From NCBI GenBank assembly GCA_963707025.1, contig CAVPOM010000015.1, positions 160,001 to 224,000 on the forward strand: a stretch of DNA of 64,000 bases, read 5' to 3'. Shown piece after piece: positions 1-64,000 of the stretch. The stretch's first letter is position 1, and each line of letters begins with the position of its first letter. Under the pieces are notes generated by a model. That model was not told the DNA's origin. It made no database searches and saw nothing but the letters and a program-made list of their open reading frames with translations. This DNA is from an uncultured Verrucomicrobiae bacterium (GTDB taxonomy: Bacteria > Verrucomicrobiota > Verrucomicrobiia > Limisphaerales > Palsa-1400). Both the position numbers and the translations under genes were made by a program.

Positions 1-1993
1 ATTGTTGCGCCGGCACTTCGTAGCGGCCGCTGGTTTCGTTGGGCCGCTGGATATTGCCCAGGCCAAGATCAAAAGTGGCGTTGGCGTTGGTGACGGCCAG
101 CGGGAAGGTCAGTTTCAAAAGCGTCTTCAGCGTGCCCCAGTTGACCGAGACATCCCACTCCACCCGCTCGCCCGCGTCCCCGTCCGCCAGGCGGATGCGC
201 TCGGTGAAGACCGAACCGGCATTGCAACGCGTCACACCCAGACTGACGCGGGCCGGCCCATCTTCCAGAATTTGGCAAACGGGCGTTCCCGTTCCGCCCA
301 GATAGGACGTGGGAATTCCGGTCACGGTCGAGTATTGGACTTCCCAGTTCGGCCAGCTTGTGCTCAGGTCGTAGAGAAAGGCCCAGCGAATCGGCGCGTG
401 GAGCAACTCCCGATTGCCGGCCTTGTCGAAGATCGAGTTGACGTCGCCATTGGCGTTGACCTCCACGCGGTAGCGCGCGTTTTCGAGTTGCGAGGTCGAA
501 ACCGACAAACCGGTGCTCAAGGCGCAGGGTGTGGGCGACGGGCGCACGTCATAGACCGCCGCTCCCATTGCGGGAACGTCCGCCAGAAAAATCACCGGCA
601 CAAAGTTGTCGGCCGGGGCGCCCATTTGCGAGGGCACTTCGTTGCCGTTCCCATCGAACACCCGCACCGCCGCGGGCAGGCCGCTGGCAAAGGTGACATT
701 GGCTTCCACGATATCCTGGCGGGTTATGGAAAGCGGATTATACACCAGCAACGGCACTCCTTGAGCGGTGGTGTCCATCGCCTTGGCCAGGACGCCGGCG
801 CCGTCTGTTTCGACCGCGCCAAATTCATTCAGGGCCAGCAATTCATCGTTCCAGGCAAAGTTATAAGCGGCGGGAATGGCCGTGCCGGTCAGGACATCGT
901 GAAACTGGCACCAGAGGAAGCTGGTCCAGGCCTTGTTCAGTCTCTCCTGCGGATAAGTCCCGCCGCCTTGCAGCCAGTCGGCCATCACCGCCGCCCGTTC
1001 GGCCGCATCGGCCCGCTGCTCATTTTGGCGGTTGTATTTTTTCATTTCGGCGTGCGCCGTGTAGGTGCCGGTGCCGTGGGTCTGCATGATCAGTTCACCC
1101 TGATAAACCGGCAGAGTGCTTCCTTGCGCGGCCGTCAGGTCGCGGTACATCTGGTCGGACCCGGCGCTCAAGACGTTGAGCAGGCCGTTGGTCGTCGTGA
1201 CGCTTTGTTCCACCCAATTCACCGAACTTGGACTCGGCCCGCCGCCCTGGTCGCCGGTGCCGTAGTAACGGTAGTCGAGGTACAGACCCGTCCGCGCAAA
1301 ATTGTTGCTGATCCGCGACAACTCGCTGGTATCGTTGGCCAAGTTGTCGGAAACGCTGGAATTGTAAGCTCCCGGCTGCAGGACGGCCGTGACGGACGAC
1401 CCATCCGGCCCAACCCATCTCCCAATGTTGGCGAAGGGAATATTGGTCCAGCAACCCCAGGACAATTTTTGCGATGAAAAGCCCTTCAGGCCGCAATGGG
1501 CCGCGACCGACGGCAGCGCGTAGCCGAAGCCAAAGCAGTCGGGAACGAAGATGTCCTCGGTGGTCTTGCCGAACATCTGGCTGTAGTAGTTTTCCGCCAG
1601 GAGGGCGTGGCGCATCAGTGCTTCCGGCGAGGGACTGTTCACGTCCCCGGCCACGACCGCCGCGCCCGCCAGCCGCCAGCGTCCTTGGGCGATGTAGTTG
1701 GTCAGCGTGACAAAGTCCGCCGGGTAGTATTCCTGGGCCAACTGGTAACGCCAGGACTCTTCCCAATTGAAAATGTAATGGGGGTAGGCCGCCAGGAGCG
1801 CAAAATTGGTGTGGAGCGTGGCGGGGATGTAGGAATTGATCGTGTCCTGAATGGTCCAGTTCCATTCATCGTCCAGATGGGCGTCCGCCACCATGTAGAG
1901 GATTTTGTCGTGCGTCGGGTCCAGGGCCTGCACCGGGCTTTGCCCCATGATAACCGCGGCCAACAGGAGGATGTTTTGCGCTCGGATGCCCAC
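1..1993 (-). CDS. Alpha-mannosidase, glycoside hydrolase family 38 (3' end runs off the window; start approximate, GTG at 1993)
   Basis: Not in the ORF track. Hand translation of both ends of the minus frame gives a signal-like ILLLAAVIMGQSPVQA, the GH38 N-terminal motifs YMVADAHLDDEWNW and FVPDCFGFGYALP, and the GH38 C-terminal segment VNWGTLKTLLKLTFPLAV...FDLGLGNIQRPN...RYEVPAQQ at the window edge. Confidence 0.88.
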   Translation of the reverse strand, partial: MGIRAQNILLLAAVIMGQSPVQALDPTHDKILYMVADAHLDDEWNWTIQDTINSYIPATLHTNFALLAAYPHYIFNWEESWRYQLAQEYYPADFVTLTNYIAQGRWRLAGAAVVAGDVNSPSPEALMRHALLAENYYSQMFGKTTEDIFVPDCFGFGYALPSVAAHCGLKGFSSQKLSWGCWTNIPFANIGRWVGPDGSSVTAVLQPGAYNSSVSDNLANDTSELSRISNNFARTGLYLDYRYYGTGDQGGGPSPSSVNWVEQSVTTTNGLLNVLSAGSDQMYRDLTAAQGSTLPVYQGELIMQTHGTGTYTAHAEMKKYNRQNEQRADAAERAAVMADWLQGGGTYPQERLNKAWTSFLWCQFHDVLTGTAIPAAYNFAWNDELLALNEFGAVETDGAGVLAKAMDTTAQGVPLLVYNPLSITRQDIVEANVTFASGLPAAVRVFDGNGNEVPSQMGAPADNFVPVIFLADVPAMGAAVYDVRPSPTPCALSTGLSVSTSQLENARYRVEVNANGDVNSIFDKAGNRELLHAPIRWAFLYDLSTSWPNWEVQYSTVTGIPTSYLGGTGTPVCQILEDGPARVSLGVTRCNAGSVFTERIRLADGDAGERVEWDVSVNWGTLKTLLKLTFPLAVTNANATFDLGLGNIQRPNETSGRYEVPAQQ

Positions 1994-2126
1994 GCTGGCA
2001 ATCTCATGGACGGCACGCCAAAGTGCTCCCCGAATTTTGTCATTCTCCGGGCGAAAATTGCGTCGCGCCAGAAGGCCTAATTCTGCGAGCCGTGCTTTGC
2101 ATTTGTCGCTTGCCTCCCCTGCCCGG

Positions 2127-2154
2127 TTGACGTTCCCGCGCGCGCGCTTACAAT
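2127..2154 (+). promoter_or_regulatory. Putative sigma70 promoter for the PLD-sulfatase operon
   Basis: TTGACG-N16-TACAAT about 30 nt upstream of the ATG at 2185. Confidence 0.55.
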
Positions 2155-2184
2155 GGCTCCGGCGCGCCGGCATGGCGGAATTAT

Positions 2185-4218
2185 ATGACAAATCACGCAC
2201 CCCTTTTCCGAATCCTGGGCGGTTTGCCGCTGCTGGCGCTTCTGGCCGGTTGCGCCTCCTCCAGCCCCCGCGTGCGTTACCTGGAGGAGATCCGGCCGGC
2301 CAGCTTCACCAACCTCACGGCCTATCGCACGGAGACCAATCTGGAAATCCGCTTCCCGCTCCGCGGCAAGGATGCTTATGCCCACGCCAATTGGCCCCAA
2401 GCCGACACCGGCGGGACCAATTATCAGCGCCGGTTCGCGGTGCTGACTTTCGACAAGGAAAAACCGGCCGCGCGCAAGTCCGCGGTCACTAAAAACAACC
2501 AGGTGGCCATCCGCAACCCGCAACAATGGAAACAGTTGGTGCAAAGAATTTTTGCCGGTCTGGCGCCCGCCGGGCCGGAGCACGGCGTGCTGCTGCTGGC
2601 CGAGAACGAGGAGATCGTCATTTTCCGGGACAAGACGGGCAAACTCGGCGAGGTGAAATTGGAAAACAAACCCCCGGAGATTGTGGTGGACCATACCTAC
2701 AATGACACCGATTTCTCCCGCCTCGCCATCCACCTGCTGGAGACCGGCGTGCTCAATTTGGACCGCAGCCAGTGGCAGTTTTTGTTCGTGACGGGGGAAA
2801 GCCCGGGCATTGTTTTTATGGATTTGCGCGAGCGCCTCGTCGTCTTCCTGGCTTATCCGGGCGACCCGGAGACGCCGGAACTGCCGGCCGCCTTCGCCGT
2901 GCGGGCCTTGAATTCCCTGCTCATCCGCAGCCTTCTCCTCACCGCCGTCAAAAATCCCGTCACCCTCCTGTCGCGCGGCTTCTGGCATCTCGGCACTTCG
3001 GGCGTCGCCGCCATCACCCCCGGCCCGGACAGCCCCGGCGGCCCGCCCCCGCCGCTGGCCACCGGCCCGGGCATGGATTTGGCGGCGTGGGAAAAGGACC
3101 TGGACCGGATCACCTCGGCGCGGCGGTACCAGGGGAAGATCGAATTGTTGATTGACGGGGAACAGTTTTTCCCGGCGTTGATCCAGTCGGTGGAAGGGGC
3201 GGCCCGCAGCGTGGACGCCCAGGTATTCATATTTGACAATGATGAATATGCCGTCAAAATCGCCGACTTGTTGAAGAAGCGTTCCCGGGAGGTCAAGGTC
3301 CGGGTCCTGATGGATGACGCCGGCTCGTTATTCGCCGGGAACGTGGCGCGGGCCACGCCGCCGGCGGCCGGTTCCCAGCGTCCGGCCGACATGGAGGCGT
3401 ATTTGACCTCCGGTTCCCAGGTGCGGGTGCGGGCCACCGCCAACCCTTGGCTGACGATGGATCACCGCAAATGCTTCGTCATTGACGGCCGCCAGGCCTA
3501 CCTGGGCGGCATGAACATCGGCCGCCAGTACCGCTACGAATGGCACGATCTGATGGTGGGCTTGACCGGCCCGGTGGTGGGGCGGCTGGAAAAGGCCTAC
3601 CGCAAGGCCTGGGCGCACGCGGGACCGCTGGGCGATTTTGCCTACGCCTGGGTTTCGCTCTTCCAACCGGCCGCGTCCGGCAAAAACCAGATGCCCGGCG
3701 GCATTGACATCCGGCCCCTGCGCACGGCGACTTTCAAGGCGGAAATTTGCCGCGCCCAACTGGAGGCGATCAACCGGGCCAAAAGCTACATCTATATCGA
3801 GAACGCTTATTTCGATGACAACGCGATCCTGCGCGCCCTGATCCAGGCGCGGCGGCGCGGGGTGGACGTGCGGGTCATTTTTCCCGCGGAAAACGACAGC
3901 GGCATCATGCAAACCAGCGACGAGGTAACCGGAAACGAGCTGCTCGAAAACGGCGCGCGCGTCTATGTCTATCCGGGCATGACGCACGTCAAGGCGGCGA
4001 TTTACGACGGCTGGGCCTGTCTGGGCTCGGCCAATTTCAACAAAATGAGCCTGCGCGTCGGCCAGGAACTGGACGTGGCCTTTTCCGACCCAGCCACGGT
4101 GGACCGCCTGAAGAAGGATCTGTTCGAGACCGATTTCCAGCGCTCGCGGGAACTGACCCAGCCGGTGCCGCTGAACTGGTTTGATTCCTTCGTCAAGGCC
4201 TTTGCCAACGAGTTATGA
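2185..4218 (+). CDS. Phospholipase D / cardiolipin synthase-like lipoprotein with a long N-terminal extension
   Basis: Lipobox LLAGC; two HKD motifs (HRKCFVID...GGMN and HVKAAIYD...GSAN). Confidence 0.88.
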   Translation: MTNHAPLFRILGGLPLLALLAGCASSSPRVRYLEEIRPASFTNLTAYRTETNLEIRFPLRGKDAYAHANWPQADTGGTNYQRRFAVLTFDKEKPAARKSAVTKNNQVAIRNPQQWKQLVQRIFAGLAPAGPEHGVLLLAENEEIVIFRDKTGKLGEVKLENKPPEIVVDHTYNDTDFSRLAIHLLETGVLNLDRSQWQFLFVTGESPGIVFMDLRERLVVFLAYPGDPETPELPAAFAVRALNSLLIRSLLLTAVKNPVTLLSRGFWHLGTSGVAAITPGPDSPGGPPPPLATGPGMDLAAWEKDLDRITSARRYQGKIELLIDGEQFFPALIQSVEGAARSVDAQVFIFDNDEYAVKIADLLKKRSREVKVRVLMDDAGSLFAGNVARATPPAAGSQRPADMEAYLTSGSQVRVRATANPWLTMDHRKCFVIDGRQAYLGGMNIGRQYRYEWHDLMVGLTGPVVGRLEKAYRKAWAHAGPLGDFAYAWVSLFQPAASGKNQMPGGIDIRPLRTATFKAEICRAQLEAINRAKSYIYIENAYFDDNAILRALIQARRRGVDVRVIFPAENDSGIMQTSDEVTGNELLENGARVYVYPGMTHVKAAIYDGWACLGSANFNKMSLRVGQELDVAFSDPATVDRLKKDLFETDFQRSRELTQPVPLNWFDSFVKAFANEL

Positions 4219-5720
4219 GCCGCAAAAATATGCAACCGATCACACGCCGTCGTTTTTTGGGCGGGGTCGCCGGGTCGGCGGCGCTGGCCGCGCTGCCGCG
4301 CGCAATGTTTGGGCGGGCATCCGCCGCCGCGACGCGCAAGCCCAATGTCCTGTTCATCATGTCCGACGACATGCGGGTGGAACTGGGGTGTTACGGCAGC
4401 ATGTTCCGGGCGCGCACGCCCAACCTGGACGCCCTGGCCGCCGCCGGGATCAGGTTTGACAGAAATTATTGCCAGTTCCCCCTCTGCAATCCCTCGCGCT
4501 CCTCCATGCTGACCGGGCGGCCGCCGACCGGGACCGGCGTCCTGGGCAACCGGACGGCCTTCCGCGATCTGCATCCGGATTGGGTCAGCCTGCCGCAGTT
4601 GTTCAAGGAAAACGGCTATGTCACCTTGCGCAACGGGAAGATTTACCACAACGGAATTGACGACCCCAAGGCCTGGACCGAGGCCGCCGACCTTGAGGAA
4701 GGCGATGGCGGCGGCGCCACCAAACCCATCCCGGGCCGGGACCCGCTGCCCACTCAAACCAATGCGCCGACCGCGCAGTCCGCGGGCCAGCTCCGCGCGG
4801 CTTACTCGGACCGCATCGTGGTTCTGGAGGGAAACGGCGAAGGGCACGGCGATTATCACACCGCCGACCGCACCATGGCGCACCTGCGGAAATACCGGGA
4901 CCAGCCGTTTTTCCTCGGCTGCGGTTTTGTCAAGCCGCACAGCCCGCCCACCGCGCCGCGGCGGTTCCTGGACTGGTACGATCCGACAAAAATAGAGTTG
5001 ACGCCAGACTTCGCCCCCCGGCCCACGGCGCCGCCCGGATTTCCGGACGCGGCCATCCGCAAGCGCAATGCCGACCTGTTCATCGGGCGCGACGCCGGCG
5101 TGGCCGAAGCCCGCGAAGTCATCCGCGCCTACATCGCCTCGATTTCATGGGTGGACTGGAACATCGGGCGGGTCCTGGGCGAGCTGGACCGGCTGGGCTT
5201 GCGCCAGAGCACCATCATCGTCTTCGTGGCCGATCACGGCTATCAACTGGGCGAGAAGGGAAAATGGTCCAAGGCCGGGTCGCTTTTCGAGATGGGCACG
5301 CGCGTGCCGATGCTGATGGCGGTGCCGGGAGCCAAAGGCAACGGGTCGTCCTGCCCGCGCATCGTGGAATCACTGGACATTTATCCGACGCTGGTGGAAC
5401 TGTGCGGCCTGCCGCCGCCCTCGGGGATCGAGGGCAAAAGTCTGGCGCCCCTGCTGAACAGCCCCGAGGCCGCCTGGGACCGCCCGGCCTACAGCGTCTG
5501 GAGCGAGGACGGCACCAGCTTGCACGGCGTGGCGGTGCGGACCGCGAGGTGGCGCTACGCGGAATTTGGCGCGGAAGGGAAAAACGGGGCCATGCTGTTT
5601 GATCCCAAAGCCGATCCGCTGGAGATGGAGAATTTGGCCGGCGACCCCCAGCACGCGCCCGCGTGCGCCGAGCTTTCCAGGCTGACACGCCAATACGCGG
5701 CCCGTCTTGGGAAAGCTTGA
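4215..5720 (+). CDS. TAT-exported formylglycine-dependent sulfatase (iduronate-2-sulfatase-like, family S1)
   Basis: TRRRFL twin-arginine signal; PNVLFIMSDD; CNPSR (CxPxR) motif; GKIYH; ADHG. ATGA overlap with the PLD gene. Confidence 0.92.
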   Translation: MSRKNMQPITRRRFLGGVAGSAALAALPRAMFGRASAAATRKPNVLFIMSDDMRVELGCYGSMFRARTPNLDALAAAGIRFDRNYCQFPLCNPSRSSMLTGRPPTGTGVLGNRTAFRDLHPDWVSLPQLFKENGYVTLRNGKIYHNGIDDPKAWTEAADLEEGDGGGATKPIPGRDPLPTQTNAPTAQSAGQLRAAYSDRIVVLEGNGEGHGDYHTADRTMAHLRKYRDQPFFLGCGFVKPHSPPTAPRRFLDWYDPTKIELTPDFAPRPTAPPGFPDAAIRKRNADLFIGRDAGVAEAREVIRAYIASISWVDWNIGRVLGELDRLGLRQSTIIVFVADHGYQLGEKGKWSKAGSLFEMGTRVPMLMAVPGAKGNGSSCPRIVESLDIYPTLVELCGLPPPSGIEGKSLAPLLNSPEAAWDRPAYSVWSEDGTSLHGVAVRTARWRYAEFGAEGKNGAMLFDPKADPLEMENLAGDPQHAPACAELSRLTRQYAARLGKA

Positions 5721-5759
5721 CGCCGGGGCGGGTTGAGGAATTCCCGGCCCGAGACAGGG

Positions 5760-6467
5760 TCAGCGCCGCCGGGCGGCGGCCACGAGCGTCTCCAGGTCGT
5801 AGTTCAACAAGTCGCCTATTCTTTCGATGGTGACATCGGCCCTGGGATAGCCGGCGGTGAGCCTGGCATCCAAGGCGTAGTGTCCCTGGCGCACGAAAAC
5901 GGCGGTCAGGCGCGCGCGCCAGATTTTTTTCATGGCGGCCAGGATGCGGACTTTGTCGTCCACCATGATGTAATGGCGGGCGGGATAATGGCGCGTCACA
6001 TCGGCCAATTCCTGCTCTTTGTGGACGTAAATCATGACGCGGCCCCCGACCGCCTCGAACAGGCCCGAGCGATCTATCTTGCGCGGCTGGAAAACGACAT
6101 CGCCATCCGAGAGCAGCACGACCGGCCCCCACTGCCGGCAATGAGCCAGCACGTCGAGGGAATTGGGAAAGAGCCGGTTGGCGAACGGATAATCAATCAG
6201 GAAACGCGACACGGCAAGCAGGCGCAGCCCATGCGGATGAGCGGCGCGATACCGCTGCAAGGCCCCGAGATAATCGGCATAACCGAGTTGCCCGCGCAGT
6301 TCCTCGAAGAATTTCCAATAATCCCGCGCGCCCCTCGCCCCGACCCCGGCCTCGAGATATTTTTCCAGGTCGGCGATGACCTGATCGTTGGAGAGCAGGG
6401 TATTGTCCACGTCGAAGAAAAACACGGCCTTGGCGGGAGCGGGTTTTCTGGGGGACGCCCGGTTCAT
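5760..6467 (-). CDS. HAD-superfamily hydrolase
   Basis: FFFDVDNTL motif I; LSDG; MVDDK motif IV. ATG at 6467 overlaps the zwf stop (ATGA). Confidence 0.85.
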
Positions 6468-7993
6468 TCGATTTTTCTCCACGACCGTCCGTCGCGCGCC
6501 AGCAAATCGTCGGCTTCCCTGGGCCCCCAGGAACCGGCGGGGTAGTTGGGAAAGGCGCGCGGCGGCAGGGCCTTCCACACATCAATCACCGGGGTGATGA
6601 CGCTCCAGCCCGCTTCCACCATGTCGGCGCGCTGGAACAGGGTGGCGTCGCCGGTCATGCAATCGTAGATGAGCCGTTCGTAGCCGGTGCTGGGGGTCCT
6701 GCCGAAGTAATCCACGTAGTTGAATTTCATTTCCACCGGGCCCATCTGCATGATGGGGCCGGGGACCTTGGCGCCGAAACGCAGGGAAAGTCCTTCCCCC
6801 GGCTGGATCTGCAAAACCAGGCGGTTGGGGGTGAGCGTTTCCACCGAGGTCTCGCGAAACAACTGGAAGGGCGCGCCTTTAAATTGAATGGCGATCTCGG
6901 TCGTGCGCCGGGCCAGCCGTTTGCCCGTGCGGAGATAGAAGGGGACGTCGGCCCAGCGCCAGTTGTCAATTTTCAACTTCAAGGCCACAAAGGTTTCCGT
7001 GCTGGAATCCCTGGCCACCCCGGCTTCGGAGCGATATGCAGGCGCCGTTTCCTCCCCCACCCGGCCGGGGCCGTATTGGCCGCGCACGCTGGTGGTCAGG
7101 ACTTCTTCGGGGGAGGGGACGAGCACGGCGTGCAACACCTTGGCCTGTTCGTCCCGCACCGCATCAGCCTGGAAGGAAATGGGCGGCTCCATCGCGGTGA
7201 GGGAGACCAACTGAAAAAGATGATTGGGAACCATGTCGCGCAAGGCCCCGGCCGTTTCATAGTAGCCGCCGCGCGCTTCCACCCCCACCGTTTCGGCCGC
7301 GGTGATTTCCACATGGTCAATATAGCGCCGGTTCCAGATCGGCTCGAAGATGCTGTTGCCGAACCGGAAAATCATGATGTTCTGCACCGTCTCCTTGCCT
7401 AGGTAGTGATCAATGCGGAAAATCTGCCGTTCCTGGAGCGTGAGCTTGATGTCGGCATTGAGGGCGCGGGCCGACTCCAGATCGCGCCCGAAAGGTTTTT
7501 CAATCACGACCCGGCGCCAATGCCCCTCCTCTTCCGCCGCCAGCCCGGCCGCGCCCAGTTGCCGGACCGACTCGCCAAAAAAGCGGGGGGCCACCGCCAG
7601 ATAATAGAGATGGTTCCCCGGCACGTTGTGTTTCTGGCCGGCGTCGCTGATTTGCCCCCGGAGCAGTTGGTAGGCCTTGGGGTCCTGAAAATCGCCGCGC
7701 ACGTAGTAGAGGCGCCGCACAAACCAGCTCCACATCTCGGGCGTCACTTCGCAACTGGCGAATTCCTGGATGTCCTTGCCCATTTGCGCGCGGAAGCTCT
7801 CCGTCGTGTAGTCGTTGCCGGAAAATCCGACAATGGCAAATTGTTCGGGCAACAATTTCGCCGCCACGAGGTTGCAGAGGGCGGGAATGAGCTTGCGCTT
7901 GGTCAAATCGCCGCCCGCCCCGAAAATGACCATGACGCAGGGATCAGCCTGGCGCGCGGGCAGGTCGTTCGGTTCGCGAGGGGCGGCGCTCAC
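6464..7993 (-). CDS. zwf: Glucose-6-phosphate 1-dehydrogenase
   Basis: [27 protein letters not shown] motifs. Confidence 0.97.
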
Positions 7994-8026
7994 GGGTTGA
8001 TTCCAGGAGGCGATCCGGCCGGCGGA

Positions 8027-8944
8027 TTATCCGGCGTAAATCGCCATGATCTTCTTGAGAAACGCCACCGCCTTGTCCTGTTGGCGCTGAAAGGAATTGC
8101 GCCCGATGATGGAGCCAAAACCGCCGCCGTCGCGGATGGCAGTGGCTTCCTGGAAAACCTTCTCGTCGTCCACCGCCGCGCCGCCGGAGAAAATCACGAT
8201 GCGGCGGCCGGCAAAGGCGCACTGCACAATGTGGCGCACGCGCTCGGTCAGGGTGCCGATGGGGATTTTTTCCTTATCATAAACTTTTTTCGCCTCCGCC
8301 TGCTCGATGTGGCTGGAGGGCAGCTTGACTTTGATGATATGGGCGCCCAGTTGCGCGGCGATTTGCGCGGCGTAACCGCATACATCAATGGCCGTCTCCC
8401 CCTCCTTGCTCAAGGAGGCCCCGCGCGGGTAAGACCAGATGACCACCGCCAACCCGGCCCGTTTGGCCAGCAGGGCCGCCTCCTTGATCTCCTCGTACAT
8501 GGTCACCCGATGCGCCGAACCGGGATAAATGGTAAAGCCGATGGCCGCGCAACCCAGCCGCAAGGCGTCCTCCACTGAACTGGTGACGGCGGACAGCGGG
8601 TCCTTTTCGTCATGCAACACGTCGTGGTTGTTGATTTTGAGAATCAGCGGAATTTCTCCGGCAAATTCGCGCGCGGCCGCTTCCAGGGAGCCGAGCGGCG
8701 CGGCGTAGGCGTTGCAGCCGGAAGCGATGGCCAGCCCCATGTGATAGCGGGGATCGTAGCCGGGCGGATTGACGGCGAAACTGCGGGCCGGGCCGTGTTC
8801 AAATCCCTGGTCCACCGGCAGGATGACCAGCCGCCCGCTGCCGCCGAGCGTGCCGTGGTTGAGCAGACGGGCCAGATTGGCCAGCGTTCCCGGATTGTCT
8901 GCGCCGTACCAGCTCAATATCTCTTTAACTCGTGATGTAGCCAT
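8027..8944 (-). CDS. fbaB: Class I fructose-bisphosphate aldolase (DhnA/FbaB type)
   Basis: ILPVDQGFEHGP, WSYPRG, AHIIKVK, GSIIGRN motifs. Confidence 0.93.
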   Translation of the reverse strand: MATSRVKEILSWYGADNPGTLANLARLLNHGTLGGSGRLVILPVDQGFEHGPARSFAVNPPGYDPRYHMGLAIASGCNAYAAPLGSLEAAAREFAGEIPLILKINNHDVLHDEKDPLSAVTSSVEDALRLGCAAIGFTIYPGSAHRVTMYEEIKEAALLAKRAGLAVVIWSYPRGASLSKEGETAIDVCGYAAQIAAQLGAHIIKVKLPSSHIEQAEAKKVYDKEKIPIGTLTERVRHIVQCAFAGRRIVIFSGGAAVDDEKVFQEATAIRDGGGFGSIIGRNSFQRQQDKAVAFLKKIMAIYAG

Positions 8945-9000
8945 AGTTGTTTTCCTTTTTTCTGCAATTATCGATCAGCATTTTCAATTTGCATTATGTT

Positions 9001-9984
9001 TCATTTTCCACCCTTCGGTTCCACATGACCGCCAAATTTTTGGCGCATGGCCGAAAGCATTTTGTCCGCGAAAGTGCGATCCTGGCGGGAACGAAACCGG
9101 GCAAAAAGCGCGGCCGTGAGAACCTCGGCCGGCACCGCTTCCTCGATGGCGGCATTGATCGTCCACCGTCCTTCGCCGGAATCCTGCACGAATCCGGTGT
9201 AATTGGAAAGGGTGGGATTTTCCGCCAGGGCCATGGCCGTCAAGTCCAGCAGCCACGAGCCGATGACACTGCCGCGCCGCCACAGTTCGGCGACGTTGGC
9301 AAGGTTGAGATCGTAGCGCCGGTCCTCCGGGACATCCTTTGTATTGACGCTGCGCAGAATGTCAAAACCTTCCGCGTAAGCCTGCATGATGCCGTACTCG
9401 ATGCCGTTGTGGACCATTTTGACGAAATGCCCGGCCCCGGCGGGCCCGCAATGGAGAAAACCCTGTTCCGCCGTGCCATGAATGGCCTCTCGGCCCGGCG
9501 AGGGAGGAATCGTTCCCTGGCCGGGGGCCAGCGCGGTAAAAATGGGTTGGAGCCGCTGCACCGTGGCGCGGTCGCCCCCGATCATCAGGCAATAGCCCCG
9601 TTCCACGCCCCAGACGCCGCCGCTGGTGCCAACGTCCAGATAGTTGATTCCTTTGGGCTGAAGCATTTTGGCGCGGCGGACATCATCCTGGAAAAACGAG
9701 TTGCCGCCGTCAATCAGGGTGCTGCCGGCGGGGAGCAGGGCGGCCATTTGCAGGACGGCGTTTTCCGTGGCCGCGCCGGCCGGGACCATCAACCAGACGG
9801 TTTTGGGCGCGGCCAATTTGCCGGCCAAATCCTCCAGCGAAGACGAGCCGGTGGCGCCTTCCTTGACCATGGCCTGGACGGCGTCCTGGCCCCGGGCATA
9901 CACCACGCATTGGTGGCCCTGTTTCATCAGGCGGCGCGCCATGTTGGCGCCCATTTTCCCAATTCCGATCATTCCGATTTGCAT
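9001..9984 (-). CDS. gnd: 6-phosphogluconate dehydrogenase, decarboxylating (short YqeC-like type)
   Basis: GIGKMG Rossmann motif, [27 protein letters not shown]. Start set at MQIGMIG. Confidence 0.95.
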
Positions 9985-10120
9985 CGTCGTGTCCTTTGTT
10001 GGCCGCTGGCTGACGGCATTATTGGCGCAGAGCATAATGGATTTAAGAAAACCCGCAAGCCGCTTTGCATGGCCATGGGTGGCATGGGGCCTCTCCGTTT
10101 TCTCAAAGAAGGATTTGTCG

Positions 10121-11714
10121 CTATGGCCGCACGGCCAGTTGGCGGAAGGTTTGCGGGAGGCGTGACCTCGCCCACATCACTATAAAAAGATCCAGCAGCA
10201 GAGCAGGGAATAGCGCCGCTATCATGGGCCACCTTGTCCAGTCGCCCCTGGCCCAGACGAATGCGATGGAAGGGGTTGCCACACTGATGATCATGCGCGT
10301 TATCAACCAGGGAACCAACAGCACCAGACTCAGGCTGCCCAGAATGGCGCGGATGCGGCCTCTGCATTTGAGGCCGAGCCACATCCCGGCCCAGGCCAGG
10401 GCTGCGGCATCGGCCAGGAGGAAGAGCATCGGTGGCCAGTAACCAAGCGTGACCGGATGCCATCCAAAGTAGGTTTCGGGCCTGTGTATCTCCATGCAAA
10501 ATTCCCAAGCCAGCACCAGCGCGATGGGGCCGGCGAATTGTTTGACCAGCGCCAGCCATTGGCCGTGGATGATCTGGCGCGCGCTTAGTGGTGTGGCCAA
10601 CAGAGCTTCAAAGGTGTTGTTGCTGCGGTCTTCCGTGAAACGGCGAGCCGCTTCCGCCGCAATCCAGATTTTCAGCGGGACATGCAGAACAAAAATCGTG
10701 GCCGTCACCGCACCTTCGTCCGCCATCACTCCCATTCCGTACTGCAATGCGCCGATGACCCAAATGGCGAGAATGGCCAGAACGAACAACCAGACGCGCT
10801 CGGGGCTGGCTTCTTCGCCTTGCAGAGCCAGCCAGAGAAAAGGGTTGCGTTCCAGCCAGGCGCGGCCTCTTGCGGCGCGGGCCTGGGTCCGCCAGGTTGT
10901 CTTCCGGCGCCACAGGCGCGGCTTCTTCTTCGGGCCGCTTTCCTCCCACGAGTGAGGAACATGGGCGCTGGCCCGTGCGATCAAGGCCGCGGCCATCAGC
11001 CATTGCCAGAGGATGGAAAGCCAGAAGGAGTACTCCGGGAAGGGCGGGGTGGGAAACATGGTCTGGCCGATGCCGTAGAAAGGACTGATGAAGAAAGTTC
11101 TCCAGAGCCTCTGTTAGGGGAATCGCCTGGACCGCATTGTCATACCAAGCCGACAGGAGAAAGGGGAGGATGGATGCGGCCAGGAGAATGAGAACAGTGA
11201 AGAACATGGCCTTGCGTTCATTGCGGCTGTGGGTCGAAACGAAGATGCCGGCCGAGAGGGAGAGCACCATGGTGCTGAACAGAACCAGCGCCACTTTCGC
11301 AAACTGGGCAAAGGTCACGCCGCCCAGCAGGACCGGCAGGCCCAGAACGGGCAGAATGGCCAGCAGCCCATAGAGGGCGTTGAGGGAGTTGGCCGCCAAT
11401 TTTCCGCAGATCACGTCATAGCCCTTGAGATCGGTCAGGAAGAGCAGGCCCAGAGTCCCTTCCCGTTTTTCGGAACTGACGCAATCGGCGGTGGCGAGGG
11501 CGCCGATGAGGAGGCAAAAGACAAAGGCGCAAATCGTCAGGGTCATCATCATACTCTGCCCGAACTGGCTGCTGTTTTGATCCAAGCCGGAGGCTTTGAG
11601 GAACCAGATGAAAAGGCCGAGCATCACCAGCACCGCGTAGAAACGCACCCGGTAAATGGCCCGCCCCCGCGCCGCCACGCGCAATTCCCTTTCCACCACG
11701 GGGAGAACGACCAT
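10121..11714 (-). CDS. ABC-2-type exporter permease with two internal repeats (single frameshift near 11105-11112, likely assembly error)
   Basis: ORFs 10608-11714 and 10121-11059 join on removing one base. Repeated motif [16 protein letters not shown] / [16 protein letters not shown]; many transmembrane segments. Confidence 0.8.
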
Positions 11715-11717
11715 GGG

Positions 11718-13578
<1,861 letters not shown>

Positions 13579-13597
13579 CTTTGCAAGAACGGGGGAC

Positions 13598-13627
13598 AAT
13601 ATGGTGAAGGGCTGCTCTTTTCGTCAA
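13598..13627 (-). promoter_or_regulatory. Putative sigma70 promoter of rpoD
   Basis: Minus strand TTGACG-N18-CATATT. Confidence 0.4.
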
Positions 13628-13674
13628 GGCGGCAAGAAAGATTTAATTTCTCAAAAAAACATTCTCCCAGGCAT

Positions 13675-13691
13675 TTGGCACAAGGTATGCG
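13675..13691 (+). promoter_or_regulatory. Putative sigma54 (-24/-12) promoter with no obvious downstream CDS
   Basis: TTGGCACAAGGTATGC has exact GG-N10-GC spacing and is close to the TGGCACRNNNNTTGC consensus. Confidence 0.5.
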
Positions 13692-13965
13692 TGCAGGGAA
13701 TGGCGGACGGCAAATTGCGGATTGTGGATTGGAGGACAGAGCATCCGGTAACAATCCAATGGTCGTGGTCTTGTGTCGGCATCAGTTTGGCTCCTTAGGT
13801 TGCGATGGCGCTCAAATTCCGATCAGCTTAAGTTAAGCCTAACCTCAATTGGGTTAACAAGCAAGTCCGATGGCGCTGATCGCGGGCGGGGCGAAGAATA
13901 AATGCAAACTGCATGATCAGTGGCAGGATTGCGCGGATGGGGCGAGGCTCAAATCCTGCAAGACC

Positions 13966-14012
13966 TGCCCGGCAAGACGCCGGGCACGGCGGAGCAGGCC
14001 GCCCGCGCTCCC
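13966..14012. repeat. REP-like double-hairpin element downstream of mfd
   Basis: TGCCCGGC-AAGAC-GCCGGGCA perfect stem followed by GGAGC..GCCCGCGCTCCC; similar layout to 33699-33747. Confidence 0.5.
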
Positions 14013-14042
14013 GGGGAATGATCCCGGGATCATCAGGCGGCC

Positions 14043-17000
14043 CTAGAGGGAGAGCAACAATTTTTTGATCTCGTTCAGGCGGGCGGAGGGGGTGGCGCGG
14101 GTCAGGCGGGGGAATTTTCCGGAGGCCATCAGGAAATCGTTGTTGCGCGTGAGCATGAGTTTGTCGCCTTTGGTTTCGATGACCGTCACGTTCTTGTCGG
14201 CGGCAATGAGTTTGAGTTCGGCCGCTTTGAGCAGAAGCCCGGCGGAGGGCGGCAGGGGGCCGAAACGGTCGCGCAGTTCGATCTTCAGTTGGCGCAAGGC
14301 GGCGGGATCAGCGGCTTGGGCCAGTTTGCGGTAGATGTCAATGCGATGGCGGGAGTCGGCGATGTAGGTGACGGGGAAGGAGGCGATGGCCCGGGGCCTG
14401 GCCGCTTGGGGATGGCCCATTTCCGGCCCTGGAATCCAGGTGGCGACTTGGCGGGCGACTTGCATGTCCGGGGCGGAAGTTGTTCGGGAACGTTCCGGGC
14501 GGGCGGGGCGGTCCTCGCGGGGGTGGGCCAGGAAATCGAGGCGGAGCTGCACTTCGAGGCGGGGTTTGATTTTCTCGCCTTTGAGATTGCTCACGCTTTG
14601 TTGGAGCAGTTGACAGTAAAGCTCAAAGCCGACGGCGGCAATGTGGCCGCTTTGTTCGGCGCCGAGCAGGTTGCCGGCGCCGCGGATTTCCAGGTCGCGC
14701 ATGGCGATGCGGAAACCGCTGCCTAAAGTGGAGTACTGCTTGATCGCGGTGATGCGCTTGCGCGCCTCGGCGAGCAGGCCGGCATGGCGCGGCAGGAGGA
14801 GATAGGCGTAGGCCTGGTGCTTGTAACGGCCCACCCGGCCGCGCAGTTGATAGAGATCGCTCAGGCCAAAGCGGTCGGCGCGGTCTATGATGATGGTGTT
14901 GGCATTGGGAATGTCCAGGCCGCTTTCGATGATGGTGGTTGACAGCAGCACATCGGTGCGGCCGTTGACGAAGGCGGCCATGACTTCCTCCAGTTCGCCC
15001 GCTTGCATCCGGCCGTGGCCGATGGCCAGGCGGGCCTGCGGGACCAGCGCGCGCAAACGCAGACCCACCGCCTCGATGTCCAAGATGCGGTTGTGCAAAT
15101 AAAAAACCTGGCCGCCGCGGTTGAGTTCGCGCTGGATGGCCTCGCGCACGGTGCGCTCGTCGTAGGGCGCCACGATGGTCTCGACGGGCAGCCGGTCCTG
15201 GGGCGGAGTTTCCATGGTGCTCATGTCGCGCGCGCCGGCCAGCGCCAGGTAGAGAGTGCGGGGGATGGGCGTGGCGGTCAGGGTCAGCACATCCACGGTG
15301 ACGCGGAGCTGTTTGAATCTTTCCTTGTGCAGGACGCCAAAGCGCTGCTCTTCATCAATGACGACCAGTCCCAAATCTTTGAAGGCAATGTCGCGCTGCA
15401 ACAGGCGGTGCGTGCCGATGACAATGTCCACCGCGCCGGCGGCCAGTTGCCGGATGGCGCCCGCCAGTTCGCTCCGGGTGCGAAAGCGGGAGAGCAGCTC
15501 GATGCGCAGCGGATAATCGGCCATGCGTTCGCGAAAGGTGTTGAAATGTTGCTGGGCCAGGACGGTGGTGGGGGCGAGGATGGCCACTTGTTTGCCGGCC
15601 AAGGCGGCCTTGAAGGCGGCGCGGATGGCCACTTCGGTTTTGCCATAGCCGACGTCGCCGCAGATGAGCCGGTCCATGGGCCGGGGCGCTTCCATGTCCT
15701 GTTTGGTGGCGAGGATGGCGCGGTTTTGGTCGGGCGTCTCCTCATAGACGAAGCTGTTCTCAAATTCGCATTGCCAGCCGGCGTCGGGCGGGAAGGCATG
15801 GCCGGGCTGGGAAGCGCGGGCGGCCTGGATGGACAGCATTTCGCCCGCCAGGTCCCGCACGGCCTCTTCCGCCCTGGATTTGGTCCTGGCCCAGCGCGCC
15901 CCGCCCAGAGCGTTGAGCCGGGGCCGCGCCCTGCCGGAGCCGACGTATTTGCTGACCAGATGCGCTTCGCTCACCGGCACGTAAAGTTTGGGAGCCGGCG
16001 CCTCGCTGTCGCGGGAACCATATTCGATGACCAGACATTCCTCGCCGGAGACGGGGGCATGCGAGCCGGTAGGCGGGAGAAGGCGGGAAGGCATGGCCTG
16101 CAGGCCCAGGTAGCGTCCGATGCCGTGCTGGAGATGGACGACGTAATCGCCCTCCTCCAATTCGGAAAAGTTGATGTCCAACAACGACCGGCTGGTCTGG
16201 GCGTGCGGGGATTTGAGCCGGCGCGGACGTTGCACTTTGTAGCGGCCAAAGATTTCGGCGTCGGTCACGACAGCCAGTTTGGCCGCCTCAAAGAGAAAGC
16301 CGCGGGCAAGGGCGCCGGCGCGTATTTGTAATGGACTGGCGGGGCCGAGGCCGTATTCCTGCCAAACTTCCCCGAACCGCTGTTGTTCCCCGTCGTTGTT
16401 GCAAAAAATGAAGACGGCATAGTCCTGGCGCGCCCAGCGATGGATCTGCCCGAAAAACTCCTTGCGCTGCGCTTCGGCGATATGCGCCTCCGGCGGATGG
16501 TCGCCGATGGGCCGGAAAAACTCCAGGCTCTGCAACGAGAGAGCAGGCCAGTCAGGCGGGGCTGGAGGATGGAGGACGGAGGATGGCTCCGCGGAATCCG
16601 GCAGGGCGGGCGCTTCCAAGTTTTCGGAGAAGAGATTTCCCAATTCGCTTGCGCTGATGGAAAACATTCCGCGCCGCGCCATTTCGTCTTGAAATTCCTG
16701 CCAGGAAATGAGGAACGGGTTGCCGGGCGGGACCTGCGCTTCGTAAGCGCCGGCCTGTTCGCATAATCGTTCCGGTTCGCAGAGGAGAAAAATGGCGTTG
16801 GGCGGCAGATAATCGAGCAGGCTGGCGGCGGGCGGCGCGGCCTGGCCGGGGCGGGCCAGGGCCTGCTTCAACAAACCCAGCTCGCCGCCGGGCGGGATGA
16901 CGATTTCCGCGGCTTCCTCCCTGGAGATTTGGGTGAGAGGATCGAACTGGCGCAAGGATGCCAGCTCGTCGCCGAAAAATTCCAGGCGGGCGGGGAAGCG

Positions 17001-17588
17001 GCTGGTCAGGGGCCAGAGGTCAACAATACCGCCGCGCAGGGCAATATCGCCTTTGTGCGTGACCTGGGCTTCCGGCTCGTAGCCCTGGCCTTCGAGCCAT
17101 TCCATCAAATCCAGCGGGTCGGCGTGATCGCCCTTTTGCAGGCGGCGGGTGCGCCCGTCCAGTTCCGAGGGGGGCAAAGTCCTTTCCAGCAACGCGGTGA
17201 CGCTGGCGACGACCATCCTGGCTTGGGAAACCGGTTTTTGAGCGAGCGCGACCAGGGTTTCCAGGCGTTCGCTGATGACATCAACGTGGGGCAGGCGGGC
17301 TTCGTGGGGCAGGACTTCCCAGGAGGGATAAAAAAGGGAGGAGGCAGGATCAGGATTAAGACTGCGATTGGGAGATGGGAGATGGGCGAGCCAGGTTTGG
17401 ATGTCTTGCTGGAAAACTTCCTGTGTTTTCAAATTCTGGGCGACGACGATGATGGGACGGTCGGGGAACAGGGATGACAGCAGAGCGGCCAGGAATGGGT
17501 GGGCGGCGGGACTGACGGCGTCCAAAGACAAAGGTTCCCCTTTCTCCACACATTCGCGCAGGGCTTGCACGGCGGGAGATGACGCCAC
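14043..17588 (-). CDS. mfd: Transcription-repair coupling factor
   Basis: UvrB-homology module (RGGIVDLWP), RID (GDYVVHLQHGIGRY), GDVGYGKT, DEEQRFG, TATPIPRT, QLRGRVGR, C-terminal TRCF domain. Confidence 0.97.
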   Translation of the reverse strand: MASSPAVQALRECVEKGEPLSLDAVSPAAHPFLAALLSSLFPDRPIIVVAQNLKTQEVFQQDIQTWLAHLPSPNRSLNPDPASSLFYPSWEVLPHEARLPHVDVISERLETLVALAQKPVSQARMVVASVTALLERTLPPSELDGRTRRLQKGDHADPLDLMEWLEGQGYEPEAQVTHKGDIALRGGIVDLWPLTSRFPARLEFFGDELASLRQFDPLTQISREEAAEIVIPPGGELGLLKQALARPGQAAPPAASLLDYLPPNAIFLLCEPERLCEQAGAYEAQVPPGNPFLISWQEFQDEMARRGMFSISASELGNLFSENLEAPALPDSAEPSSVLHPPAPPDWPALSLQSLEFFRPIGDHPPEAHIAEAQRKEFFGQIHRWARQDYAVFIFCNNDGEQQRFGEVWQEYGLGPASPLQIRAGALARGFLFEAAKLAVVTDAEIFGRYKVQRPRRLKSPHAQTSRSLLDINFSELEEGDYVVHLQHGIGRYLGLQAMPSRLLPPTGSHAPVSGEECLVIEYGSRDSEAPAPKLYVPVSEAHLVSKYVGSGRARPRLNALGGARWARTKSRAEEAVRDLAGEMLSIQAARASQPGHAFPPDAGWQCEFENSFVYEETPDQNRAILATKQDMEAPRPMDRLICGDVGYGKTEVAIRAAFKAALAGKQVAILAPTTVLAQQHFNTFRERMADYPLRIELLSRFRTRSELAGAIRQLAAGAVDIVIGTHRLLQRDIAFKDLGLVVIDEEQRFGVLHKERFKQLRVTVDVLTLTATPIPRTLYLALAGARDMSTMETPPQDRLPVETIVAPYDERTVREAIQRELNRGGQVFYLHNRILDIEAVGLRLRALVPQARLAIGHGRMQAGELEEVMAAFVNGRTDVLLSTTIIESGLDIPNANTIIIDRADRFGLSDLYQLRGRVGRYKHQAYAYLLLPRHAGLLAEARKRITAIKQYSTLGSGFRIAMRDLEIRGAGNLLGAEQSGHIAAVGFELYCQLLQQSVSNLKGEKIKPRLEVQLRLDFLAHPREDRPARPERSRTTSAPDMQVARQVATWIPGPEMGHPQAARPRAIASFPVTYIADSRHRIDIYRKLAQAADPAALRQLKIELRDRFGPLPPSAGLLLKAAELKLIAADKNVTVIETKGDKLMLTRNNDFLMASGKFPRLTRATPSARLNEIKKLLLSL

Positions 17589-17752
17589 GACCGAAAATAT
17601 ATCGCCGGTCGCCGGAACTGACGGCTTTATGCCAACCAGTAAAGCTGGCCCCGGTCGGCGGAAAATTCAAGGGCGGCTTTTGCTGGAACATAATTGTGTC
17701 GCCTGGCCCAGGAAGAAGTGCTTGAATTTCGCCCAAACAAAACATGATTGGC

Positions 17753-19558
17753 ATGAACGCCTACCTCCTTACCGCCTGCGTCACCCGCTCTCCATCCGGC
17801 CTGGCCAATCTTGGACCAAGACGAAGTTCCTGCGCCAGCACGATTGTGTGCGCCGACGATGCGGAAGAGGCGCAAAAGCGATTTGAAGGGTGGTTACGCC
17901 TGCCACCAGAAGAGGGAAGCCCGGTGGACATCCACATCCACAAAATGGTCGTCGTGCCGTTGGTTGACCAACTGCTGACGGAAACAGAATCCGTTCCGCT
18001 GAACTGGCCGCAGATTGCGATCCAGGCGCAAATGGACCTGGAATCCATTCCCGCGGATGATTTTGAACAGGGTTACTGGGTGGACGTCAACGCCCTCCCC
18101 CCGCCCAGCATCAACCTGGAGGATTTGCGCCAGGATTTGCCGGAGGATATTCGTTCCGGCCTGAATTGGGGTGAAGACAAACAGTTCTTTTTTCTGCTCA
18201 GCGTTCTGACTCCGCCACCGCCGCCACCGCCCGAACCCTGGGAGGAACCGGCAAACGGCGCTCCCGAGGCCGCGCCAACCCCGCAAGAAACCGCTGGGGA
18301 GTCCGCCCCCGGTCTGGGAGAAGAGGAGGCCGGCTTCCCGGAACTGGCGGGCAAGGAAGCGGCCGCCCTGATTCGTGCACGGAATTCCGCCGTCGCCGCA
18401 TGGCTGTGGCGCAAACACGCCGCCGCTACCAAACTGGCCGGGCACCAAATCCGCATTGATCCGTGGTGTGGCGTGGTGGGCCTAGAAGCCAAAGGCGACC
18501 CGGACCGAGCCATCGCCGAATACACCAAAGCCATCGAACTCAGGCCGGATTTTGCATTTGCCTACCACCATCGCGGCAGTGCCAAGCAGGCCAAAGGCGA
18601 CTGGGACGGCGCCATCGCGGACTACACTAAAGCCATCGAACTCCGGCCGGATGAGGCGTTGGCCTATCTGAATCGCGCCCAATCGCTCTACACCAAAGGG
18701 GACTTGGACGGCGCCATCGCGGACTGCAGCAAAGCCATCGAACTCAAGCCCGATTATGCCAACGCCTACACCGGTCGCGGCGCTGCAAAGCAGGGCAAAG
18801 GCGATCTGGACGGAGCGATCGAGGACTACACCAAAGCCCTCCAACTCAAGCCGCTTGATGCGCTTGCCCTTCACAATCGCAGCCGTGCCAAGCTGGCCAA
18901 AGGGGATTTGGAGGGCGTTATCTCCGACGCCACCAAAGCCATCGAACTGGCGCCGGATTTTGCGGCAGCCTACCTCAACCGCGGCCTTGCCAAGAGGGCC
19001 GATGGCGACCTGGACGGCGCCATGGCGGACTACCTGAAAGCCATGGAGGCAAACCCGAATTATGCCTGGTCCTATCAAGCTCGCGGTTGCCTCCGTTATG
19101 ACGCGCAAGCATTCACGGATGCTTTGGCCGATTTTCGCAAGGTGCTGGAGCTGGATTCTTCCCTGCGAGATTATGGGCATTTCCGCCTCTGGCTGGTTCG
19201 CGCCCGGTTGGGCGAGGCGGAGGCCGCCAGTGATGAATTGCAAACTTATCTGGGCGGCCGGACCGCCGGCAAGCCGGACGACTGGGAAGCTAAAATCGGC
19301 CGCTTCCTCGCCGGACAACTGGCCGAACCGGAATTCCTGGCCGCCGCCAAAAATGCCGACCAGCAAACGGAAGCGGCACAGTTCTGCCAGGCGTATTTTT
19401 ACGCGGGCTCAAAACGCCTCTTGGCCGGCGGCGAGGCGGCGGCGGCGGATTATTTCCAAAAATCAATTGCCACGGATAAAAGGGCTTTTACCGAATACAG
19501 CAGCGCGGCGGCGGAGTTGGCATTGTTGAAAGCTCACAATCAGGTTGGTCCCGCATGA
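17753..19558 (+). CDS. Unknown N-terminal domain fused to a TPR array and an NlpI-like C-terminal helical region
   Basis: Six to seven 34-aa repeats of KGDxDGAIADYTKAIELxPD from 18491; C-terminal CQAYFYAG...EYSSAAAEL. Alternative start at 17744. Confidence 0.8.
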   Translation: MNAYLLTACVTRSPSGLANLGPRRSSCASTIVCADDAEEAQKRFEGWLRLPPEEGSPVDIHIHKMVVVPLVDQLLTETESVPLNWPQIAIQAQMDLESIPADDFEQGYWVDVNALPPPSINLEDLRQDLPEDIRSGLNWGEDKQFFFLLSVLTPPPPPPPEPWEEPANGAPEAAPTPQETAGESAPGLGEEEAGFPELAGKEAAALIRARNSAVAAWLWRKHAAATKLAGHQIRIDPWCGVVGLEAKGDPDRAIAEYTKAIELRPDFAFAYHHRGSAKQAKGDWDGAIADYTKAIELRPDEALAYLNRAQSLYTKGDLDGAIADCSKAIELKPDYANAYTGRGAAKQGKGDLDGAIEDYTKALQLKPLDALALHNRSRAKLAKGDLEGVISDATKAIELAPDFAAAYLNRGLAKRADGDLDGAMADYLKAMEANPNYAWSYQARGCLRYDAQAFTDALADFRKVLELDSSLRDYGHFRLWLVRARLGEAEAASDELQTYLGGRTAGKPDDWEAKIGRFLAGQLAEPEFLAAAKNADQQTEAAQFCQAYFYAGSKRLLAGGEAAAADYFQKSIATDKRAFTEYSSAAAELALLKAHNQVGPA

Positions 19559-19562
19559 TAGC

Positions 19563-19871
19563 CTAATCTTCTTTTTTGGCTTTGGAGGGAAGCGGCTTTT
19601 TTTTGTAGGGGGAATGCAGGTTGAAATAGATGCCGCACAAGGGACGCTCGTGCTCGGTCTGGCTCAGGATGATGGTGAGCTGGCGGTCCAGGGCGATGCC
19701 GTGGCGCAGATGCGGCCCGCGGCTGAGGTAGGTTTTGATGGCCTTGTCCATGAGGGAGACCAGGCTGGCCCGGCATTCCTCCGGCGTTTTGTCAATACAA
19801 ACAATGAATTTGTCGAAGGCCTGCAACGCCTCCGCGATCTCGTCTTCAAATGTTTCTGCAGTCAAGTCCAT
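19563..19871 (-). CDS. Small hypothetical protein (102 aa), last gene of the rplM-yggS run
   Basis: Starts 4 bp after the yggS stop on the same strand; globular composition. Confidence 0.7.
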   Translation of the reverse strand: MDLTAETFEDEIAEALQAFDKFIVCIDKTPEECRASLVSLMDKAIKTYLSRGPHLRHGIALDRQLTIILSQTEHERPLCGIYFNLHSPYKKKPLPSKAKKED

Positions 19872-19875
19872 TTTT

Positions 19876-20589
19876 TCAATCCGGGCCGTCCTCGGCCCTG
19901 GGTTTGGCCGCCCGCCGCGGTCCGAACAGGGCCGTGCCCGGCCGTATCATAGTCGCTCCTTCTTCCACCGCCACTTCAAAATCGCCGGTCATGCCCATGC
20001 TCAGATGAGGCAGGGGCGCGCCGAGGATCTTTTCGCACTCGGCTTTCAATTGGCGCAGCCGGCGGAAAACGAGGCGGACCTTTTCCGGGTCCGGGGTGAA
20101 GGGGGCCACGGTCATCAGGCCGTGGATTTCCAGTTTGGGCAGGGCGTTGATCAGCGCCAGTTCGCCGGGAAGTCTTTCCGGGGAAAAGCCAAATTTGGAG
20201 GATTCGCCCGCGAGGTTGATCTCGAGCAAAATCGGCATGGTTTTGGCAAAGTGGCCGGCCCATTTGTTGATTTCGACGGCCAGAGGCAGGCTGTCCACGC
20301 TCTGAATCATGGAGAAAAGCGCCACGGCGTCGCGGCATTTGTTGGATTGGAGATGGCCGATCAGGTGCCAGCGCAACGGGCCGGGGCATTGGCTGATCTT
20401 GGACCTGGCTTCCTGCACGCGGTTTTCCCCGAAAAGGGTGAGGCCCGCCCCGGCGGCGGCGCGGATCATTTCGGGCGGCTGGCTTTTGCTCACGGCCAGG
20501 AGGGTGACGGCGGCGGGGTCGCGCCCGGAGCGCTGGCAGGCGGCGGCGATGCGCTGGCGGACGGATTGCAGATTGGCGGCCAAATCCAT
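19876..20589 (-). CDS. yggS: Pyridoxal phosphate homeostasis protein (YggS/PLPBP)
   Basis: LLAVSKS, FGENRVQE, WHLIGHLQSNK, LSMGMTGDF, IRPGTALFG. Confidence 0.95.
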   Translation of the reverse strand: MDLAANLQSVRQRIAAACQRSGRDPAAVTLLAVSKSQPPEMIRAAAGAGLTLFGENRVQEARSKISQCPGPLRWHLIGHLQSNKCRDAVALFSMIQSVDSLPLAVEINKWAGHFAKTMPILLEINLAGESSKFGFSPERLPGELALINALPKLEIHGLMTVAPFTPDPEKVRLVFRRLRQLKAECEKILGAPLPHLSMGMTGDFEVAVEEGATMIRPGTALFGPRRAAKPRAEDGPD

Positions 20590-20599
20590 GCCGTCCCCG

Positions 20600-21661
20600 C
20601 TAACTCAGCCCGGCGGTTTCCGGGAAGCCGCACAGGAGGTTCATGCTTTGCACCGCCTGGCCGCTGGCGCCTTTGGTCAGATTGTCCAGCGCGCTGAGGA
20701 CGAGGAGGCGGCCGGTGCGCGGATCCAGACGCCAGGCGATCTCGATGACGTTGCCGCCGGTGACGTTCTTGGTGTCGGGCAGCGATTCGGCGTCGAGGAG
20801 CCGGACGAAGGGTTCGTGGGCAAAGGCGGCCTGGTAGCATCCGGCGATTTGCCGCCCCAGGGATTCCATTTCTCCTTCGCCGGCAAAGGGCTTTGCGGGT
20901 GTCAAATATAGAGTGGTCAGGATGCCGCGGTTGACCGGGATGAGATGCGGCGTGAATTGGAGGACGACCGCGGTCCCGGCGGCGGCGCTCAATTGCTCCT
21001 CGATTTCCGGCAAATGCCGGTGGCGCAGCACGCCGTAGGGGCGCGCGCTTTCATGGCATTCCACAAACAGGTAATCCATTTCCAGCTTGCGCCCGGCGCC
21101 GCTGACGCCGCTGAGCGAGTCGGCGATGATGTTATGCGGTTGGACCAGCCGGGCTTGCAGGAGCGGGATGAGCGGCAGCAAAATGCTCGTGGGATAACAG
21201 CCGGGCGCGGCGACCAGGGCGGCGTTTTTGAGCTGCGCCCGGTGGATTTCGGGCAGGCCATAAACCGATTTTTTAAGAAGCTCCGGGGCGGGATGGTCGC
21301 GCCCATAGTATTCCCTGTAAGTGGCGGGGTTTTTGAGCCTGAAATCGGCGCTCAAATCAATGACCTGGCAGCCCAGCTCCAGGAGGGGCGCGGCAAATTC
21401 GGCGGCCAGGCCATGGGGCAGGGCGAGGAAAATGACGCGGGCGGCCCGGGCCAGCAGTTCGGCCTTGGGTTCGCTGAAACGGAGGATTTGGGCGCGGGGT
21501 TGATGGGCGAATTTGGGAAAGACCCGGGCGACCGTTTGGCCGGCAAATTGGCGCGAGGTGACGGCCGCCAGCTCCACGCCGGGATGCTGCAAGAGCAGGC
21601 GCACCAACTCCTCGCCGGAATATCCGGAGGCGCCAACAATGCCAACTTTCACCGGGTTCAT
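20600..21661 (-). CDS. argC: N-acetyl-gamma-glutamyl-phosphate reductase
   Basis: GASGYSG, PGCYPT, SGVSGAGR, HRHLPEI, DNLTKGASGQA. Confidence 0.96.
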   Translation of the reverse strand: MNPVKVGIVGASGYSGEELVRLLLQHPGVELAAVTSRQFAGQTVARVFPKFAHQPRAQILRFSEPKAELLARAARVIFLALPHGLAAEFAAPLLELGCQVIDLSADFRLKNPATYREYYGRDHPAPELLKKSVYGLPEIHRAQLKNAALVAAPGCYPTSILLPLIPLLQARLVQPHNIIADSLSGVSGAGRKLEMDYLFVECHESARPYGVLRHRHLPEIEEQLSAAAGTAVVLQFTPHLIPVNRGILTTLYLTPAKPFAGEGEMESLGRQIAGCYQAAFAHEPFVRLLDAESLPDTKNVTGGNVIEIAWRLDPRTGRLLVLSALDNLTKGASGQAVQSMNLLCGFPETAGLS

Positions 21662-21696
21662 ACGATGTGATCACCGCCGCGCGGCCCGCCCATTTT

Positions 21697-21720
21697 AATC
21701 CGCCATCCGCACTCCGCAAT
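21697..21720. repeat. Short heptamer tandem repeat (AATCCGC-like, 3 copies)
   Basis: aatccgc-catccgc-actccgc-aat between rpsI and argC; reverse-orientation relative at 13714-13734. Confidence 0.5.
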
Positions 21721-21724
21721 GGAA

Positions 21725-22120
21725 TTAACGCTTGCTGTACTGGAAGCGTTTGCGGGCGCCGGGCTGGCCGTACTTCTTGCGCTCTCTCATGCGGGGATCG
21801 CGGGTGAGACAGCCGGCGGTTTTCAGGACGGACCGCAGGGCGGCGTCCACATGCAACAAGGCGCGGGCGATGCCATGGCGCACGGCGCCGGCCTGCCCGG
21901 CCGGGCCGCCCCCGGCCACATTGACATGCACATCGTATTTGGCGGTGGATTCGGTGAGGGTCAGAGGTTGAGTGGCCGCGGTGCGGAGAGATTCCAGGCC
22001 GAAATAATGCTCAAAAGGCCGTCCGTTGATGACGATTTTTCCCGAGCCGGCCGCGAGGCGGACCCGGGCCACGGCGGTTTTGCGGCGTCCGGTGCCGCGG
22101 AATTCTTTGGTCTCTGCCAT
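21725..22120 (-). CDS. rpsI: 30S ribosomal protein S9
   Basis: [33 protein letters not shown]. Confidence 0.98.
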
Positions 22121-22147
22121 GATGAAAATTGGTTGAGGATTAGAAAA

Positions 22148-22582
22148 CTAGCTGGCCGGGGCCAGGGTGGCCGGTTGTTGAGCGGCATGCGGATGGGTGC
22201 CGCCTTTATAGACTTTGAGTTTGGTCATGAGGACCCGGCCGAGGCGGTTTTTCGGGACCATGCCCCGCACGGCATGGGTGATGAGTTTCTCCGGGTGGCG
22301 GGCGCGAACCTGGGCGACGGAGGTGTATTTCTCGCCGCCTTTCCAGCCGGAATAAGTCATGAATTCCTTGGCGGTTTCCTTTTTGCCAGTGAGGCGGACT
22401 TTCTCCGCATTGATCACGACGACGAAGTCGCCCGCGTCGAGGTGGGCGGTGTAAACGGGTTTGTTTTTCCCGCGCAGAATGTTGGCCACCTGGGCGGCCA
22501 GGCGGCCCAGGACGGCGCCATTGGCATCAATGACATGCCATTTGCGCTGATCCAAATTAACTTTAGGCAAATACGTTTTCAT
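22148..22582 (-). CDS. rplM: 50S ribosomal protein L13
   Basis: WHVIDA, LGRLA, LRGKNKP, GDFVVVINA, HPHAAQQP. Start at MKTY. Confidence 0.98.
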   Translation of the reverse strand: MKTYLPKVNLDQRKWHVIDANGAVLGRLAAQVANILRGKNKPVYTAHLDAGDFVVVINAEKVRLTGKKETAKEFMTYSGWKGGEKYTSVAQVRARHPEKLITHAVRGMVPKNRLGRVLMTKLKVYKGGTHPHAAQQPATLAPAS

Positions 22583-22607
22583 CCAAATAACCTTCCAAGG
22601 AGCGGTG

Positions 22608-22635
22608 AAACTACCAAAGACCGGCGCGAAGTCAA
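22608..22635 (-). promoter_or_regulatory. sigma70 promoter of the rplM operon
   Basis: Minus strand TTGACT-N16-TAGTTT with an extended -10 TG. Confidence 0.6.
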
Positions 22636-22690
22636 CAGGCAATTTTGGGGAATGCCACGGGCAAGGAGACGGGTTACCCGCCATCGCCCG

Positions 22691-25600
22691 TCAGGCCGGC
22701 AGCGCGGGAGGGGTGGGTTGGGGAGAACGGGCGGGAGCCTGGCCGCGCCGCCGCCAGGAGCGGACTTTGTCGCGGGCGTGTTCGAAGGCCAGATAGACCA
22801 CCGGGGTGGTGTAGAGGGTCAGCACCTGGGAAATGAGCAGGCCGCCCACGACGGAAATGCCCAGGGGCTGGCGAAGTTCGGAGCCGGCGCCCCGGCCCAA
22901 AGCCAGCGGGATGGAGCCACAAAAAGCAGCCAGGGTGGTCATCATGATTGGCCGGAAACGGATCACGCAGGCTTTGTAAATAGCGTCCTCGGGGCGGAGT
23001 TTTTCCTCCCGTTCGGCGACCAGGGCAAAGTCCACCATCATGATGGCGTTTTTCTTGACAATGCCCATGAGCAGAATGATGCCGATGAAGGAGACCAGGG
23101 AAAGGTCCAGGCCGAAGATCATGAGGGCGAGCAGGGCGCCCAGGCCGGCGGAAGGCAGGCTGGAAAGGATGGTCAGGGGATGGATGAGGCTTTCATAGAG
23201 CATGCCCAAAACGATATAGACGGCCAGGAGCGCCGCCGCCAGGAGGATGGGCAGCGAACTGAGGGAGGCCTGGAACACCTGGGCGGTCCCCTGGAAGCTG
23301 CCGGACACGGTGGCGGGCAGGCTCAACTCGCGCGCGGCTTGCCGGATCAGGTCGGTGGCCTGGCCGAGGGAGGTGCCGGGGTCCAGATTGAAGGAGATGG
23401 TGCTGGCGGGAAACTGGCCCTGGTGGTTGACGGAGAGGTAGGTGTTGGTGTCCTGGATTCTCGCCAGCGCGGCCAGCGGGACCATCCTTCCGGTAGCGGA
23501 CTTGACGAAGATTTTTTGCAGGGAATCGGGGCTTTGCAAGTAGGCCGGATCAACCTCGAGAACGACGTGGTGCTGGTTGTAGCGTTTATAGACGATGGAC
23601 ACCTGGCGCTGGCCGAAGGCATCGTAGAGGGTGTTATCAATCGCCTGGGGCGAAATGCCCAGGCGCGCGGCGGCATCGCGGTCCACGATGACGCTGGCTT
23701 GCAAACCGTGGTTTTGCTGGTCGCTGCTGACATCTTTGAGCTGGGGGATTTGTTTGAGTTTGCTGATGAGCAGGGGAGTCCAGTGATTGAGGTCGTCCAG
23801 GCTGGAGGATTGCAAGGCATACACGTACTGGCCCTTGGGCGTGCGTCCGCCCACATTGATGTCCTGGACGGCTCGAAGGTACAAGGTGGCGCCGGGGATG
23901 TGGGAGGTTTTTCTGCGCAGGCGGGCGATGATCTGATCGGCCGAGACTCTCCCCGGCCGCTGGTTGCGCGGTTTGAGGGTGATGAACATGCGCCCATTGT
24001 TGATAGTGCTGCCGCCGGCGGAAGCCCCGATGAAAGAGCCCAAGGTTTCCACCGCCTCGTCGGCCAACACGATCCGCGCCAACTGGTCCTGCAGCCGGGT
24101 CATGGCTTTGAAGGAAATATCCTGGGCGGCGTCGGTGGTGCCCATGATCGAGCCGGTATCCTGCTGGGGAAAGAAGCCCTTGGGAATTTCGGCATAGACA
24201 AAGAGGGTCACGACCAGGGTGATGACCGTGACGGCGAGCATCAACGCCTGGTGGCGCAGCACCCAGCGCAGGCCCCGGTCGTAAACGGCGAAAAGCCGGT
24301 TAAAGGCCCATTCGCTGGCCCGGTAAAAGGGGCCGGGTTTTCCATAAGAGGCCTGCGATTTCAAAAAGCGCGAGCAGAGCATCGGGGTCAACGTCAGGGA
24401 GATGACCCCGGAGACCAGGATGGCCAGGCTCAAGGTGACGGCAAATTCATGGAAGAGACGGCCAATCAACCCGCCCATGAAGAGCAGGGGAATGAAGACG
24501 GCCACCAGCGAAGTGCTCATGGAAACGACGGTGAAACCAATCTGGCGCGCGCCGGTCAGCGCCGAAGCCATGGGCTTTTCCCCGTGCTCCACATGCCGGT
24601 AAATGTTCTCGATCACGACGATGGCGTCATCCACCACAAAGCCGACGGAGATGGTGATGGCCATGAGGGACAGATTATCCAGGCTGTAATGCAGCAGGTA
24701 CATGAAGGCGAAGGTGCCGGAGAGGGCGAGCGGAATGCTGATGCTGGCGATGAAGGTCGGCCAGAAGCGGCGCAAAAACAGAAAAATCACCAGCACCACC
24801 AGGATGACGCTCAAGAACAGGGAAATCTGCACATCATTGACCGAGGTGTGAATGGTAATGGTCCGGTCGGAGGTGATGAGGATCTTCACCGCCGGCGGAA
24901 TCCAAAGTTTAATTTGGGGCAGGACGGTGCGAATGCGGTCCACCGTCTCGATGACGTTGGCATCGGGTTGTTTGAAAACCAGGAGGATGACGGCGGGCTT
25001 GGTGCCGACCCAGCCGGCGATGAGGTCGTTCTCCACCCCATCCACAATGTTGCCCAGGCTGCTCAGGCGGATGGGCACGCCGTTGGATTGGGTGAGGATG
25101 AGCGAGTGATAATCCTTGGCCTCGAAAACTTGGTCGTTGCTGGCCAGGGCATAAAACAAATTGCTGTCTTCCACGCTGCCTTTGGGGGAATCCACATTGA
25201 CTTTGCCGATCAAGGCGCGAACATCCTCCAGGCTCAGGCCGGTGGTGGAGAGTTGGGCGGGGTTGATCTGGACCCGCACGGCTGATTTCTCCGCGCCGGT
25301 GACGATAACCTGGCTGACCCCTTCCACCTGGCTGAGGCGCTGGCCGACAATTTCATCAGCCACTTCAAAGACCTGGGTGGGCAGGAGGCTGTCGGACACC
25401 ATGCCCATGATGAGAATGGGGGCATCGGCTGGATTGACCTTGCGGTAGGTGGGCGGACCGGGGAGGTTCAGGGGCAGTTCACTGGAGGAGGCGTTGATGG
25501 CGGCCTGGACATCGCGGGCCGCGCCGTCCACGGGGCGGTTCAAATCAAATTGCAGGGTGATGCTACAGCCGCCCAGGGTGCTGACGGAGGTCATTTCATT

Positions 25601-25831
25601 GACCCCGGCGATTTGCCCCAGGCGCCGTTCCAGTGGCGCCGCCAGCGAGGAGGCCACCGTGGAGGGGTCGGCTCCGGGCAAGGTGGCGTAAACGGACACC
25701 ACCGGATAATCCACGCGCGGCACGGAGGCGACGGGCAGCGACCGGTAGGCGGTCATGCCCGTGAGAAACAGCCCGATGGCGAGCAGCGACGTGCCGATGG
25801 GGCGGCGGATGAATGGCGCGGAAATGCTCAT
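22691..25831 (-). CDS. mdtC: RND efflux transporter subunit, MdtC-like
   Basis: FIRRPIGT, GFVVDDAIVVIENI, GIVKKNAIMMVDFA, RFRPIMMTT. Confidence 0.88.
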   Translation of the reverse strand: MSISAPFIRRPIGTSLLAIGLFLTGMTAYRSLPVASVPRVDYPVVSVYATLPGADPSTVASSLAAPLERRLGQIAGVNEMTSVSTLGGCSITLQFDLNRPVDGAARDVQAAINASSSELPLNLPGPPTYRKVNPADAPILIMGMVSDSLLPTQVFEVADEIVGQRLSQVEGVSQVIVTGAEKSAVRVQINPAQLSTTGLSLEDVRALIGKVNVDSPKGSVEDSNLFYALASNDQVFEAKDYHSLILTQSNGVPIRLSSLGNIVDGVENDLIAGWVGTKPAVILLVFKQPDANVIETVDRIRTVLPQIKLWIPPAVKILITSDRTITIHTSVNDVQISLFLSVILVVLVIFLFLRRFWPTFIASISIPLALSGTFAFMYLLHYSLDNLSLMAITISVGFVVDDAIVVIENIYRHVEHGEKPMASALTGARQIGFTVVSMSTSLVAVFIPLLFMGGLIGRLFHEFAVTLSLAILVSGVISLTLTPMLCSRFLKSQASYGKPGPFYRASEWAFNRLFAVYDRGLRWVLRHQALMLAVTVITLVVTLFVYAEIPKGFFPQQDTGSIMGTTDAAQDISFKAMTRLQDQLARIVLADEAVETLGSFIGASAGGSTINNGRMFITLKPRNQRPGRVSADQIIARLRRKTSHIPGATLYLRAVQDINVGGRTPKGQYVYALQSSSLDDLNHWTPLLISKLKQIPQLKDVSSDQQNHGLQASVIVDRDAAARLGISPQAIDNTLYDAFGQRQVSIVYKRYNQHHVVLEVDPAYLQSPDSLQKIFVKSATGRMVPLAALARIQDTNTYLSVNHQGQFPASTISFNLDPGTSLGQATDLIRQAARELSLPATVSGSFQGTAQVFQASLSSLPILLAAALLAVYIVLGMLYESLIHPLTILSSLPSAGLGALLALMIFGLDLSLVSFIGIILLMGIVKKNAIMMVDFALVAEREEKLRPEDAIYKACVIRFRPIMMTTLAAFCGSIPLALGRGAGSELRQPLGISVVGGLLISQVLTLYTTPVVYLAFEHARDKVRSWRRRGQAPARSPQPTPPALPA

Positions 25832-26041
25832 GTTACCCAATTAAACATGAGCATCGTACAGGCTCCCGAGGGCGGAGCCAGCGAAAAAGACGGTCCATCA
25901 TGCTGGATTTGGACGGATTCCTCATGCCGGTTGTTCACCTCCTTTGAGAAGACGGGTCTTGACTTTTATGCCCGATTATGCTTTTGTAGCAACTGGAGAT
26001 TAATCCAACAGTTGTCCAGAAAGAAAGGAAAGGTTTTTCAC

Positions 26042-27874
26042 ATGAAAATGATTCGTCTGCCTTCGCGCCTGCGAAACGGCTTTTTTGCAATCTGCCTCCT
26101 CCTGGCCTCAGCCTTCGGCACTTTTGCACAGTCATCCATCAGCAACTCTCTCCCCATCGTCACCATTCAGGCGACGGTTCCCATCGCCACTTGGGCCGGC
26201 CAGGATGGCGTGTTCACGGTCTTTCGCTACGGCAATCCAACCCCGTCGCTTCTGGTCTATTATTGCATCAGCGGCACGGCCTCCAACGGGGTGGATTACC
26301 AGAAGATCGGGAACATCCTGCTGCTCTCCAACGGGGTCATGTCAAATTCCATCGCCATCGAACCCATTAATCTCGGGCAGAGCAACCTTGAGACGGTGAC
26401 CGTGACCCTGTGCCCCTCGCCGCTGATGAATCCGGTGAACTACCTCATTGGCCCTCCGGACCATGCCAGTGCGACCGTTTATATCCTGCCGCCAAACATC
26501 ACCAACGTTCCGCCGGCGGTGAACATCGTCAACCCAACCAACGGCGCGACCTTTTGCGCGCCGGCCAACATCCCGCTGGTGGCAGACGCCAGTGACGTGG
26601 ACGGCACGGTCACGAATGTGGAGTTTTTCGCCGGGACCAATGACCTGGGTCGGGGCCTTATGGTGGTTCTCGACCCGCCAGGCGCCAACGGAGTGACTGG
26701 GCCGGTTTACTTCCTGAACTGGCTCAATGTGGCGGCAAGTAATTATTCGCTGACAGCGGTGGCGACCGACAACGGCGGCGCTTCGACCACATCGGCGGTG
26801 GTGAACATCACCGTCCTGGCGGTTCCGCCCACTAATCTTCCGCCCGTCGTCCGCATCATCAATCCGCCCAATGGCAGCGTCTTCCGCGCCCCGGTCAACA
26901 TTCCCATTTTCGCTTACGCTGCCGATCCCGACGGCTCTGTTAGTTCCGTGGAATTCTTCGCCGGCACCAATAGTCTGGGCCTGGGCCATCAGGTCACCGC
27001 CGTGCCTCCGCCGCTGCCTCCCGGCCCGATCCAGCCGCCCATCCTGATCTATGTTCCAACAAATTATTGGGAACTGGTTTGGAGCAATGCCCCTTTGGAA
27101 ACCAATATCGCCTTGACGGCCCTGGCCACTGATAATGGCGGCGCCACCACCGTTTCCGCGGCGGTGACGATCAGCATTCTGCCCTCGCCCCCGCCGCCCA
27201 GCAACCGGCCGCCCATTGTCACTATCGTCGCCACCGATCCCGTGGCCATCGAAGGCACCAATTTCTGGTTCTGGCCGGGCGAAACCAATACGCCGCCAAC
27301 CTGGGCGGCTTGGCCGGCGGCGACCTGCCGTTTCTTCACCAACTGGGGTCCCAAAGCCGCCACCATGACCGTGCGCCGCTGGGGCGGCACCAATGCCGGC
27401 TTGACGGTGCCCTACGCCATTGGCGGCACGGCCAGCAACGGCGTGGACTACGTCGCCATTCCGGGTGTGGTGACCATTCCGGCGGGGGATCGCAGCGCGG
27501 TGATCACCATCATGCCCATTGACGACGGCCCGCCCGACATCACCAAGACCGTCATCCTCAGCCTGACGCCTTCGACCAACACCCCGCCGGATTATCTGCT
27601 GGGTTTCCCGAGGCGCGCCGCGGCGATTATACTTGACAGCAGCGGCCTTCCTCCCGTGACCGCCCTGCTGCCCGACCGGTGTTTTCACCTGGTCATGCCG
27701 GGGCCGGACGCCGCCTGGTTTAGCCTCGAGTATTCGACCGACCTGGCCAACTGGACGGCCATCTGCACCAACCAGGTGGTCAATGGCTCGATTAATTTCG
27801 TGGATCCTGACACGCTGAGCGACCAGGCCCGATACTATCGCGCCGTCCCGATCACTACTCCGCCGCCTCAATGA
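26042..27874 (+). CDS. Secreted Calx-beta / bacterial Ig-like repeat protein with a conserved C-terminal domain
   Basis: Signal peptide ending SAFGTFA; two GTASNGVDY Calx-beta-like units; two Ig units (NxPPxVxI...DxDGxVxxVEFFAGTN...ATDNGGA); C-terminal LEYSTDLANW...RYYRAVP. Confidence 0.85.
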   Translation: MKMIRLPSRLRNGFFAICLLLASAFGTFAQSSISNSLPIVTIQATVPIATWAGQDGVFTVFRYGNPTPSLLVYYCISGTASNGVDYQKIGNILLLSNGVMSNSIAIEPINLGQSNLETVTVTLCPSPLMNPVNYLIGPPDHASATVYILPPNITNVPPAVNIVNPTNGATFCAPANIPLVADASDVDGTVTNVEFFAGTNDLGRGLMVVLDPPGANGVTGPVYFLNWLNVAASNYSLTAVATDNGGASTTSAVVNITVLAVPPTNLPPVVRIINPPNGSVFRAPVNIPIFAYAADPDGSVSSVEFFAGTNSLGLGHQVTAVPPPLPPGPIQPPILIYVPTNYWELVWSNAPLETNIALTALATDNGGATTVSAAVTISILPSPPPPSNRPPIVTIVATDPVAIEGTNFWFWPGETNTPPTWAAWPAATCRFFTNWGPKAATMTVRRWGGTNAGLTVPYAIGGTASNGVDYVAIPGVVTIPAGDRSAVITIMPIDDGPPDITKTVILSLTPSTNTPPDYLLGFPRRAAAIILDSSGLPPVTALLPDRCFHLVMPGPDAAWFSLEYSTDLANWTAICTNQVVNGSINFVDPDTLSDQARYYRAVPITTPPPQ

Positions 27875-27895
27875 CCGCAGAGCACTGCTGCACAA

Positions 27896-27938
27896 TGGGA
27901 TCGGATTGATCAGTCTGGGATCGGATTGATCGGTCTGG
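27896..27938. repeat. 20-bp direct tandem repeat (2 copies)
   Basis: tgggatcggattgatcagtc / tgggatcggattgatcggtc. Confidence 0.8.
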
Positions 27939-27941
27939 AGC

Positions 27942-28057
27942 GTTTTCAAGAAAACTGTAGCCGCAGCACGCGGTAGATTGGCACTCCGCTGCCCGCCGCG
28001 GCGCGCACGGAGTGCGCGCCCTACCATCCTCATTCACGGCTACACAATTTCTTAAAC
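27942..28057. repeat. Nested GTAG-family REP/BIME-like palindrome between convergent genes
   Basis: Inner GGTAG...GGCGCGCACGGAGTGCGCGCC-CTACC (27972-28025); outer imperfect inverted repeat aagaaaactgtagccg / cggctacacaatttctt. Confidence 0.6.
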
Positions 28058-28061
28058 AGCC

Positions 28062-31000
28062 TCAGCGGGGGACGGCTTCTGCATCCGCGGCGGGTTCGAC
28101 CTCCTCCAGGCCGGCGGCGGCGCGCCAGCCTTTGGCCCAGCGGCTGAGTCTTCCCATGTAAAGGTAGATCACGGGGGTCGTGTAAAGCGTCAGGCATTGG
28201 GAAACGAGCAGGCCGCCAACGATGGCCACGCCCAAGGGACGCCGCAGTTCGGAGCCGTTGCCGTTTTGCAGGGCCAGGGGCAGGGCGCCGAGCAGGGCGG
28301 CCATGGTGGTCATCATGATGGGACGGAAGCGCAGTTTGCAGGCTCGGTAAATGGATTGTTCGGGGGGCAGATGATCCGCCCGCTCGGCGTCCAGGGCGAA
28401 ATCAATCATCATGATGGCGTTTTTCTGGACAATGCCGATGAGGAGGATGATGCCGATGAGGGAGACCAGGGACAGTTCAATATGGAAGAGCATCAACGCC
28501 AGCAAGGCGCCCACCCCGGCGGAGGGAAGGCTGGAAAGAATGGTGATGGGATGAATGTAGCTCTCGTAAAGCACGCCCAAAATAATGTAGATGACGATGA
28601 CGGCCGCCAGAATGAGGAGCGGTTCGGTTTGGAGGGATGACCGAAATTCCGCGGCGCTGCCGGAGAAACTCGTCGCGATGGTTTGGGGCAATTTGATTTC
28701 CTTTTCGACGGCGGCGATGGCCTTGACGGCGGCGTCCAGGGAACTGTCCGCGCCCAGGTTGAAAGAAAGGGTCACGGCGGGGAACTGGCCCTCGTGCAGG
28801 ATGACCAGGGGGGTGCTCCCTGCGGTGACCGAGGCAAACGCGCCCAGGGGAACCATCTGGCCGGTGGTGGATTTGACGAAGATTTTGTCCAGGGCGGCCG
28901 GGTTGAGTTGGAAATTGGGTTCGGCTTCGAGCACGACGCGATATTGGTTGAGTTGGGTGAAGATGATCGAGACTTGGCGCTGGCCGAAGGCGTCGTAAAG
29001 GGTGTCATCAATGGCTTGGGGCAGAATGTTCAACTGGGAAGCCTTGTCCCGGTCCACTTCCACGTTGAGGCCAAAGCCCTTGGATTGTTGATCGCTGGCC
29101 ACGTCGGCCAACTCCGGCCTGGCCGACAGAGCGGCCACCAGCCGGGGCGCCCATTCCCCCAGTTCCTGCTCGTCGGCGTCCTGCAGCGTGTACTGGTATT
29201 GGGTGCGGCTCACCCGGCTGTCTATCTGGACATCCTGCACCGCTTGCATGAACAGGGAAATCCCACGCAGGGGGCGGGTCGCTTCGCGCAGGCGGTCAAT
29301 GACGTTGGCCACCTCCGATGTGCGTTGCTCGCGGGGTTTGAGGCTGATGTAGAGGCGGCCGGAGTTGGCGGTGGGATTGACCGTGCCGGCCCCGACAAAG
29401 GAAGCCACGCTGGCCACGTCCCGATCTTGCGCCACCACTCCGGCCACGCGCCGCTGGCGTTCGACCATGGCCTGGAAGGAAATGGATTGGGAGGCGTCGG
29501 TCACGCCGATGATCATGCCGGTGTCCTGCAAAGGCAGCAGGCCCTTGGGGATGATGACATAAAGCCAGATCGTGCCGATCAGGGTGGCGATGGCGACCAT
29601 GAAGGTGAGCCGGTCGTGCGCCAGCACCCATTTCAGGCCCTGTTCGTAGAGCGCCAGAAATCCCTGGAAAAATCTTTCCGACCAATGCCACAGCCGCCCA
29701 TGACGGCTTTCATTTTCCGGGCGCAGCAGGCGCGAACACATCATCGGCGTCAGCGTCAGGGAGACAATCATGGACACCACCACGGCGGCGCTCATGGTGA
29801 TGGCGAATTCACGAAAAAGCCGCCCCACGATGCCCGACATGAAGATCAGCGGTATGAAAACGCCGATGAGGGAAAGACTCAGGGAGACGACGGTGAAGCC
29901 GATTTGCTTGGCCCCTTTGAGCGCGGCGGTCATGGGCGGATCCCCCGACTCGATGAAACGGACGATGTTCTCGATCATCACTATGGCGTCATCCACCACG
30001 AATCCGGTGGAGATGGTCAGGGCCATGAGGGAAAGATTATCCAGGCTGAAGCCCAGCAGGTACATAAGCCCGAAAGTGCCGACGATGGCCAGCGGCAGGG
30101 CCACGCTGGTGATGACGGTGGCCCAAAGCGTGCGCAAGAACAGGAAGATGACCATCACGACCAGGCCGACGGTGAGGATGAGGGTGAATTGAACGTCCCG
30201 GATGGAGGCGCGGATCATCTCCGTGCGATCGCTGAACACTTTGATATTGATGGAAGGAGGAATGGAGCTGCGCAGCCTGGGCAGCAACGCCTTCACCCGG
30301 TCGGCCGTCTGGATGATGTTGGCCCCGGGCTGGCGCTGGATGTCCACGATCACAGCCGGATTATTGTTGACCCATCCGGCCAGGTGGACGTTTTCCACGT
30401 CGTCCACCACCTCGCCGATGTCCTTCAGGCGCACCGGTGATCCGTTGACCACTTTGACGATGACGTTGCCGAAATCCGCCGCGGAGAAAAGCTGGTCGTT
30501 GGCCCCGATGGCATAGGCCTGTTGGTGGCCGTCGAAACTGCCTTTGGGCAGATTGATGTTGTTCAACATCAGCGCGCTGCGGACGTCTTCCAGTCCCAGG
30601 CCCATGCTGGCCAGGGCGCTGGGATTGACCCGCACACGGACGGCCGGTTTCTGATTGCCTTCGATGGTCACCAGGCCGACTCCGGTCACCTCGCTCAGTT
30701 TTTGGGCCAGGACGGTGTCCGCCAGATCGTTGACTTTGGCCAGGGGGAGTTCCTTGGAAGTGAGTTGGAGGGTGAGGATGGGCGTGTCGGCGGGGTTGAC
30801 TTTGTTAAAGATGGGCGGGTTGGGCATGCCGCTGGGCAGCACCCCGCTGGCCGCGTTGATGGCCGCCTGCACGTCCTGCGCGGCCGAATCTATGTTCCGA
30901 TCCAGGGTGAACTGCAGGGTGATGGTCGTCGTGCCAAACGCGCTGATGGAGGTCATCTGGGACAGGCCGCTGATCTGCCCGAATTGCCGCTCCAACGGCT

Positions 31001-31193
31001 CGGTGACGGACGAGGCCATGACGTCGGGGCTGGCGCCGGGATATTGGGCCACGACCTGGATGGTGGGGAAATCAACCGGGGGCAAGGCGGAAATCGGCAG
31101 CAGTTCATAGCCCAGGAATCCCATCAAGAGCACCCCCGCCATGAGAAGCGACGTGGCGATGGGCCGGCGGATGAATGGCTCGGAGATGCTCAC
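28062..31193 (-). CDS. mdtB: RND efflux transporter subunit, MdtB-like
   Basis: GTG start at VSISEPFIRRPIATSLLM; YPGASPDVMASSVT; GFVVDDAIVMIENI; RFRPIMMTT. Confidence 0.9.
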   Translation of the reverse strand: MSISEPFIRRPIATSLLMAGVLLMGFLGYELLPISALPPVDFPTIQVVAQYPGASPDVMASSVTEPLERQFGQISGLSQMTSISAFGTTTITLQFTLDRNIDSAAQDVQAAINAASGVLPSGMPNPPIFNKVNPADTPILTLQLTSKELPLAKVNDLADTVLAQKLSEVTGVGLVTIEGNQKPAVRVRVNPSALASMGLGLEDVRSALMLNNINLPKGSFDGHQQAYAIGANDQLFSAADFGNVIVKVVNGSPVRLKDIGEVVDDVENVHLAGWVNNNPAVIVDIQRQPGANIIQTADRVKALLPRLRSSIPPSINIKVFSDRTEMIRASIRDVQFTLILTVGLVVMVIFLFLRTLWATVITSVALPLAIVGTFGLMYLLGFSLDNLSLMALTISTGFVVDDAIVMIENIVRFIESGDPPMTAALKGAKQIGFTVVSLSLSLIGVFIPLIFMSGIVGRLFREFAITMSAAVVVSMIVSLTLTPMMCSRLLRPENESRHGRLWHWSERFFQGFLALYEQGLKWVLAHDRLTFMVAIATLIGTIWLYVIIPKGLLPLQDTGMIIGVTDASQSISFQAMVERQRRVAGVVAQDRDVASVASFVGAGTVNPTANSGRLYISLKPREQRTSEVANVIDRLREATRPLRGISLFMQAVQDVQIDSRVSRTQYQYTLQDADEQELGEWAPRLVAALSARPELADVASDQQSKGFGLNVEVDRDKASQLNILPQAIDDTLYDAFGQRQVSIIFTQLNQYRVVLEAEPNFQLNPAALDKIFVKSTTGQMVPLGAFASVTAGSTPLVILHEGQFPAVTLSFNLGADSSLDAAVKAIAAVEKEIKLPQTIATSFSGSAAEFRSSLQTEPLLILAAVIVIYIILGVLYESYIHPITILSSLPSAGVGALLALMLFHIELSLVSLIGIILLIGIVQKNAIMMIDFALDAERADHLPPEQSIYRACKLRFRPIMMTTMAALLGALPLALQNGNGSELRRPLGVAIVGGLLVSQCLTLYTTPVIYLYMGRLSRWAKGWRAAAGLEEVEPAADAEAVPR

Positions 31194-31245
31194 GCTGGAA
31201 AAAATTGTGGATCGGGCATGGCCTGCGGCCGATGGTCCTTTGCGC

Positions 31246-32580
31246 TCAGGCGCCGGTTGGTTTGGGCGGTGGATAGGCAGGCGCGGGGTTGGTTGCGCCG
31301 CCGTTCCCGCCCCGGCGGCCGCCGCCCGGAGCGCGCGGCGAACCAGCCGGTTCATTGGTGTCCTCCAACCTGACTTTGGAACCGTTTTCCAAACGGTATT
31401 GTCCGTCCGCAACCACCTTTTGTCCTTCGCTCAATCCCTTGGAAACCAGGGCCAGGTCGCCTTGCATTTGCGCCACCGTCACCGGCGTCAATTTCGCCAC
31501 CAGGTTGGAGCCTTCCCCTTCGATGGTGAAGACATACTCGCCGTCCGGGCCGCGCTGGATGACGCTTTCCGCAACGACCAGGCTGTTGATTTTGTCCACC
31601 AACAAGCGCGGATTGACGAATTGGCCGGGCCACAGGCTCAGGTTGTGGTTGGGAAAGGTGGCCTTGAGCTTGATGCTGCCGGTGGTGGTATCAATTTGAT
31701 TGTCAATGACGGCCAGTGTTCCCGTGTCCAGGACGGTTTTGTTGTCGCGATCCAGGGCCAGGACCGGGACAGGGCCTTGGGCCATTTTGCGCGCGATGAC
31801 CCCAACGTCTTGCTCCGGGAGGATGAAGGTGACGAAGATGGGACGCAACTGGGTGATGACGACGATGCCGTTGGTGTCGTTGGCGTGAACGATGTTGCCC
31901 TGGTCAACCAGGCGTATCCCGCATCGGCCCTCCAGCGGGGCGTAGATCGTCGTGTAATCCAACTGCACCTGGCAGCTCTCAATGCCCGCCTGGTCGTTGG
32001 TCACCATCGCCTCAAGTTGGCGCACCAGGTTGCTTTGCGTGTCCAAGGCCTGTGCGGTCACGATGTTCGTCAGGTCCAGATCGCGCCGCAAATCCAGTCT
32101 GGCATTATCCAGCAGGGCCACGTCCTGCAACTTCTTGGCCTTGGCCTGGTCCAAAGCCGCCTGGAACGGGCCGGGATCAATCTGCGCCAGCAAGTCGTTG
32201 GTGCGGACATCCTGCCCTTCCGTGAAGGCGACCTTGATCAACTGGCCGTCCACGCGCGGTTTGACCGTGACCGTGTTGAAAGCCTGGACGGTGCCCAAGC
32301 CGTCGAAATAAATGGAAACCTCCTTCTGCATCACCGTCCCCGGAGTAATCGGAACGGCGGGATCCACTCGTTTGGCCGCGGCGGCGGCGATGGCCTTGGT
32401 TTGCTTGGCCCTCCAGACGATGAAGCCGATGCCCCCAACCACAAACAAGAGAATGATGATCCACATGAATCCTCCCGCCTGGCCGGAAGCCGGCGGGGAG
32501 GGCTGGTTGGCGCCGGAAAGTTTTGCGGAGGGTGAAGTTGCCGGATTTTGCGTTCCAGGCGGTGTGTCAGTTTGCTGCAT
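31246..32580 (-). CDS. mdtA: RND efflux periplasmic adaptor, MdtA-like
   Basis: N-terminal TM; GLGTVQAFNTVTVKPRVDG; DNQIDTTTGSIKLKATF; LWPGQFVN. Confidence 0.9.
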   Translation of the reverse strand: MQQTDTPPGTQNPATSPSAKLSGANQPSPPASGQAGGFMWIIILLFVVGGIGFIVWRAKQTKAIAAAAAKRVDPAVPITPGTVMQKEVSIYFDGLGTVQAFNTVTVKPRVDGQLIKVAFTEGQDVRTNDLLAQIDPGPFQAALDQAKAKKLQDVALLDNARLDLRRDLDLTNIVTAQALDTQSNLVRQLEAMVTNDQAGIESCQVQLDYTTIYAPLEGRCGIRLVDQGNIVHANDTNGIVVITQLRPIFVTFILPEQDVGVIARKMAQGPVPVLALDRDNKTVLDTGTLAVIDNQIDTTTGSIKLKATFPNHNLSLWPGQFVNPRLLVDKINSLVVAESVIQRGPDGEYVFTIEGEGSNLVAKLTPVTVAQMQGDLALVSKGLSEGQKVVADGQYRLENGSKVRLEDTNEPAGSPRAPGGGRRGGNGGATNPAPAYPPPKPTGA

Positions 32581-32744
32581 AGTGGAGAATTCTCAATAGC
32601 CCATAAGCCGGGCCAAGGCATTGAATTTCATGGCCTTCGAACCGGCGGTTTTGGCAATTTCCAACTCATTGTTTGTGGTGCTTAGACCGACCAGCACGGT
32701 TCCAGATTCACCAAAAGTGAGGGATTTGATGCACGGGCAGCCCG

Positions 32745-33542
32745 TCATGGTGAGTGCCCCAGACCGGGTTCATGCCAGTTGGCGGGCTTGGGTTGGGTGC
32801 CTTCGACGGACGGACCGCTTCGGAACGTGGATTCCCGGATGATCAACTCACTGATCAACGCCGAGGCGCTGGCATACCGGGTAAAACCGCCCGGCGGGAC
32901 AAACAGTTCCGGGGCCGGCAAATCCAAGCGGATGCCCGAGAAATCCACCGTGATCAACCGGCCCCCGCTCTCCGTGCGCAGGCGCACGGGAAACCGGTTC
33001 AAATCGTCGGCCCGCCATTCGGTCAATTTGGCGGTCGAACCGTCGCTCAATGCCACCCTCTCTTCGATGCGATGACAGGGATGGCCGTTGACCTGCTCGG
33101 GAACCGGCTCTTTGTTCTCCGGCGCCACGTTAGTGATCTCGGAAGCAGCGGAAATGGGCGCGAACCCCTGCAGCGCCTCGCTCACCACATAGCCGTGCTG
33201 GGCAACGCCGTCCCAAATAAAAAACATCCCGCCCCGCACGATTTTGCCCTTCTTCACCTTGGCGGTGCTGAGCGGTTGGAAGATCAGCCGGCCCTGCCGC
33301 TCGATCAATTGGCCGGCCGCCTCGGGCGCGCCTGGGGCGGACGGGGTGGTGGCGACGACATCGGCGCTGAAACCGTCGAAACCGGCCAGGGCAGTCGAAG
33401 CCGGGCCGGTGAGGAAGTCCGGCGGCGCTTCGTCGCCCATGTGAGCCAGGGCGGCCTCCTTGCGTTGCTCGCTGGCGCATCCCGCGAGCAACGCGGCCGC
33501 CAAAGCGATCCCCAAAGCCCCTGTGCCAGGCAAATTTCTCAT
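32745..33542 (-). CDS. Putative lipoprotein (DUF4412/LolA-like beta-rich domain)
   Basis: MRNLPG...LLAGC lipobox; EQVNGHPCHR and PELFVPPGGF segments resemble DUF4412-like proteins (recognised by eye). Confidence 0.65.
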   Translation of the reverse strand: MRNLPGTGALGIALAAALLAGCASEQRKEAALAHMGDEAPPDFLTGPASTALAGFDGFSADVVATTPSAPGAPEAAGQLIERQGRLIFQPLSTAKVKKGKIVRGGMFFIWDGVAQHGYVVSEALQGFAPISAASEITNVAPENKEPVPEQVNGHPCHRIEERVALSDGSTAKLTEWRADDLNRFPVRLRTESGGRLITVDFSGIRLDLPAPELFVPPGGFTRYASASALISELIIRESTFRSGPSVEGTQPKPANWHEPGLGHSP

Positions 33543-33698
33543 TGCAACACCCCAATTTGACCGGAAACCACAAATGTCGCAAGGAGCATTGTGGGTCCCA
33601 TCCCCGATTCCCCACCTCGGCCTCATGAAGCCAAACCTCCCGCGAGTTGTGTCCGTCCAGTTCAGCAAATGGTTCATCGTGGCCTGCCGGGTAAAACG

Positions 33699-33747
33699 CG
33701 GCGGCGCAGGCTGCCAGCCGCCAGCTCGCTGGGCGTCCCGCCCGGTG
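33699..33747. repeat. REP-like double-hairpin element
   Basis: gcaggctgccagccgc and ctgggcgtcccgcccgg hairpins in the divergent intergenic region before argA. Confidence 0.45.
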
Positions 33748-33893
33748 TGCGCGGCTCTGCCCTCGTGCTTCCCTTTAACATTCCTTGCCCGCCATCGGCT
33801 TTTGGCGGCGGCGGGCGCATTTTGCATTTTGCATTTCCCCCGTCCCCTGATAACAATGCCCAATCCGAAAACCGGAATCTTGACATCTGACTT

Positions 33894-35177
33894 GTGAAAC
33901 TGACCGATCTGCGGGAAATCCTGCAATACATACCGCGCTTCCGCGAAAAGATTTTCGTCATCAGCATTGATGGGGCGATCGTGACCAGCGAGAATTTTGC
34001 CAATATCCTCCTGGATGTGGCGGTGTTGCGCTCGCTCAATATCCGCGTGGCGCTGGTCCACGGGGCGGCGGCGCAGATCAGCGCCCTGGCGGGCGAGCAA
34101 AAAATCCAGCCGTCCAATCTCGACGGCACCGGGGTCACCGACGCCGCCACGCTCAAGCTGGCCCTGACCGCGGCCAACCGCCTGACGCATGAAATCCTGG
34201 AGGGCTTGAGCGCCAATGACCTGCGCGCCGCCTCTTGCAACGCCCTCATCGCCCATCCCCTGGGCATCCTTCACGGCGTGGACCATTTGTTCACGGGCAA
34301 GGTGGAGCGGGTGGACGTGGAGATGTTGCAAGGGTTGCTCGCCCAGGGGATCGTCCCGGTCATGCCGCCCCTGGGTTTTGACGGCGACGGCAGGACTTTC
34401 CGCGTCAATTCGGATTCGGTGGCGCTGGAACTGGCCAAGGCCTTGAACGCCGCCAAGCTCATTTACATGGCCACCCAGGACGGGCTGATCTGTCAGGGCC
34501 GGTTGATCCGCCAAATGCTGGTGGCGGACCTGGACGCGCTGCTGGCCCAGCACAAAAATAATTTCGCGCCGGAAATTCTTTCCAAGGCGCAGCACGCCTC
34601 CGCCGCCTGCCGCGCCGGCGTGCCCCGCGTCCACGTCCTCAACGGCCGGGTGGATGAGGCCCTGCTGGCGGAGGTCTTTTCCAACGAGGGCATCGGCACC
34701 CTCATTTACGCCAATGAATACCAGCAGATCCGCCGCGCCATGAAGAAGGACGTCCGCGCCATCCTGTTGTTGACCAAGGACTCGGTGGAGACCGAGGAAC
34801 TGGTCCGGCGCAGCCGCGCCACCATCGAAAAATCCCTCGCCGATTTTTATATCTTTGAGACGGACAAGAATCCGGTGGCGTGCGTGGCCCTGCATCAATT
34901 GGACCAGACCAGAGCGGAGCTGGCCTGCCTCTACGTCAGTCCGTTGCATGAGAACCAGGGCATTGGCCAGAAACTCATTCAATTTGTCGAGAACAAGGCG
35001 CGCGATCTGGGCATGACCGAGTTGCTCGTGCTTTCCACCCAGGCCTTCACCTATTTTCAGTCCAAGGGCGGGTTCGCTGAAGGGTCGCCGGAGGATTTGC
35101 CGCCCCCGCGACGGGAAAAGTACGAGCAGAGCGGCCGAAACTCCAAGGTGCTGGTAAAAAAACTCGCGCCCAAATGA
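33894..35177 (+). CDS. argA: Amino-acid N-acetyltransferase (N-acetylglutamate synthase; AAK + GNAT domains)
   Basis: QYIPRFREKIFVISIDG, LVHGA, GVPRVHVLNG, ELACLYV...NQGIG. Confidence 0.92.
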   Translation: MKLTDLREILQYIPRFREKIFVISIDGAIVTSENFANILLDVAVLRSLNIRVALVHGAAAQISALAGEQKIQPSNLDGTGVTDAATLKLALTAANRLTHEILEGLSANDLRAASCNALIAHPLGILHGVDHLFTGKVERVDVEMLQGLLAQGIVPVMPPLGFDGDGRTFRVNSDSVALELAKALNAAKLIYMATQDGLICQGRLIRQMLVADLDALLAQHKNNFAPEILSKAQHASAACRAGVPRVHVLNGRVDEALLAEVFSNEGIGTLIYANEYQQIRRAMKKDVRAILLLTKDSVETEELVRRSRATIEKSLADFYIFETDKNPVACVALHQLDQTRAELACLYVSPLHENQGIGQKLIQFVENKARDLGMTELLVLSTQAFTYFQSKGGFAEGSPEDLPPPRREKYEQSGRNSKVLVKKLAPK

Positions 35178-36508
35178 GCGTCCGCGTCCGATTCGCCCCC
35201 AGTCCCACCGGCTTTCTCCACATCGGCGGCGCGCGCACGGCCTTGTTCAACTGGCTTTATGCGCGGCACACCGGCGGCACCTTTATCCTGCGCATCGAGG
35301 ACACCGACGTGGCCCGCAATACGCAGGAGGCGACGGAGGTCATTCTGAGCGGCTTGCGCTGGCTGGGTTTGAATTGGGACGAAGGGCCGGTGAGCGGCGA
35401 TCCGTCCGGCGCGAGCCTGGGGGACTGCGGCCCCTACTTCCAATCGCAACGCGGCGGGATTTACCTCCGGCGCGTCCAGGAACTCAAGGACAAGGGCCTG
35501 GCTTATGATTCCGAAGGCGCCGTCAAATTCAAAATGCCCCGCCAGCCGGTCTTGATTCCTGACCTGGTCGTGGGAAATGTCCTGCGCGAGCTGACGGACC
35601 GCGAGGCGGCCGACCCGGATTTTGTCATCGTGCGTTCCGACGGCCAGCCGGTTTTTCATCTGGTCAACGTGGTGGACGATCTGGAAATGAAGATCACCCA
35701 CGTCATTCGCGGCGAGGATCATCTCTCCAACACAGCCAAGCATATCGCGCTCTTCCGCGCCTTCGGCGTGGCGCCGCCGCATTATGCGCACATTCCGCTC
35801 ATTCTGAATCCGGACGGCGCCAAGATGAGCAAGCGCGACGCGGGCGCGTCGCTGCGGTCTTATATGGAAGAGGGCAGCGTGCCGGAAGCCGTGGTCAATT
35901 ACTTGTGTCTCCTCGGCTGGTCGCCCAAGGCAAACCGGGAAAAAATGCCGGTGGAGGAAACGATCCGCCTTTTCGACCTGCCGCAAATTCTCCGGCACAA
36001 CGCCCGTTTCGACCTCAACAAACTGCGCTGGCTGGACGCCGAATACATCCGCGAGATGGGCGAAGACCGGTTCAGGGAATTGGGCATCGCCGCGCTGGCC
36101 CGGGCGGGCCTTCCTGTCAACACTTATTCTGTGGATTACGCGCGCGCCGCCCTCGCCACCTGCCGGGGTAAAATCAAGCGCTTCGGCGACCTGCCCGCAT
36201 ACGCCGGTTTTTATTTCAAAGAAGAAGTGCAGATGGATCCCGTGCCGGCGGAAAAGGAATTCACGCCTGAGAACAAGGAGCGGTTGCGGAAGTTTAGCGC
36301 CGCGCTATCGCAGTTGCCGGAGTTCAACGCCGCCACCATCGAGCAAACCCTCAAGGCCGTGGCGGCGGAACTGGGCGTGAAAGCCGGCGTGCTGGTGCAT
36401 CCCGTGCGCCTGGCCTGCACCGGCGCCGCCGCCGGTCCGAGCCTCTATCATCTCATGGAAGTCCTCGGCAAGGAACGCGTCCTCAAACGCCTCGCGCCTT
36501 ATGTCTGA
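35174..36508 (+). CDS. gltX: Glutamate--tRNA ligase
   Basis: RFAPSPTGFLHIGG, LRIEDTD, RGEDHLSN, KMSKR; C-terminal anticodon-binding domain present. Confidence 0.95.
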   Translation: MSVRVRFAPSPTGFLHIGGARTALFNWLYARHTGGTFILRIEDTDVARNTQEATEVILSGLRWLGLNWDEGPVSGDPSGASLGDCGPYFQSQRGGIYLRRVQELKDKGLAYDSEGAVKFKMPRQPVLIPDLVVGNVLRELTDREAADPDFVIVRSDGQPVFHLVNVVDDLEMKITHVIRGEDHLSNTAKHIALFRAFGVAPPHYAHIPLILNPDGAKMSKRDAGASLRSYMEEGSVPEAVVNYLCLLGWSPKANREKMPVEETIRLFDLPQILRHNARFDLNKLRWLDAEYIREMGEDRFRELGIAALARAGLPVNTYSVDYARAALATCRGKIKRFGDLPAYAGFYFKEEVQMDPVPAEKEFTPENKERLRKFSAALSQLPEFNAATIEQTLKAVAAELGVKAGVLVHPVRLACTGAAAGPSLYHLMEVLGKERVLKRLAPYV

Positions 36509-36786
36509 CACCTCTGTCAAACATACGAAAGAATCACGATTTCCGCCTTTGTGCCCTCCTCGGATGTTCGTAAACCTCCGAGGTTTTTTCGAACTCAGTA
36601 ATGCTGGTCACGGTTGCCAGTGGAACGAGGATGCGCCGTCCACGAACCGTCTTCCCAGAATCATTGCCGTGGCGACCCTCGATGAACAGCACCCCCTCGT
36701 AGCGATGCAAACTCGGATCTTCAACGACGGCAAATCCCTCGGTGACGCCATCAACTCCGCCGAAGGTCACGAGCGCAACGGGCTTA

Positions 36787-37790
36787 GAGCGTTTCCATAA
36801 ATGATATAGCTTGACTGGGGCGAGAGGGCTGGCAGGCTTGAGCCATGCGAGCGATACCCGTGTCTGCGCGCGAGCGCATCCTGCAACTCTATGAACAAGG
36901 CAAAAGCACCCGCGAGATCGCGGACTTTTTCGGCTTTTGCGTGGCGGCGGTGCGCCGGGTCCGGCAGCAGTTCCAAGAGCGCGGCACGCTCCAGCCGCAA
37001 ACCCATTTGTGCGGGCGCAAAACGCTGCTGAACGCCGGACGCCAGGCTCGCCTGCAAAAGCTGGTGGCGGCCCAGCCCGACGCGACGTTGGCCGAGTTGG
37101 GGGCGCGTCTGGACCGCCCTTTCGGGACCTCCACTGTGGATTTGTGGCTGCGCAAACTGGGGTTGAGCTATAAAAAAAACGCTCTGCGCCGCCGAGCAGA
37201 ACCGTCCGGACGTGGCCGAAAAGCGGGCCCATTGGCATGAGCGTCTGGCAAGTGACCCACCTGCCCGACTGGTCTTCGTGGATGAAAGCGGGGCCAACAC
37301 CAAGATGACCCGTTTTTGCGGGCGGTCACCCGTGGGCCGAAGACTGGCGGCCCACGTCCCGCAGGGACATTATCAGACCACCACCCTGGTCTGCGCCATT
37401 CGTCTGGCCGGGCCTGCGGCCCCCTGCCTCTTTGAGGGGGCCATGGACGGGGAAATGTTTTTGGCCTGGATCCAGCAGGGGCTGGTGGTGGAGTTGCGCA
37501 AGGGTGACTTGGTCATCATGGACAACTTGGCCACGCATAAGGTGACCGGAGTCCGCCAAGCCATCGAAGAGGCCGGGGCAACGCTGCTGTATCTGCCGCC
37601 CTATTCGCCAGACTTTAATCCCATCGAAAATATGTGGAGCAAGGTCAAACAAATTATGCGAGGTCTCGCGCCGCGAACCGCCAAGGAACTGCTCCAAGCG
37701 GCGAAGATTGCCTTTGAAGCCATCTCCACCGCCGATTGCCGGGGCTTCTTTTTAAACGCCCGCTACGCTACATGATTTATGGAAATGCTC
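36787..37790 (+). mobile_element. Complete IS630-family insertion sequence (1004 bp)
   Basis: 24-bp terminal inverted repeats gagcgtttccataaatgatatagc / gagcatttccataaatcatgtagc (reverse complement); TA duplication at 36785-36786 and 37791-37792. Confidence 0.95.
36845..37775 (+). CDS. IS630 transposase in two frames joined at an A8 run (37172-37179)
   Basis: HTH-type OrfA ending LSYKK; OrfB KTLCAAEQNRPDV..., FVDESG, MDNLATH, LPPYSPDFNPIENMWSK (DDE). Confidence 0.92.
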
Positions 37791-37861
37791 TAGTGAAGAG
37801 CTTTGGTTTCATTTTCTTGGCAACAAAGACTCACATAATGTGGTCATATTTCTGACAAGAT

Positions 37862-40723
37862 TTACGGCGCGGCGGCGAGTTGGCGGAGGACGAAGGGCAG
37901 AATGCCGCCGTGCTGGTAGTAGTCTATTTCTATCGGCGTATCTATGCGGCAGCGGACGGTCACATTCTCCGTCGCACCGGTGGCGCGGGTGATGCGGAGG
38001 GTCAGGTCTTGCTGGGGCTTGAGGTTGTTCGTCAGGCCGAGGACATCATAGGTTTCCGTGCCGTCCAATTTGAGGGTTTGGGCGGAAACATTTTCCCGGA
38101 ATTGCAGGGGCAGGATGCCCATGCCGACGAGGTTGGAACGGTGGATGCGCTCGAAACTTTGCGCGACGACCACTTTGACGCCCAGCAAGCGCGTCCCCTT
38201 GGCGGCCCAGTCGCGCGAACTGCCGGTGCCGTATTCCAGGCCGGCCAGGACAATGAGCGGCGTGTTTTTTTCGGCGTATTTGACGGCGGCGTCGAAGATG
38301 CTCATCGGTTCGCCGCCGGGCTGGAATCGCGTCACGCCGCCTTCCACTCCAGGCGTCATCAGGTTCTTGATGCGGACGTTGGCGAAGGTGCCGCGCGTCA
38401 TCACCCGGTCGTTGCCGCGGCGGGAACCGTAGCTGTTGAAATCCACAAAGTTCACCCCGTGCTCGATGAGATACTTGCCCGCCGGCGAAGTTTTTTTGAT
38501 GCTGCCGGCCGGCGAGATGTGATCGGTGGTGACGCTGTCGCCAAAAATGCCCAGGGGCCGCGCCCCTTTGATTTCAGCAATAACGCCCGGTTGCAGGCTG
38601 AAGTTCTCGAGGAAGGGCGGTTCCTGGATGTAAGTGCTTTGCGGGTCCCACTGATAGACCTGGCCGAGGCTGGCGGGGATTTCGTTCCACTTGGGATTTA
38701 GCGCGGCGAAATCCCGGTATAATTGACGGAACACTTCGGGCTTGAGGGCGGATTGCATGGCCTGGCGGATTTCGTGGGAAGTGGGCCAGATGTCCTTCAA
38801 ATAAACCGGCCGCCCTGCCAGGCCCGCGCCCAGCGGCTCGGTTGTCAAATCTATTGTCACCCGCCCGGCCAGGGCAAAGGCCACCACCAGCGGCGGGGAC
38901 ATGAGGAAATTGGCCTTGATGTTCTGATGGATGCGCGCCTCAAAGTTGCGGTTGCCGGAAAGGACGGCCGCGGCGATGACGTCGTTTTTGACCACCGCCT
39001 CCTCCACCGGCGCGGCCAGCGGGCCGGAATTGCCGATGCAAGTGGTGCAACCGTAACCGACCAGGTTGAAGCCGAGCCGATCCAGATAAGGTTGCAGGCC
39101 GGTCTTGGTCAAATAATCGGTCACGACGCGCGAACCGGGCGCAAGCGAGGCCTTGAGCAGCGGATGAGGCCTAAGCCCCTTTTCCACGGCTCTTTTGGCG
39201 AGCAAACCGGCGGCGAGCATGACGGAGGGATTGCTGGTATTGGTGCAACTGGTGATGGCGGCGATCAAAACGTCGCCGTGGCGCACCTGGCTGCCGCCGC
39301 CGGACGAGCCAACCGGGGCGGGCGCGACCGGGCCGGGGGTTGGCCGGTTGTTGGTCATTTCCAACTCGGTGAAAGCGTTGGTGTTTTGTTGCACGGAGCG
39401 CTGGGGCACGACCGGGTCCTGGCTGCCGCCGCCGGGCGCAGCAGGGCCATCGGCCAGCACCGGAAAGGCGCGCGGCAAATCGCCGGCCGCCTTGCCGAAG
39501 CCGTTTTCGGCGGCGGGCTTGGAAAAGGTCTTGGTGAATTCCTCCTTCAGCGCGGCCAATTCGATTTTGTCCTGCGGCCGTTTTGGTCCGGCCACACTCG
39601 GGCGCACGCCGGCCAGGTCCAGTTCCAGGTGAGTGGAGTAGGTGATGTCCCCCTTTTTGGGAATTCCGAAGAGGCCCTGCGCGCGGAAATAATTTTCGTA
39701 AAGGCGGCAATGTTCCTCACTGCGCCCGGTTTGGCGCAGGTAATCAACACACTCGGAGTCAATGGGAAAAAAGCCCATGGTCGCGCCGTATTCGGGGGCC
39801 ATGTTGGCAATGGTGGCGCGGTCCACCACCGGCAGGGCCGCCGCGCCGGGGCCGTAAAACTCCACGAATTTGCCCACTACTTTGGCCTGGCGCAGCATGG
39901 CGGTGACGGTAAGGGCCAGATCGGTGGCGGTGACGCCTTCGCCCAGCGCGCCGGTCAGATGGACGCCCACCACGTCGGGCGTCAGAAAATAAACGGGCTG
40001 GCCCAACATGCCGGCTTCCGCCTCGATGCCGCCCACCCCCCAGCCGACGATGCCCAAGCCGTTGATCATGGTGGTATGGGAATCGGTGCCGACGAGCGTG
40101 TCGGGATAATAAACGGGCGGCGCCTCCGGGGTGGCCAGGACGCCTTTGGCCAGATATTCCAAGTTGACCTGGTGAACGATGCCGATGCCGGGCGGGACCA
40201 CTTTGAAAGTGTCGAACGCTTGCATGCCCCATTTGAGGAATTGGTAGCGTTCGCCGTTGCGCTGGAATTCCATGTCCAGGTTGCGCGACAGGGCCTGGGC
40301 GGTGCCGGCGAAATCCACCTGCACGGAGTGGTCCACCACCAGGTCCACCGGAACGAGCGGCTCGATGATTTTGGGATTTTTTCCCAAACGCACCACGGCG
40401 GAGCGCATGGCCGCCAAGTCCACCAAGAGCGGCACGCCGGTGAAATCCTGCAGGACAATGCGGGCGACGATGAAGGGAATCTCCTGGGTGCGCGGCCCGT
40501 TGGGCTGCCATTGCGCCAGTTGGCGGATATTGGTTTCCGTGACCTTTTTGCCATCGCAATTGCGCAGGACTGATTCGAGGACCAGGCGGATGGAGACGGG
40601 CAGTTTGGAAACCGGCCCGAGGCCGGCTTTCTCGAGGGCGGGAAGGGAGTAAAAGGCGGCGGATTGGCCGTGGCCGGCGTCGAATTGTTGGAGCGAATCG
40701 AAAAGGTTATGTCTTTTGTTCAT
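37862..40723 (-). CDS. acnA: Aconitate hydratase A
   Basis: [59 protein letters not shown]. Confidence 0.97.
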
Positions 40724-40762
40724 GGCGTTCGTGGTCCGGCCGTGGTCTTGGGCGGACGTTAG

Positions 40763-40791
40763 AAAATGGCGTTTGGCCGGGGCGGTGTCAA
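40763..40791 (-). promoter_or_regulatory. Putative sigma70 promoter of acnA
   Basis: Minus strand TTGACA-N17-CATTTT. Confidence 0.5.
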
Positions 40792-40905
40792 TCTCCGTTC
40801 GGCCGCAGCGCGCATCTTGAAAGCGCCACCCAAAAGTCAAACGCCGCCACCCGCAAAAGATTGCGGTTCCGCTGGTCTGGTGTAGGTTGGTCCAACATCA
40901 GCGAC

Positions 40906-43221
40906 ATGATAAGGACGGTTCGAGTTTCCATTCTAGTGACAGCTTTGGCCCTGGCCGGCGCGCGCCTCCCGGAGGCCCGGGCGCAAGGCAATGAGATCAT
41001 TTATTCCAACAGCTTGCAAAATGGGTGGGCCAATTGGAGTTGGGCGACCAATAATTTAAGCTGCACCAGTCCCGTCCTTCCGGGCTATTCCGACTCGATC
41101 AGCGTCTCCTGCAGTAATAACACCGCCCTCTATTTGCATCAGGCCCCTTCGGATTCGACGCCCTTCACCAACCTGACCTTTTGGCTCAATGGCGGGACCT
41201 CCGGCCATCAGGTCCTGACGGTGACAGGTACGCTCAGTGAGACTCACCAGACCCTTTATACCCTGCCGGCCCTGGTCGCCAACACCTGGCAGCAATTTAC
41301 CGTTTCCCTTGCGTCCTTGGGCGTGGCCGGCCAGCCCAACTTTGACGGCATTTGGATCTGGAACGACAACAATTTCACCATCCCGACCTTTTATGTCGAG
41401 GACATCGTCCTGGTGGCCGGGCCGCCGCCGGGGCCGAACCCGACTAATTTTATTGGAATTGACGCCGGCGCCAATCGCAAGCCGATCAGTCCGCAGATTT
41501 ACGGCACTGCCTTTGCCACCTCCAATCAACTGGCCGATTTGAATTTCACCATGAACCGGTCGGGCGGGAATGAAGAAACGACCTATAATTGGGAGATCAA
41601 CGCCCACGGCAAGGGCGCCGATTGGTATTTTGAGAGTTATCCCGACAGTTCCGCCACACCCGGGGAGTCGGCGGACTCGGTTGTGGCCAACAGCAAGAGC
41701 GGCGGAGCACAGCCGATGATCACCATCCCCATGATCGGCTGGTCGCCCATGCTCGGGGCCGGCCGGAGCATCCTCTACAGCTATGCCGTGAGCAACTACG
41801 GCCCGCAAACCTCCGTGGACCCGTACCTGACCAATGCCGGCAACGGCATCAGCATCACCAACGACACGCCCATCACCTGGAACAATCCCAACGACGCCAA
41901 TTTCCCCACCAACATCGCCTTTCAGCAGGGCTATGTGCAGCATCTCCTGGGCCGGTGGGGGGCGTCCACCAACGGGGGTGTCGGCTATTACCTCATGGAC
42001 AACGAGCACAGCATTTGGTTTTCCACCCACCAGGACATCCATCCCGTCGGGCCAACCATGCAGGAAATCTGGACCAAAATGCTCGCCGCGGCCAGCATGG
42101 TCAAATCCAACGACCCCAACGCGCTCGTGCTCGGTCCGGAAGAATGGGGCTGGCCGGGTTATTTCTACAGCGGCTACGACCAGCAATGGTCCGGTCAACA
42201 CTCGGATTACAACCCGGCCGACTATCCCGACCGCTCCAGCAACGGCGGGTGGGATTACATGCCCTGGCTGCTCAGCCAGTTTTATCAGCACAACACCAAT
42301 TCCGGGCAGCGCCTGCTGGATTACTTCACGCTGCATTGCTATCCGCAGGAAGGCGACGTGGGCAGCCAAGACGACGTCTCCACCACGACGGCCCTGCTGC
42401 GCAACCAGTCCACCCGCCAGTTCTGGGATTCCAACTATGTGGACCCGAGTTGGATCAACAGCGTCATCATGCTCATCCCCCGGATGAAAGGCTGGGTTTC
42501 GACCAATTATCCCGGCACCAAAATCGGCATCACCGAATACAACTGGGGCGCCGAGCCTTACCTCAACGGCGCCACCGCCCAGGCCGACCTTCTGGGAATC
42601 TTCGGACGCCAGGGATTGGACCTGGCCACACGCTGGACGACCCCCGCCAACACCACGCCGACTTACCTGGCCATGAAAATGTATCGCAATTACGACGGCA
42701 ACCGCTCCGCCTTCGGCGACACCAGCCTGCTGGCGGGCGGGCCGGATCCCGACAATGTCGCGGTCTTCGCGGCCCAGCGTTCCACCGACGAGGCCCTGAC
42801 GGTCATGGTGGTCAGCAAGTACTTGACGGGCACGACGCCGCTGGCCGTCAACCTCACCAACTTCCTGGGCAACGGCACCGCCCAAGTCTGGCAGCTCAAC
42901 GCCAGCAATGTCATCGCCCGCCTGGGCGATTTGACCTGGAGCAACGGCGCCTTGCAAACGACCGTGCCCGGCCAAAGCGTCACCCTGCTGGTTCTACCGC
43001 CCAGTTCCGCGCTGGCCCTCGTGCCCGGAGCGCCGCGGACCGACGGGCAATTCGAATTCTGGGTCAACGGGGAAATTGGACGCAGCTTTGTCTTGCAATC
43101 CTCCACCAACCTTTTGCGCTGGACCCCCGCCAGCACCAACACCTTTGCGGGCGCCAGCGCCCGTTTTCTGCTTCCCGGCGGCTCGCGCCCTCAATTCTGC
43201 CGCGCCGTGCTCTCGCATTGA
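40906..43221 (+). CDS. Secreted GH44 endoglucanase/xyloglucanase with an N-terminal CBM-like domain and a conserved C-terminal domain
   Basis: Signal peptide ending PEARA; NRSGGNEETTYNWE, MDNEHSIW..THQDIHP, ITEYNWG (two catalytic Glu); C-terminal LQSSTNLLRW...FCRAV. Confidence 0.9.
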   Translation: MIRTVRVSILVTALALAGARLPEARAQGNEIIYSNSLQNGWANWSWATNNLSCTSPVLPGYSDSISVSCSNNTALYLHQAPSDSTPFTNLTFWLNGGTSGHQVLTVTGTLSETHQTLYTLPALVANTWQQFTVSLASLGVAGQPNFDGIWIWNDNNFTIPTFYVEDIVLVAGPPPGPNPTNFIGIDAGANRKPISPQIYGTAFATSNQLADLNFTMNRSGGNEETTYNWEINAHGKGADWYFESYPDSSATPGESADSVVANSKSGGAQPMITIPMIGWSPMLGAGRSILYSYAVSNYGPQTSVDPYLTNAGNGISITNDTPITWNNPNDANFPTNIAFQQGYVQHLLGRWGASTNGGVGYYLMDNEHSIWFSTHQDIHPVGPTMQEIWTKMLAAASMVKSNDPNALVLGPEEWGWPGYFYSGYDQQWSGQHSDYNPADYPDRSSNGGWDYMPWLLSQFYQHNTNSGQRLLDYFTLHCYPQEGDVGSQDDVSTTTALLRNQSTRQFWDSNYVDPSWINSVIMLIPRMKGWVSTNYPGTKIGITEYNWGAEPYLNGATAQADLLGIFGRQGLDLATRWTTPANTTPTYLAMKMYRNYDGNRSAFGDTSLLAGGPDPDNVAVFAAQRSTDEALTVMVVSKYLTGTTPLAVNLTNFLGNGTAQVWQLNASNVIARLGDLTWSNGALQTTVPGQSVTLLVLPPSSALALVPGAPRTDGQFEFWVNGEIGRSFVLQSSTNLLRWTPASTNTFAGASARFLLPGGSRPQFCRAVLSH

Positions 43222-43262
43222 AATCCGCACCTTCCCGGGCAAGGGTTGCACAAAGGGCAAAA

Positions 43263-43343
43263 GGTCAAACTATAGCTTCGCCCAACTTGTAAGTGAGAAA
43301 TGCACCTGAAAACACTCAAAAGGGACAAAGCTATAGTTTGACC
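43263..43343. repeat. 81-bp element with 16-bp perfect inverted repeats (MITE/REP-like or bidirectional terminator)
   Basis: ggtcaaactatagctt (43263-43278) and aagctatagtttgacc (43328-43343) between convergent genes. Confidence 0.7.
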
Positions 43344-43385
43344 GCTCACTTCCCCGCGCCTGGTTTCAGTGCGGTGACACCCGCT

Positions 43386-44291
43386 TCAACCATCCACCGG
43401 TCTCGGCAGCGCGTGCGAACCCGCCCCATGCACTTCTGCCAGCGCCAGGGTGCGCGCCGGGTCTTGATTGTTCTTGGCCGCCAGGCTCTCCCCTGCCTTG
43501 GCCGCCAGGGGGGCTTGCCGTACCCCGGCCCGGGCCGTTCTCCTTCCCATCCATACGTCCCAGCATTGCCGCAGGATGGCGGCGAATGTGCCGGCCAGAA
43601 TCCTCAGGTCCAACAAAAGGGACTTCTGCTCCACATATTGCAGGTCCAACTCCATCATCTTCTGGAAAGTAGTCCGGTTCTTCCCACGGACCTGCCAAAG
43701 CCCGGTCAACCCGGGCAGGGTCGCGCATCGCTGGCGATGTGGTATCTGGAACTTTTCGTATTCGTAAACGGTCGCGGGCCGCGGACCCACCAAGCTCATT
43801 TCGCCGCGCAAGACGTTGATTAATTGCGGCAGTTCATCCAATCCCAGGCTTCGCAGCCAGAGACCTCCCGGAATCAAGCGCGCGTCACCGCTGTTATCCA
43901 GCTTCTGCATCGGCCGGCCGGAAGTCATCAACTGGTTCAGATGCTCCCGGTGAACCGTCGTGTCCGCACCCATCTTCATGGTGCGGAATTTCAAACAAGG
44001 AAACCGCCCGCCCATGTGCCCGATTCGTTCCTGGCGAAACAAGGCCGGGCCGGGTGAAACCATCTTGATCAGGATGGCGATGAGGCCCGAAAGCGGCAGC
44101 CAAATCGGGGAAGCCAATAAAACCAAGGTTAAATCCAAACGGCGCTTCCACTTCGGCACCTGGCTCCGGGCGAGACGAGCCGAACGGACATACTGATTCA
44201 CTTGGGCCGGGTTTACCGGTGTGTTCGACAACGAATGCACTCGAAAACTGTAGCACCCCATCGGCTCGAAAACCATTGCCTGCAATTCCAA
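43386..44291 (-). CDS. Polyprenyl-phosphate sugar phosphotransferase (Bac_transf, short WcaJ/PglC-like); start uncertain, may be near 44240
   Basis: KRRLDL, KFRTM, LDELPQLINVLRGEMSLVGPRP, PGLTGLWQV. Confidence 0.9.
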   Translation of the reverse strand: MELQAMVFEPMGCYSFRVHSLSNTPVNPAQVNQYVRSARLARSQVPKWKRRLDLTLVLLASPIWLPLSGLIAILIKMVSPGPALFRQERIGHMGGRFPCLKFRTMKMGADTTVHREHLNQLMTSGRPMQKLDNSGDARLIPGGLWLRSLGLDELPQLINVLRGEMSLVGPRPATVYEYEKFQIPHRQRCATLPGLTGLWQVRGKNRTTFQKMMELDLQYVEQKSLLLDLRILAGTFAAILRQCWDVWMGRRTARAGVRQAPLAAKAGESLAAKNNQDPARTLALAEVHGAGSHALPRPVDG

Positions 44292-44476
44292 TCGTCATAG
44301 GGAAGTTTACGCATCCAGCCTAAAGGTTTACTTAGAAGCGCCGGGGACCGAAGCCTCCGAAACCGGCCGGCAAAACGACCGCCGGGCGGCGGAGGCGTTT
44401 TGGCGCTTTGGACGCGGGATTCATTGCAAGCCGCGGATTTGCAGGACGCACTCACCTTCCCGCCCCGGCCGATTTC

Positions 44477-45148
44477 TTATTTCTCCCACTGGACGGCAAA
44501 CCGGATCAACTGGGCGCTGTTCTGGAGATTGAGTTTCTTTCGGATGTTGGCGCCATGGACGGCGATGGTTTTGGCGCTGAGGTGGAGTTGCTGGGAAATT
44601 TCCTTGGGCGCCGCGCCCTTGCCGAGAAGCTGAAAGATTTCAAATTCGCGGTCGGTCAGTATCTCCATGGGCGACCGGTTCTGCTGCGGGTGTCCGGAAA
44701 AGCGGCGCAGGACAATCTCCGACACTTCCTCGCTCACATAGATCTGGTTGCTGAACACCTGGCGGATGGCCCGGATCAATTCTTCCGGCGGCCGCTGTTT
44801 GGTGATGTAGCCGCTGGCGCCGGCGCGCAGCATCCGCTCAGCGTAAAGCGATTCGTCATGCATGGAAATGGCCAGGATTCTTAACAGGGGATGCAGGGCC
44901 TTGAGGTCTTTGACCAGTTCCAGCCCGCCCTTGCCGGGCAGCGTAATATCCACCAGGGCCAGGTCCGGCGCCAGCTTCTGCACGGCCGCCAGGGCCTGGT
45001 GGGCATTCTCCACTTCGCCGCAGACCAGCAGGTCCGGCTCGCGGTTGATCGTGGTGCGCAGCCCTTCGCGCATCAAAGGATGGTCATCCACGATCAGGAT
45101 TTTCTTTCGCGCCGGCGGCTGGTGCGGGCCTGGCTTTTGCTTGGGCAT
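44477..45148 (-). CDS. NarL/LuxR-family response regulator
   Basis: IVDDHP, LVDITLP, GYITK; C-terminal LTDRE...LSAKT HTH. Confidence 0.93.
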   Translation of the reverse strand: MPKQKPGPHQPPARKKILIVDDHPLMREGLRTTINREPDLLVCGEVENAHQALAAVQKLAPDLALVDITLPGKGGLELVKDLKALHPLLRILAISMHDESLYAERMLRAGASGYITKQRPPEELIRAIRQVFSNQIYVSEEVSEIVLRRFSGHPQQNRSPMEILTDREFEIFQLLGKGAAPKEISQQLHLSAKTIAVHGANIRKKLNLQNSAQLIRFAVQWEK

Positions 45149-45149
45149 G

Positions 45150-47285
45150 TCAATTCTTTCTCCCGGGGGTTGGCCCCTGGCTCTGGCAGAGGCCCTGGCC
45201 GGACCGATGCACCGAACAGACGACCCGGGTGCCGCCGCCGGCCTCCCTCTGCACAGCGAAGGATCCGCCGATCATTCCCATGCGGTAACGCATGATGCGC
45301 AAGCCCATGCCTGCCTTCCGGCCGTTCCGGGCCGGGATGCCCGCCCCATCGTCTTTTACCGCCAGATTAATGCGTTCCGGCGTCTTGCTCAGGATGATCT
45401 CAATCCGCCCGGATTTGCCATGCTTGACGGCGTTGGTAATGGCCTCCTGGGCGATCCGGTAGAGGTGCGTCGCGACCGCGTTGTCCTCAATCAAGACCGG
45501 TCGCCGGCAGGAGAAACGGCATTGGACGCGGAACATGGTTTTGGTGCGCGCGGCCAGTGATTTCAGGGCTGCCATCAGGCCGTTGGATTCCGGTTCCACG
45601 GGATGCAGGCCGCGGGCCAGGTCGCGGGTCTGCGCGATGGCCTCGTAGATCACCTTGAGGATTCTGCCCAATTGCCGGGCTTCCGGCAGGCCCTTGGCGG
45701 CCAGGTTCATTTGCAGCGTATTGGTCATGTAAGCCGTGCCCGCCAGAAGCTGGCCCAGTCCGTCATGGATGTCATGGGCGATGCGATAGTGTTCCTGCTC
45801 GCTGATTTGCAGGATTTCCTTTTCCATCGCGATGCGGTCCGTGATGTCCCTCACAAAAACGGAGGAATACCGGAACTGGCCGTCGCTCCAGAACGAATTG
45901 GCGTCCACCAACACGATGCGGATCGCGCCATTCTTGCACCGCAGCGGCATGCGAAAGTTGCGCACCGTCTCCTGGGCCGCCAGCCGCTGCAACAACTCCT
46001 GGCCCTGGGACGGTTCCACGCTGAACTCGTTGAAGAAATGTCCCAGGTATTCCTCAGCCGGGCAGCCCAGCAGGTCCAGTTGCGCCTGATTGGCGCGCAG
46101 GATGGCGCCGCTGGCCGACAACCAGACCAGGCCGATGGGCGCCAGATTGAAGAAACTGGAGAGGGTGCGTTCGCTGGCGCGCAGGGCTTGTTCCGCCTCT
46201 TTGCGCGCGGTCAGGTCGGAAATCGCCGTCAGGGCAAAGGAAATGTCGTCGCTGACCTGGCTCAGGAGGCTCAATTCGCTTTCATCAAAGGAACCCGCGC
46301 GCGACGCATAGACTTGAAAGGAGCCCGTCACCCTGCCCGCGATCCGGATGGGAAACGCCGCCACATAAAACAGCCCGAACTTCATGGCCCGGTCGTGCCA
46401 TGGGGCCATGCTGGCGTCATGGTCAATATCCTCGATCACGACAGGCTGGTTTTTGCGGATGGCCGTGCCGACCGGCCCGCCCCCTTCCAGCTCGTCGCGC
46501 GCCACCACCCGGATGCCCTCAAGATATCCGGTCGCGCCGGCCTGCGCCACCGGTTGCACCGATCCGTCCGGCGAGACCATGCCGATCCAGGCCAGTTTGA
46601 AACCGCCGCTTTCCACGGCCACCCGGCAAATCTCATTGAGCAGTTTCTGCTGGTCGGGCACATGGACAATGGCGCGATCCACTCCGCCCAGGATGGCCCG
46701 CACCCGGTTGAGTTGGGCGATTCGTTCCTCCGCCCGCTTGCGTTCGGTGATGTCCGTGACGCTGGCCCGGCATTGCTTCCTGGGACTGGCCTTGTCGCGC
46801 ATCGCCTCGGCATGGACGAACAGCCGTTTGCCCTGCGCATTGACCAGGTCCAGCTCCACGCTCTGCCGCGCCTTCGCGCTGAACACCTGGCGGCAAAACA
46901 AATAAAACGCGTCCTGCCCTTCCGCCGGGACGAAGCGGGAGAACTTTTGCTGGATCAACCGGCCGCGTTCCAGACCGAGCAATTCACCGGCACTCACATT
47001 GGCTTCCAGAATCTCGCCTTGCCCGCCCAAGGTGAGGTGGGCCACCGGCGCAAAATTGTAGAGGTCGGCATAGCGATCCATCGCTTGCTGCAATTCCTGC
47101 TGCGTCCGGCGCAGTTCGTCATTCTGCATCTCCAGCTCGATCTGGTGGACTTGCAGTTCGTGCATCACCTTCTGCGCGTCATCCACCGGCATCTGCGCCA
47201 CTTCGCGCCGCGTCAGGGCCATCAACTGTTCCGCGCGGGCGCGCAGTCTTCCGGGAGAGACGGAAGGTTTGCGGTGCGCCTTCAT
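45150..47285 (-). CDS. Cytoplasmic PAS-GAF-PAS sensor histidine kinase (HisKA_3)
   Basis: HELQVHQIELEMQN coiled coil; two PAS domains ending DITE/DITD; GAF; RIAHDIHDGLGQ; EAITNAVKH; DDGAG; GMGL. Confidence 0.9.
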   Translation of the reverse strand: MKAHRKPSVSPGRLRARAEQLMALTRREVAQMPVDDAQKVMHELQVHQIELEMQNDELRRTQQELQQAMDRYADLYNFAPVAHLTLGGQGEILEANVSAGELLGLERGRLIQQKFSRFVPAEGQDAFYLFCRQVFSAKARQSVELDLVNAQGKRLFVHAEAMRDKASPRKQCRASVTDITERKRAEERIAQLNRVRAILGGVDRAIVHVPDQQKLLNEICRVAVESGGFKLAWIGMVSPDGSVQPVAQAGATGYLEGIRVVARDELEGGGPVGTAIRKNQPVVIEDIDHDASMAPWHDRAMKFGLFYVAAFPIRIAGRVTGSFQVYASRAGSFDESELSLLSQVSDDISFALTAISDLTARKEAEQALRASERTLSSFFNLAPIGLVWLSASGAILRANQAQLDLLGCPAEEYLGHFFNEFSVEPSQGQELLQRLAAQETVRNFRMPLRCKNGAIRIVLVDANSFWSDGQFRYSSVFVRDITDRIAMEKEILQISEQEHYRIAHDIHDGLGQLLAGTAYMTNTLQMNLAAKGLPEARQLGRILKVIYEAIAQTRDLARGLHPVEPESNGLMAALKSLAARTKTMFRVQCRFSCRRPVLIEDNAVATHLYRIAQEAITNAVKHGKSGRIEIILSKTPERINLAVKDDGAGIPARNGRKAGMGLRIMRYRMGMIGGSFAVQREAGGGTRVVCSVHRSGQGLCQSQGPTPGRKN

Positions 47286-50200
47286 GCCGGCGCCCCCTTT
47301 CCACGGCGGCGCGGCTTCTTTTCCGCTGGCGGTCCGGCGGTTTTATCTTCAAAGGCCAGCAGAATCATTTCCGGCACGCCCGGCTCCCGCTTCAGCCGCC
47401 GCGCATTCAAGAGCAGCGTGCGGCGCCCCAGGCCGGGGAAATCCTGCTCCACCTTGAAATCCTGGAAGCTGGCGTTGCGCGGCAAAATTTCTTCGAGCAG
47501 TTTGCGCAGGGCGGGGAGGTTCCATTGTCCGCCGCCCAGTTCGTAAATCAACTGGCGCTCCACTTTGCGGGCGGTCGTTTTGAAGGTGTGATAGAACGCC
47601 GGATTGGCCGAAACCACGCAGAGGTTTTCGTCGAGCACGAGCAAGGATTCGCGCACGGTGGCGACGATGCTCTCGGCGTAGGTCCGGGCTTGCTGGGCCG
47701 CCCGCTCGGCCAGCTTCAGCCGGTTGATGTCCACGAACGTCACCACCAGCCCGTCAATCACATTTTCCGTCGTGCGATAAGGCGAGATGCGCACCAGCCG
47801 CCACTCGCCCTGGCGCGTCCGCACCTCCTTTTCCTTGAATCCCAGCTTGCCCAGCACCTCGGCGGCGTCGGCCTGGAGCTGGTCGTATTGGAGATTGGAA
47901 GCCAGGTCGCCGATGGGCCGGCCCACGTCCGAATGGATGAGCTTGACCAGCTTGGTGGCCTCGGCGGTGAAGCGCTTGATGTGCAGTTTCTGATCCAGAA
48001 AAATGGTGGCAATGCTCGTGCTGTTGAGCAGGTTCTGCATGTCGTCGTTGGCCTGCGACAGGTTGTCCAGCTTGCCCTGCAACTGGGCATTGACCGTCTG
48101 CAATTCCTCGTTGAGCGACTGCATCTCCTCCTTGGACGTTTCCAGCTCCTCGTTGGCGCTCTGCAATTCTTCGTTGGTGGACTGCAGCTCTTCGTTGGTG
48201 GATTTCAATTCTTCGTTGGAAGTCTGCAACTCCTCCACCGTTCTCTGCAAGGTCTCCCGGGTGTAGCGCAACTCCCGCTCCAATTCGGGGGCGCCGCCCG
48301 GCAGCGGCCTGGCCGGATGACGCGGCGCTTTGCCGGCCGGCCGCTTCACCACCGGCTCGGTCCGGAAGGTCACCAGAAACAAGCCGCGCACCGCTTCCGG
48401 ATCGGTCAGCTTGGCCACGGTCAGCCGCACCGCGGCAAAACCGCCGTTGGTTTTGACCCGCAGGGCTTCGTGGACCACCTCGCCCTTTTGCGCCGCCGCC
48501 TGGCGCAGCGCCGCGGGCAGTTCCAGGCGCAACCCTTCGCGCGCCATTTCCAGAATGTTCCAACGCGGCTGGCCGGTGGCCGGTTCCAGATAATCGCCCG
48601 TGCGCCCGTGGATATGGAGGATGTCGCCGCGATCGTTGACGATGACGCTGGCCGGCGCGTAGCGCGTCAGCAGCACTTTCTCGACCATCGTGGAGAGAAG
48701 CTGCTTGGGCGGGTGTTCCACCGCGTCGGCTGGGCTGCCGGGGCCGCGCTGGCCGGGGCTGCCGCCGCGGTGAATTCAGGAGGCAAGGCATGACCCGCCC
48801 CGGCCTCCTGGCGCGCAAAGATTTTCCATTTCTTGTTCATAAAGGCGAAGTGGCCGCTCAGACCGGTGATGCTCTCGGACGATCCCAAAAACAGGATCCC
48901 CCCCGGATTCAGCGCGTAATGGAACAAGGAGAGAAGCCGCACCTGGGCGGCGGGTTTGAGGTAAATCAGCAAATTGCGGCAGGCGACCAGATCCAGCCTG
49001 GTGAACGGCGGATCTTTCAAAACATTCTGGGGCGCGAACACGACCATCTCGCGAATCTCCTTCTTGATGCGGCAGGCGCCATCCTCCTTGAGGAAGAACC
49101 GCGCCAGCCGTTCCGGGCTCATATCGCCGGCGATGCCCTCCGGGTAAGCCCCGGCGCGCGCGGTGTCAATGGATTCGTGGTCCAAATCCGTCCCGAAAAT
49201 CTGCACCGGAAAATGCCGCTTCAGCTTGTCCATCCCCTCCTGCAACACCATCGCCAGGGAATAGGCCTCCTCGCCGGACGAACAACCCGCCACCCACACC
49301 CGCACCGGCGCGTCCTCCGGGTGGCCGGCCAGCAGCGCGGGCACGGCCGTTTTGGCCAGCGCGGTGAAGGCTTCCGCGTCGCGGAAAAAGCTGGTCACAC
49401 CGATGAGCAATTCCTTGAACAGCAGGTCCAGCTCATGGGGATTTTCCTGCAACAGGCGCAGGTATTGCTCGGGACCTTTTAATTGATGCATGTTGACCCG
49501 CCGTTCGATGCGCCGGCGGATGGTGTGGGCTTTATAGAAGAAGAAATCGTGCCCGGCGCGCGCGCGCAACAAGACGAGGATTTTCTGCATCGGTTCGGGA
49601 AGCACCTCCGCGCCGCCAGGCCCGCTTTGGCTCGCAGCCAGATACCGCCCCCGGGTGGAGGCGGCCAGTTGTTCGGGCAGCCGTTCCGCCGGCAAAATGT
49701 AATCCACCAGCCCCGTGGCGATGGCGCTGGAGGGCATCCCGGAATACCTGGCCGAGTCCGGCGCCTGGGCCATGGTCATCCCGCTGGCGCCTTTGATGGC
49801 TCTCAGACCCAGCGTGCCGTCCGTGCCCGTGCCGGAGAGCACAATGCCGATGGCCTTCTCCTTCTGGTCCTCGGCCAGCGAATGGAAAAAATAATCAATC
49901 GGCAGCCGCAATAAACCCGGTTCGTCCAGCTCCATGACGTGCAGCGCGCCGTGGAGAATGGCCAGGTAGCCGTCCGGCAGCGACATGTAAACCGCGTTGG
50001 GTTCCACCGCCATGCCGTCGGCCGCGTGCCGCACCGGCATGCGCGTGCATTTGCCCAGCAACTCCGGCAGCAAACTGACGTGACCGGGATGCAGGTGCGT
50101 GACCACGACAAACGCCATGCCGCAATCGGCGGGCACGTGCAAAAAGAATTTCTCCAGCGCTTCCAGTCCGCCGGCCGACGCCCCCAGGCCGACGATGGGA

Positions 50201-50331
50201 AAGGATTTGAGGGCCAGGGGCGCGCCCGGAAAGGTGGACAGGACGGCGGCAGATTTCACCGGGATTTTCGTCCCCGATTTCTTGCCGCGGATTGATCGGT
50301 CTGCTTTCAGCACTTTCTTATTCCTCGCCAT
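47282..50331 (-). CDS. CheB methylesterase-CheR methyltransferase-PAS fusion protein (single frameshift near 48720-48760, likely assembly error)
   Basis: GASAGG, THL, SGTGTDG (CheB triad); GVTSFFRD, GCSSGEEAYS, CRNLLIY (CheR); downstream frame has PAS, an NEEL heptad coil and two more PAS domains. Confidence 0.88.
48098..48235 (-). repeat. 21-bp coding repeats (LQSxNEE heptads)
   Basis: LQTSNEE-LKSTNEE-LQSTNEE-LQSANEE-LETSKEE-MQSLNEE. Confidence 0.85.
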
Positions 50332-50531
50332 AACACCAGATCAGCTCAGGGATTCTCTGCCATGCACTGAGGCAAGCATAGCAGGCCGGACACACCCGCA
50401 AAGAAGATTATTGCGCCTGCGCCAATTACTTTGCGGCTCAGGGAAATCGTCCCGGCCGCCACCGCCCGCTTCCGACAGGCCCGCCATTTTGCGCTGGCGC
50501 AGGGGCGGGCCCCATTGCCATCATCGGCCGG

Positions 50532-51422
50532 ATGGAATTTATCCGCGATATTCATGCCAGGAAAGCCGCCGCCGGGCAACCGGTCGTCTCCTTTGAGTTC
50601 TTTCCGCCCAAAACAGACGAGGGCGACCGCACCCTCCTGGAAAACACCCTCCCGGCCCTCAAGGCCGTGCAGCCGGATTATTGCTCCGTCACCTACGGCG
50701 CGGGCGGCGGCACGCGCGAAAAGACGCTCCGGATCGTGGATAGAATCCAGCGCGAACACGGCCTGACCACCATGTGCCACCTGACCTGCGTCCAGGCCAC
50801 GGTGGAGGAATTGCGCGGGGTGCTCTTGCAAGCCAGGGGGCTGGGCGTCAAAAATATCCTGGCCCTGCGCGGAGACCCGCCGGGCGGCCACGGCGTCTTC
50901 ACCCGCGCGGAGGGCGGATTTGAGTATTCCTGGCAACTGGTGCAATTCATCAAGGAGATGGGCGGGTTTGGCATCGGCGCGGCTGGTTTCCCGGAGGGCC
51001 ACATCGCCTGCCGGGAAGGGCGCGAGGCGGACTGGGACCACTTGAAATACAAGATTGATTGCGGGGTGGATTTCGTCTTGACCCAACTTTTCTTCGCCAA
51101 CGCGGATTTTTTCCGCTTCCGCGATTACCTCTGGAAGAAGGGCGTGACCGTCCCGCTTTGCCCCGGCATCATCCCGATCCTGAGCGCGCACCAGATCCAA
51201 CGCTTCACCGCGCTGTGCGGCGCGGCCCTGCCCGCCCCTTTGCTGGCCAGCCTGGAAAAATACAGGGATGACGACCAGGCCTGCGCGGAATTCGGCATTG
51301 AATACGCCACCCAACAATGCGCCGAATTACTGCGCCAGGGCGTGCCGGGCCTGCACTTTTACACCTTGAACAAAGCCCGTTCCGCCGCCGCGGTCGTGCG
51401 CAACCTCCCCCTGGGCCGGTGA
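50532..51422 (+). CDS. metF: 5,10-methylenetetrahydrofolate reductase
   Basis: SFEFFPPK, SVTYGAGG, HLTC, LALRGDPP, TQLFF, HFYTLN. Confidence 0.95.
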   Translation: MEFIRDIHARKAAAGQPVVSFEFFPPKTDEGDRTLLENTLPALKAVQPDYCSVTYGAGGGTREKTLRIVDRIQREHGLTTMCHLTCVQATVEELRGVLLQARGLGVKNILALRGDPPGGHGVFTRAEGGFEYSWQLVQFIKEMGGFGIGAAGFPEGHIACREGREADWDHLKYKIDCGVDFVLTQLFFANADFFRFRDYLWKKGVTVPLCPGIIPILSAHQIQRFTALCGAALPAPLLASLEKYRDDDQACAEFGIEYATQQCAELLRQGVPGLHFYTLNKARSAAAVVRNLPLGR

Positions 51423-51510
51423 CGCCCGCGCTGATCGGCATGGCTTGGTAATCATGGTATTTAGAGATTAAAATCCTTTCTCTGACACGATTCGGTGCGA
51501 GATTATCGGC

Positions 51511-52727
51511 GTGCAATTCAAACGCTTCATCATCATCGGCGGCGGCATCGTCGGGCTGGCCTCGGCGCTCAAGCTGGCCGCGCGCTTTCCCGGTTCCCAC
51601 GCAGTTGTGCTGGAAAAGGAGGGCGACGTGGGGCGGCACCAATCGGGCAACAACAGCGGGGTGCTGCACGCCGGGCTGTATTACAAGCCCGGCTCCTTGA
51701 AGGCCCGCCTGGCGGTGGCGGGAATTCAGGAAATGACGGCCTTCTGCCGGGACAACGGCATTGCCCATGAGATTTGCGGCAAGCTGGTGGTGGCGGTGGA
51801 CGAAAGCGAATTGGGGCGGCTGCACCATCTTTATGAGCGCGGCCAGGAGAATGGGTTGAAGGGTTTGCGATTATTGAATCGCGGGCAGATGCGGGAGATC
51901 GAGCCGCACGCCGGCGGCATCGCCGCACTGCATGTGCCGCAGGAAGGAATTGTTGACTATACCGGGGTTTGCCGGGTCATGGCGCGGCAAATCGAAGAGG
52001 GCGGGGGGCGGGTGGCCACGCGCGCCAGGGTCATTGGCCTGCGGGAGCAGTCCGGCGGCTGGATCGTGCAGACCACGGCGGGGGACTGGGAGGCGGATTA
52101 TGTGGTTAATTGCGGGGGCTTGCATAGCGACCGGGTCGCGGCATTGGCGGGGGAGAAACGGGAGGTGCGCATCGTTCCCTTCCGCGGCGAGTATTTCAAA
52201 ATCAAGCCGGAGCGGCAATTCCTGGTGCGGAACCTGATCTACCCGGTGCCCGATCCGCAGTTTCCATTTTTGGGGGTTCATTTTACGCGGCTGATCCAGG
52301 GGGGGTGGAAGCCGGGCCGAACGCGGTGCTGGCTTTTGCCCGCGAAGGCTATGGGAAGACCGATCTCAATCCGCTGGACCTGTACGACGCGCTGAGTTTT
52401 TCGGGATTGTGGAGATTTCTGAACAAACACCGGGCCATGAGTTGGGCGGAAATGAAAAGATCATTCAGCCGCCGGTTGTTTTGCCAGGCGCTGCAACGGC
52501 TGGTGCCGGAAATCCGCCTGGAAGACCTGAGGCCCGGCGGCGCGGGGGTGCGCGCGCAGGCCATGTCGCCGCAGGGGGAGTTGATCCATGATTTCAGCCT
52601 GGTGCGCCGTCCGCGCGCGCTGCATGTGTTGAACGCGCCGAGTCCGGCGGCCACGGCGGCACTGGCCATCGGCGGGCAGATCGCGGAATTTGTGGCGGAT
52701 GGAAACGCCTTTGGCCCTGGCCATTGA
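51511..52727 (+). CDS. lhgO: L-2-hydroxyglutarate oxidase (frameshift in the G7 run at 52299-52305)
   Basis: IGGGIVG, HQSGNNSGVLHAGLYY, YPVPDPQFPFLGVHFT | EAGPNAV, GVRAQA, NAPSPAATA. One additional G restores the frame. Confidence 0.9.
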
Positions 52728-52754
52728 ACCGGGTTCATAAACAACCACCCCCGT

Positions 52755-52838
52755 CTGCAAATTCGTGCTGAATCAACAACCATTAAAGAAGTGAGAATTG
52801 TGCCGCCGGAGGTTTTCCGCGATGCGCGAGGGTCTTAA
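52755..52838 (+). pseudogene. 5' remnant of an RmlC/RfbC-like dTDP-sugar 3,5-epimerase
   Basis: Translates LQIRAESTTIKEVRIVPPEVFRDARGS*, matching the RmlC N-terminal pattern T.I..V.I..P.VF.D.RG. Confidence 0.55.
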
Positions 52839-52907
52839 TGGCCGGAACGCCAAATCCCGCCCGCCGTGCAGCGGGTGGGATGACTCCCGCGGCGGGTCTT
52901 TTCTTGA

Positions 52908-54113
52908 TCAAGGCGCCGTCAGGCGGAAGAAGGAGTTGGCGCTCGATTCGGGAAGGATCACCTCGCATTGACAGTTGACGAGTTCCGGCACGTTGGTCAC
53001 ATTGCTCCAGGTCGCCCCGTTCGAGGTCGGGTTGTATTGGAGCCTGTAGCCTGCGGCGGCGGATGGCCAGGTGAGAACCACCGTATTGGTGCCGGTGATG
53101 GCGATCCCCAGAGAGGGCTGCGGCGCAAATTGGACATTGAGCGTTTCCCAGTAGATTTGGTAGTATTGACCCTGGCCGCTGGAATAGGTGGCGTCATAAT
53201 TGATGTTCTGGGAAACGTGGAAGATGCCGTGGGGGCGGCCCGGGGTTGTGCCCCAGGAATTGACCATAATCCAGGTTGGTCCGGCCGGATCCGTGTCGTC
53301 GTAACCCACACAGAGCGCGGCATGCGCGCCGCCGGAGGAGGTCCACCGCCCGCCGCAATCGAAATTGGTCCATTGGGCGCTTTCAGGCTGATTCTCCCAA
53401 AAATCATCAAAATTATTCCAGTCCGTTTCGGTTGGCATGTAGAAGGCGAACCAAACGGCCATGTTCTGGTTCAAAACGGCTTTGATGTTGGCGATGGCCT
53501 GGGCCTGGCTGACGCCCCAGGTGGGAATGGTGGTCGCGGACACGCTGAGGATGGGAAATTGCGGCGCGGTGGCGATGCTGCCGCAGGCGGCGCCGCCTTC
53601 TCCTGAGCTGCTGGACCAGACTCCGTTGGTGTTGTTCCAAGGAACGGCAAAGCCTTCGTAGGAGTAGAATTGCGCCACGTTAGCCAGCCAGCCACCGTCG
53701 CAGAGATTGACGAAGGGGTTGCAGGAATTGAGCAACTGCACCGACAGCCGGCTGGCCACCCCGTTCTGGACGTTATGCGCAATCTCCATCACCCCCGTGC
53801 CTGCCCACGCCCAGCAATTTCCGCACTCCCCCTGGTCGCGATCCGCGGGAATATAGGGCAGCCAGGAGAGCAGGCTCAGGGAGGGCGGGTAGTTCGGGAG
53901 GAGGATGGTACCGACCGGCACGTTTGGCGTGGCCTCGGCCTTGAGGTGGCTGACCAACATTTGTGTCATCTGATCCGGGGTCAGTCGCATCAAGGGGTGG
54001 CGCCCGGACGCGGCAGGCTGGGCGGATAGGGCCGTCACACAAACCGCTGTCAAACAGGAGAAGATGATCGCCTTGGCCCGGAGGGAGGCGCCGCGTTGTC
54101 CGAATTGAATCAA
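52908..54113 (-). CDS. Secreted papain-family (C1A) cysteine peptidase with a conserved C-terminal domain; start uncertain
   Basis: Signal ending VTALSA; DQGECGNCWAW, GAHAALCVGYDD, VNSWG; C-terminal VLTWP...YRLQY...W...FFRL. Confidence 0.9.
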   Translation of the reverse strand: MIQFGQRGASLRAKAIIFSCLTAVCVTALSAQPAASGRHPLMRLTPDQMTQMLVSHLKAEATPNVPVGTILLPNYPPSLSLLSWLPYIPADRDQGECGNCWAWAGTGVMEIAHNVQNGVASRLSVQLLNSCNPFVNLCDGGWLANVAQFYSYEGFAVPWNNTNGVWSSSSGEGGAACGSIATAPQFPILSVSATTIPTWGVSQAQAIANIKAVLNQNMAVWFAFYMPTETDWNNFDDFWENQPESAQWTNFDCGGRWTSSGGAHAALCVGYDDTDPAGPTWIMVNSWGTTPGRPHGIFHVSQNINYDATYSSGQGQYYQIYWETLNVQFAPQPSLGIAITGTNTVVLTWPSAAAGYRLQYNPTSNGATWSNVTNVPELVNCQCEVILPESSANSFFRLTAP

Positions 54114-54698
54114 GTTTTTAATCCAGTGTAAGTGTTGAAGTTTCCATCGTGCCAGGTGGCAACCAGCGCGTCTCTTAAGCGATCAGGCCGGCAAAACCGG
54201 CCACCGGAGCCTTTCGATGAGGACGCCCTGCTGCCGCACCGGCGCCGTCGGGCTTGTCGTTCCGTCCGAAAGAATCCTCCACTTTGGTCCGTTGCCCGTT
54301 GGGCTTTACCGGCGCGGTCCAGGCGGGGCGGTTGGGCATCGTGTCAATCGTCCCGATCCTTGGGAAAGGCAGCGCTGGTTGCGAAAAACAAGGTCCAAGG
54401 TTATTAAGTCCAAACATAATTCCATCAAGTCACTAATTCCCGGCACGACCCGCCTCAACGTGTCCCATTTTCGGACGATGTGTCTCATTTTAAACAACTT
54501 CGACAGATAAGCATGTTACGTGCCTATTGCAAGTGCGAAATCCATGGGAGTCGCTGCGGTCCAGCTCAGGAGGCTATTGAAAGTTGTAATCATCTGAAAG
54601 CAATTGACTTACGACATAAAAAGCATGTGACCGATCTGGAAACAGGATGGGCGCAGCATGGGAAATGCGACCTTTCAGCCCTTTCTTCGCGCAAGTAA

Positions 54699-54776
54699 GA
54701 TGCGGACGATATCATCCAGGCCATTCGTGACGTTCCCGAGCGCCATATTTACGCCGGTGAAGAAGTCCTGGAGAGC
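54699..54776 (+). pseudogene. Fragment of a NarL-type response regulator (end of REC domain and linker)
   Basis: Start-less frame DADDIIQAIRDVPERHIYAGEEVLES resembles PEELIRAIRQVFSNQIYVSEEVSE of the regulator at 44477-45148. Confidence 0.45.
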
Positions 54777-54963
54777 ACCCAGGCGGGCGGCGAAGCAGGC
54801 CTGCCGAGGAGGAAGCTCGCCCGCAGGATCATCCCGCCGGACACAATCAGGGGCTGTGAAGCGGGATTATTCAGGGTTATGGCCATATAACAAAAGCAGC
54901 CTGATTTCATACCCGGGAGTGAGACCAGATTGGGTCCGGTTGATTTTGGAGCGGAGGCGTCAT

Positions 54964-56076
54964 TTACGATCGGGACGCGCCCATGAATTGGCGAATGACG
55001 GCGACCACATAGTCCGCCTGGGCATCGGTCAGTTCCGGATAGATGGGCAGCGGGAGAATTTTGCGGGAGATTTGTTCAGCGACCGGAAAATCACCGGAGC
55101 GAAAGCCCAAATCGGCATAGACTTTTTGGAGGTGAAGCGGCAGCGGATAATAGATGAGCGTGGCCACGCCCTGGTCGGCGAGGTGTTTTTGCAGGGCGTC
55201 GCGCTCTTCGCTGAGAACGGCATAGACGTGGAAGACATGCGTGTTGCCAGGGGCGGTGAGGGCAAGCTGGAGGGGAAGATCCCGCAAGCCGGCGGTGTAG
55301 CGGCGGGCGATGGCCACGCGGCGTTCGTTCCAGAGGCGCAAGTGCGGGAGTTTGACGCGCAGAATCGCCGCTTGCAACTCGTCCAGGCGGCTGTTGTAGC
55401 CGTGCAAGTCGTGGTAATAACGCCGCTCCATCCCATGCACGCGCAACATGCGCAAGGTGCGGGCCAGCGCCTCATCGCTTGTCACCACCATGCCGCCGTC
55501 CCCGCCGGCACCCAGATTCTTGGTCGGGTAAAAACTGAAGCAACCGAGCCGCCCGAATTGTCCGACCGGCTGGCCGGCAAAGGTCGCGCCAATGGCCTGG
55601 GCGCAATCTTCCACCAGAGCCAGGCCGTGCTTTTGGGCCAGGGCCTGAAGTTCCGCCAGAGGCGCAGCCTGTCCAAAAAGATGGACGGGAATAATGGCCC
55701 GTGTCCGCGAGGTGATTCTGCGGGCCACGTCAGCAGGGGAAATTTGAAAGGTGGCGGCATCAATGTCCGCAAAGACCAGGCGCGCGCCGACCTGGCAAAT
55801 GGATTCCGCCGGGGCGATGTAAGTGAAGGGTGTGGTGATGACTTCATCGCCCGGCCCGATGTCCAGGGCGCGCAGGGCCAGAGTGAGGGCGTCGGAACCG
55901 GAATTCACGCCAATGCCGAACTTGGTTTGAGTCAAGGCGGCGATCTCCTGTTCCAAGGCGGCGACATTGGGACCGAGGATATAATGGCCGCCGGCCAAAG
56001 CGCGTTGGACCACCGGCAAAAGCTCCGCCTGCAGCGACTGGTATTGCGCGGCCAGGTTTAAGAACGGGACGTTCAT
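54964..56076 (-). CDS. DegT/DnrJ/EryC1/StrS-family sugar aminotransferase
   Basis: VNSGSDAL, PVHLFGQ, EDCAQA, SFYPTKNLG, GYNSRLDELQAA. Confidence 0.93.
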   Translation of the reverse strand: MNVPFLNLAAQYQSLQAELLPVVQRALAGGHYILGPNVAALEQEIAALTQTKFGIGVNSGSDALTLALRALDIGPGDEVITTPFTYIAPAESICQVGARLVFADIDAATFQISPADVARRITSRTRAIIPVHLFGQAAPLAELQALAQKHGLALVEDCAQAIGATFAGQPVGQFGRLGCFSFYPTKNLGAGGDGGMVVTSDEALARTLRMLRVHGMERRYYHDLHGYNSRLDELQAAILRVKLPHLRLWNERRVAIARRYTAGLRDLPLQLALTAPGNTHVFHVYAVLSEERDALQKHLADQGVATLIYYPLPLHLQKVYADLGFRSGDFPVAEQISRKILPLPIYPELTDAQADYVVAVIRQFMGASRS

Positions 56077-56240
56077 CAATTTGTCATTTGGTTGCCGCCA
56101 GAGCATGAAGGCTGCTGACCGTAAATAAAGAAAAAATGGCGGGGAAAATCAGGTGGGGAGAGGAAGTGGCCGGTTGGACCGGAAGTGGGCGGCAGAATCC
56201 CCTGATGCAAAACGAAGGTTTGTTTGACTTTTATTTCATC

Positions 56241-56269
56241 TTTTCTTCAGCCCCAAAAGAGGCTATACT
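56241..56269 (+). promoter_or_regulatory. Putative sigma70 promoter of DUF1573 copy 1 (near-leaderless)
   Basis: TTTTCT-N17-TATACT, 9 nt before the ATG. Confidence 0.5.
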
Positions 56270-56278
56270 GGACCCCAG

Positions 56279-57628
56279 ATGAAGTCGTTCATTCGTTTTG
56301 CCTTGATGCTGGCCGGCAGCGCGGCCATCCCGGCTTCCTTGACCGCCCAACCATCGGGCGGGGTGGCGGGGGCGCCTCCCGCGCCCGCCGCCTTCTCCAC
56401 CAATGGCCAGGAATTTCCTTCCAATAGTGTGGACTCTAGTTTTTTTCCTCCCGCGCCTTTTGCCATCTCGACCAACGGGCTGGGAGCCAGGATTCAATTC
56501 AACACCGAAAACCACGATGCCGGCACCAACCTGGCCGGGGACCCGATCCGATACACCTTCCTGGTCACCAACACCGGGGATGAAATGCTCGTTCTGAGCA
56601 ACGTGCATGCCGGTTGCGGTTGCACCATCGTCGGCGGCACCACGCCCGCCGCCCTCACCCCGGAAGGGGGAACTGTGCCCGCCGCCACCACCACTTGGAC
56701 CCACCAAATTGCCCCGGGCCAAACTGGCATTATCCCGGTTCAGATCATCACCAGCAGCCTTCGGGGACAGATTAACAAGAACGTCACCGTGACTTCCAAT
56801 GACCGGACGCGCCCCAACGTGGACCTTCACATCAGCGGCGTGGTCTGGCTGCCCATCGAGGTCGCGCCCACCATGGCCTCTTTCAGCCTCATGCCGGACG
56901 CGACCAACCTGAACACCCAGGTGCTCAGAATCTTCAACCGGATGCAAACGCCACTCACCCTTTCCGACCCGCAGAGCAACACCAACGCCTTCTCCGCCGT
57001 CCTCAAGACCAATCTTCCCGGGCAGGAGTTTGAATTGACGGTCACGGCGGCGCCCTCTTTCCACTTGCCGCCCTCTCTCGGCATGACGGTCATTCAGGGA
57101 CAGATCGCCCTGAAAGCTTCCGCCACCAACATGAATCCCCTCAAGATCAGCGTTTTTGAGACCATCTACCCGGAGATCACGATTTTCCCGCCCAACATCC
57201 AATTGCCCGCCGGACCACTGGCCCAGCCCAGCACAAGCCACCTCCACATCCGCGGCAACGCCGCCAATTTGACGCTGTCCGACCCCGTGGTGAACGCGCC
57301 CGGAGTGGAGGTTGCGGTCAAGGTGTTGCAAACCAACCGTCAATACTATCTTGACATTGTTCTTCCCGCCGGCTTTGAAGCCCGCACCAACCGGAACCTC
57401 GTGCTGACCGTCAAGACCGACAACCCGCGCTTCCCCACGATCAGCGTCCCGGTCACGCCCGTGCCGGGCATGGCGCAACCGGTGCGGTCTCCGGTTCCGG
57501 CTCCGCCCGTGCGGACCAGCCTCCTGTCCCTTGGCGCCCGGGCCGGCCTGGCCGCCCCGGCGGCGGTCACCAACGCCCCGGCCTCATTGCCCAACCCGGC
57601 CCTGCGCGCCAACCCCCTTCAGCCCTGA
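56279..57628 (+). CDS. Exported DUF1573-domain protein with further Ig-like domains (paralog 1)
   Basis: Signal peptide; YTFLVTNTGDEMLVLSNVHAGCGCT; IAPGQTG; KNVTVTSND. Confidence 0.85.
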   Translation: MKSFIRFALMLAGSAAIPASLTAQPSGGVAGAPPAPAAFSTNGQEFPSNSVDSSFFPPAPFAISTNGLGARIQFNTENHDAGTNLAGDPIRYTFLVTNTGDEMLVLSNVHAGCGCTIVGGTTPAALTPEGGTVPAATTTWTHQIAPGQTGIIPVQIITSSLRGQINKNVTVTSNDRTRPNVDLHISGVVWLPIEVAPTMASFSLMPDATNLNTQVLRIFNRMQTPLTLSDPQSNTNAFSAVLKTNLPGQEFELTVTAAPSFHLPPSLGMTVIQGQIALKASATNMNPLKISVFETIYPEITIFPPNIQLPAGPLAQPSTSHLHIRGNAANLTLSDPVVNAPGVEVAVKVLQTNRQYYLDIVLPAGFEARTNRNLVLTVKTDNPRFPTISVPVTPVPGMAQPVRSPVPAPPVRTSLLSLGARAGLAAPAAVTNAPASLPNPALRANPLQP

Positions 57629-57710
57629 AGCGGCGGCCCAGCGCCTTCGGCCGCCGGCCTTGCATGCCGCGGGAACGGGCCGCCCGGAGCGGAACCGCCC
57701 CCTTCCCCCT

Positions 57711-57739
57711 TTTACTTCCGCTGGAAAGGAGGCTATAAT
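57711..57739 (+). promoter_or_regulatory. Putative sigma70 promoter of DUF1573 copy 2 - rhodanese - MauE
   Basis: TTTACT-N17-TATAAT, 12 nt before the ATG. Confidence 0.6.
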
Positions 57740-57751
57740 CAATGCCACAAC

Positions 57752-58960
57752 ATGAAATCGTTCCTGCGATTTGCCCCGATCCTGGCCGGCACTTTGGCCG
57801 CCTCTGCATTTTTGCGCGCCCAGACGCCTCCGGCCCCCGCCGCGGCCACAAATCATGCCGGACCCGCCATCCAGTTCAACACCGAGAACTACGACTTTGG
57901 CAAAATCCTGGCCGGCGATCCCGTCAAATATACCTTTGTGGCGACCAACACCGGGGATGACACCCTGGAAATCAGCAACGCCAGGGGATCCTGCGCTTGC
58001 ACGGTGGTGGGCGAGGGTTCGGCCAAAAACGCCTGGACCCTGCAAAGAGTTGCGCCCGGCCAAACCTGCCGGATCCCCGTCGAAATCGCCACTTCCAACT
58101 ACGGCGCCCAGACCATCGCCAAATTCGTCACCGTGACTTCCAATGCCAAGGCGCGCCCATTGGTCAACCTGCAGATTCACGGCAAGGTCTGGCTGCCCAT
58201 TGAGGTCAGCCCCGCCGCGGCGGTTTTCACTCTCGTGCCCGGCGCCGCCACCAGCAACACCCAGGTCCTCAAAATCTTCAATCGGATGGAAAAGCCGCTC
58301 ACCCTTTCCGACCCGCAAAGCACCACCAACGCCTTCTCCGCCGTCCTCAAGACCAATCTTGCCGGCCAGGAGTTCGAATTGGCGGTCACGGCGGCGCCCC
58401 TTTCCAATCGGCCGCCCGTTTTCAGCACGACCCTGATTCAAGGGGGAATCTCGCTGAAATCTTCCGCCAGCAATATGAATCCCTTCAAGATCAGCGTTCT
58501 GGAGACCATCTACCCGGAGATCGTGGTTTACCCGGCCAGCATCCAGTTGCCCCCCGGACCGCTGGCCCAGGCCAACACCAACCATGTCACCATTCGCGGC
58601 AACTCCACCAATTTGATCCTGTCCGACCCCGGCGCGAATGTCCCCGGCGTGGAGATGTCCGTCACTGTGGTCCAGACCAATCGTCAATACTATCTGTCCG
58701 TGGTCTTTCCCAAGGGGTTCGAAGCCCGCACCAACCAGGACCTCGTCCTCACCGTCAAGACCGACCACCCGGGTTTTCCGGTCCTGAGCATCCCGGTCAC
58801 CCCCATGCAGACCGTCATCAACAGCCTGGCGGCCATCCCTCCGCCCAGGCGGACCAACGTTCTTCCGGCCTCCATTCTGGCCAACGTCCCGACGAATTCC
58901 CCAGGCGCCCCGGCCCCATCGCCCAATCCAGCCTTGCGCGCCAACCCACCTCACCCGTGA
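57752..58960 (+). CDS. Exported DUF1573-domain protein (paralog 2)
   Basis: Signal peptide; YDFGKI...FVATNTGDDTLEISNARGSCACT; colinear with paralog 1 through the final NPALRANP. Confidence 0.85.
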   Translation: MKSFLRFAPILAGTLAASAFLRAQTPPAPAAATNHAGPAIQFNTENYDFGKILAGDPVKYTFVATNTGDDTLEISNARGSCACTVVGEGSAKNAWTLQRVAPGQTCRIPVEIATSNYGAQTIAKFVTVTSNAKARPLVNLQIHGKVWLPIEVSPAAAVFTLVPGAATSNTQVLKIFNRMEKPLTLSDPQSTTNAFSAVLKTNLAGQEFELAVTAAPLSNRPPVFSTTLIQGGISLKSSASNMNPFKISVLETIYPEIVVYPASIQLPPGPLAQANTNHVTIRGNSTNLILSDPGANVPGVEMSVTVVQTNRQYYLSVVFPKGFEARTNQDLVLTVKTDHPGFPVLSIPVTPMQTVINSLAAIPPPRRTNVLPASILANVPTNSPGAPAPSPNPALRANPPHP

Positions 58961-59012
58961 AGACATTGCTTCTGCCAGACCGGCCGCCAACGGGAACAGG
59001 AACCGCCGGATT

Positions 59013-59678
59013 ATGATGGATAACCCGGCTCAACCAGCGTCGCGCGGCTGCGGGTGTCAACTGGGCAGGATCCTGCGCGAAGCCGTGATCGTGGGCGCGC
59101 TCGGCCTCGGCTTCGCCTTTTTGGCCAACCAATTCTCCCCGCGCGGCCTCAATCCGGCCAGAAACTACTTTCCCGGCGGCGCCAAGGCTTCCGCCGTGGC
59201 GCGGCCCGCCATCGTGCCGTCCGGAGCCTCAGGCCCGACCAACGCGTCCTCGCCCGCCGCCTTGCTCGCGGCGCGCCTTAAGGAAAATGGGCTGCATCTC
59301 CTGGAACGCGCCGGGGTGGAAAAACTGTTCCACGACCCTCGCCGGCAGCAGGACGCGATTATGTTTATTGACGCGCGCGACGAGGACGAATACCAGGCGG
59401 GCCACATCCCGGGCGCCTTTGAATTCTACCATTACCACCCCGACAAATACCTGGCGGACGTTCTCACGCCCTGCCAGCTCGCCGAGCAAATAATTGTTTA
59501 CTGCAACGGCGGCGACTGCGAAGACAGCGAGTCCGCCGCCCTGTTCCTGCGCGACCGGGGCGTCCCCGCCGGGAAACTTTTCATTTATGGCGGCGGCATG
59601 ACCGAGTGGGAGGCCGCCCGGCTGCCGGTGGAAAGCGGCCCGCGCAACAGCGGCAACATTCGCAACCCCGCCCCATGA
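59013..59678 (+). CDS. Membrane-anchored rhodanese-like protein
   Basis: N-terminal TM; FIDAR...YQAGHIPGA; active loop VYCNGGDC; YGGGMTEW. Confidence 0.9.
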   Translation: MMDNPAQPASRGCGCQLGRILREAVIVGALGLGFAFLANQFSPRGLNPARNYFPGGAKASAVARPAIVPSGASGPTNASSPAALLAARLKENGLHLLERAGVEKLFHDPRRQQDAIMFIDARDEDEYQAGHIPGAFEFYHYHPDKYLADVLTPCQLAEQIIVYCNGGDCEDSESAALFLRDRGVPAGKLFIYGGGMTEWEAARLPVESGPRNSGNIRNPAP

Positions 59679-60211
59679 AACGGCCCCTTCTGCCGGCCGG
59701 CTTGACCGCCCTGGACGCCGCCACCGTGCTGGCCCGCTGGCTCCTGGGCGGGCTTTTCATCTACCTGGGATGGCAGAAGGCGCTGCATCCGGAACTCTTC
59801 CTCAAGTTCGTGCGGGAATATCACCTGGTGCAGGGTCCCCTGGCCTTGAACTCAATCGCGATCAGCCTGCCCTGGTTCGAGATTTTTTGCGGCCTGCTCC
59901 TCCTGGCCGGCGTGGCGGTGCGCGGCACGGCTTTGCTCCTGGCCGCGATGCTGGCGGTCTTCACCGCCGTCCTCCTGCATCGCGCTCTGGGCCTGCAAGC
60001 GGCGCAGGCCATTGCATTTTGCGCGGTGAAATTTGACTGCGGCTGCGGCGGCGGGCCGGAGTTGATCTGCGCCAAGCTGCCGGAGAACATTGTCATGTTT
60101 GGCGCAAGCGTCTGGCTGCTGGCCGGGCGTGGCCGCGCTTTTTGCGCGCTTTACACATGGCCCTCGCGCTCCGGCCCGCCGCGCCCGGGTGCGCTTCACT
60201 TTTTTGGGTAG
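59675..60211 (+). CDS. MauE/DoxX-family redox-associated membrane protein
   Basis: ARWLLGGLFIYLGWQK, LPWFEIFCG, DCGC motif; about four TM segments; ATGA overlap with the rhodanese gene. Confidence 0.88.
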   Translation: MKRPLLPAGLTALDAATVLARWLLGGLFIYLGWQKALHPELFLKFVREYHLVQGPLALNSIAISLPWFEIFCGLLLLAGVAVRGTALLLAAMLAVFTAVLLHRALGLQAAQAIAFCAVKFDCGCGGGPELICAKLPENIVMFGASVWLLAGRGRAFCALYTWPSRSGPPRPGALHFFG

Positions 60212-60217
60212 CGGTTT

Positions 60218-60362
60218 CCTGCTCCTAATCCTAATCTTAATCTTGATCTTAATCCTGATCCTAACGGAGAGATTAAGATTAAGATTAGGATTAAGATTAA
60301 GATTAGGATTAAGATTAGGATTAAGATTAGGATTAAGATTAGGATTAAGATTAGGATTAAGA
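60218..60362. repeat. Inverted hexamer microsatellite: about 8 x CYTRAT, 5-nt spacer, 15 x GATTAR
   Basis: Units read directly; the left arm is the reverse complement of the right-arm unit; ends 10 nt before the trpS ATG. Confidence 0.95.
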
Positions 60363-60372
60363 ACTGACCAAC

Positions 60373-61339
60373 ATGCGAATTCTATCCGGCATCCAACCCT
60401 CGGGCGCGCTCCACCTGGGCAATTATTTCGGGATGATGAAGCCGGCCATCGAACTGCAGGAGCAGGGCGAGGCCTTTTATTTCATCGCCAACTACCATTC
60501 CATGACCTCGCTCCTGGACCCGGCCCAACGCCGGCAAAACACCCTCGACGTGGCCCTGGATTTCCTGGCCTGCGGGCTGGACCCGGCCAAGGCGATCTTG
60601 TTCCGCCAATCCGATGTCCCGGCCGTCACCGAACTGGCCTGGATACTGACCACCGTGACCCCCATGGGCTGGCTGGAACGATGCACCAGCTACAAGGACA
60701 AATTGGCCCGCGGCCTTTCCCCCTATCACGGCCTGTTCGCCTATCCGGTGCTCATGGCCGCCGATATTTTGATTTACGATTCCAACCTCGTTCCCGTGGG
60801 CCGCGACCAGAAGCAGCACGTCGAAATCACCCGCGACATCGCCATCAAATTCAACGAAGCCTACGGCCGGACCTTCGTCGTGCCCGAACCCCGCATCCGC
60901 GGCGAGACGGCCGTGGTGCCCGGCTGCGACGGCCAGAAAATGAGCAAAAGCTATGGCAACACCATTGAGATCTTTGGCGACGAAAAGCCGCAGCGCAAAA
61001 AAATCATGAGCCTGGTCATGGACAGCCGTTCCCCGCAGGAACCCAAACCGGACGCGGAAAAAAACCTGGCCATTCAATTGCTCAAACTGGTGGCGCTGCC
61101 TGGCGGTGTCGGCTGATTTTGAAGACCGGCTGCGCGCCGGCGGCCTGGGTTATGGCGACTTAAAAAAGGCGCTCTTCGAGCACTACTGGAATTATTTTGC
61201 GGCCGCGCGCACCCGGCGGGCCGAGTTGGCCGCCAACGTGGATTTTGTCGAAAAAGTGCTGCGCGACAGCGCCCTCAAAGCCGGAGGTGTGGCGGCAAAA
61301 GTCCTGCAGCGCGCCCGCCTGGCATGCGGTCTGGATTAA
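60373..61339 (+). CDS. trpS: Tryptophan--tRNA ligase (one extra base near 61100, likely assembly error)
   Basis: SGIQPSGALHLGNY, YPVLMAADIL, VPVGRDQKQH, KMSKS; continues in the +1 frame as DFEDRLRAGGLGYGDLKK. Confidence 0.95.
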
Positions 61340-61395
61340 TAACTTTTTTTAGGCGCGCCCCCCGCGGGGAAGTCCGGAGTCTTGGGCTTCCGTTT

Positions 61396-63774
61396 TCATG
61401 AAGGCACGCCGCGCCGGTCCGCAACATCCGCCATCATTGTTTGGGCCGCTGCGCCTCCGTCAAAAAGGGACGGCACCCTGGGGATGCAGAGAGGAGGGTC
61501 GGCCTGCGGGAAATGGGCCGGGATACTCACGGCCTGGGGCGCGCTTTTGATCCATCCCATGGCTTCGCGCAGGAGAATCCGGGCTGTGACCCAGTTAAAC
61601 CAGTATCCCTCCGCCAGGCCGCCGGCGGTCAGCCCGGCGTGGAATTTGGCTTCGACCAAGGCCCGGCCTTGTTTGAGTTCGGCCAGCGCCTCCCCGGCGT
61701 TGCCGAGACGTTGCTGACACAGGGCCAGGATCATGTGGACGGTGGCGATCCTGGCCAGATCGGTGTCGGCCCGCGGCAAAGACCGGCACTGCTGGGCCGC
61801 CTCGGCCCAATGGCCCTGGCGATATTCCAGCAACGCCAGGGAAACCAATTTCCAAGGCGCCGCAAGGCTGGAATTGGTGTCAGCATCGCTGCCGGCAAGG
61901 GATTTCACCACGATCTGAGCGGGCCCCTGCAGGGATTGCAAGGTTTCCGGATTGGCCGGCAGGAGCAGGCTGCTGCGGATGAGCCGTTCCGCCGCCAGCG
62001 GATCCCGGGTGCTGGCAAAACGGAGGATCGCCTGCTGGCGAATTACCCCGTAGGCCATGGAGCCGTGCGGACCGGCGGATTCGATCAGGGAGACGCCCGC
62101 CTCCAGCAAATCCCAGATCGCCGCCCGCGAGTTATAGTTCCGGCTGTACTGGTTGACTTGCAGAAGTCCTCCAAAAAAACTGGCCGCGTCCTTCCACTGT
62201 TCATGGATGGCATACCAGGCGCCGAGGTCGCGGTAAACCTGGGCGGTTTGCAGGGAAGGAGACAGGGCGGCGCCCGGTGGAATCCTTTGCACCAAGGCCG
62301 CCGCCTCGGGGAACTTGCCCGCATCCAACTCCAAGGCTGCCTTCTCGATATTTTGCATGGCTTCATCCTTGGCGCGCAAGTCTTGTTCGGCCTTCTTTTC
62401 CCGTTCGGCTTCCTGGCGGGCGGCCCGTTCCTGGAAATAGAACACGGTGGAGAGGCTCAGCCCCAGGCACAAGGTCGCCAGGACCGCCGCGCCGGCGGCG
62501 AACATCCCCTGGTTGCGCCGGACCAATTTTTGCAACAGGTACATCCGCCCGGGCGGACAGGCCAGCACCGCCTCGCCATTGAGGTAGCGCTGGATGTCCA
62601 AGGCCACCTCGTGGGCCGTCTCATAGCGCCGCGCGCGGTCCTTCTCCAGCGCTTTCATGACAATCCAGTCCAGATCGCCCCGCGCCAGTCCGATGAGCCG
62701 GTCCGGCTCGATCCCGCGCCGCTGGGCGACCGCCGCCAGGTCAACCGCCGGCAGGGCGCCGAGCATGGTGGAGGGCCGGGGCGGCTCCTTTTCCCGCAGC
62801 GTGCGCTGCAGTTCCTCCATGCCGGACTTGACCAGTTCCTTGCCATCGAAAGGCGTATGGCCGGTCAGCAGTTCGTAGAGCAGAACACCCAGACTGTAAA
62901 TGTCGCTGCGCGTGTCAATGTCCATGCCATCCATCTGCGCCTGTTCGGGGCTCATATAGGCGGGAGTGCCGATGAATTGTTCGCAGGCGGTGAACACGGT
63001 GTTGTCGGCCAAGCGCTCGCCGGTGATGGCCTTGGCCACCCCAAAATCAATGACCTTGGGCATCGGCGTCCCATCCTGCGATGTGACCAATATGTTTGAC
63101 GGCTTAATGTCCCGGTGGATGATGCCTTTCTGGTGGGCGTGCTGCACGGCGTGGCAAATCAGGATGAACAATTCCAGGCGGCGGCGGATGTCCAGATTTT
63201 GCTGATCGCAGTAATCGGTGATCCTCTCTCCCCGCACCAGTTCCATGACGAAAAAAGGCCGGCCCGTCTCGGTGGCGCCCGCGTCGAGCGCGCGCGCGAT
63301 GTTGGGGTGGTCCATCAAAGCCAGCGCCTGGCGCTCCGCGCCAAAGCGGGCAATGAGATTTTTGGTGTCCATGCCCAGCTTGATGATCTTGAGGGCCACC
63401 CTCCGCCGCACCGGCTCCTCCTGTTCGGCCAGATAGACGATGCCGCACCCGCCTTCCCCGATCTTTTGCAAAAGTCTATAATGCCCGATGCGCGCCCCAA
63501 GGCGTTCGTCCTCGGGCAGCTTGACCCGGCTGTCCCCGGCCAGGGCCCCGCCGTTGCCCCACTGGAGGGCCTCGGCGGAAATCTTGAGGGCCGATGCGCC
63601 CTCCGCGAAGAACCGCTCCGCCTCGGCCTGGGCGGACAGCATCTTCTCCACGCCGGCGCGCAACTCGGCATCGCCCACGCAGGCCTGATCCAGGAAGATC
63701 TTGCGCTCGCCGGCATCCTGCACCCGCAGCGCCGCCTCATAAACCAAATCTTCCCATTGTGACGCGGCCTTCAT
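61396..63774 (-). CDS. Hanks-type Ser/Thr protein kinase with a TM segment and a helical C-terminal domain
   Basis: IGEGGCGIVY, VALK, HRDIKPSN, DFG, GTPAYMSPEQ; TM AAVLATLCLGLSLSTVFYF. Confidence 0.93.
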   Translation of the reverse strand: MKAASQWEDLVYEAALRVQDAGERKIFLDQACVGDAELRAGVEKMLSAQAEAERFFAEGASALKISAEALQWGNGGALAGDSRVKLPEDERLGARIGHYRLLQKIGEGGCGIVYLAEQEEPVRRRVALKIIKLGMDTKNLIARFGAERQALALMDHPNIARALDAGATETGRPFFVMELVRGERITDYCDQQNLDIRRRLELFILICHAVQHAHQKGIIHRDIKPSNILVTSQDGTPMPKVIDFGVAKAITGERLADNTVFTACEQFIGTPAYMSPEQAQMDGMDIDTRSDIYSLGVLLYELLTGHTPFDGKELVKSGMEELQRTLREKEPPRPSTMLGALPAVDLAAVAQRRGIEPDRLIGLARGDLDWIVMKALEKDRARRYETAHEVALDIQRYLNGEAVLACPPGRMYLLQKLVRRNQGMFAAGAAVLATLCLGLSLSTVFYFQERAARQEAEREKKAEQDLRAKDEAMQNIEKAALELDAGKFPEAAALVQRIPPGAALSPSLQTAQVYRDLGAWYAIHEQWKDAASFFGGLLQVNQYSRNYNSRAAIWDLLEAGVSLIESAGPHGSMAYGVIRQQAILRFASTRDPLAAERLIRSSLLLPANPETLQSLQGPAQIVVKSLAGSDADTNSSLAAPWKLVSLALLEYRQGHWAEAAQQCRSLPRADTDLARIATVHMILALCQQRLGNAGEALAELKQGRALVEAKFHAGLTAGGLAEGYWFNWVTARILLREAMGWIKSAPQAVSIPAHFPQADPPLCIPRVPSLFDGGAAAQTMMADVADRRGVPS

Positions 63775-63837
63775 GGTTCAAAGATGCATGTCATTTCACG
63801 CGCTGGCAAGGCGGACGGTTCACCGTCTCACCCTGCC

Positions 63838-64000
63838 TCATTTTTGTTCTTGAATCCAGCGGAACAGCCTGGCCTTGGCGCAAGCCCACTGGCGGTCCAC
63901 CGTTCGCTCACTGATTCCCATGCTCTCGGCCACCTCCTGGTTGGTCAACCCGCCGAAAAATTTCATCACCACAATGCGCGCCTTTTCCGGGTCCTCCCTT
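63838..64000 (-). CDS. ECF sigma factor, kinase-associated (TIGR02999/ECF43-like) type; 3' end only
   Basis: Hand translation: EDPEKARIVVMKFFGGLTNQEVAESMGISERTVDRQWACAKARLFRWIQEQK* (region 4), directly upstream of the kinase. Confidence 0.85.
   Translation of the reverse strand, partial: REDPEKARIVVMKFFGGLTNQEVAESMGISERTVDRQWACAKARLFRWIQEQK

Follow-up and report, generated by a model that had tools for sequence, protein, structure and literature searches.

Known systems

The described systems closest to the domain reported here are C-terminal sorting signals of secreted proteins and the fibronectin-III (Fn3) domains of two pectate lyases. The type A C-terminal domain (CTD) from type IX secretion systems (T9SS; PF18962, TIGR04183) is a small beta-sandwich found on more than 100 unrelated Sec cargo proteins. 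PEP-CTERM, GlyGly-CTERM and CFI-box-CTERM are C-terminal paralogous families, many-to-one, that are exchanged on homologous cargo and pair a membrane helix with a processing enzyme. In other phyla, dockerin, SLH and choline-binding modules serve as surface-retention modules. GlyGly-CTERM co-occurs with the broad type II secretion system (T2SS), a case in which caution about such patterns is advised (PMC3237569). The pectate lyases PelI and Pel3 are T2SS substrates. Loops of their Fn3 domain act as secretion signals recognized by GspC/GspD and, according to PMC7949064, this Fn3 signal alone is not enough for secretion. The same paper presents the choice of folded substrates by the T2SS as an open question (PMC7949064).

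The domain described here, referred to as the tail, resembles the T9SS CTD in being a small (predicted) beta-sandwich on more than 100 unrelated Sec cargo proteins of the same families, and in occupying the same slot on homologues of a C1A protease. It differs from the CTD in motif and, by its predicted structure, in fold class, and in occurring also N-terminally and in arrays. Like the CTERM families, the tail is a many-to-one C-terminal paralogous family exchanged on homologous cargo, but it is a soluble folded domain rather than a membrane helix with a processing enzyme. With PelI and Pel3 it appears to share the Fn3 fold. In those enzymes, however, the Fn3 domain is seven-stranded, N-terminal, confined to one protein family and part of a composite signal.

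Three window proteins end in the same domain

The window is the whole 64-kb stretch of DNA that was analysed, and the genome to which it belongs is labelled G000 (88% complete). The tail-bearing genes of the window and their tails are as follows.

26042..27874, plus strand: secreted protein with Ig (Big_7 x2) and Calx-beta domains; 610 aa if read from 26042, the likely ATG
27653..27874, plus strand: tail A, a ~70-aa predicted six-strand Fn3-like domain without strand G, with an invariant Trp, a YYR strand and a Pro-rich end
40906..43221, plus strand: secreted GH44 glycoside hydrolase, 771 aa, signal peptide
43015..43221, plus strand: tail B, residues 704-771, with six strands in a model from GH44 orthologues alone
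52908..54113, minus strand: secreted papain-family (C1A) protease, 401 aa, signal peptide
52908..53117, minus strand: tail C, a divergent family member at the C-terminus of the C1A protease

All three proteins begin with a Sec-type signal peptide followed by Gln, as judged from reading the sequence and a heuristic; the signal peptide of the protein at 26042..27874 is ~29 aa long. The Pfam bodies of the three proteins are unrelated (Big_7 and Calx-beta; GH44; Peptidase_C1). The first-pass annotation had claimed that these secreted proteins, with their unrelated bodies, share one terminal pattern, and this claim holds. All of the motifs that it quoted are present, and an HMM of 133 genome domains, from which the window's own tails and three close paralogues had been withheld, recovers tail A (E 2.2e-9), tail B (E 3.8e-7) and tail C (E 8.2e-5) against 61,200 ORFs. 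No fourth tail was found in the window by this HMM. Two details had to be corrected. The start given for the first tail, 27676, is one base out of frame; 27677 is in frame, and the domain starts near 27653. The aromatic-aromatic-Arg strand was placed at the extreme C-terminus and actually lies 10, 5 and 4 residues before the stop in the three tails. All three tails belong to a single uncatalogued family of ~70 residues.

Long window ORFs without a Pfam match at E 0.1 lie at 21719-25285 (plus), 45603-47546 (plus), 54658-56061 (plus) and 32745-34982 (minus). Some of these could be shadow frames, with the real gene on the opposite strand.

A large family within the genome

An HMM built from the three window tails was iterated over the 61,200 six-frame ORFs of G000, with position ignored. 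It identified 139 domains in 131 ORFs at E < 0.001 (145 ORFs at E < 0.05), and reversed ORFs gave no match below E 3. The domain lies within 15 residues of the stop in 120 of the 131 ORFs, near the N-terminus in 6 and internally in 5. Of the 111 tails in which an FYR-type motif could be scored, 83 have its end 4-5 residues ahead of the stop; the pattern was not matched in 9 tails. The conserved columns are a Leu (83%), a Trp (99%) and Arg-Phe-Tyr-Arg (55/83/78/75%).

A signal peptide was called in 91/120 tail genes versus 1197/2907 others by a loose heuristic that allows starts within 60 codons. At the automatically called start alone, the counts are 37/120 versus 697/2907, and this enrichment is slight because the start calls are poor. 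The expectation that an HMM would return many C-terminal matches on signal-peptide proteins was thus borne out, on the loose heuristic. Abundant internal copies had been named as a finding that would speak against a sorting signal. Terminal copies predominate, yet N-terminal and internal copies (11/131) and tandem arrays do exist. The earlier argument that the tail lacks a membrane anchor and hence is not PEP-CTERM also stands: a hydrophobic helix occurs in the last 45 aa of 1/120 tail proteins versus 205/2907 others.

The cargo is diverse. The 64 of 131 tail proteins that were scanned include BspA leucine-rich repeat (LRR) proteins, S8 and C1 peptidases, glycoside hydrolases of families GH2, 28, 44, 53 and 76, IgGFc-binding, Calx-beta and Ig-like repeat proteins, and beta-propellers. 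None of these 64 carries a Por tail, a PEP-CTERM or an autotransporter domain, and none of 15 PEP-CTERM-like pattern matches in G000 overlaps with a tail protein.

Is the domain already catalogued? Of 73 tails, none gave a convincing match in Pfam or NCBIfam, and no family there takes more than two of them at E 0.1. No Pfam family is common to the 30 nearest ESM Atlas clusters; the three of them listed are mostly from Verrucomicrobiota. No description of the domain appeared among the papers listed in searches of the open literature. That the family exists, is biased to the C-terminus and is new to the databases is firm.

Other regularities were seen at the two ends of the tail proteins. The predicted mature N-terminus is Gln in 57/120 tail proteins versus 349/2907 others, a control that is not limited to secreted proteins. 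This Gln can be likened to the pyroglutamate "Q-rule" of Bacteroidota. Of 126 G000 tail proteins, 74% have Pro or Gln at the last position, versus 17% of 2907 others; in tail proteins of G089, a genome of another class, the count is only 5/17, so the ending is not kept there. IgGFc-binding-type proteins with an internal copy adjoin BspA-type LRR proteins with a terminal copy, a two-gene unit that recurs in four places of G000.

L004:1594-3732: IgGFc-binding/BspA-LRR two-gene unit
L016:301-2070: IgGFc-binding/BspA-LRR two-gene unit
L018:3347-5044: IgGFc-binding/BspA-LRR two-gene unit
L002:8716-9585: IgGFc-binding/BspA-LRR two-gene unit

The C-terminal slot on homologous cargo

The tail is kept at the C-terminus of 117/120 GH44 homologues. 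Median identity among them is 50% in the tail versus 75% in the catalytic part, and S733, W739 and R766 are invariant in 81 aligned orthologues. Homologues of the C1A protease carry the tail in 12/120 cases. Of the other 108, 17 were scanned: CFI-box-CTERM stands at the end of two, above cut-off, and an FlgD-Ig domain resembling the PorZ C-terminus at the end of one. The end of one further homologue looks PEF-CTERM-like by eye, and many C1A homologues end in unrelated domains. Since CFI-box-CTERM and FlgD-Ig ends are found at this position, the tail occupies the slot used for sorting signals in other lineages.

Predicted fold

The model of tail A has six strands (pLDDT 87.7). Six strands are likewise predicted for tail B, modelled inside the whole GH44 protein with only the 81 orthologues as input; the sixth ends at residue 770 of 771. 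A structural search with the tail returned fibronectin-III domains throughout, aligned on their first six strands, at a middling Z of 6-7 (best 7.1). Strands A-B-C-C'-E-F superpose on those of PDB 3MPC and 2GEE with Z 6.5-6.7 and an rmsd of 3.0 over 68 residues, and a two-sheet sandwich (A-B-E / C'-C-F) is seen in the predicted models. The tail profile also picks up true bacterial Fn3 repeats. The tail differs from Fn3 (PF00041), however, in having no strand G, in having no PF00041 match and in being almost always terminal. The F-G turn motif was found in 0/139 G000 domains versus 62/646 domains in 12 of the top 150 library matches. Six strands, the Fn3 matches and the missing F-G turn motif therefore point to an Fn3 derivative without strand G. 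In other words, the tail is predicted to be a six-strand fibronectin-III sandwich lacking its last strand, and we infer from the models that strand F (R-F-Y-R) may be a free edge for a partner.

The best Foldseek rows were the Fn3 domain of Pel3/PelI (TMq 0.61-0.66), not significant at E 0.06, and no row matched at E 0.001. In the structural ranking the Pel3 Fn3 domain stands at rank 14 (Z 6.4), tied with dozens of other Fn3 domains, so that the match shows no special kinship.

The terminal beta-domain had been compared with the T9SS CTD in the first-pass annotation. One explanation is accordingly a divergent T9SS CTD, which would fit the shared slot and the same kinds of cargo. This comparison is not upheld by the fold, which is predicted to be fibronectin III, or by the sequence profiles, in which 0/73 tails match Por_Secre_tail or TIGR04183 at E 0.1. 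Neither the T9SS CTD nor a discoidin domain is among the top fold rows listed, an absence that does not by itself exclude the CTD. SprA and Por tail had no match in G000, 88% complete, in a search in which the control genomes were likewise silent. A divergent T9SS CTD is extremely improbable.

A carbohydrate-binding module of the F5/8 type C or CBM32 kind was considered and rejected. The chitosanase-associated binding domain 2rv9, also named CBM32, shows a weak partial sequence likeness (E 3.4e-5, profile positions 4-50). This partial match stands alone: only 1-2 of 73 tails have weak Pfam matches to such modules, and the modules fit the tail model poorly (TMq <=0.42).

Could the tail simply be a structural end without a partner? 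A degenerate Fn3 domain spread by domain shuffling might cap the protein, guarding its C-terminus or aiding its folding, or act as a spacer. The clear homology to Fn3 repeats and the Pro/Gln ending in G000 would suit such a role. Against it, an Fn3 domain without strand G is unlikely as a stabiliser, the motif residues are invariant while the adjoining linker domains vary, and the Pro/Gln ending does not hold in G089. A partnerless end-cap is therefore very unlikely.

Distribution across genomes

The tail was found in 59/60 other genomes of the same order, mostly with tens to more than 99 matches each. Across the phylum, 128/301 genomes including G000 bear the tail, as counted from the best 20 or fewer candidates per genome with a profile biased to G000. 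The distribution is patchy by family (f20 0/47, f27 0/23, f6 2/23, f4 19/21). In the outgroup phylum, sampled around a record labelled Pyrinomonadaceae, 6/151 genomes have 1-2 matches each, some of them true Fn3. These counts agree with the earlier proposal that the expansion is lineage-restricted. Among close relatives of tail A, the labels Verrucomicrobiota and Limisphaerales predominate, and no tail match was found in plasmids searched with tail A. A library search marks a large unannotated family, with 88,352 clusters at 50% identity as an upper bound that includes some true Fn3. Records labelled Bifidobacteriaceae (L212, G364) and Acidoferrum (L191, G365) carry 133 and 151 tails, respectively, and are probably mislabelled Verrucomicrobiota.

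G089 has 19 tails, 17 of them C-terminal, and an HMM made from these 19 alone finds 46 G000 domains, 43 of them C-terminal. The 20 copies in five low-copy genomes fall into 11 no more than 15 residues from the stop, 2 that end in the motif behind an insertion, and 7 at N-terminal or internal positions. Among the top library matches, tandem arrays reach 11 copies, and the last copy is terminal in 132/150 multi-copy proteins.

The tandem arrays and the ~8% of N-terminal or internal copies would be compatible with a surface-binding role. Cargo would in that case leave the cell by the T2SS through signals of its own, and the tail would hold it at the surface by binding a glycan, LPS or a scaffold protein. 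Arrays and non-terminal copies suit an avidity module; the conserved aromatics and Arg (W 99%, F 83%, Y 78%, R 75%) and the weak likeness to 2rv9 suit a binding site, and the co-occurrence with the T2SS described below would be explained too. Single copies at a near-fixed distance from the stop are nevertheless the rule, the last copy of an array is usually the terminal one, and the F5/8-type modules fit poorly. Surface retention is a rather unlikely explanation, though one to be taken seriously.

Secretion machinery of tail-bearing genomes

G000 has five secretin loci: three GspD-type, one PilQ-like and one Amuc_1098-like. The three GspD-type loci carry gspE/F/G/K genes, and two of the three gspD genes are each split into two ORFs.

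L062:8835-11137: split gspD, two overlapping ORFs
L061:6170-9245: split gspD, two overlapping ORFs

Other split genes lie at C14:143-147 kb and C16:1-4 kb; such splits may stem from frameshifts in the assembly and not from real decay. At L064:8760-19239 (G000:C6:134765-145238), pilN/O/P-like genes and the PilQ-like secretin are directly followed by two tail-ended NHL-propeller proteins, which are candidate tip adhesins or dedicated cargo. Three exosortase loci are present. No autotransporter was found in G000 in a search whose positive control worked. TIGR02597 had no match in G000, and the control was likewise silent.

Machinery genes were compared between two sets of 40 genomes, the first with and the second without the tail. 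The presence of any secretin does not separate the two sets and was rejected as a marker (40/40 versus 37/40). GspK was found in 40/40 versus 23/40 genomes, exosortase in 40/40 versus 29/40, and a FadL-family barrel in 27/40 versus 5/40. On an extended panel, which leaves out 7 tail-bearing and 53 tail-less genomes, GspK was present in 117/120 tail-bearing versus 63/120 tail-less genomes; in reduced genomes many export genes disappear together, and related genomes are not independent, which limits this comparison. Every tested genome with at least three tails has GspK. The two differ together in family f6, where G081 has both tail and GspK versus a GspK count of 0/22 in genus g6, and in family f9 (G300 versus G048). 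The GspK-less tail-bearers are G063 (one borderline tail), G282 (which has a GspD with an N0 domain) and G070 (two C-terminal tails, no GspK or GspD-N0 match). Because GspK scores lie near the threshold in families f20 and f27, GspK may have been missed in some of their genomes that were counted as lacking it. The GspK counts fit a tail that depends on the T2SS, but the link between GspK and the tail is not specific: exosortase shows a similar pattern, so that patterns of this sort arise easily. G307, the sole tail-less genome of the 60 in the order, had been predicted to lack the T2SS; the prediction failed, as the T2SS is kept.

The first-pass annotation had proposed an undescribed export pathway. 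A dedicated, unrecognised outer-membrane machine or shuttle could be a PorV-like FadL-family barrel or a TPR-secretin (Amuc_1098-like) system. A FadL-family barrel is common to G000 and G089 and enriched in tail-bearers, and the two tail genes behind the PilQ-like secretin would also fit. As an obligatory shuttle the barrel was rejected, since it was not found in 13/40 tail-bearing genomes including the closed G197 and G177, and the TPR-secretin fails as a separator, being also present in the tail-less genus g6. No dedicated envelope gene emerged among the 906 reciprocal best hits of G000 and G089, a between-class BLAST comparison of low sensitivity that misses fast-evolving envelope genes. 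The 35 envelope candidates scanned among these hits are known families or cargo, except for 3 without a Pfam match. No shared machine was seen among the listed 1.5-kb flanks of 20 tail genes in the five low-copy genomes. The annotation's new pathway thus gives way to a known machine, the T2SS, as the best candidate, and a dedicated machine is improbable.

How, then, might the tail work? With no autotransporter and three GspD/GspK loci in G000, elimination of routes leads to the T2SS. Since other routes are eliminated, GspK co-occurs with the tail and PelI offers a precedent, the T2SS is the single best mechanism. We tentatively propose, on sequence comparisons and somewhat short of an even chance, that the truncated-Fn3 tail is a folded export tag read by a GspD-type T2SS. 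Tail-bearing cargo would be exported by Sec and would then fold in the periplasm; the tail would be recognized by parts of the T2SS, GspC/GspD or the pseudopilus tip, and the cargo would pass through the secretin.

Several results weigh against the T2SS tag. The T2SS is not sufficient, as 63 tail-less genomes, including G307, keep GspK. G070 has tails without GspK or GspD-N0, and two of the three gspD genes of G000 are split. The Pel3 fold match is not significant, and the Fn3 signal of these enzymes is insufficient by itself according to PMC7949064. Copies are N-terminal or internal in 11/131 proteins here and in 7/20 copies of the low-copy genomes, and arrays occur. A complex prediction of tail A with N0-N1 of its own GspD scored 0.00 twice, with controls that were not folded, and weighs neither for nor against the tag. 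A stronger form of the proposal is doubtful: by the models, the strand-G-less Fn3 domain might be a portable T2SS address label whose free R-F-Y-R edge is completed by a strand of the machine, enough to route any Sec-exported protein. When a T2SS tag, surface retention and a dedicated machine are taken jointly, it is very likely that the tail serves export or surface sorting in one way or another.

Significance

We know of no common label for T2SS substrates. A domain on more than 100 cargo proteins per genome makes substrate choice by the T2SS testable. If the stronger form of the proposal, a portable address label, holds, the T2SS would for the first time have a modular signal that can be recognised from sequence, and the tail would define the secretome of a major phylum of soils and seas. 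Whatever the mechanism, the tail HMM predicts which enzymes and adhesins are exported in Limisphaerales, Kiritimatiellae and other Verrucomicrobiota.

A second C-terminal family

A second C-terminal family of ~120 aa, Gly-rich and beta-like, ends eight G000 ORFs, none of which has the main tail. It was not found in G089.

C4:763954-769503: second-family ORF
C18:398134-400080: second-family ORF
C4:472381-475428: second-family ORF
C7:244572-248450: second-family ORF
C18:552475-556218: second-family ORF
C9:156961-159147: second-family ORF
C14:139709-141754: second-family ORF
C7:508894-509133: second-family ORF

One of these ORFs lies downstream of the Amuc_1098-like secretin operon, and the family could be a parallel tag.
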